34,174 nt of DNA from a virus (Duplodnaviria; Caudoviricetes). Within the stretch, counting starts at the first letter, position 1. Each line of letters opens with the position of its first letter. Location: positions 1-34,174 of IMG/VR virus record IMGVR_UViG_3300017589_000286; one strand, given 5' to 3'. Positions 1-34,174 of the stretch are shown in pieces. The notes under the pieces were generated by a model. It saw nothing but the letters and a program-made list of their open reading frames with translations. It made no database searches and had not been told where the DNA came from. A program made the translations under genes and the position numbers.

Positions 1-1134
1 CTATTGAGTTTTCATGAAACTTGCAAATTTGTCTGCTGTCTCCTTGCGAACCTCTTTTGTCACATGGTAGTAGATCTGTCTGGTTGTCTGATCATTGCTG
101 TGGCCAAGTCGTTTTTGAATCTCTTCTAAGCCGACTCCGGCAGCTGCCAGCAGGGAAGTATGCGTGTGTCTTAGCTTGTGTGGGGATAAATCCGGATTGT
201 CGATACCCAGCTCCAGAAGGATCTTGCGCATTGGAGCACCTGCTCTGTCATAACGTAGCAGAGTACCGTTAATGTTCTGGAATACGTGTTCGGTGTATTC
301 GGTGTGGGGATACTTCAGCTTCCATTCGGCTTGGCGAACTTTCATTCGCTTCAGGATCTTCAGCGTTCCCTCATCGACACCGATCACACGCCGACTGCTC
401 TTTGTCTTGGGTGGTCTTACATATTGGCCTGTGATTCCTAATGCTCGACTAGTGGTCTTATTCACGGCTAGAGTCATATTCTCAAAGTCGATATCATTCC
501 AAAGCAGTGCTGCAGCTTCACCCGGACGAAGCCCGGTAAAGGATAGCAAATGGTAATACTCATAGAGTGGTGGTTCAAGTTCTTTCGAAGCCTCGAGGAA
601 TCGGATGAGCTCATCTTTTTCAAGATACTTAGGCAAGGGAGTTTCAAAAGTTTCTTCCTTTGCCGGGAGAGTTACACCCCGATATGGTACTGCTGATATG
701 ATCTCTTTATCCATGGCATAGTTGAAGATCATTCTAAGTGTGATGTGGTAGTCTTCGACACGTTTCGGTGTAAACATTTTACTTAGAGTATTGATGACAT
801 CTTGGTATTTTCTCCTGCTAATCAGAGCCACATTTTCTTTACCAAGAATAGTATTTAACCTCCGAACCATGGATAACCGATTAACTGCACTCGTATGCCG
901 GTGATTCTGAGCATAACTCTGCAGCCAGTGTTCAGCCAACTGCTCAAAGGTCATAAGCTTATCGGGGGTATAGTCTGGTAGTCTGCCAAGAGATTCGAAT
1001 TCACCTGCCGCTGCAATAGCGGCTTTTTTTGTTGTGAATCCGCTCAAAGTTTTTTGACTTCTCCGGCCATCAGGCAGCCTGGGGAGCTCAACTGTAACGG
1101 ACCACAGTTTCCCACGTTTTCGGTAATAGGGCAT
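1..1134 (-). CDS. int: Tyrosine recombinase / phage integrase (377 aa)
   Basis: N-terminal arm-binding-like region (GFTTKKAA), TGLRPGE, HKLRHTH, LGH and catalytic-Tyr region (QIYYHV); start moved to ATG 1134 because SD GGAGGT lies at 1142-1147. Confidence 0.96.
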   Translation of the reverse strand: MPYYRKRGKLWSVTVELPRLPDGRRSQKTLSGFTTKKAAIAAAGEFESLGRLPDYTPDKLMTFEQLAEHWLQSYAQNHRHTSAVNRLSMVRRLNTILGKENVALISRRKYQDVINTLSKMFTPKRVEDYHITLRMIFNYAMDKEIISAVPYRGVTLPAKEETFETPLPKYLEKDELIRFLEASKELEPPLYEYYHLLSFTGLRPGEAAALLWNDIDFENMTLAVNKTTSRALGITGQYVRPPKTKSSRRVIGVDEGTLKILKRMKVRQAEWKLKYPHTEYTEHVFQNINGTLLRYDRAGAPMRKILLELGIDNPDLSPHKLRHTHTSLLAAAGVGLEEIQKRLGHSNDQTTRQIYYHVTKEVRKETADKFASFMKTQ

Positions 1135-1267
1135 ACGTGATACCTCCTTGTAAACAATTGTAAAATATGGGAAATGTAATTTGTGGACCAAAATTGCATA
1201 AAAGGCCTCCTTTAGGACTATACGTACGAAATACACCATAATACTTCATAATAAATCAGTATAATAC

Positions 1268-1296
1268 TTGACAAGCTTGTCAGACTGATGTATATT
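1268..1296 (+). promoter_or_regulatory. Sigma-A promoter of the NYN transcript
   Basis: TTGACA(1268-1273)-17 bp-TATATT(1291-1296); perfect palindrome TGACAAGCTTGTCA (1269-1282) overlaps the -35. Confidence 0.8.
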
Positions 1297-1301
1297 TTAG
1301 A

Positions 1302-1381
1302 TGGATCGGGAAACCGATTTAGACGAATATGGGGCTGATTCGGCTTTCGAGCCGGCAGCCCCTTTAGACTTTTTAAGGGGG
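1302..1381 (+). ncRNA. Structured RNA leader / candidate small RNA upstream of NYN nuclease
   Basis: Hairpin ATCGG-GAAA-CCGAT (1305-1318); hairpin GGGGCTG..CGGCT-TTCG-AGCCG..CAGCCCC (1331-1362); TTTAGA at 1296, 1318 and 1363. Confidence 0.6.
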
Positions 1382-1387
1382 ATAAAT

Positions 1388-1996
1388 ATGCTCAGAGCAA
1401 TGGTGTTTATTGATTTTGAGAATTTCAATATTGCCTTGGTAGAGTATTATCGAAAACTTAATTCTAGCAGTTCTTCAATAACCCCAAGATTAGACTACAA
1501 ACAATTACCATGTAATATAGTTCAGATGCTAAAAAATGAGCACTGTTTATGCAAGACGTTTTTATTTGCTCCTAAGCCTGATTTATTTTTAATGGAAAAT
1601 CCTAATAAAAGAAGCACCTACGAATGGCTGCAGGGCATGAAAAACTATGATAATTATGATGTTATAGAAGGCGCCCATGTATCGAGACCTATAGGTGATA
1701 ATCCACCTTCTACGAAAAAAATCAATGATCAGAATACATACTACGTAGAAGAAAAGGGAACCGATATTAACTTAGCAACCCATGTTGTGTCCAAAGGCCT
1801 GTTAAACGCATATGACACAGCGGTTATTGTAAGCGGAGACTCTGACTATCTTCCAGTAATGAGCATCTTAAACACGATTGGTAAAAATGTTGTTGTTGTT
1901 GGTGTTTATGGACAACCCTTAACAAGGTTTAAACAGGTAACCGATCAGCAAATTACTCTTAAAGATAATTTTTTTCAAGACTGCTTAAGGCTTTAA
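1388..1996 (+). CDS. NYN (LabA/DUF88, PIN-like) ribonuclease
   Basis: FIDFENF, EKGTDINLA and IVSGDSDYLP acidic motifs; SD AGGGGG before ATG 1388; AT-rich. Confidence 0.9.
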   Translation: MLRAMVFIDFENFNIALVEYYRKLNSSSSSITPRLDYKQLPCNIVQMLKNEHCLCKTFLFAPKPDLFLMENPNKRSTYEWLQGMKNYDNYDVIEGAHVSRPIGDNPPSTKKINDQNTYYVEEKGTDINLATHVVSKGLLNAYDTAVIVSGDSDYLPVMSILNTIGKNVVVVGVYGQPLTRFKQVTDQQITLKDNFFQDCLRL

Positions 1997-2029
1997 TATT
2001 GCCATTGGCATTGAAACAATTTGAATAGT

Positions 2030-2067
2030 AGGCTCGCTTATACCGAAAGGTAAAGCGGGCTTTTTTT
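2030..2067 (+). terminator. Intrinsic terminator of NYN gene (between convergent NYN and HIRAN genes)
   Basis: GGCTCGCTT.TACC-GAAA-GGTA.AAGCGGGCT followed by a T run. Confidence 0.85.
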
Positions 2068-2087
2068 ATGTATCTTTTATCGTATCT

Positions 2088-2447
2088 CTATAAAAAATCA
2101 GCATCAAGATACTTTACAACAATGTCCAAGTATAATTGGCCGTTCTTCTCCATTACATTCTCAACAACAATATCAAAAAGCAACTCACTCCATATCCGCT
2201 GGTAGTTAATCCGTGCTTCGGCTTTTGGTAAATAACCAATCATCTTTTCCTTGTAATAAAGTTCAATTGCCGGTTCACCGTTGAATCTTGTAGCCACGAA
2301 TGAAATTGAATCACCTGGGCTCATTTTCCGAATGGTTTCTTGTCTGGAGGATCCGCCTGCATTATTGTAAGTCACTCCGGCTACATAGGTCCGAAATGCT
2401 CTATGATTTGTACCTGTAGTAAAATTATTAATGTTTATTCTGTTCAT
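2088..2447 (-). CDS. Stand-alone HIRAN domain protein
   Basis: TYVAGVTY..SRQ..I..M.PGD, AIELYY and MIGYLPK match the HIRAN pattern; SD GAGG. Confidence 0.8.
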   Translation of the reverse strand: MNRININNFTTGTNHRAFRTYVAGVTYNNAGGSSRQETIRKMSPGDSISFVATRFNGEPAIELYYKEKMIGYLPKAEARINYQRIWSELLFDIVVENVMEKNGQLYLDIVVKYLDADFL

Positions 2448-2470
2448 AGACGAAACCTCAACTTCAGAAT

Positions 2471-2734
2471 TTAGGACTTTCTCTCCTCTGTAAAAAGGTA
2501 TAAGGGGACAAATAGGGCAGTGACACCCACGATTTCTAACAGAAGTTTTGTGAAATCTATTTCTGCAACCATAAAACTTAATTCTTGCTCTGTTACCCAG
2601 ATTGGTTCATAGATCTGACCGTAACCAATATTACTATCATTTTGATGGACTATGTTTTTTGGAACGAGGACTATACACAATAGGAACATTAGAAAGGCAT
2701 ATAATGTAATAATGAATTTTCTTTTCGTGTTCAT
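2471..2734 (-). CDS. Small two-TM membrane protein (possible superinfection exclusion)
   Basis: Hydrophobic N- and C-terminal segments; SD AAGGGGG; directly downstream of cI. Confidence 0.7.
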   Translation of the reverse strand: MNTKRKFIITLYAFLMFLLCIVLVPKNIVHQNDSNIGYGQIYEPIWVTEQELSFMVAEIDFTKLLLEIVGVTALFVPLYLFTEERKS

Positions 2735-2797
2735 GGATGAACCCCCTTCAATCTATACTGCTTCTACGGAGCTACATGTTTTGTCATTAACCTTTCT

Positions 2798-3406
2798 TTA
2801 AAACTTCGCTCTCAATTCTACTACCTTACCCACGATAGTAACAGGAAGAGCAGCAATTTGCTCATTTGAATAGAATACAGGTTCGTAACTTGGGTTCGTC
2901 GGTATCAGCATGATGCCTTCGGACCCATTTTTTATTTTCTTAATTGTCGCATCGAAACCATCAACCAGGACAACAGCGATATCCCCGGTGCTGCAGCTTG
3001 ACTGCTGACGAACGATGACTACATCGTTTTCAGAGAAACGCGGTTCCATGGAATCGCCCTTAATCTGCAAACCGAAGTAAACCCCGGTCGAGGCCATATT
3101 GTGATCAATCTCTTCGTAGTCAATGATATCTTCGATTGCTTCGAGAGGGATCCCGGCGGCGATCCGACCCAGGACGGGGATCCAGAGACCTCCGGTTGAG
3201 CGAGGAATACCACTATTTACACCCATTAAGTTATCAATGGAAACCTTGAAGATTTCTGCTATCTTGGCAAGCATTTCCGGATTGGGTGATGATTTGTTTG
3301 ATTCCCATTTAGCAACTGTCTGTTGTGAAACAAAAAGAATTTCTCCGAGCTTTTTTTGCGATATGTTACTAGATTCTCTTACTTTACGAAGTTGTTCTCC
3401 AAACAT
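2798..3406 (-). CDS. cI: CI-like repressor (XRE HTH + S24 autopeptidase)
   Basis: HTH (SQQTVAKWES), AAG cleavage site, GDSMEP catalytic Ser, TIKK catalytic Lys. Confidence 0.95.
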   Translation of the reverse strand: MFGEQLRKVRESSNISQKKLGEILFVSQQTVAKWESNKSSPNPEMLAKIAEIFKVSIDNLMGVNSGIPRSTGGLWIPVLGRIAAGIPLEAIEDIIDYEEIDHNMASTGVYFGLQIKGDSMEPRFSENDVVIVRQQSSCSTGDIAVVLVDGFDATIKKIKNGSEGIMLIPTNPSYEPVFYSNEQIAALPVTIVGKVVELRAKF

Positions 3407-3432
3407 CTAATCACCCCTTTCACCTGCAGAAT

Positions 3433-3529
3433 ACTACTTACGGTTGTATTTGTAAAGAAAAATTTGTAAATCGAGCGTTGACAACAACCAAAAGTAGTGA
3501 TAAGATTAGCATAAACAACATAAGGTTGT
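3433..3529. promoter_or_regulatory. Lysis/lysogeny switch: three operators ACWAC-N5-GTWGT plus rightward promoter
   Basis: ACTACttacgGTTGT 3433-3447, ACAACcaaaaGTAGT 3484-3498, ACAACataagGTTGT 3515-3529; TTGACA 3478-3483, 17 bp, TAAGAT 3501-3506. Confidence 0.85.
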
Positions 3530-3549
3530 TTCGAACGGAGGTGAAAACA

Positions 3550-3756
3550 ATGAAAAGTTGTATTAAAGAGTTTCGTGAAGTAAACAACTTAACTCAAGAT
3601 GATCTAGCAACTTTAATGTGCGTTTCCCAGCAAGCGGTTGCTAAATGGGAAAACGGAGTATCGTTTCCGAGATCAGAGCTTCTGCCTAAGTTAGCCAGGG
3701 TTCTCAAGTGCTCAGTAGATGAGCTACTGAAGTCAAACGTGAAGGAGGTGGAGTAG
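3550..3756 (+). CDS. cro: Cro-like XRE HTH regulator
   Basis: LTQDDLA..VSQQAVAKWENG HTH; divergent from cI; SD GGAGGTG before ATG 3550. Confidence 0.9.
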   Translation: MKSCIKEFREVNNLTQDDLATLMCVSQQAVAKWENGVSFPRSELLPKLARVLKCSVDELLKSNVKEVE

Positions 3757-5160
<1,404 letters not shown>

Positions 5161-5207
5161 AAGGCAAGATGTAGCACCATCAGGCTTAATGGGAGAGTAT
5201 TCAGTTT

Positions 5208-5345
5208 TTACTTTTTCTTGGTTGATTTGGTTTGGGCTAATGCACTGGCTGCCGCGGTTTTCGCATTGTCGCTGTAACGATTATCGCGAAGAACCTTGGA
5301 AGCTATTGTTGCTACTTTCTTACTGGTTTGTTTTTTGTTCGCCAT
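5208..5345 (-). CDS. Small basic protein (45 aa, MANKKQTSKKVATIASKVLRD...)
   Basis: SD AAAGGAGGTGA before ATG 5345; own consensus promoter. Confidence 0.8.
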   Translation of the reverse strand: MANKKQTSKKVATIASKVLRDNRYSDNAKTAAASALAQTKSTKKK

Positions 5346-5418
5346 TGTCTCACCTCCTTTCGAAAACACAATATATAGTGGTTTGCTAATAATAAAACAC
5401 AATATATTGATTGATTCA

Positions 5419-5447
5419 ATTATAATGAGTGTGAGGGTAGTTGTCAA
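5419..5447 (-). promoter_or_regulatory. Perfect consensus sigma-A promoter driving the 45-aa gene
   Basis: Minus strand TTGACA(5447-5442)-17 bp-TATAAT(5424-5419). Confidence 0.88.
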
Positions 5448-5496
5448 TAGATATTTCTACCAAAATTCTACAATTTTTTATAAAGAGGAGTAAATC

Positions 5497-5781
5497 ATGC
5501 CAAAATCCAGACTATATCCATTTTCGACTCAGAAGCACGCACACGATATCGAGTTTGCACTGAATAGAGCACACAACATCCGGCATGATATGGAAGTTGG
5601 CGAGATGCCCAGCACACCCAAAGAATACAAAGCAATATGCAAACACTGTGTGGAACTCGAAGATCTTCTATCGGCAGTCACGAACAGCCGAGACGGCAAG
5701 GTCTGCTGGCTAACAGGTAAACAATTGATGTTAGCCAGGGAACAGGTTGCCTGGGCATACAATCAGAGAAACATTGCATAA
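5497..5781 (+). CDS. Hypothetical phage protein
   Basis: SD GAGGAG; co-oriented in early operon. Confidence 0.8.
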   Translation: MPKSRLYPFSTQKHAHDIEFALNRAHNIRHDMEVGEMPSTPKEYKAICKHCVELEDLLSAVTNSRDGKVCWLTGKQLMLAREQVAWAYNQRNIA

Positions 5782-5793
5782 GGAGGAATCACA

Positions 5794-6183
5794 ATGCTAA
5801 ACATTACTCAGTTAATGCAAAAGCCCCAAGCTCCAGAAACGGATATCAGGGAGCTGGTTTACACACTTACTGAAGAAGAACTCTATAAACTTCTTGGAAC
5901 AATATCCGGATTAATCGAAGGTCGAAAGCAAGCAAAGAAGCGAGAGGAAGAGCTCAAGTCAATTTATGCCAAGCAAGCTCACTACGATGAAATTGAGAGC
6001 ATGCGCCCCTTAACTGCTTTCGAAGCAGCCAATTTGCTGGGAGTCAGTATCAGCACAGTTCGCGAGATGACTCGGCGCGATTTGTCCATCGGTGGTTTAC
6101 GTTGCGAAACCATTGGCAGACGAATCGTGATCCGGCGAGGTTATGTGGATGAGTGGATAGCCACAAATCGCAAGAACAAGTAA
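5794..6183 (+). CDS. Excisionase-like winged-HTH (HTH_17) protein
   Basis: C-terminal PLTAFEAANLLGVSISTVREM..IGRRIVIRRGYVDEWI; SD AAGGAGG. Confidence 0.8.
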   Translation: MLNITQLMQKPQAPETDIRELVYTLTEEELYKLLGTISGLIEGRKQAKKREEELKSIYAKQAHYDEIESMRPLTAFEAANLLGVSISTVREMTRRDLSIGGLRCETIGRRIVIRRGYVDEWIATNRKNK

Positions 6184-6195
6184 GGAGGTTAATCC

Positions 6196-6537
6196 ATGTT
6201 GATCGCTATTAAAAACCCCGGTGAACCCTTGGCTTTCAAAGTCGTTCCGGAGATCTCTTTGAAGCTTCTCCAAGCTCAGGTCCTCGGTTATATTGAAACC
6301 TGTTCAACTTCAGCTTTGCGCAAACTGAACATCGTCATGATCATTAACGAGGAAGGGAAGTTGCGAGGTATGCCGACAAACTTCTGGACCAAGGGTGATG
6401 TAATTGTTGGCCCAGTTGTCTTTGTTAGTCACAAAGGTGAAGAGTTTGGACCGCTTTCAGAAGCTCAGGTTAAGCATCTAAACGAACAATTTATAGATCA
6501 CAAGATCTACCGGGAAGGATGGGAGGAGGTCAAATGA
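6196..6537 (+). CDS. DUF3846-like phage protein
   Basis: LQAQVLGYIE, INEEGKL.GMPTN and IVGPVVF motifs. Confidence 0.8.
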   Translation: MLIAIKNPGEPLAFKVVPEISLKLLQAQVLGYIETCSTSALRKLNIVMIINEEGKLRGMPTNFWTKGDVIVGPVVFVSHKGEEFGPLSEAQVKHLNEQFIDHKIYREGWEEVK

Positions 6538-6896
6538 ATGCCAAAACAGTTTCTAAGATGCCTAAGGTGTCACCTAGATTGGAATGTTTCAATCCATTAT
6601 TCACCACCAGCGAGAGGTTACATTTGCCCGAATTGCGAGAAGAAGAGAGCCATGAAAACACTGGAACGACTGAAGCAGAAGTGCGGTTCATCAAAAGATT
6701 GATCTCCGGTATCCTGATCACAACCATCATTCTTTGGAACATCATTGCTTCATATTCGTTCCGTGGCTACTTTGCTGTTGGCGGCGAGGTTTTCCTCATA
6801 ACAGCTGCTGTGATTTTTGTTCCAATTATAGTTGACAAGATCGAGAGGAGGATACGCAAACATGGCGGAGTTCATCCAGGGAAGCAGAGATTTTAA
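6534..6896 (+). CDS. Hypothetical membrane protein
   Basis: Two hydrophobic segments around RGYFAVGGE; ATGA overlap with upstream stop; SD GGAGG. Confidence 0.75.
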   Translation: MNAKTVSKMPKVSPRLECFNPLFTTSERLHLPELREEESHENTGTTEAEVRFIKRLISGILITTIILWNIIASYSFRGYFAVGGEVFLITAAVIFVPIIVDKIERRIRKHGGVHPGKQRF

Positions 6897-7116
6897 TACA
6901 GCCGTTTACTCGAAGAAAAGAATCTGTGCAACCTGTGGCAAAGAGTTTCTTTGCACTCCGGACTGGGTTTATCGAAAAGGATCCAAATTTTACTGTAAAT
7001 ACTCCTGTTTGCACAAAAAAAGTCGTGCCGATGTGCAACCATCGAACACGACAAACCACGAAAAAACCATCTCAAAGATAACATATTTTCGAAAGGATGT
7101 AAAGAAGAATGAATAA
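6862..7116 (+). CDS. Small Cys-rich (zinc-ribbon-like) protein
   Basis: CATCGKEF..YCKYSC; SD GAGGAGG. Confidence 0.7.
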   Translation: MAEFIQGSRDFNTAVYSKKRICATCGKEFLCTPDWVYRKGSKFYCKYSCLHKKSRADVQPSNTTNHEKTISKITYFRKDVKKNE

Positions 7117-7282
7117 CATTGAACTCAAAATGAATCTCAAGAATGAAACAAAGACCTGTTATCGGTTTGAATACGAAGCCGAAGACGGTACGTTCATGAC
7201 TCTGTATCTCAAAAAGAAACAGGTGGATGATGCGAAGGTCGATCCGGAAAAAGGTATTGTTGTCCGGATCAGCCAGGAATAA
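7109..7282 (+). CDS. Hypothetical 57-aa protein (MNNIELKMNLKNETKTCYRFEY...), absent from ORF track
   Basis: SD AAAGGA; fills the gap, overlaps upstream stop and is coupled by TAATG to the helicase. Confidence 0.75.
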   Translation: MNNIELKMNLKNETKTCYRFEYEAEDGTFMTLYLKKKQVDDAKVDPEKGIVVRISQE

Positions 7283-8979
7283 TGGCTGCCGAGAAGCCGG
7301 TAGTTCGATTTCACGAATCTTTTCTTCGTGTCAAGCTACCGTATCAACTTAAAGACGTAGCGAAAAGCTCAGGGGGACGGTGGGACCCGTTCAATCAAGA
7401 ATGGGTCCTCACACCCACTTCAGAGTCGGTAGAAGCTCTTGGTAACGTTGCCGGGCTGATTGTGGACCTTTCAGCAATGCACCTGTTCAGAACGGCTCAG
7501 AAGTCTAGTGTCCCAGTTGTTAAAACCGCTCAGGACCCAATAGCAGATATGCTGCTTAAGCCCGGGATTATACCCATGGGCCACCAAGTTCAGGGATTCA
7601 ATTTGGCATTACAAAAGTTTGGCTATGGAGTCAAGCCAATGAATAAATTAGGGGGAGGATATGCACTGCTGCATGATCCCGGTTGTGGCAAAACGCTGAC
7701 TGCAATAGCCATTGCTTCTCGGCTACATCTGGACTGTGGTATTCAAAGGATCGTTGTAGTTTGCCCGGTATCGGTTATCCCGGTGTGGCCAATGGAGTGG
7801 CAGAAGTTCTCACAGGTCAATGCAACGGTGACGATCCTTACCGGCACAGTCAAGAACAAGGAAAAGCAACTAAAAGGCCTTCGCTCACAAGGTCTGAATG
7901 TGGTCGTAACTAATTACGAATCCCTGTGGCGAATGGATGAGGTGGTGGCTGCATGGAATCCGGACATGATCATCTGTGATGAAAGCCACAGAATCAAGAA
8001 CTTCGACAGCAAGCAGAGCATAGCACTTCATTCACTAGGAACAGTCACACGGTTTCGGATTATCATGACTGGGACAGTGATCACCAACAAGCCATTGGAT
8101 GTCTGGAGTCAATTCAGATTTGCGGAGCCTAAACTTTTTGCCAGCAGCTACTATGCTTTCAGAAATCGCTATGCAACTATGGGAGGGTTCAATGACAAAG
8201 TGGTCGTGGCATATAAGAAGCTCAATGAACTCTCTGAAAAAATCTACACTGCAGCACACCGTGTGACCAAAGCTGAAGCATTGGATCTTCCGGAATACAC
8301 AGATCAATTCCTTTACTGCACACTCGAACCCAAAGCTCGAGCCGTTTATGAGCAGCTCAAAGAAGATGCAGTGGCTGAGCTCGAACATGATCACATTATT
8401 ACAGCACCAAAGATTGTTACCAGGATCCTTCGACTTATGCAGCTGACCGGTGGATTTGCTAAGGCCGATGAAGCGGAAAACGTTTCATCTGTCAGCATAG
8501 CAAAATTAACCTTGCTTGAGGATACGCTGGAAGATCTTCTATATCAGGAGAAAAAGATCGTGATCTTCGCTCGCTTTGTAGCTGAGCTCGAAGCAATCGG
8601 CAATGTTTGCTCAAAGCTTGTTGGTGAGGATGGCGTTCGCCGGATTCAAGGAGCGACACCACAATCGCTTCGAGGGAAGGCAGTGGAAGACTTTCAAACC
8701 GATCCAAATGTGAAGTTGTTCATAGCACAAACAGCAACCGCCGGACTTGGCATCACACTTCATGCTGCAGACACTTGCATTTTCTATTCACTTGACTACA
8801 ACTACGGAAACTATGAACAAGCGAAGGCCAGAATACATCGAACTGGGCAAAGAAATGCTTGCACAGCAATTCACCTATTAGCTAGTAAAACCATTGATGA
8901 AATCGTTCTTGAAACCGTTCAAGAAAAAAGAGATCTCTCAGCCAAGATCATCGATGACTGGAGATCACTGTTCAAATAA
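7282..8979 (+). CDS. SNF2-family (DEAH-box-like) helicase
   Basis: PGCGKT Walker A, DESH, MTGT and ARIHRTGQ motif VI; small N-terminal RWDP..W domain. Confidence 0.93.
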   Translation: MAAEKPVVRFHESFLRVKLPYQLKDVAKSSGGRWDPFNQEWVLTPTSESVEALGNVAGLIVDLSAMHLFRTAQKSSVPVVKTAQDPIADMLLKPGIIPMGHQVQGFNLALQKFGYGVKPMNKLGGGYALLHDPGCGKTLTAIAIASRLHLDCGIQRIVVVCPVSVIPVWPMEWQKFSQVNATVTILTGTVKNKEKQLKGLRSQGLNVVVTNYESLWRMDEVVAAWNPDMIICDESHRIKNFDSKQSIALHSLGTVTRFRIIMTGTVITNKPLDVWSQFRFAEPKLFASSYYAFRNRYATMGGFNDKVVVAYKKLNELSEKIYTAAHRVTKAEALDLPEYTDQFLYCTLEPKARAVYEQLKEDAVAELEHDHIITAPKIVTRILRLMQLTGGFAKADEAENVSSVSIAKLTLLEDTLEDLLYQEKKIVIFARFVAELEAIGNVCSKLVGEDGVRRIQGATPQSLRGKAVEDFQTDPNVKLFIAQTATAGLGITLHAADTCIFYSLDYNYGNYEQAKARIHRTGQRNACTAIHLLASKTIDEIVLETVQEKRDLSAKIIDDWRSLFK

Positions 8980-8991
8980 AGGAGGACAACT

Positions 8992-9396
8992 ATGAATTTA
9001 TTCGATTTAGCCAAAGAATACCGCGCTGCCAAAGATGCTCGACTTGAAGCCGATGCGAGAGCTGAGGAACTCAAGCAACTTGAAAAAGAGCTCGAGGAAA
9101 AGCTCGTTACCGAAATGGAAACCAGCGATACCAGTGAATTCGCTGTAGATGGCACCAAGTTTAGTTATAACACAAAGATCACTGCAAATTGCCCTGTAGC
9201 TAACCGTGAAGCACTGATCAATGCTCTCAAGCGCAAGGGTTTTGGCGATATTGTCAAACCTACCATCAATGCTCAAACCTTAACAGCCTTCGTCAAAGAG
9301 CAAGCCGATGAGGCCGGGAACTTACCTGAGTGGATCGGAAAACTTGTTACAACCTTTGTCGTAAAATCCATTGGCATGAGAAAAGCCACAAAATAA
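8992..9396 (+). CDS. Phage replication-module protein (coiled-coil N-terminus)
   Basis: SD AAGGAGG; INAQTLTAFVKE motif recurrent in phage replication modules. Confidence 0.8.
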   Translation: MNLFDLAKEYRAAKDARLEADARAEELKQLEKELEEKLVTEMETSDTSEFAVDGTKFSYNTKITANCPVANREALINALKRKGFGDIVKPTINAQTLTAFVKEQADEAGNLPEWIGKLVTTFVVKSIGMRKATK

Positions 9397-9411
9397 GAAA
9401 GGATGAAAAAC

Positions 9412-10149
9412 ATGTCTACAAATAAATTCGCTCTTGCAACAACCGTTTCTACCGATGATCATGATTTGATGCTCTCTGCCGAGGAAATGGCAGAGGAGAC
9501 CGATGGCCTTTCTATGGTATATCCCAGAGTCAAAATTCCCTCCGGTGGAATGACTCAGTTCGAGGTCCCGAATCCAGATGATCCCAGTAAACCTAATTAC
9601 TCTCCAGAGCTCAACGGTGTGATTGTTTTCCATCATCCAGCCAATGGTTATTGGCTCGAAGGTGATGTGAATCCTGTCTGCAGCTCAATCGATGGTAAGA
9701 GCGGTGTCGGTGATCCAGGTGGAAATTGCTCTACCTGTCCCTTGAATCAATTTGGCTCAGGTGAAGGTGGAGTTGGCAAAGCATGCAAAAACAGCCATGT
9801 ATTATATCTATTACAATCCGAATCCACGCTGCCAATTCGCTTAAATCTACCTCCAACGGCGATTAGACCTTTCAGTAATTTTGTTTCCTTGGCATTTTTA
9901 TCACAGGGCAAACGTACTTCTTCAGCTGTAATCAAAATCACCCTGGTAAAGCAGCAGAGCAAAAACAATCAATCGATTACTTACAGCGCGCCGGTGTTCA
10001 CGGTAGCAGAGAGATTCAGCCCTGAAACCGAAAGAGCGGTATTGTCGGTGGTCAAGAACATTAAAGCAACGATTCAGAGCAGCCAGAAAAACGTAACAGA
10101 ATATATTGCAGAAACGGTCCCGGCAGATGATGAGGATAGCCCGTTCTAA
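9412..10149 (+). CDS. Putative ssDNA-binding / replication accessory protein
   Basis: Acidic tail ending DDEDSPF (SSB-like); Cys cluster C..C..CP..C; SD GAAAGGA. Confidence 0.6.
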   Translation: MSTNKFALATTVSTDDHDLMLSAEEMAEETDGLSMVYPRVKIPSGGMTQFEVPNPDDPSKPNYSPELNGVIVFHHPANGYWLEGDVNPVCSSIDGKSGVGDPGGNCSTCPLNQFGSGEGGVGKACKNSHVLYLLQSESTLPIRLNLPPTAIRPFSNFVSLAFLSQGKRTSSAVIKITLVKQQSKNNQSITYSAPVFTVAERFSPETERAVLSVVKNIKATIQSSQKNVTEYIAETVPADDEDSPF

Positions 10150-10160
10150 GAAAAATCATT

Positions 10161-10191
10161 TGAGAGGGGTGTCACAGCCCCTCTCATTTTT
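10161..10191 (+). terminator. Intra-operon intrinsic terminator before primase
   Basis: TGAGAGGGG-8nt-CCCCTCTCA-TTTTT. Confidence 0.75.
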
Positions 10192-10210
10192 AAAGAAAGG
10201 AAGTGGATAG

Positions 10211-13027
10211 ATGGCTCTATCAAAAAACGGCAGAGCAGCATTGATCTATGCGAATGAATTTCGACTTGCCGTAATTCCACTTCATTCCATGATGGACGGG
10301 GTATGCAGCTGTAAGAATCCAAACTGTCACTCACCCGGAAAACATCCTCGAACCGAAAATGGATTACATGAAGCCAGTTTAGATGAACAACAAATCACTA
10401 AGTGGTGGCACACTTGGCCAAACGCAAATATTGGAGTGGCCACTGGATCAGTTAGCGGAATCTTCGTCATTGATATCGATGGAGAGGATGGCGAAGATAC
10501 TTTTTCGCTTTTAGAAGATGAACTTGGCAGCTTGCCTGAAACGTGGATTTCTCTAACCGGTGGTGGTGGCCGTCACATCGTATTCAAACACCCGGGCAAT
10601 GTTCAGATCAAGAACCGTGTTAATCTCGCTCCTGCAGTCGATATTCGCGGTGACGGTGGCTATATAGTCGTTCCTCCAAGCAATCATAGTTCCGGGAAAG
10701 ATTATGCCTGGGAGATCTCTTCACACCCCAGGGATATATCCCTTTCAGAGTGTCCGGAGAGCTGGATGCGAATGATTCTGAGTGGTCCCGGAATCACAAA
10801 TACCCCAGTAGAATTGCCCGATGTGTTTCCGCAAGGATCACGCAATGCTTTGATGTTCTCGCTTGCATGCAGTCTAAGAGCACGTGGATTGTCTGAGACA
10901 GCGATTCTTGCAGCATTGGTATCAGAGAATCAACTACGCTGTAAACCACCTCTGGACGACCGAGAGATAAGAAACATTGCAGGATCAGCAGGGAAATATG
11001 ACCAGGGTGAAGTTGTCCCAATGGAACTTCCCACCGATAAAGATGGTTTATTCCAGTCAATCAAGCTGAAAGCAGCGAGTTATATTCCGGGAACATCGGT
11101 TCCAGATGATCTCATGGAAGCCATGGCTGAGATGCAGTTGATGTCACCAGTGGACTATAAAATACTTCTTACAAATGAAATCAAACCTCGCACCGGGATG
11201 AGTGTTTCAGCGGTGGAGCAGGATACAAAGCAACGACTCAAAAAGCGCGATAAAGCCCCAAGGCTTACAGCGGTGCAAGAATCAGATGAACCGTATGCTC
11301 ATAATTTGATAAAGAGTTTTCCGTTCCCGGATTATAATATTCGGATTCCGAATGGTTTTCTCTGGGATCAACGGGGGATATTCCTTCGCAAAGATGATCT
11401 TGTTAGAATCCCGGTATCCGGAACTCCAGCAGTGATCACGAGGATTCTGAAAAACATCGATTCAGAAGAACAGAAGGTTGAGCTCGTTTTTAGATCCTCC
11501 GGGAAGAGGGGATTCTGGCACAGTATGATCGTGCCCAGGTCAACAGTTTTCACTACGAAGAATATCGTCAGTCTTACTGATCGTGGATTATCAGTAACAA
11601 GCGAGACAGCAAAAATGCTGGTTAGCTTCCTTGACAAACAACTTCAGGATAATCCGGAAATACCTCAAACAGAAACGATCTCACGCTTTGGCTGGGTGAC
11701 CGATGATTTCAAAGCGTTTGTTCCTTATGCCAGCGATGCTTTCGAAGAAGACTTTTCCGATGTCGGCGGTGATCATCTTATGAAAGGTTATCGAATCAAA
11801 GGATCCTTAGAATCATGGGTTCTGAGAGTTGGCAACGTATGTAAAAGTTACCCCATGGTTCGTGCTCAGCTAGCAGCTGGATTCGCTTCTCCCTTGATGG
11901 CACTGATAAATCAGCGAGTGTTCTTGGTCCATGTTTGGGGGCCGAGTGGTGGTGGGAAGACAGCCGGGGGATTCGCTGCTATGAGCATTTGGGGAGATCC
12001 TGAAAGCTTGAAGGTTTCATTCAATGCAACGAGGGTAGGCCTAGAGCAAACTGCAGCACTGTATACGGATTTGCCTATGCTCATCGATGAACGGCAAGCT
12101 GCAGCTGGTGGGAAGTCTGGATCCGATTATGTGAAGACATTGGTCTATATGCTGGGCTTAGGTAAAACGAAAGCCCGGGGTATTCGTGGCGGTGGCCTTC
12201 AGAAAGCAAAGACCTGGCGCACGGTGGCGATCACAACTGGTGAGCATCCAATCACCGATGTTAACATTGAAGAGGGTGTCAAAAACCGGATGCTAGAGCT
12301 CTATGGTAAACCGTTTCAGGATGATCAGTCAGTGGCTGCAGGGCTCTATAATGCAACAGCCGATTGCCATGGCTCAGCTGGGCAGAGATTCATTCAAGGC
12401 CTTATTGCTCTGATTACTAAGACTCCTGATTATTGTATCAGTCTCCATGATCGCTTTGTCAAAGAATTGGCGGTAGTCGAAGAACGAGGAATCTCACACA
12501 TGACGATGACGGCTACCTTGTGCCTTGCTGATATGCTCTCTGGGTTGCTGATCTATGGGCTCCCGGAGGAGATCGCGTTTCAAGACTCTTTGGAGTTTGG
12601 TATGGTGTTGCTGGAAGACTATGTACAGTCAAAAAGCGGTGACGGTATTATGGGTGGCACAGACTCAGAGCGAGCATTGGAATACTTGGCCAGTGTGACA
12701 CAGACGAATCAAGCGTTCTTTGGTATTGAGGGGCATAACGGTATCACTTGGGGCTTTGGTCTTGGAAACGATTCTGAGTATCTCAATATTTACCCTACTG
12801 CATTTAACAAGATCATGAAGGAAGGCGAATTCAATCCTCAACGCATCTTGAGAGACTGGGCTGAGGAAGGGATCATTAAGGTGCAAAGGATGAAGAACAA
12901 AGTTCAATATTCTTATCCAGTTAGGCCGCCGGGCGGAGATCGGAATGAGCGAATTAGAGTAATTTTGATTTCAAAGTCCGTTTTATTTCCGAAAAGCGAA
13001 GCAACTAACGATGGAACACCTTTTTAG
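10211..13027 (+). CDS. Bifunctional primase/polymerase (Prim-Pol) + PriCT + DUF927 helicase fusion
   Basis: PGKHP, NIGVATG..VIDID, GGRH and DIRGDGGYIVVPPS (Prim-Pol); GSRNALMF..PPLDDREI (PriCT); GPSGGGKT Walker A and LIDE (DUF927-like). Confidence 0.92.
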   Translation: MALSKNGRAALIYANEFRLAVIPLHSMMDGVCSCKNPNCHSPGKHPRTENGLHEASLDEQQITKWWHTWPNANIGVATGSVSGIFVIDIDGEDGEDTFSLLEDELGSLPETWISLTGGGGRHIVFKHPGNVQIKNRVNLAPAVDIRGDGGYIVVPPSNHSSGKDYAWEISSHPRDISLSECPESWMRMILSGPGITNTPVELPDVFPQGSRNALMFSLACSLRARGLSETAILAALVSENQLRCKPPLDDREIRNIAGSAGKYDQGEVVPMELPTDKDGLFQSIKLKAASYIPGTSVPDDLMEAMAEMQLMSPVDYKILLTNEIKPRTGMSVSAVEQDTKQRLKKRDKAPRLTAVQESDEPYAHNLIKSFPFPDYNIRIPNGFLWDQRGIFLRKDDLVRIPVSGTPAVITRILKNIDSEEQKVELVFRSSGKRGFWHSMIVPRSTVFTTKNIVSLTDRGLSVTSETAKMLVSFLDKQLQDNPEIPQTETISRFGWVTDDFKAFVPYASDAFEEDFSDVGGDHLMKGYRIKGSLESWVLRVGNVCKSYPMVRAQLAAGFASPLMALINQRVFLVHVWGPSGGGKTAGGFAAMSIWGDPESLKVSFNATRVGLEQTAALYTDLPMLIDERQAAAGGKSGSDYVKTLVYMLGLGKTKARGIRGGGLQKAKTWRTVAITTGEHPITDVNIEEGVKNRMLELYGKPFQDDQSVAAGLYNATADCHGSAGQRFIQGLIALITKTPDYCISLHDRFVKELAVVEERGISHMTMTATLCLADMLSGLLIYGLPEEIAFQDSLEFGMVLLEDYVQSKSGDGIMGGTDSERALEYLASVTQTNQAFFGIEGHNGITWGFGLGNDSEYLNIYPTAFNKIMKEGEFNPQRILRDWAEEGIIKVQRMKNKVQYSYPVRPPGGDRNERIRVILISKSVLFPKSEATNDGTPF

Positions 13028-13371
13028 GAGTACCACAGGAGTACCACAGGAGTACCACAAAACCTTGGTTTTTTCAATGTATTTAATAGTAATAAGTAGA
13101 ATTAAACAGTATATACGTTGTGGTACTCGTGGTACTCCAGGTACTCCATATTTCATATGCTACATGTAATCCGTAAATTGGATATATATCAAATCGGCTT
13201 AAAATAGTTTAATGGTATATTTTTAGCAGTACAACAAGTACCACAAGTACCACATCTGAAAAGCATGCAAAAATCCGCGAAAAGTCCCATTATTTGTGCA
13301 AAAACGGTCACTATTTATACGAAAACCACATAAAAGTGAGGTGTACCACATTTGGAATTAGAAGTACCACA
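13026..13371. repeat. Iteron cluster, probable replication origin
   Basis: AGGAGTACCAC x3 (13026-13058); AT-rich spacer; inverted GTGGTACTC copies (13120-13147); AGTACMACA x3 (13228-13254); GTACCACA at 13343 and 13364. Confidence 0.85.
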
Positions 13372-13792
13372 GTTTCAACTACAAAGAGATATTCTTACAG
13401 AACTTCAAACGTTAGCTGAACAAAGAAACATCCTTGATGAACGGATCGAGAAGGCCGATTCAATGCATCCGGCAATCAAGAAGAAATATATTAACACCTA
13501 TAACAAGCTCACGGCTGATCGTGAACCTTTGGATATCAAAATCTTTGATCTCCAACAACAATTCACTCGCTGGGTCTTGGATGATGCTCCGACTCTGAAA
13601 ATAGTCAACGAGTCAATATATAACATGATCCGAGGGATGATCTGTAATCTCCCAGCACCAGCCAATGAAGAGCAGAAGAAACGAGCGAAGGCTGCTACAG
13701 TGATCTTCTATGAAGCTGCCGTTTTGAATGCATTCGACATTGTTGAGAACACCTGCAAACTGTTCAAGGAGGTTTATAAACATGGCGTATAA
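13352..13792 (+). CDS. Hypothetical helical protein
   Basis: TTG start after GAGGTG; overlaps start of VRR-NUC gene. Confidence 0.7.
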   Translation: MELEVPQFQLQRDILTELQTLAEQRNILDERIEKADSMHPAIKKKYINTYNKLTADREPLDIKIFDLQQQFTRWVLDDAPTLKIVNESIYNMIRGMICNLPAPANEEQKKRAKAATVIFYEAAVLNAFDIVENTCKLFKEVYKHGV

Positions 13793-14114
13793 ATCACCCT
13801 TCTCAAAAGCACCATTGGAGAAAGAGATCCAGCCACAAGTGAAAGCCGAGATCAAGAAGAACTTCCCAAACGCCTACTTGTGGAAAAATCACAATCAAGG
13901 AATCTATGCTGCCTCGGGCCTCCCTGATCTGATGTTCGTAGATAACGGTCAGCTTTATGCCATTGAGGTTAAAAGACCAGGTGAGAAACCTACACCGCTG
14001 CAGGAAGCTACTTTGAAAAGCTTATCGGATTCCGGGGCAAAGGTGACCTGGGTAGTCAGCAGAGAAGAAGCGAAAGCTTGGCTGATGGGATGGGTAGGAG
14101 GGACAAAGCCATGA
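13782..14114 (+). CDS. VRR-NUC domain nuclease (resolvase-like)
   Basis: LEKEIQ..GLPDL..IEVKRPG..TPLQ PD-(D/E)xK pattern; SD AAGGAGG before ATG 13782. Confidence 0.9.
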   Translation: MAYKSPFSKAPLEKEIQPQVKAEIKKNFPNAYLWKNHNQGIYAASGLPDLMFVDNGQLYAIEVKRPGEKPTPLQEATLKSLSDSGAKVTWVVSREEAKAWLMGWVGGTKP

Positions 14115-14467
14115 ACGATCACGAAGAGCGAATCCCCTATAATGTTTTAGAGGAGATATTTTCCGAATCAAAAGTAGAACCTAACATGGTAACCTTGCAT
14201 GATTCTTACAAAGAGTCAAGATTAACCCTAGAAAAAGCCAATAAAGCGTATCTCGATGCCCGTGCTCAGTTAGATCGAGCAAGGTTGACTCTAGTTAAAG
14301 CATTAAAGCCGGGAGATGCGATTGATATTCTCTACGAAAATGATCCGGTAGAATTCGTTGGGTATGATCCAGCCGTGGGGATTATCTATAACGCTTATGG
14401 CGTTGAGAAAGAACGAGCTATCAATTGGTTCCAAGGCTTACCGGGAACAAATGAACTAAGTAAGTGA
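14111..14467 (+). CDS. Hypothetical phage protein
   Basis: ATGA overlap; SD AGGAGG. Confidence 0.75.
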   Translation: MNDHEERIPYNVLEEIFSESKVEPNMVTLHDSYKESRLTLEKANKAYLDARAQLDRARLTLVKALKPGDAIDILYENDPVEFVGYDPAVGIIYNAYGVEKERAINWFQGLPGTNELSK

Positions 14468-14476
14468 GGTGATAGG

Positions 14477-14914
14477 ATGGATTGGAGATCTGTGGCTATA
14501 AACGACTTAAGAAATTATCTTTGCAAAAAGAACGGGTTAGCAAATGTTGATGAGCAGATAAAAGAACTCGAAGAATCCTTTCTCTCCCCCAAGTCTGCTC
14601 ACATTGGTGATTTCAGTGGCGATGGTGGCGAGAAGCATCCGGATGATCGTATGGTCAACAACATGGTGAAGAGGGCGAAGCTAGCAGCTTCGAAGAAAGA
14701 TGTTTCAAGCAATATTTGTGCAATTGAGAAAGCCCTGGGTGAATTATCAGATGAGCAGAAAAAGGTGCTGTGGTATTTTTACATCGACAGGAAAGATCAT
14801 TATGTTGAGCTGCTTTGCGGATTATTGAATGTGGAGAGGGCAACGGTTTATAGGATCAAGGAAGCAGCACTCACAAGGTTTACTTATGCTTGTTATGGAA
14901 GAGTGGATTTGTAG
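14477..14914 (+). CDS. ArpU/RinA-like late transcriptional activator (sigma-4-like HTH)
   Basis: IEKALGELSDEQKKVL.YFY..LNVERATVYRIKEAAL; last early gene before packaging. Confidence 0.85.
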   Translation: MDWRSVAINDLRNYLCKKNGLANVDEQIKELEESFLSPKSAHIGDFSGDGGEKHPDDRMVNNMVKRAKLAASKKDVSSNICAIEKALGELSDEQKKVLWYFYIDRKDHYVELLCGLLNVERATVYRIKEAALTRFTYACYGRVDL

Positions 14915-14928
14915 GTTAAAAATGGTTA

Positions 14929-14984
14929 AACCCCTTCCTTACTTGCCTCGAAAATGGTATAATTAGGCAATAAAGGAGGGGGTT
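14929..14984 (+). promoter_or_regulatory. Moron promoter (TGnTATAAT) inside a 20-bp imperfect inverted repeat containing the SD
   Basis: TGGTATAAT 14955-14963; arms 14929-14948 and 14965-14984 match at 17/20. Confidence 0.7.
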
Positions 14985-14987
14985 AAA

Positions 14988-15779
14988 GTGGAAAAAGAAC
15001 TACCAGATTTTCTTTATCACTATACATCTATTGAAAGCCTAGCGTTGATTTTGAAAAATAGAACAATTCTGTTTAACAACTTAAAAGATTTAGACGATTT
15101 AGAAGAAGGGTTCGCTCCGGATCACGAAAATATTGGAAAGTACTTTTTTGTAAGTTGCTGGACGTATTCTGATGAAGATAATATATCAATGTGGCACATG
15201 TATTCCGAAAAAATGCATGGAGTTAGATTAAGAATGCCAGTAAATCAATTTGATGATAAACCCCGGATACATGATGAGTTTAATGAATATTATAAATACT
15301 CGCCACATGATGTTATAGATACAGAAAAATTTTTTATGATGCTATTTTCTAATTATACCGAACCTGCAACAAGAACCTTCTATACTGACAATGAAGATAA
15401 GCTTAGAACGAATTTTTTTGTTCAAGATGAAAAAGGAGATATTATCCACACTAGTGGTAAAGGAGTATATAAGAGAAAATGCTGGGAGTTTCAGAAAGAA
15501 GTTAGGTATCATATTATGGTTAGACCGAAAGAAACTTACCAAGATTTTTTAACAAAAAGTGCAAAAGAAAACTGGAAAGACTCCTATTATCGAGAAGATG
15601 CAGTCAACTTCAGAAAATTGTTTCTAAAGATTAAAGATGATGCGTTTGAACAAATGGAAGTTATGTTGGGTCCGGGTGTTTCACCAGGTCAAAAAATCAT
15701 TATTCAAAGCTTAATCGATAAGTATAATCCAAAAGCAACAATCACGGAAAGTCAGCTAACCGGTAAGATCAGAGTCTAA
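14988..15779 (+). CDS. DUF2971-like moron protein (putative defence factor)
   Basis: LYHYTS, LDDLEEG, FVSCWT..ISMWHMYS..GV and KRKCWEFQKEVR motifs; AT-rich; GTG start after GGAGG. Confidence 0.8.
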   Translation: MEKELPDFLYHYTSIESLALILKNRTILFNNLKDLDDLEEGFAPDHENIGKYFFVSCWTYSDEDNISMWHMYSEKMHGVRLRMPVNQFDDKPRIHDEFNEYYKYSPHDVIDTEKFFMMLFSNYTEPATRTFYTDNEDKLRTNFFVQDEKGDIIHTSGKGVYKRKCWEFQKEVRYHIMVRPKETYQDFLTKSAKENWKDSYYREDAVNFRKLFLKIKDDAFEQMEVMLGPGVSPGQKIIIQSLIDKYNPKATITESQLTGKIRV

Positions 15780-15783
15780 AAGA

Positions 15784-15827
15784 TGAGATTTTTCTGAGAC
15801 AAATAAGCAGAAAGTCTATGGTATAGT
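15784..15827 (+). promoter_or_regulatory. Probable activator-dependent late promoter
   Basis: Direct repeat TGAGA at 15784 and 15795 (11-bp spacing) in place of a -35; extended -10 TGgTATAGT 15819-15827. Confidence 0.55.
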
Positions 15828-15847
15828 ATAAACTAGAGATAGTATTC

Positions 15848-15872
15848 AAGAGCATCGTAATTCGGTGCTCTT
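15848..15872 (+). repeat. Hairpin copy 1 (AAGAGCATCG-loop-CGGTGCTCTT)
   Basis: Stem arms identical to those at 16765-16790. Confidence 0.85.
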
Positions 15873-15909
15873 CATTATTCTATTTTTGCCAAAGTATAAC
15901 TGCAAATAT

Positions 15910-15937
15910 TTGACAAATGCAAATTCAGTGATACTAT
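15910..15937 (+). promoter_or_regulatory. Sigma-A promoter of the DUF5678-protease cassette
   Basis: TTGACA 15910-15915, 16 bp, TGa-TACTAT 15932-15937; TGCAAAT repeated at 15901 and 15918. Confidence 0.65.
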
Positions 15938-15978
15938 ATAGATACATGGTGATTGCATCATAAATAGGAGTGATTAAT

Positions 15979-16218
15979 ATGCAGGATACCGATTTTAAGT
16001 GGTTTCTAGAGAATTATCAAGCATTATTTCAAAAGTACGGATCTACTAATTTAGTTATTAAAAACAAAACAGTTCTTGGGACATATCCAACGTATGCTGC
16101 TGGCGTGAGAACAACAAGTAAAACCGAAGAGCTGGGAACTTTTATTGTACAAGAATGCAATGGTGATGAATCTGCTTATACGAATTATATATCATCTATG
16201 AATTTTCTTAATAAATAG
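15979..16218 (+). CDS. DUF5678-like small protein
   Basis: DFKWFLENYQALFQKY..LVIKNKTVLGTY..GTFIVQ pattern; SD AGGAG. Confidence 0.7.
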   Translation: MQDTDFKWFLENYQALFQKYGSTNLVIKNKTVLGTYPTYAAGVRTTSKTEELGTFIVQECNGDESAYTNYISSMNFLNK

Positions 16219-16249
16219 TCCAGTGAATAATTAAGATGGGATTGATGTA

Positions 16250-16747
16250 ATGCCAAATTCTAAACCAGCTTTTCATGCTTTTACTTTAAAACATACAGGT
16301 TTATGTAAACAGCTTATTACTGAAATTTCAGTAGAATACGAAGGAATAAAATTTTCCGGCAGAGCTTTATGGGATACTGGTGCTACTGGATCATGTATCT
16401 CGTCAAACGTTGTAAAACAACTATCTCTTGTTAGTACAGGGAAAAGTAATATGGCAACTGCTGCAGGAAGTAAAGTAGTCGATTGTTATCTGCTAAATTT
16501 TGATTTGCCAAATCATGTTAGAATTAACGATGTGAAAGTATCAGAACCTGATCTAGCTAATCAGGGAATTGATTTTCTTATAGGCATGGATATCATATTA
16601 CTAGGGGATTTCATAATAAGCAATTATGGTGGGAAAACTGTATTTTCATTTCGTTTTCCTTCAAAGCAATGTGTTGACTATGTAATGCAAATAAATGTTG
16701 AGAAGAAGATAGGGCAAAAGCACGGTAATGGTAAGCGCGGAAAATAA
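16250..16747 (+). CDS. Retropepsin-like (clan AA) aspartic protease
   Basis: ALWDTGATGSCIS catalytic motif and FLIGMDII closing motif. Confidence 0.9.
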   Translation: MPNSKPAFHAFTLKHTGLCKQLITEISVEYEGIKFSGRALWDTGATGSCISSNVVKQLSLVSTGKSNMATAAGSKVVDCYLLNFDLPNHVRINDVKVSEPDLANQGIDFLIGMDIILLGDFIISNYGGKTVFSFRFPSKQCVDYVMQINVEKKIGQKHGNGKRGK

Positions 16748-16764
16748 TTTAAAAAAATTTATCA

Positions 16765-16793
16765 AAGAGCATCGAGCAATCGGTGCTCTTTTT
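16765..16793 (+). terminator. Intrinsic terminator, hairpin copy 2
   Basis: AAGAGCATCG-AGCAAT-CGGTGCTCTT-TTT. Confidence 0.8.
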
Positions 16794-16898
16794 GTATGCG
16801 CTGAGACCGCTTCCTCCTTGTGGTCTTGGCGCATACGGTCATGTGGGAAATGTACGTGTTGTCTATTTAGAGCGTTGGGGTGGGAGCGTTGACACGTA
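16794..16898 (+). ncRNA. Candidate structured RNA in the late leader with anti-SD loop
   Basis: 17-bp stem 16794-16810/16820-16836 with three G-U pairs; loop TTCCTCCTT; second stem TACGTGTT/GACACGTA (16853-16898). Confidence 0.55.
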
Positions 16899-16914
16899 AA
16901 CTTGGGAGAATGAG

Positions 16915-17223
16915 ATGAGCTGGCATACGGATCCGTTTTATCTTAAAAGGCAATGGAAGCGACTTAGAATCAGTATTCTAAAGAAAGATCGTTATGAGTG
17001 CCAAGAATGCAAGAAGCGAGGACGGTATTCGAGAGCATCTATTGTCCATCATGTGAAGCACCGGGATGAATACCCAGAACTTGAGATGGAAGAGTATTAC
17101 ATTGATGAACAAGGCATTATGCAACGTAACCTGATCAGTGTGTGTAAAGAATGTCACGAGAATATTTGTCATCCAGAGCGAATGCGTGAGTTGAAAGTTG
17201 TGAATGTGCCCGAAAGATGGTAG
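16915..17223 (+). CDS. Packaging-associated HNH endonuclease
   Basis: DRYECQEC..VHHVK..NLISVCKECHENIC.H; directly upstream of terS. Confidence 0.92.
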   Translation: MSWHTDPFYLKRQWKRLRISILKKDRYECQECKKRGRYSRASIVHHVKHRDEYPELEMEEYYIDEQGIMQRNLISVCKECHENICHPERMRELKVVNVPERW

Positions 17224-17304
17224 TCCCCCGGTCAGAAAAAACGGTGAATTAATTCATAACCCGTCTACTCGTAAGGGTCTAAGACAACGGAGAGACTCGC
17301 GCGC
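17224..17304. other. Probable cos region
   Basis: Intergenic HNH-terS segment starting TCCCCCGGTC, the usual position of cos in HNH/HK97-type phages; cut site not determinable. Confidence 0.5.
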
Positions 17305-17334
17305 ATGAGAAAAAAACCTGAAGGAGGTGTGCAA

Positions 17335-17655
17335 GTGGTCAAGATAACCCGAACTAAACTACGAAAATCCCTGATTGAGCAGCTGTGCGGAAAAAGAAAA
17401 CCACCTGCTCACTACTCTGATTTGATTGAAGATTACCTCAATTTGTGGGAAACCAAAGAGCTGCTTCAAACAGATATTCGTGATCGTGGTATTTCTTATG
17501 AGACCTTATCAGCTTCCGGGGTGCCGATCACGAAGCAAAATCCATCGACAAAAGAAATCGTAAATGTCAATCGTCAAATGCTAACAATCCTGAAAGAACT
17601 GGGGCTCACTACGGCTAACTTGCGGAGCCATAAAGACGATGACGACGAGTTATAG
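17335..17655 (+). CDS. terS: Terminase small subunit (P27-like)
   Basis: DLIEDY..L..DIRDRG..KQNPS..NRQML.ILKELGL; GTG after GGAGGT. Confidence 0.9.
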   Translation: MVKITRTKLRKSLIEQLCGKRKPPAHYSDLIEDYLNLWETKELLQTDIRDRGISYETLSASGVPITKQNPSTKEIVNVNRQMLTILKELGLTTANLRSHKDDDDEL

Positions 17656-19312
17656 TCTTGACAGTCGAATACAGCGATACATCGATCAAGTTGAAAACGG
17701 TGAGATCCTTGTTTGTCGCGAACAATATCAACTAGTCGATCTTGTCAAAAGCGAATTCGCAAAAGGCGAGATCTTTACTGATTCGGAGCAGCTCACTAAA
17801 TACTTAGGATTAGCAAAATACTTTCCGTTCGATTCTTTATTTACCTGGGAAGAGTTCCTGATCGCGTTGCATCTGTGCACTTACTACAAAATTAACAAGC
17901 GGCCACGGTGGCCAGATTTATTCATGCTGATCGGGCGAGGAGCAGGTAAAGACGGCTACATAGCCATGGAGTCCTTTGCTTTAGCATCACCTTACAGCAA
18001 TATTAATTCGTATGATATAGACATCTGTGCAAACGTTGAAGAACAAGCAATGCGACCGGTTAATGATATCATTGGAGCATTGGAATCTGTAGAGCACGAA
18101 CAGAAGCTGCTGAAGCATTATCACCACACCAAAGAACTTGTCATCGGATTGGAAACCGGAGCAGTCATCAAAGGACGAACCAACAATCCTAGTGGCCGGG
18201 ACGGCATGAGATCAGGTATGGTGGTGTTCAATGAGATACACCAGTACCTGAACTATGCCAACATCAAAGTATTCAAAACTGGTCTTGGAAAAAAGAAACA
18301 TCCTAGGCAACTCTTTGCAACTACTAATGGTGATGTGAGAGATGGACCTCTGGATGATATGCTCAAGCAGTCGCTTGAAATACTTAACGGTGAAATACAT
18401 GACAATGGAATGCTGCCGTTTATCTGTCGGCTAAATCATAAAGATGATGCTCATGATGAAAAGAATTGGCAGATGGCAAATCCCTCGCTGCCATATTTGC
18501 CTGATCTCATGGAAACAATCAGAAAGGAATATCTAGACTGGGTACGAAACCCGGTAGCCAATTCTGATTTTATGACGAAGCGAATGAATCTACCCCAGAC
18601 CGATATTGAAATGGCTGTGACAAATTGGGAGAACATCGCTGCGACTAATAAACCTTTGCCAGATCTAACCGGGAGAAAATGTATTGCCGGATTAGACTAT
18701 GCTTCGATATCGGACTTTGCTTCAGTCAATCTACACTTTCTAATTGACGAACAACGGATTGATATTAATCATTCGTGGTTGTGTCTGAAATCTAGGGATC
18801 TATTCAGAATTAAAGCCCCATGGCGCGGATGGGCAGAGCGGGGACTTATTACTATTGTGGACGATGTTGAGATAAGGCCAAGTCTCATTGCAGATTACTT
18901 GCTTGAGCTTTGTCAAAAGTATCAGATCATCGAATTGGCGTTAGATAACTTTCGATATTTGTTGGTTGCAAGAGAACTGGAGCTCGCTGGTTTTAGTAAA
19001 GAACGAGATAACCTAGTGATTGTAAGACCGTCTGACATTATGAGAATTCACCCGGTAATCGAAAGTTGCTTTAATAACCAGCGGTATGTTTGGGATAATA
19101 ATCCGGTGCTTCGGTGGGCAGCGAACAATACGAAATCTGTGAAGGCTGCAAAGAAAACAGGGGTTGACACCGGTAATAATTACTATGCGAAGATAGAGCC
19201 GAAGAGCAGGAAAAATGATCCTTTCATGGCTTTGGTAGCAAGTCAAATCAACGAAGAAAAGCTAAGAGAACCCGAACAAGTATTTGATGATCTACCGGTC
19301 ATTGTTGGATAG
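17639..19312 (+). CDS. terL: Terminase large subunit
   Basis: GRGAGKDG Walker A, FNEIH Walker B, ANPS, GLDYASISD nuclease motif and KNDPFMA. Confidence 0.95.
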   Translation: MTTSYSLDSRIQRYIDQVENGEILVCREQYQLVDLVKSEFAKGEIFTDSEQLTKYLGLAKYFPFDSLFTWEEFLIALHLCTYYKINKRPRWPDLFMLIGRGAGKDGYIAMESFALASPYSNINSYDIDICANVEEQAMRPVNDIIGALESVEHEQKLLKHYHHTKELVIGLETGAVIKGRTNNPSGRDGMRSGMVVFNEIHQYLNYANIKVFKTGLGKKKHPRQLFATTNGDVRDGPLDDMLKQSLEILNGEIHDNGMLPFICRLNHKDDAHDEKNWQMANPSLPYLPDLMETIRKEYLDWVRNPVANSDFMTKRMNLPQTDIEMAVTNWENIAATNKPLPDLTGRKCIAGLDYASISDFASVNLHFLIDEQRIDINHSWLCLKSRDLFRIKAPWRGWAERGLITIVDDVEIRPSLIADYLLELCQKYQIIELALDNFRYLLVARELELAGFSKERDNLVIVRPSDIMRIHPVIESCFNNQRYVWDNNPVLRWAANNTKSVKAAKKTGVDTGNNYYAKIEPKSRKNDPFMALVASQINEEKLREPEQVFDDLPVIVG

Positions 19313-19333
19313 TTCACGAAAGGAGGTGATTGA

Positions 19334-20512
19334 TTGAATTTTTTTACTTGGTTAGCAACTGTTATAGGAGCAAGAGCTCAACCAGTATCGCTAAGTGATC
19401 CAAATCTACAAGCCTATGCCGAAGAGTATGCAGCAGCGGTTGAATTCCACATCAGAGAGTTAGCTTTCTGGTCGTGTATTGAGATTGTTTCTAATGCTGT
19501 GGCCAAATGTGAATTCAAGACTTATCAAAACGGTAAAGAAGCCAAACTAAAGGAATACTATTTGTGGAACATTGAGCCAAATCAAAATCAGAACAGCACA
19601 GTGTTTCTGAAGAAACTAATCTCAATGCTTTATCTGAGAAATGAAGCTCTGGTCATAGAACAAAACGGAAAACTATATGTCGCTGATAGTTACGATAAAA
19701 AAGAGTATGCCTTGTATGAGGACATATTTTCGAACGTAACGATCGGCGATTTTACATATAGTCGTTCGTTTTACCAGGGCGAAGTCTTGTATATGCAACG
19801 ATCTCTCAGAAATATGAAGCCTGTCATCGATGCACTTTACAGCAGTTATGGCAAGCTGATCAGCTACGGGATGTCAACTTATCAGCGATCAAGAGGAACT
19901 AAGGGCATCTTTAAGTACGAAACTCTTCCGCAAGCGAATTCGCCGGAAAAGCAATACTTTGACATTTTGATTAATGAAAAAATCTCAAAATGGCTTAACA
20001 GTGAATCAGCTGCACTGCCTCTCGGCAAAGGTCAAGACTGGAAAGAGTTGACTCAGAAAACCTACAGCAGTGAAAGCACACGTGATATTCGTGCCATGAT
20101 CGATGATATCTGTGAATTCACAGCTAGGGGCTTTGGCATACCACCGACACTTTTAACCGGGGTGGTGCAAGATACCAGTAAGGCGATTGATCAGCTTCTT
20201 ACTTTCTCAGTTGATCCTTTACTTGACATGATATCCGAAGAAATCAATCGGAAGAGAAATGGCTATGCCGGATTTGCTAATGGTAATTACCTGAAAATCG
20301 ATTCGAAGTCCATAAAACACATTGACTTGTTGAGTGTATCAACAGCAATCGACAAGCTCATTTCTAGTGGGGCATTCTGTATCAATGACATTCGTAAGCT
20401 TGTGGGTGAGGAACCCATTGATGAAGCATGGGCTAAAATGCACTACATCACAAAGAACTATGAACCGCTCACAAACCAAACTCTTCTCAATCCACCGGAA
20501 GGAGGTGAGTAA
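19334..20512 (+). CDS. Portal protein (HK97-like)
   Basis: LWNIEPN.NQNS, ARGFGIPP and INDIR..GEEPI; follows terL. Confidence 0.93.
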   Translation: MNFFTWLATVIGARAQPVSLSDPNLQAYAEEYAAAVEFHIRELAFWSCIEIVSNAVAKCEFKTYQNGKEAKLKEYYLWNIEPNQNQNSTVFLKKLISMLYLRNEALVIEQNGKLYVADSYDKKEYALYEDIFSNVTIGDFTYSRSFYQGEVLYMQRSLRNMKPVIDALYSSYGKLISYGMSTYQRSRGTKGIFKYETLPQANSPEKQYFDILINEKISKWLNSESAALPLGKGQDWKELTQKTYSSESTRDIRAMIDDICEFTARGFGIPPTLLTGVVQDTSKAIDQLLTFSVDPLLDMISEEINRKRNGYAGFANGNYLKIDSKSIKHIDLLSVSTAIDKLISSGAFCINDIRKLVGEEPIDEAWAKMHYITKNYEPLTNQTLLNPPEGGE

Positions 20513-21298
20513 TTGAAAAAAAGATGGGAATTCAAGCAATCGGCTGAAGGCAAATTAGAACTCTATCTCTATGGTTATATCGAGGGCGATTACTATGACT
20601 GGTGGAACGGCGAGACAATAAAAAGCGAAACATCAGCGAATTTTTTCAGAGAAGAGCTAGCAAAGTATCCGAATGTTAGCGAGATAGTTATGTATGTCAA
20701 TTCCAATGGCGGAGATGTTATGGAAGCCATGGCGATTCGAAACCAATTGAAACGACATCCTGCAAAGAAGACTGCTTATGTGGATGGCTTCGCTTGTTCG
20801 GCCGCTTCGTTCATCCTAACCGGTTGCGATAAAGTTATCATGTATAGCAACACGATGCAGATGCTGCATCACATGTGGACTTATGCTGTTGGTAATTATA
20901 AACAACTTCGTAAGGCATCTGAAGATCTCGAGCAGATCAGCATTGGAAACCGTAAAGCATACGCTGAGAAATCCGGAGGGAAGTTGACTGAAGACCAAGT
21001 TGAAGAGATCCTTGCTAATGAAACATGGTTGACAGCGCAGCAATGCTTGGAATATGGATTGGCTGATGAGATCGTATCGGAAGAGAAAGATCTTACGGAA
21101 GCCAAAAAGCTTGCTCAGCTGCACAACAAAACTCTTGAACAACAGATAAGCTATAACAAGGCTTTGGTTGCTCTTGCTAAAGAATCACTTCAAAAAAAGG
21201 AACCGGAAAAGGTACCAACTCCCGAACCGGTAAAGCCGGTAGAAAATAAACCAATGAAATTTTTGTCAGCTCTTATGAGCAGAAAGGGTGATAATTAA
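20513..21298 (+). CDS. ClpP-like head maturation protease
   Basis: VNSNGGDV, DGFACSAAS and ETWLTAQQCLEYGLAD. Confidence 0.95.
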   Translation: MKKRWEFKQSAEGKLELYLYGYIEGDYYDWWNGETIKSETSANFFREELAKYPNVSEIVMYVNSNGGDVMEAMAIRNQLKRHPAKKTAYVDGFACSAASFILTGCDKVIMYSNTMQMLHHMWTYAVGNYKQLRKASEDLEQISIGNRKAYAEKSGGKLTEDQVEEILANETWLTAQQCLEYGLADEIVSEEKDLTEAKKLAQLHNKTLEQQISYNKALVALAKESLQKKEPEKVPTPEPVKPVENKPMKFLSALMSRKGDN

Positions 21299-21299
21299 T

Positions 21300-22796
21300 A
21301 TGCCTATGAAAAACCTTGATACCTTAATGGCACAGAAAAATGCAATCCTCTCCAAACTCAATCAAGCAGTGAAAGACGGTGACGAAGCCGTTTTTGCTTC
21401 TGCATTCGCTGAGTTCACCGATCTTCTTCAAGAAGCCGTATTGGCTGAAGCCCGTGGTATGATCCAAGCAGCGGACAATACTGTTCTCGCTGGCCGTGGT
21501 ATCAGAGCTCTAACTAGTGAAGAAAACAAATTCTATCAAGCCTTCATCGAAGCGGCTAAATCAGCTAATCCCAAACAAGCTCTAACCGGAACCGATTATG
21601 TGTTGCCGAAGACTGTCATTGATGCTGTTATGCAGGATATGACAGAAGCACATCCTTTATTGGGTGCCATTGCTTTTGAGAATACTCTGGCCTTAACAGA
21701 GATTCTAATCAGTACCACCACTGGATCAGCGGTCTGGGGCGAGTTGACTGCTGCAATTGCCAGTGAGCTTGGAGCTTCGTTCAGTAAACTTGACCTCTCC
21801 AAGAAAAAGCTCTCCGCATTTATCCTTGTCGCTAAATCCATGTTGGATCTCGGGCCGGAATGGATCGATCGCTATGTAAGAGCCCTGTTGGTGGAAGCCA
21901 ATGCAGCAGGTTTGGAAGGCGCGGTAGTCGATGGTGACGGCGATGAAAAGCCCCTGGGCATGACTCGTGCTTTAACCGGTGCTGTTGATGGCGTTTATCC
22001 TAGAAAAACAGCGATCACTGTTACTGCTCTGGATCAAACCACCTTCGGGACTATTCTCAATACTTTGTCTCAAGGGCCTAACAGCAAACGGCGAGCCATT
22101 CAAAAGATCATCATGGTGGTCAACCCGGCCGACTATTTTACCAAGGTAATGCCTGCGACAACGGTCCGAGCAACCGACGGCAGCTTCACCAAAGATGTGT
22201 TCCCCTTCCCGACAGAGGTGTTTTCGTGTTCTGGCATGCCTCAAGGTTATGCTGCATTTGGCATCGGTAGCAGATACTTTGCCGGTCTCGGTACTTCCAA
22301 AGGTGGCAAAATCGAATTCTCCGATGAATACAAGTTCCTCGAAGATCAACGTGCTTACCTGATCAAACTTTATGGCGACGGTAAACCGCTAGATGCCAAT
22401 GCGTTTGTCTTGGCTGATATCTCTGGACTAGCTCCTTATGTTCAAAGAGTCTATGTGACCAACAGCGGCTTTGATGTTGATGCGACCATCTTTGATCAAC
22501 CGGTGCTGGTTAATACCAACGATGCTCGGTTAGTTAGCTTGGCGATCGGTAACAAGGCTCTAACCCCGACCTTCAATAAGTCAGTCTTCGTCTATACCTG
22601 TGCTACCACTGATGCAACCAATACCATCACTGCTTTGGCCAAAGACGGTGAGGCAACCATTGCAATCCTCAACGGTGTGACCGCTGTAGCTAATGGCGCA
22701 GCTGCAACCTGGGCTGAGGGAGCCAACGTGCTAACTGTTACAGTTACAATCGGTGGAGAATCCGAGACCTATACCGTCACTGTCACTAAGTCTTAG
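21300..22796 (+). CDS. HK97-type major capsid protein with C-terminal cadherin/Ig-like beta-sandwich
   Basis: Delta-domain coil, HPLL and GDGDEKPLG; last ~90 aa DARLVSLAIG..LTPTF..GANVLTVTV..TYTVTVTK. Confidence 0.93.
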   Translation: MPMKNLDTLMAQKNAILSKLNQAVKDGDEAVFASAFAEFTDLLQEAVLAEARGMIQAADNTVLAGRGIRALTSEENKFYQAFIEAAKSANPKQALTGTDYVLPKTVIDAVMQDMTEAHPLLGAIAFENTLALTEILISTTTGSAVWGELTAAIASELGASFSKLDLSKKKLSAFILVAKSMLDLGPEWIDRYVRALLVEANAAGLEGAVVDGDGDEKPLGMTRALTGAVDGVYPRKTAITVTALDQTTFGTILNTLSQGPNSKRRAIQKIIMVVNPADYFTKVMPATTVRATDGSFTKDVFPFPTEVFSCSGMPQGYAAFGIGSRYFAGLGTSKGGKIEFSDEYKFLEDQRAYLIKLYGDGKPLDANAFVLADISGLAPYVQRVYVTNSGFDVDATIFDQPVLVNTNDARLVSLAIGNKALTPTFNKSVFVYTCATTDATNTITALAKDGEATIAILNGVTAVANGAAATWAEGANVLTVTVTIGGESETYTVTVTKS

Positions 22797-22814
22797 TAGG
22801 ACGGTGAATGACGG

Positions 22815-23129
22815 ATGGCAGAGCCCTTACTTCTGTTAGATGCCGTCCGGAATTATCTTGATATTACGTGGCCGGATGCTGCCGGGGATGAAAAGCTCCT
22901 CGGCATCATCGCCCGCGGAATGAGATATTTAGACGGTGTCGCTGGCGTTATTCTCAACTACGAAAGCGAGGACAAACCTCGTGAACTACTTTTCGAGTAC
23001 TGCCGGTATGTTCGGTCCAATGCCTTGGAAGAATTCCAAAATGCTTTCCTCGCTGAGCTACTAACGCTACAGATGAACGAGGAGGTGAAAGCCTATGCCG
23101 CTGCTCAAGAAGAAAATCCAGAACTTTAA
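22815..23129 (+). CDS. Head-tail connector (gp6-like)
   Basis: LDAVRNYLDITW.D..DEKL; position after MCP. Confidence 0.85.
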   Translation: MAEPLLLLDAVRNYLDITWPDAAGDEKLLGIIARGMRYLDGVAGVILNYESEDKPRELLFEYCRYVRSNALEEFQNAFLAELLTLQMNEEVKAYAAAQEENPEL

Positions 23130-23451
23130 TGATGGTATAGTCAAAATCTATTCGGTAACAGATTCGACAACAACGGTTTCAATGCCGGTGGAGAAGTTAA
23201 CCTTGAAAAAAGAGCTTCGCTTTGAGTCGCGTTATGTTGGCTTCAAACGGTATTATGCAGCCAAGCAGGCTAATGTAGAGGTCTCAAAGATCATTCGAAT
23301 TCAACGACAACCTAATGTTGATCCTCAGGATGTAGCAATATTGACCGATGGAAAGCAGTATCGCATTGAGCAGATTCAAAACGTTCCGGATGTTGAACCT
23401 CCAAGCGATGACCTAACGTTAACACTGATTACCAGTCCATACACGATTTAG
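23095..23451 (+). CDS. Head closure / head-tail adaptor
   Basis: FNDGIVKIY..YRIEQIQ beta-rich; position. Confidence 0.75.
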   Translation: MPLLKKKIQNFNDGIVKIYSVTDSTTTVSMPVEKLTLKKELRFESRYVGFKRYYAAKQANVEVSKIIRIQRQPNVDPQDVAILTDGKQYRIEQIQNVPDVEPPSDDLTLTLITSPYTI

Positions 23452-23461
23452 GAGGTGGCCA

Positions 23462-23800
23462 ATGCTAAATAACATTATTGCGGTCATGCAAGCAATTGAG
23501 ACTGCCATCGGACTGAGAGCTGCTCATTATGAAGCTCATAAAAAGTCAGATCGCTATATAGTATGGGCTGAAGATGGCGAAGGTGAATCGCTGGATGCTG
23601 ACAATCACAAAGAGATCCAAACGATTACCGGGACAATTGACTTCTTTAGCAAAACCGAAAACGATGTAGCTATAGCTCAAATCCGGACCGTGCTAAATAG
23701 TTTTGATGGTGTTGCCTGGTCTCTAAATTCTGTGCAATACGAAGACGATACCGGCTACATTCATCACGAATGGCTATGGCAGGTGATTGCGAGTGGCTAG
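23462..23800 (+). CDS. Tail terminator/completion-like protein
   Basis: YIVWAE..ADN..IDFFSK..YEDDTGYIH motif. Confidence 0.7.
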   Translation: MLNNIIAVMQAIETAIGLRAAHYEAHKKSDRYIVWAEDGEGESLDADNHKEIQTITGTIDFFSKTENDVAIAQIRTVLNSFDGVAWSLNSVQYEDDTGYIHHEWLWQVIASG

Positions 23801-24284
23801 TGCTAAGATTCTACTCAACGATGAGTTCACTCTGAAGCTAAAAAATCTTGGCAAAGAGCTTGAGAAGGTAGCTAAGAAAGCTGTTTATGCCGGAGCTGAA
23901 ATCATTGCTGATCAGGTAAAACAAAACCTTGTTGCATTGCCAGAAGAGGAATTTCGGAGGTTGAAAAAGGACGAACAATTTAAGGGCGTTCCGGTTCAAC
24001 AAAAAAACGATCTCATTGAGAGTTTCGGCATCACAAAAATGGGCTATGACAAATATGGAGTTATGCATGTGAAGTTTGGCTTTGACGGCTACGGAAAACA
24101 CAAGTCGAAGAAATACCCAAAGGGTCTTCCGAATGATCTTCTGGCTCGCTCAATAGAATCCGGATCAAGTGTCCGTGCAAAGTCTCCTTTCTTCCGTAAA
24201 GCGGTCGCTGCCAAAAAGGCAGAAGCTCAACGAAAAATGGAAGAGATTATCCACGAAGAACTTAATAAAATCACGAAAGGGTGA
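23793..24284 (+). CDS. HK97 gp10-like neck/tail protein
   Basis: KKAVYAGAEII..IESGSS..PFFRKAV. Confidence 0.8.
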   Translation: MASAKILLNDEFTLKLKNLGKELEKVAKKAVYAGAEIIADQVKQNLVALPEEEFRRLKKDEQFKGVPVQQKNDLIESFGITKMGYDKYGVMHVKFGFDGYGKHKSKKYPKGLPNDLLARSIESGSSVRAKSPFFRKAVAAKKAEAQRKMEEIIHEELNKITKG

Positions 24285-24288
24285 TAAA

Positions 24289-25167
24289 ATGCCACGAATT
24301 GGATTAGACAGTATTTTTATGTCAGAGATCACTGAGGACAGCCTTGGTAATGAGACCTACGGAACACCCGTGTTTTTAGCTAAAGCCATCTCAGCGAATG
24401 TCACAATTAACGACAAAGAAGCAATGTTGTGGACGGATGACATTCTCGATGAATATCATCGTGAGTTTAGTGACGGAGCGATTGATATGAACGTCAAAGA
24501 GATTTCGTCTGTAAATCAGGGGAAATTGCTTGGTGCAGTCATTGACTCGAACGGAGTTGTGGTTGATATCGGTGATTCTTCCCCACCTCCGGTTGCTATC
24601 GGATTTAGAGCTCTCAGGAGCGACAAGAGTTATGAATTCACCTGGCTTTACCGGGTGCAGTTTGGTGTTCCTGCAGAAAACAATCAAACCAAGGGAGATG
24701 CTGTTGCGTTTCAAACCCCGACTATCCAGGGTAAAATCATGCGCCGGCATAAATTGGATGGACTTGGTAAACGGCCTTGGCGCGCTCACGTAAACGGATC
24801 TGACAGCAATGTTCCTTCTACAGTTAAGACAAATTGGTTCCAGAGCGTTTATGAACCGGATTACACCACATCGCCGGTAATCACTCTGGCTGCTCAACCT
24901 GCAGTATTAACAAATGTTACTGAGGGAGCAATCAGTGGAACTATTGGAGTGACCGCATCGGCAACCGGGGGGACCTTGACCTATCAATGGTATTCTAATA
25001 TCGTTAATAGCAATGTTGGTGGTACGGCAATCATAGGTGCAACTACGGCATCGCTAACTATACCTACTACGTTGGTTGAAGGAACTTACTACTACTACTG
25101 CGTTCTGAAGGCTAGTGTTCAACAGATTGCAAGCAACGTGGCAGCTGTAGTTGTGGCAGGTGCTTAG
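24289..25167 (+). CDS. Major tail tube protein (phi13-like) with C-terminal Ig-like domain
   Basis: IGLD..YGTP..AIS, AIGFR..WLYRVQF.P..TKGD..FQTPTI.G; C-terminal LTYQWY..GAT...L..GTYYYYC. Confidence 0.92.
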   Translation: MPRIGLDSIFMSEITEDSLGNETYGTPVFLAKAISANVTINDKEAMLWTDDILDEYHREFSDGAIDMNVKEISSVNQGKLLGAVIDSNGVVVDIGDSSPPPVAIGFRALRSDKSYEFTWLYRVQFGVPAENNQTKGDAVAFQTPTIQGKIMRRHKLDGLGKRPWRAHVNGSDSNVPSTVKTNWFQSVYEPDYTTSPVITLAAQPAVLTNVTEGAISGTIGVTASATGGTLTYQWYSNIVNSNVGGTAIIGATTASLTIPTTLVEGTYYYYCVLKASVQQIASNVAAVVVAGA

Positions 25168-25542
25168 ATGTATTGGGAACCTGAACGATCTGCAACGATC
25201 AAAATTGGTAAGGATGAGTATCCGATTCTTTTAACTCTGCGAGCCACTAAGGAAATTGCGAAGAAATACGGCGGGCTGAATGAGCTTGCAGAGATCGTGT
25301 TTTCGGATCAATGGGAAGCAGCTATTGATGATATGCTCTGGCTCATTGCTTTGCTAGCAAATCAGTGTATTGCCATCAGAAATCTGTATGAAAAATCTCA
25401 TGATCCAATGCTGAAGCCTGAGGATATGGAGCAACTAATCAGCCCGTTCGATATCCCGACCTATAGTTTGGCCATCATGCAATGCCTTCAAGCCGGCTCA
25501 AAAAGGCATGTAGAAAGCGAAGAAACCGACTCAAAAAACTAA
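25168..25542 (+). CDS. Tail assembly chaperone (gpG-like)
   Basis: Between tube and tape measure; ends in slippery A AAA AAC TAA. Confidence 0.85.
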   Translation: MYWEPERSATIKIGKDEYPILLTLRATKEIAKKYGGLNELAEIVFSDQWEAAIDDMLWLIALLANQCIAIRNLYEKSHDPMLKPEDMEQLISPFDIPTYSLAIMQCLQAGSKRHVESEETDSKN

Positions 25543-25742
25543 CCAGCCGGGTAAGCGATGATGAATCGTTTGCCCGGCTTATTTATATAGCAACAGCATG
25601 CTTGCATAGAAATGAGCCGGAAGCATGGTTAATGCCGATTGGTCATCTGTTGGATCAGCGAGAGATCTATTGGCAATCAAACGGTATGGCCAAACCTAAA
25701 CGGGAATATTTTATTGACGATGTATTACCAGATTATTTGTAA
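25533..25742 (+). CDS. -1 frameshift extension (gpGT-like) of the tail chaperone
   Basis: AAAAAAC 25533-25539; 15-bp hairpin 25545-25579; open -1 frame with EAWLMPIG.LLD motif. Confidence 0.85.
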   Translation, partial: KKLTSRVSDDESFARLIYIATACLHRNEPEAWLMPIGHLLDQREIYWQSNGMAKPKREYFIDDVLPDYL

Positions 25743-25754
25743 GGAGGTGAGACG

Positions 25755-27620
25755 ATGGCAGATAAAGTCGGTTTAAAAGTTGGAATTGAGGGTGAGAAAG
25801 AGTTTAGAAACTCGATTAAGGACATTGAAACTTCTTATAAACTGTTAGGATCTGAGCTGAAACTTGCTCAATCTCAATTCGATAAAAACGATAAATCAAT
25901 CGAATCCCTCAAAACGCGAAATGAATTTTTAAACAAAGAGCTCGATATCCAAGCTCAGAAGGTCGGTGTCCTAGAGCAAGCTGTTAAAAATGCAGCTGAA
26001 ACTTACGGTGAAGCCGATGCTAGAACCATGAAATGGGCAACACAGCTTAACGAAGCGAAGCTGGCATTAAGTGAAACCGAAAAAGAACTATCCAGCAATA
26101 GCAAAGAAATGGAACGGGTCGGCAGAGAAACCGATGGCTCTAATACTTTGATGGGGAAGTTCAAAGAAGGTCTTAGCCAAGTCAAAGAAATGGCCAAACA
26201 AGTATCGCCAACACTAGCTGCTATTGGCGATGGCATGAAGAAAGTTGGCAGTGCTTTAGTTGGTGCAGCTACAGCTATCGGCGCCGCAGCAGTTGCTACC
26301 GGCAAGGCTGTTTGGGATATGACTCAACAAACAGCAGCACATGGTGACGAAGTCGATAAGATGAGCCAAAAGCTTGGTATGTCCAAGGAAGCCTACCAAG
26401 AATGGAATTATGCGCTTGCTCAAAGTGGAGTTGACATTAAAGGCATGCAAGAAGGTATGAAAACCCTAGGGCAAGCTACATATGATGCAGGTCGCGGTGT
26501 CCAATCTGCAAAAGACAAATTCGCGGCTCTTGGTATTACCATGGATGACTTGGAGGGCAAAAGCCGAGAAGACATATTTAAAATGACAATCAAGGCTCTG
26601 CAGGGTGTTAGCGACGAAACTCAAAAAGCAGCCATAGCGAATTCTCTTCTTGGCGGTTCTGGAGTGGCCTTAACTCCCTTGCTTAATACCTCGGCCGAAG
26701 CCACACAAGCATTGCTTGATCGTGCTCATGAGTTAGGTTTTGTCATGTCAGACGAAGCCGTGAATGGAGCCGTGGTTTTCGGAGACTCCATGGATGATCT
26801 CGGCAAAGCGTTTCAGGGTGTCAAGACAAACATTGTGGGTGATCTGCTTCCTGGATTCAGCATGGTCATCCAGGGCCTTACTGATTTGCTCTTAGGCAAT
26901 GAGAATGCGAAGGAGAAAATTAAAGCAGGGGTTGTGGAAACCGTTCAAACAATCAAAGACGTTTTACCCCAAATCAAAGACACACTCCTGATGATCATCG
27001 ACATCGCTGCAGAAGTGATACCGGATATTATCCAGGCTATCATTGAATTCATCACAGAGAACTTGCCTGAAATTGTGCAGATGGGTGTTGAATTGGCACT
27101 AAAGCTGATTACTGGGATTGTTTCGGCCATACCGGAGATTATCAGGCAATTACCGGCAATCATCTCCGCAATTGTCACGGCTCTGAGAAACGCACTGCCA
27201 CAATTTGCTGATATTGGCCGAGAAATTGTGAAAGGTCTTTGGGAGGGCATAAAGGGTCTTGGTAATTGGTTAGGTGACCAGGTCAAAGGATTCTTCGGCA
27301 ACGTTGTAGGCGGGATCAAGAACTTACTTGGTATCAGATCTCCCTCGAAAGTTTTCGCTGATATCGGTGAAAACATGGCTGCCGGTATTGGTGTAGGCTT
27401 CGGCGCCGAGATGAAAAAGGTCAAAGATGATATCAAAGTGGATGTGAATTTTCCGGATCCAAATCCGAGACCAGCTGCAGGAGGGGGTGGGTTCGGTGGT
27501 CAAACCATCATTATAAACAATCCAATAACTCTTGATGGCGAAGTGATTACTCGTTCAACCTCTAGACACCAAGCCAACAATAATCGCGGACAAGCTAGGG
27601 CTTTGGGGGTGGCTGTATGA
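25755..27620 (+). CDS. Tape measure protein (621 aa)
   Basis: GLKVGIEGEKEF N-terminus, long amphipathic helices and LGIRSPSKVF C-terminal motif. Confidence 0.93.
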   Translation: MADKVGLKVGIEGEKEFRNSIKDIETSYKLLGSELKLAQSQFDKNDKSIESLKTRNEFLNKELDIQAQKVGVLEQAVKNAAETYGEADARTMKWATQLNEAKLALSETEKELSSNSKEMERVGRETDGSNTLMGKFKEGLSQVKEMAKQVSPTLAAIGDGMKKVGSALVGAATAIGAAAVATGKAVWDMTQQTAAHGDEVDKMSQKLGMSKEAYQEWNYALAQSGVDIKGMQEGMKTLGQATYDAGRGVQSAKDKFAALGITMDDLEGKSREDIFKMTIKALQGVSDETQKAAIANSLLGGSGVALTPLLNTSAEATQALLDRAHELGFVMSDEAVNGAVVFGDSMDDLGKAFQGVKTNIVGDLLPGFSMVIQGLTDLLLGNENAKEKIKAGVVETVQTIKDVLPQIKDTLLMIIDIAAEVIPDIIQAIIEFITENLPEIVQMGVELALKLITGIVSAIPEIIRQLPAIISAIVTALRNALPQFADIGREIVKGLWEGIKGLGNWLGDQVKGFFGNVVGGIKNLLGIRSPSKVFADIGENMAAGIGVGFGAEMKKVKDDIKVDVNFPDPNPRPAAGGGGFGGQTIIINNPITLDGEVITRSTSRHQANNNRGQARALGVAV

Positions 27621-29344
27621 CGAAAATTAAGTTCCATGATGCAGATCTCAATGAGCTAGCCACTCTCAATGCTGCTTTGTCTGCTGTGAAAACAGAACGA
27701 CTGAATTCGAACAATACACTGGACTTTTCCTGCAGGGTTAAAGGAACTGCTGCTACATACCTAAACGAAAACACAATTTGCTCACTCGATGGTGACTATT
27801 ACGATGTTGCCTTCTTCAAGAGTGCACAGCAAGCTAACGGTCAATTGCTTTATGATGTTCAGTGTGAGCATATCAGCTACCGTCTAAACAATCCGGATTT
27901 CAATGTTGAATACTTCACTATGACAGGTTCTCCAACAGCGATTCTGGGGGCAATTCTGGCTGATACGGGTTTCTCTGCTGGGACTGTTGAGTTTACGACG
28001 GCGATAACAATCTCACTTCAGGAAGCGGCATCGAGACGTGGACTGTTGATGTATCTAATTGCACAGCTAGATGGAGATTTAGTCTGCAATGGCTTTCAAA
28101 TCTCGATTGTTGAGCATCGCGGATCGGCTACACCGAAGCCTTTGGTGGTTGGGAAAAACGTTACTGTTGTGTCTAAATCCGTTAATAAGCGAAACCGTGA
28201 TAGCCAGGGCAATCCAATCGTTTCTTATGCTTGCGATGTGTATAAGGGAACGGCATTGGTGCTTGGAGATGCTGTTACGCTGGATTATGACATCCTCGGC
28301 ATCGATGCGACCTTGCGTGTTATGGAAATCAGCTATGATCCATACAATCCGGCTAACGTAAGCATAGAGGTTGGAAACCTTTCTGATCGACTTGAGGACG
28401 ATATCTACAGGATAGAGACAGAAACGGTGGCCAAGAACAAGACTTACTATGGCACTCGAATCGGTCCTGAAATTGGCTTCGAAACCATTAGGAACGACAA
28501 AAAAGCTCGTTCTATCATGAATGCTGATATGTTCAAAATGCAGAAGGGGGACGGCAGTGGGACAAACTGGACTGATGTTTTATATTTTGATGCTGTTACA
28601 GGCGAGTATGTGTTCGATGGCAAGCTCTCTGCCGGGTTGATTTCAGCTCTGGAAGCCGAGTTCGATGTGACCATTTCTAACACGGTAATTGTCAACAATT
28701 TGACCGCTGCAAAGGGAAACATTGCTGAATTAACGGTTGATGAGCTTGATACTAGTGACAAGGTCAATAACTACAAAGCTGACCCACAAATTGCTTCGGA
28801 TGTAAACTACATTCATATTTACGATCAAGTAATGGCTTGGGTTACTGCTAAGAAAAAAGAAACAGGAACTTTGCCAGTGTATAGTCGTAGCGGTCTTCAA
28901 CTATATTGGACGGACGAAACCATGACTGGTGTAACAGAAGAAGCTAACGCGTATCCTGTAACCACGTTTGACTATGATATGTTCCAAAAGCTTAAAATAT
29001 ACTTTGATGAGTCCGACAGTAACGTACCCATAATTGAGATGGGTGTTGGTATAGGAGATCCTTTATATCCAGAGCGCGGTCGCGGGTTTATCAGCAAGGA
29101 CGCCAACGGGCTACTGCTGAAGTACATCGACACAGAAGGAGACGAAGGAACAATCCGGATAACCGACTTCGTGGATGCCAAGCAGCGGCGACTTAAAAGC
29201 TGCGCGATAAACAAAAGCGCAGGAACCATTACGCTGGGATTTGAAGGAACAGCAACGACCGTAACAATCACATACACGGAGAGCGCATCCGGAATGAGCT
29301 TCACATGGCCGGACGGATACAACGCCACCGTGTCGATTAGTTAG
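27617..29344 (+). CDS. Tail tip / Tal-like (prophage tail) protein
   Basis: N-terminal E.LN..NTLDF..CEHISYRLN, GKNV and SIEVGN hub pattern; ATGA-coupled to TMP. Confidence 0.75.
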   Translation: MTKIKFHDADLNELATLNAALSAVKTERLNSNNTLDFSCRVKGTAATYLNENTICSLDGDYYDVAFFKSAQQANGQLLYDVQCEHISYRLNNPDFNVEYFTMTGSPTAILGAILADTGFSAGTVEFTTAITISLQEAASRRGLLMYLIAQLDGDLVCNGFQISIVEHRGSATPKPLVVGKNVTVVSKSVNKRNRDSQGNPIVSYACDVYKGTALVLGDAVTLDYDILGIDATLRVMEISYDPYNPANVSIEVGNLSDRLEDDIYRIETETVAKNKTYYGTRIGPEIGFETIRNDKKARSIMNADMFKMQKGDGSGTNWTDVLYFDAVTGEYVFDGKLSAGLISALEAEFDVTISNTVIVNNLTAAKGNIAELTVDELDTSDKVNNYKADPQIASDVNYIHIYDQVMAWVTAKKKETGTLPVYSRSGLQLYWTDETMTGVTEEANAYPVTTFDYDMFQKLKIYFDESDSNVPIIEMGVGIGDPLYPERGRGFISKDANGLLLKYIDTEGDEGTIRITDFVDAKQRRLKSCAINKSAGTITLGFEGTATTVTITYTESASGMSFTWPDGYNATVSIS

Positions 29345-29357
29345 GGGGTGGAGAACT

Positions 29358-29621
29358 ATGTCATTAACAGATGCCGACCGGATGCAGATGGCACTGATGG
29401 CTGTGATGAGACACAACGTGGTGACTATCCGCGAGGAGGACCCCGGGCCAGAGCCCGGTGGCGGTGGTTATTTCGGAGAGATTGAAGCGCTGCTAATCAG
29501 CGAACCGGAAGTTGTAGAACCGGCTATATACGCGCCTCAAATTACTGTTTCAGTAACTGAGTTGCCAACCGTTGTGACAGTATCCGGGACTTGGACTTAC
29601 AGCGCGTATTTACAGCTATAA
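29358..29621 (+). CDS. Hypothetical tail-region protein
   Basis: SD GGAG; EDPGPEPGGGG linker. Confidence 0.7.
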   Translation: MSLTDADRMQMALMAVMRHNVVTIREEDPGPEPGGGGYFGEIEALLISEPEVVEPAIYAPQITVSVTELPTVVTVSGTWTYSAYLQL

Positions 29622-29636
29622 AAAGGAGTGATTTTT

Positions 29637-30449
29637 TTGCCACAAGGCATAATTCGCGAAGGCTTTACTTGCGACTTTACGGTTTACCCTTTTGGAGACG
29701 TTCGTGGTAGGCAGGTGGTAACCAGAGCATTTGCAGACCGCCTCGTAGCAACCGGGTTGTGGTCGATATTTGACGAATCGATCCCAACAACAAATTTTAC
29801 GAGTGATACCACATATTATAGAATCTGGCTTAAATTTGGAAACAGTAGCCGATACTTTAGACTTCAGGTTCGAGGAGGGACCAATGCTAGCAACTTGAAT
29901 ATGGACATAAGTCTCCTACAAACAAATAGCACAACGGCTGTGCTCGTGCCCGGCTCTGCTACTGCACTGTGCCACTCAACTCTGGGATATACCCGTCTTG
30001 GACTTCAGACGATTTACGGCCCTTCGTGGATGATATTTTTACCCATCTCGTACGGGCTAAACTACCAAGACCCAACAGTCGCAACATATCCGATCTGCGT
30101 TCAAACCTTTGAAGATTTCCTAGCCACCGAAAACACAATGGAGGGGATTTTTATGTGGAGCTCACAGTCCGGCCAAGCATCTATGTCCGGTGCATTAACC
30201 GGCTACATGTATGTCGACGGCATCGAATATACCGCTCTCCCCGGAGCCTCCTATATACCTCCCGCTAATCCAAACATAGAGCTTATGGCTCCATCATTCG
30301 GACCCAATGGGACGAATTGGAGGCGAAAGGATGTATACGGGTTCAGCAATAAAATCGGGGTGGTTGTAGGTTCGGTCTTATCTATAAACGACCATTACTT
30401 CATGTTAATGAGCAACTCGCTTATCGCAGATTTGGGAGCTATACCATGA
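29637..30449 (+). CDS. Putative receptor-binding / distal tail protein
   Basis: Last gene before lysis; beta-rich, aromatic/Thr-rich; TTG after AGGAG. Confidence 0.55.
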   Translation: MPQGIIREGFTCDFTVYPFGDVRGRQVVTRAFADRLVATGLWSIFDESIPTTNFTSDTTYYRIWLKFGNSSRYFRLQVRGGTNASNLNMDISLLQTNSTTAVLVPGSATALCHSTLGYTRLGLQTIYGPSWMIFLPISYGLNYQDPTVATYPICVQTFEDFLATENTMEGIFMWSSQSGQASMSGALTGYMYVDGIEYTALPGASYIPPANPNIELMAPSFGPNGTNWRRKDVYGFSNKIGVVVGSVLSINDHYFMLMSNSLIADLGAIP

Positions 30450-30473
30450 TCATCTGAGAGGAAAGGATATTGA

Positions 30474-31028
30474 TTGCCAATGGAGATAGTGTTTAAAGAG
30501 ATTACAGGTTATGCTGAAAAGACATTTGCTGGGGTTAAGCCCTTCTTAGCAGCTGTAATCAGCGCAGCGTGCTATATCATGTTCCCAGATAAGTCAATGA
30601 TGATAGCGTTGTGCATGGTTCTGGGGGCAGCTATGATCGATATCATCACCAAATGGGTAGCCATCTGCAAGAGAGCAGGTGGCTATATTAATGCCGTAAA
30701 AAGCGGGAAGTTAAGCTCTAAGGCAATGTGGGAAGGGACGAGGATTAAAATCTTCTCTTACCTCATTGTCGCAATCCTCACCGGGATGGCTTACCGTATA
30801 ATCTATTTACAACAGTTTGGTATGGTCTTGGCTACGTTTGTCTATGCGATTATGTTCCTGCGTGAGTTTGAAAGCAATGTTGAAAACTTATGTGAAGCAG
30901 GCTCGGATTTAAGATGGCTGCTACTTTTTACACGAAAGAAAAACAAAGAGATTATGCGCGAATACACCGAAGAAACAACTTTAAAAGGGTTAAATCAGAA
31001 GGATGGTGAGAACGATAGTAGAGTCTAA
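30474..31028 (+). CDS. Holin (phage_holin_4-like)
   Basis: Several TM segments; IDIITK..LSSK.M..G..K..Y..REFESNVENL pattern. Confidence 0.85.
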   Translation: MPMEIVFKEITGYAEKTFAGVKPFLAAVISAACYIMFPDKSMMIALCMVLGAAMIDIITKWVAICKRAGGYINAVKSGKLSSKAMWEGTRIKIFSYLIVAILTGMAYRIIYLQQFGMVLATFVYAIMFLREFESNVENLCEAGSDLRWLLLFTRKKNKEIMREYTEETTLKGLNQKDGENDSRV

Positions 31029-31608
31029 CCTCAAAAAGCTAACAGTGATCAAGGGGCATACACCAAGCAATAACTATGATGGCTATGACCCACATAGGCA
31101 TTGGGAATTGTTCAACATGCCTGTAAGTGATTATCTTGAGAAGGTAGTCAAGCAACGAGATCGTATTTTCCCACCAGCTGATATGAAGGACTTGGTGTTA
31201 TCACCTTGGCAGGTCCCATGGATCCGCGAAAACGTTCAAAAAGTTGGTTATGATTTTCTTCAAAAAGCAGATCCGATTCACAAGGATCTTTATGCCTTTG
31301 GTAGCATTCATGATGGAGTTGATGGTCAGCATCTCTTGGAGGGTGGCCCGGGTGTATTCGTTAAAACTGTTAGATCAGTTTATCATAATAAAGCTGGTTA
31401 TAATGCGACTGCAGATATTTATGAGATTCAAATGGATTCAGTTCTCGAGCTCTGGGAGGCTCAACTAGGATTCGCAGCACTTGAGGAGTTCAATAGATTA
31501 GACTTAGTCCAAGATCTAATGAAATGGAAAAAGACCCTTGAACAGCCGGTTGAGCAGTGGTTGTTTTGGGAAATATTATTACGATTTATGAAGAAATACA
31601 TGAAGTAG
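31003..31608 (+). CDS. Unassigned protein in the endolysin position
   Basis: Soluble 201-aa ORF between two holins; no lysin family recognised. Confidence 0.6.
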   Translation: MVRTIVESNLKKLTVIKGHTPSNNYDGYDPHRHWELFNMPVSDYLEKVVKQRDRIFPPADMKDLVLSPWQVPWIRENVQKVGYDFLQKADPIHKDLYAFGSIHDGVDGQHLLEGGPGVFVKTVRSVYHNKAGYNATADIYEIQMDSVLELWEAQLGFAALEEFNRLDLVQDLMKWKKTLEQPVEQWLFWEILLRFMKKYMK

Positions 31609-31623
31609 AAAGGAGGTGCACAC

Positions 31624-31857
31624 ATGCAAATTAACTGGATACAGAAGCTCACTAGTAGAAAATTCTGGGCAGCAATCATCGGCTTTATAACCGCAATTAT
31701 GATTGCTTTCGGCATTGATGATCTGACTATTGAGCAAGTGGTAGCCTTGATTACAGCATCTTCCACTCTAATCGCTTACATCATTGGAGAGGGATTAGTT
31801 GATGCTGCAAGGTTAAACGCGGAAGTTTCTATGAGTGAAGAAGTAAAACAAGGTTAA
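31624..31857 (+). CDS. Second holin-like two-TM protein
   Basis: INW.QKLTSRKFWAA..IAYIIGEGLVDAAR; SD AAAGGAGGTG. Confidence 0.8.
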   Translation: MQINWIQKLTSRKFWAAIIGFITAIMIAFGIDDLTIEQVVALITASSTLIAYIIGEGLVDAARLNAEVSMSEEVKQG

Positions 31858-31877
31858 TTAACTAAACAGAGCAAAGT

Positions 31878-31916
31878 AACAGCCCCGGATGCCGTAATTG
31901 GTGTTCGGGGCTGTTT
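31878..31916 (+). terminator. Terminator hairpin ending the late operon
   Basis: AACAGCCCCGGATGCC..GGTGTTCGGGGCTGTTT. Confidence 0.75.
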
Positions 31917-32048
31917 GCATTGAGGGCGTGGTTTATTGTTATAGACACCTCCTCTATAACGAATAATATTTAAGAATTTATTCGTTCCTTATAGACTTAT
32001 GTAGCTTTCTGTGGTAAAATCTTTCGTGAACGCGAAAGGAGATTTTCT

Positions 32049-32942
32049 ATGATAGCAGAAAATGTACAAACACAGGCCTCAATTAATTGGTTAGGTAGTC
32101 TAGCAGCTTTTTCAAATATAGCTTTACTTATTTTAACGTTCATTTCAGTAAAGTATGCATATCAAGTATATATACATCAAAAGGATAGAGCAAAAAAAGA
32201 CGCTTCATGTTCATTGGCAAAGTGTTTTGCAGATTACATAATCGATCAAATTACCTTTATTAGTAATTGTTTGCGAGCTTCGGAATGTACAAATATCATA
32301 GAGGAGATCTTTCCTATTAATTCCTTAATATTGTTTGACGAAGGTGAACTTTACGAGCTTACCAAAAACAACAAAGAGAACTTTGAAAAATTGAAATTAA
32401 AAATGGATTCCATGGACCCGGTATGCATTGCGCAAGCAATGCTAATTGATGCTAAGACTTTCCAGGAAGCAAAGCAAATTAGAGATCATATAGGATTGAT
32501 GATGCTGGATGATACAAGTATGATTACAAAAGCTGCACAAAAATTGGGGGAAAGAGAATTAGGGCTGCTACGGGAGGAGAAACAACTACTAGAAAGTTTT
32601 TACGCATTCAAATATGATAGTGTTTTAACCGAACTTCAAAACAGATTGGAATGGTTTGCATTGACATGCAGATATGGATTAGCTGATGAAGAGATGATTT
32701 ACCAATCACTACATACGGTTTTCTTACACACTGTATGGAGCGTATCATATTATATCAGCATAAGGAATGTTAATGCCGATGACAAGTTATATACCAATAT
32801 TATATGGTTATTCAACCATTGGAGGAACAGATCAATTGAGATAAAAGAAGGAATAAAATCTAATGAACAAGCCGCTGAAGAACAACTTAAAAAGGTAAAG
32901 CGAGGTTCTAGCACTGGATATGCTGGAAAATCATTAGATTAG
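32049..32942 (+). CDS. Membrane-anchored DUF4760-like moron protein
   Basis: N-terminal TM; NRLEWFA...GLADEEMIYQS..LYTNII.L motif; extended -10 TGGTAAAAT at about 32012-32020; AT-rich. Confidence 0.7.
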   Translation: MIAENVQTQASINWLGSLAAFSNIALLILTFISVKYAYQVYIHQKDRAKKDASCSLAKCFADYIIDQITFISNCLRASECTNIIEEIFPINSLILFDEGELYELTKNNKENFEKLKLKMDSMDPVCIAQAMLIDAKTFQEAKQIRDHIGLMMLDDTSMITKAAQKLGERELGLLREEKQLLESFYAFKYDSVLTELQNRLEWFALTCRYGLADEEMIYQSLHTVFLHTVWSVSYYISIRNVNADDKLYTNIIWLFNHWRNRSIEIKEGIKSNEQAAEEQLKKVKRGSSTGYAGKSLD

Positions 32943-32945
32943 TTC

Positions 32946-32974
32946 TTGACATTGCTACGCTTAAGATGTAATAT
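32946..32974 (+). promoter_or_regulatory. Sigma-A promoter of small-peptide gene
   Basis: TTGACA 32946-32951, 17 bp, TAATAT 32969-32974. Confidence 0.7.
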
Positions 32975-33010
32975 ATAAACGTATAGACACTTTTGAAGGG
33001 AGCGATGAAG

Positions 33011-33106
33011 ATGTGGATACCATCAGTTGAAGCGTTAAATCCTATTAAAGCCATCAATGAAATTGTATTGAAGGAAAAAAAGAATGAAGAGTTGAAGAAA
33101 CCATAA
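33011..33106 (+). CDS. 31-aa peptide MWIPSVEALNPIKAINEIVLKEKKNEELKKP (alternative ATG at 33005)
   Basis: Promoter, SD GAAGGGAG, ORF and terminator all present. Confidence 0.65.
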   Translation: MWIPSVEALNPIKAINEIVLKEKKNEELKKP

Positions 33107-33122
33107 AATTGTATAATGTTTT

Positions 33123-33150
33123 AAAGCAGCTAAACCTTAGCTGCTTTTTT
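33123..33150 (+). terminator. Intrinsic terminator
   Basis: AAAGCAGCTAA-ACC-TTAGCTGC followed by T6. Confidence 0.88.
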
Positions 33151-33156
33151 ATTTGG

Positions 33157-33313
33157 TTGTCCACATTTTGACCACGGGTTTTCTCTTTTCACCGAATATT
33201 TAACCTCATCAAGCCTCGAATTCGAGAAGAATAATATAGTTAAACATCGTAATGCGGTAGAGTCAAACCATGAAAGGGTCTAAAATCCCACATTCTAAAT
33301 GGATATGATGTAG
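33157..33313. other. Candidate attR region (arm-type repeats and possible core)
   Basis: TTGTCCAC/TTGACCAC direct repeat with 11-bp period; ATGGATATGATGTAG at 33299-33313. Confidence 0.45.
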
Positions 33314-33350
33314 GTTTCCTAGATTAGCTTAAGCCTTATAAGTACATAGT

Positions 33351-33391
33351 AACCGCCCACTTGCGTATGAGATACGCCGGTGGGCGGTTTT
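33351..33391. terminator. GC-rich hairpin / terminator outside the prophage
   Basis: AACCGCCCAC..GCGTAT-GAG-ATACGC..GTGGGCGGTT-TT. Confidence 0.75.
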
Positions 33392-33406
33392 GCTGACGTT
33401 TGTTGT

Positions 33407-34174
33407 TTAATTACTCGCTGTTTCTCTCTTGAGATAATCTATGCCTTGCTCTTGAAAGTCCTTGAGCGAGGAAAACTGTTTGTCAACCGTGTTCGTAATC
33501 TGGCTCTGATTAAAATCAGATAAGTTAGAAAAACTTTCATGAATAATCAGACTACGAAACATCATGCGGTGTTGTTGAAATCTCAAGCAAGTGATGACTA
33601 CTTTGGAAGCCTTGGCGTCTTGGTTTACTCCAAAAATGTAAATTGGCTTTCGAATCATAAGTGCGTAATCAACAGTTAAATCTGTTTCTGGTGTTGGTGT
33701 AAAGCTTTTTTTAATTTCGAAGTTAAATGTAGGACCAATCTCTTGAATAACAAAACTTTCCAAATGCTCGTAAAACAGAGATTTCTCAGTTTCCCGTTTA
33801 TATAGGTCAAGGCTGCTGACCTTAGTTAATGCTTGAACAAATTGATATAATCCAAAATTGAACTGTTCAATCCTTAAATCAAGAAATATATTACCATCAT
33901 CGATATTGCATCTATTCTGCTCAATTATACTATTAAGGAGTCTGACTCTATTCTTATTTGTTAAATCTAAATCATAAGAAAGTTTCATTAAGGTTAAACC
34001 ATAATCACTTAACCTAATATAGCTATTACCGAGAGGTGATTCCTCAACAAAAACATCAAACATATCTCCATCTTCGTGAAAATAGGGGAGTAACACTTTG
34101 TAGATGTTTGTTCGTTTCTCTCTAAACTCAATTGTCGGTACTTGATTTTTCAAAAGATCAAGAGGTAAAGGCAT
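33407..34174 (-). CDS. DUF1828/DUF1829-like protein (probably outside the prophage)
   Basis: PYFHEDGD..RLSDYGLTL (DUF1828-like), FVQAL.KV, VDYAL C-terminal domain; ATG at the window edge so start context unseen. Confidence 0.75.
   Translation of the reverse strand: MPLPLDLLKNQVPTIEFREKRTNIYKVLLPYFHEDGDMFDVFVEESPLGNSYIRLSDYGLTLMKLSYDLDLTNKNRVRLLNSIIEQNRCNIDDGNIFLDLRIEQFNFGLYQFVQALTKVSSLDLYKRETEKSLFYEHLESFVIQEIGPTFNFEIKKSFTPTPETDLTVDYALMIRKPIYIFGVNQDAKASKVVITCLRFQQHRMMFRSLIIHESFSNLSDFNQSQITNTVDKQFSSLKDFQEQGIDYLKRETASN

Follow-up and report, generated by a model that had tools for sequence, protein, structure and literature searches.

What is the folded RNA in front of a small predicted ribonuclease gene for, when that gene sits with its own promoter and terminator between the integrase and cI genes of a phage? 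The window, i.e. the whole stretch of 34,174 nucleotides that we analysed, is a 34-kb virus record in which profile searches found integrase, cI, replication, head, tail and holin genes, and hence represents a temperate tailed phage. The NYN unit, consisting of a promoter, a two-hairpin leader, the NYN gene and a terminator, is real (Table 1). It occupies the + strand of the int-cI interval, and int, two small ORFs and cI are on the - strand; the first-pass annotation had placed all of its elements correctly, including their orientation opposite to int and cI. Comparable promoters precede most of the homologue leaders that we displayed. Transcription likely starts at about 1302-1304, and the leader in the window is 86 nt long. 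The terminator of the unit is absent from the output of a pattern scan, yet it scores well in terminator scoring. A 231-aa ORF from ATG 1301, which is the protein-database version P0002, was rejected as the NYN start because the Shine-Dalgarno site and the homologue alignment point to a start at 1388. Gene callers run some NYN proteins through the leader (P0002, window 1301-1387, and P0103), which hides the RNA in annotations.

Table 1. Coordinates of the NYN unit and of its two context genes in the window.
Feature	Position	Strand	Basis or remark
sigma70/sigmaA-type promoter, TTGACA-17-TATATT	1268..1296	+	predicted; 11/12 consensus matches
-35 box TTGACA; 17-nt spacer; -10 box TATATT	1268..1273; 1291..1296	+	
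Hairpin 1, GAAA loop, plain stem (core 1305-1318)	1302..1320	+	folding
Tail motif 1, UUUAGAC, mostly unpaired (core UAGAC 1320-1324)	1318..1324	+	
Hairpin 2, bulged stem-loop, family apex GG-CU-UUCG-AG-C	1331..1362	+	covarying; borderline terminator score
Tail motif 2, UUUAGAC plus five consecutive U; a short RNA may end here	1363..1374	+	
Shine-Dalgarno AAGGGGGA	1375..1382	+	read from sequence; alternative-fold pairing with 3' arm of hairpin 2
Predicted ribonuclease of 202 aa, NYN/LabA (PIN-like), stand-alone	1388..1996	+	PF01936
Predicted intrinsic terminator of the unit	2031..2067	+	read from sequence; score 30.5
Context: tyrosine integrase	1..1134	-	PF00589
Context: cI-type repressor (HTH and S24)	2798..3406	-	profile search

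Two further genes of the window were recorded. An Abi_alpha gene (4072-4911, - strand; PF14337, E 4e-33; PADLOC PDC-S47) is inserted against the early operon and is a candidate for a second defence gene within the same phage. A 119-aa ORF (2088-2447, - strand), convergent with the NYN gene, has a weak match to PADLOC PDC-M03B (E 6e-4) and no Pfam hit.

Judged by profile and predicted structure, the NYN protein is of PIN-like fold, as had been proposed. It matches PF01936 with E 1e-12 (48.9 bits against the curated cut-off of 24.2), and its structure model (pLDDT 95) has VPA0982 (2qip) and the MARF1 NYN domain as top Foldseek matches (E 4e-8, probability 1.0). The acidic residues D9, D126, D151 and D153 are kept in all 134 distinct full-length homologues (134/134). 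From these residues, and from the precedent of a B. fragilis NYN whose equivalent first aspartate is essential according to the accessible part of its description (10.1101/2024.04.08.588522), we predict RNase activity. The subfamily is distinct and stand-alone, with 37 representatives at E<1e-30. The homodimer prediction scored 0.02, which speaks neither for nor against a dimer.

The leader of the window folds better than 200 of 200 shuffled versions (z -4.5). For the family, we used 191 loci, i.e. the best 80 of 363 genome stretches, the full set of 31 viral loci and, from a metagenome scan that covered part of the data, the best 80 of 328, dropping the homologues that were truncated in frame or outside 165-260 aa. 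Upstream folds with z<-2 occur in 108 of 144 distinct regions (window included) compared with 6 of 144 coding controls, and structure-based parsing finds the leader in 106 of 134 distinct homologues; 50 of the 51 named carriers are Bacillota. Flavonifractor plautii is one of the carriers. Covariation was assessed on 36 window-like leaders chosen by hand. In hairpin 2, 84.9% of the cells are paired versus 69.5 after shuffling, 12 of the 14 pairs have two-sided changes, and such changes fill 85 cells versus 28 (0 of 500 shuffles), in a shuffle control that relatedness can inflate; slid registers of the hairpin are 33-58% paired. By these comparisons the leader is conserved and its hairpin 2 covaries, so that the check on homologue leaders suggested by the first-pass annotation was passed. 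Whatever its function, the RNA motif is well supported at the sequence level, and Rfam has nothing that matches the leader, either of the window or of 15 homologue loci. The INPHARED phages gave no match.

The conserved features are in part other than those first singled out. Three TTTAGA copies had been thought to bracket the stems, and they are indeed found at 1296, 1318 and 1363. The first one (1296-1301) overlaps the -10 box, precedes the likely start and has no counterpart that we could spot by eye in the homologue listings; it is probably not transcribed, and hence two repeats count, 45 nt apart, with each of the two hairpins followed by UUAGAC. TTTAGA is not enriched in the whole window (26 seen versus 27.7 expected), so the weight of the hexamer comes from its conservation in homologues. 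As to the tetraloop caps, the GAAA loop and the TTCG loop (1346-1349) are present; what the family conserves is instead the bulged stem and the tail geometry, with loop sequences varying throughout and hairpin 1 varying in both sequence and length. The UUCG loop of hairpin 2 is closed by U-A, and the extra-stable UUCG tetraloop is one closed by C-G.

What recurs in our comparison is a stem-loop with a bulge, whose loop is followed at 14-16 nt by a UAGAY-type tail. Both hairpins have such a tail, and the two tails are 38-47 nt apart in 103 of 105 leaders, a count made with a weight matrix written after seeing the sequences and thus partly circular, and after five chance folds (L026, L054, L046, L042 and L035) had been removed by hand. 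The tail variants tend to be shared within a locus (AGA/AGA in 52, AGT/AGT in 11 and AAA/AAA in 3), and identical tail cores are found in 68 of the 105 leaders versus 36.7 by a shuffling that is not tree-aware; the tree-aware concordance test has only 3-5 independent pairs, too few to reach significance, and is not significant. Over 77 non-redundant leaders, the apex pattern, which was written by hand from the sequences and has a background of 45 in 716 coding windows, is found in hairpin 2 of 26 leaders, in hairpin 1 of 21 and in both hairpins of one; the remaining 29 have it in neither. The distance from loop to tail is 14-16 nt in 45 of the 49 cases, irrespective of which hairpin has the apex. 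An apex that occurs in either hairpin at a fixed distance from the tail suggests a movable protein-binding unit, and we infer that the protein, namely the adjacent NYN, recognises the roughly 13-bp bulged stem together with the tail. Recognition of the leader by NYN is, in our judgement, quite likely.

The number of hairpins ranges from two to four per leader in distant relatives, with three in L012, L072 and L079 and four on a Carboxydocella plasmid (NYN 28% identity; fold z -5.9). Inspection by eye shows that an NYN at E 5e-13 has two inverted repeats resembling hairpins as well, with AAAU after each. L030 (3899-3990) has the same apex on both hairpins, as if the unit had been duplicated. 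On a Leptospira plasmid (L204, 1430-1490; distant NYN, 33% identity), two hairpin-like inverted repeats were seen by eye before the start, without a tail and without a clear ribosome site. A RAGATH-31 RNA lies on the opposite strand about 120 nt upstream of the leader of L102 (3727-3781, - strand). Covariation between NYN residues and the tail, with position 32 scoring highest, was not used because 7 of the 10 AGT loci cluster on the tree.

The RNA and the nuclease gene can also be searched for from the RNA side. A covariance model made from window-like leaders gave 46 matches in 667 kb, 43 of them at leader positions, and 30 of these 43 are outside the training set. The RNA model alone, run on four overlapping genome samples (151, 151, 151 and 49 genomes, with 35-108 candidates scored per genome), gave seven distinct hits, four of which are upstream of NYN genes: one training sequence, one already among our loci and two new. 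Two others, in L207 and L213, score about 30 bits, have no NYN gene downstream of them and are taken to be chance terminator-like hairpins. In L205 (58 bits), promoter and leader are complete, the NYN gene breaks off after its seventh codon (MKKVMVF) and a Crp-type gene comes next; no NYN was found in this assembly, which is of unknown completeness. The loss of the nuclease past codon 7 with the leader intact fits an antitoxin, as a single case. The L205 leader (1411-1630, - strand) is now upstream of this Crp/Fnr-type gene, and the RNA occurs in 1 of 49 genomes of that genus. An exact-pattern search of viral contigs gave 11 hits, i.e. nine NYN leaders and two chance hits in genes, and no phage decoy RNA among them; the pattern covers the window-like subtype.

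The distribution of the cassette is patchy and often phage-borne. It is rare, being found in 2 of 401 genomes of one family, one of which is the seed genome. Among 60 hand-chosen loci, with L186 set aside, integrase, recombinase, relaxase, lysis or virion genes lie within two genes of NYN in 13 of 43 leader-bearing loci versus 0 of 16 leaderless ones. In L030 and L065 the NYN gene is between a cI-type gene and an integrase, as in the window. The neighbours vary, and many loci are among chromosomal genes.

Twenty-six homologues have no leader at the NYN locus, which requires at least six changes on a FastTree tree (L186 and L076 were excluded from this leader-loss count), and all 26 retain D9, D126, D151 and D153. 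The enzyme thus seems not to be lethal without the RNA. Twenty of the 26 form one clade, 12 of them named as Synergistaceae, in which NYN is often located before a beta-lactamase-family gene (7 of 11 scanned). Both K136 and R201 are replaced in 20 of 20 proteins of this largest leaderless clade, and leader-bearing proteins have K136 in 95 of 98 and R201 in 85 of 98; from the sequences, the replacement looks like domestication with loss of RNA contacts, as a single event. The six other leaderless homologues keep K136; one of them, L008, shares 79% identity with a leader-bearing protein and has R201 as well. At L035, L039, L040, L043, L053, L160 and L168, which belong to the leaderless clade and are mostly Synergistaceae where named, NYN precedes the beta-lactamase-family gene and usually a metallophosphoesterase, and K136 and R201 are replaced. 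In L011 and L013 (3960-4000), a peptidyl-tRNA hydrolase gene, confirmed with Pfam in L011, immediately precedes NYN.

Our leading reading, which we place somewhat short of an even chance, is that the leader RNA binds and inhibits its own NYN nuclease, as an RNA antitoxin like that of AbiF/RCd22. The cassette would be a mobile one-gene unit, the leader stem-loops with their UAGAY-type tails binding the NYN encoded just downstream. Most transcripts would stop or be cleaved close to the U-rich tail that follows the last hairpin and give an RNA of about 45-75 nt in excess; NYN would recognise it by stem and tail, and may cut at the tails. The bound RNA would block the enzyme, and binding beside the ribosome site would also lower NYN synthesis. 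Depletion of this RNA by an infecting phage or by stress would leave NYN free to degrade RNA and arrest the cell. The tail is not specifically depleted in the NYN coding sequence itself (0.72 of expected versus 0.75 for TAG generally), which makes it improbable that five bases alone, in the absence of the hairpin, are the cut site. In the assembled contigs of RNA runs for the relative L084, a single 11.7-kb contig, possibly DNA, covers the locus in two runs; a low-depth contig stops 3 nt after tail 2 and another crosses the leader into the gene, and we take neither as evidence.

We counted in favour of the antitoxin reading the folding and covariation of the leader, the shared tail cores, the apex that keeps its distance from the tail in either hairpin, the NYN genes found by the RNA model, the L205 leader left intact after nuclease loss, the hairpin number of two to four, which is like that of antitoxin arrays, the mobile-gene context, the replacement of K136 and R201 in the leaderless clade, and the promoter-two motifs-terminator-toxin layout of AbiF/RCd22. 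Against it we counted the 26 leaderless homologues with all four aspartates, the weakness of hairpin 2 as a terminator, the missing avoidance of the tail, the lack of viral decoys, the non-significant tree-aware concordance, and the hairpin units being structural rather than near-identical sequence repeats, as well as two points from partly accessible sources: HEC-09 gave no protection, and the B. fragilis NYN is sequence-nonspecific.

A close rival, and in our view a tentative but serious possibility, is feedback in cis only. NYN would bind or cut its own leader at the hairpin-tail sites, destabilising the mRNA or blocking the ribosome site; the RNA would be an operator and not an enzyme inhibitor, and NYN would not have to be toxic. 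In 66 of 77 leaders, 19-26 nt separate tail 2 from the start codon downstream, and the persistence of leaderless copies with all catalytic aspartates agrees with such feedback, as does TAGAT just before the ribosome site in L011 and L013, which have no hairpins. Hairpin 2 is, by its sequence, a weak terminator: it passes the terminator score, a formula from the literature, in 10 of 77 leaders, and scores -1.4 in the window. The 3' arm of the window hairpin 2 can pair with the Shine-Dalgarno (-12.1 kcal/mol); however, arms and Shine-Dalgarno sites of one locus pair no better than those of different loci (794 of 5000 permutations do equally well), and a co-evolved anti-SD switch is not supported. 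A single operator site would be enough, yet two to four hairpins are found, the apex hairpin is often promoter-proximal and far from the ribosome site, and carriage in phage accessory slots is left unexplained. The ribonuclease genes rnc, rne and pnp, which are core housekeeping genes, have autoregulatory leaders. They resemble the NYN unit in that stem-loops which the RNase may recognise precede its gene, and differ from it in that the NYN cassette is rare and mobile.

The hairpins could also act independently of NYN, hairpin 1 shielding the 5' end and hairpin 2 being a leaky terminator that sets low expression, with the tails as degenerate U-tracts. The sequence after hairpin 2 is U-rich (mean 5.5 of 10 nt), with full U-tracts in a few homologues (L031, L044 and L164), and the hairpin has the G-run/C-run polarity that is typical of terminators. 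We nevertheless consider this improbable: tail 1 is conserved yet not U-rich (3.1 of 10), the apex and its 14-16 nt distance from loop to tail are kept in either hairpin, and the AG interrupting the U-tract is conserved although it would weaken a terminator. Very doubtful is a leader RNA that serves as cofactor, guide or product, with NYN excising hairpin units that activate or direct it or act on other RNAs, since the leaderless copies retain the active site and the single-stranded linkers (about 10-16 nt, A/U-rich) offer no spacer-like segment, even though the regular spacing of the tails, the hairpin arrays of variable sequence and the trimming of crRNA by the CRISPR-associated NYN of B. 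fragilis (10.1101/2024.04.08.588522, accessible part) would suit it.

How does the antitoxin reading compare with known systems? AbiF/RCd22 of the Clostridioides difficile prophage phi027 is likewise prophage-borne, with a sigmaA promoter and an RNA of about 100 nt with two stem-loop motifs before the RNase gene. The accessible text of its description reports that the RNA represses in cis and neutralises in trans, that it works uncut between its two motifs, and that Rfam RF03085 is named for the AbiF RNA (10.1101/2025.04.15.648962). RCd22 has, in the same text, two copies of one motif and a separate terminator (promoter, motifs, terminator, toxin), whereas NYN leaders usually have one apex hairpin and one plain hairpin with shared tails and no separate terminator. 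The AbiF toxin is given there as HEPN, and the toxin candidate of the window is NYN/PIN-like; Rfam shows no abiF RNA motif at the leader of the window or of the 15 loci, and Pfam gives NYN only and no HEPN. ToxIN, AbiQ, CptIN and TenpIN also have repeated RNA units and then an endoribonuclease gene, as far as the accessible parts of two sources go (PMC4627078, PMC13064643), and the 45-nt unit spacing of the NYN leader equals the CptI length. According to these parts, ToxIN-type toxins are Kid-like, while the window protein is NYN by profile and fold, and their antitoxins are near-identical pseudoknot repeats, while the NYN leader units are divergent stem-loops for which only nested structures are predicted.

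Among NYN/LabA proteins (PF01936; VPA0982, 2qip; MARF1 NYN, 5yaa/6fdl; B. fragilis NYN), the fold and the conserved aspartates are common, and the window subfamily is stand-alone and about 40 residues longer than VPA0982. The available portions of the sources describe no RNA leader that we could find for VPA0982, MARF1 NYN or B. fragilis NYN, and they give the latter as sequence-nonspecific (10.1101/2024.04.08.588522). The HEC-09 profile (PADLOC PDLC04163) matches the window NYN with E 9e-13, and HEC-09 is a NYN-domain defence candidate too. It differs by a weakly predicted N-terminal helix-turn-helix-like region and by its location in Hma systems, and it protected against no phage tested; the accessible part of the same work has no mention of an RNA partner that we could find (10.1101/2024.01.29.577857). 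A 2026 review counts AbiQ, AbiF and AbiV as type III, and NYN or PIN does not occur in its accessible portion (PMC13064643). NYN, LabA and DUF88 are absent from the main text of a 2026 noncoding survey and from one supplement of PMC8632094, as far as these are accessible, and no NYN-RNA system was found in the literature searched, which had most subscription journals outside its scope.

In a type III system, a structured RNA lies upstream of the RNase gene, and here the promoter, the covarying leader and the gene are in one unit, with co-transcription predicted. The RNA is made of repeated units; the NYN leaders have two to four hairpin-tail units with shared tails that are not near-identical repeats. 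A terminator between RNA and toxin gene gives an excess of the RNA; in this place hairpin 2 passes the score in 10 of 77 leaders. The toxin is not kept without its antitoxin, whereas 26 homologues have no leader in a search that covered the NYN locus. Of the type III-like reading made at first pass, an RNA upstream of a predicted RNase gene in an AbiF/RCd22-like layout stands, and the 26 leaderless, intact homologues weigh against a strict antitoxin. The NYN system is not a member of the ToxIN-type, AbiF or HEC-09 families by toxin fold or RNA family, and may work similarly.

Sequence comparison shows the leader to be a conserved RNA that goes with a single NYN subfamily and matches no catalogue entry. 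The fullest version of the proposal, a widespread, undescribed Bacillota family of NYN/PIN-fold RNA-antitoxin anti-phage systems in which NYN reads a stem-loop with a bulged stem of 13 bp and a protein-matched short tail and cuts the leader into inhibitors of about 45 nt, seems to us rather unlikely. If the leader is an antitoxin, the NYN fold would be added to the type III class of toxin-antitoxin systems and PIN-like enzymes would join the Kid-like and HEPN ones as RNA-inhibited toxin nucleases, so that at least three folds would be ones on which RNA antitoxins have arisen. The stand-alone NYN/LabA proteins, most of which have no known substrate, would gain a defined one. If the leader acts in cis only, a bacterial NYN enzyme would still have a natural RNA ligand in it, and the tail variants and the leaderless relatives would be ready controls.
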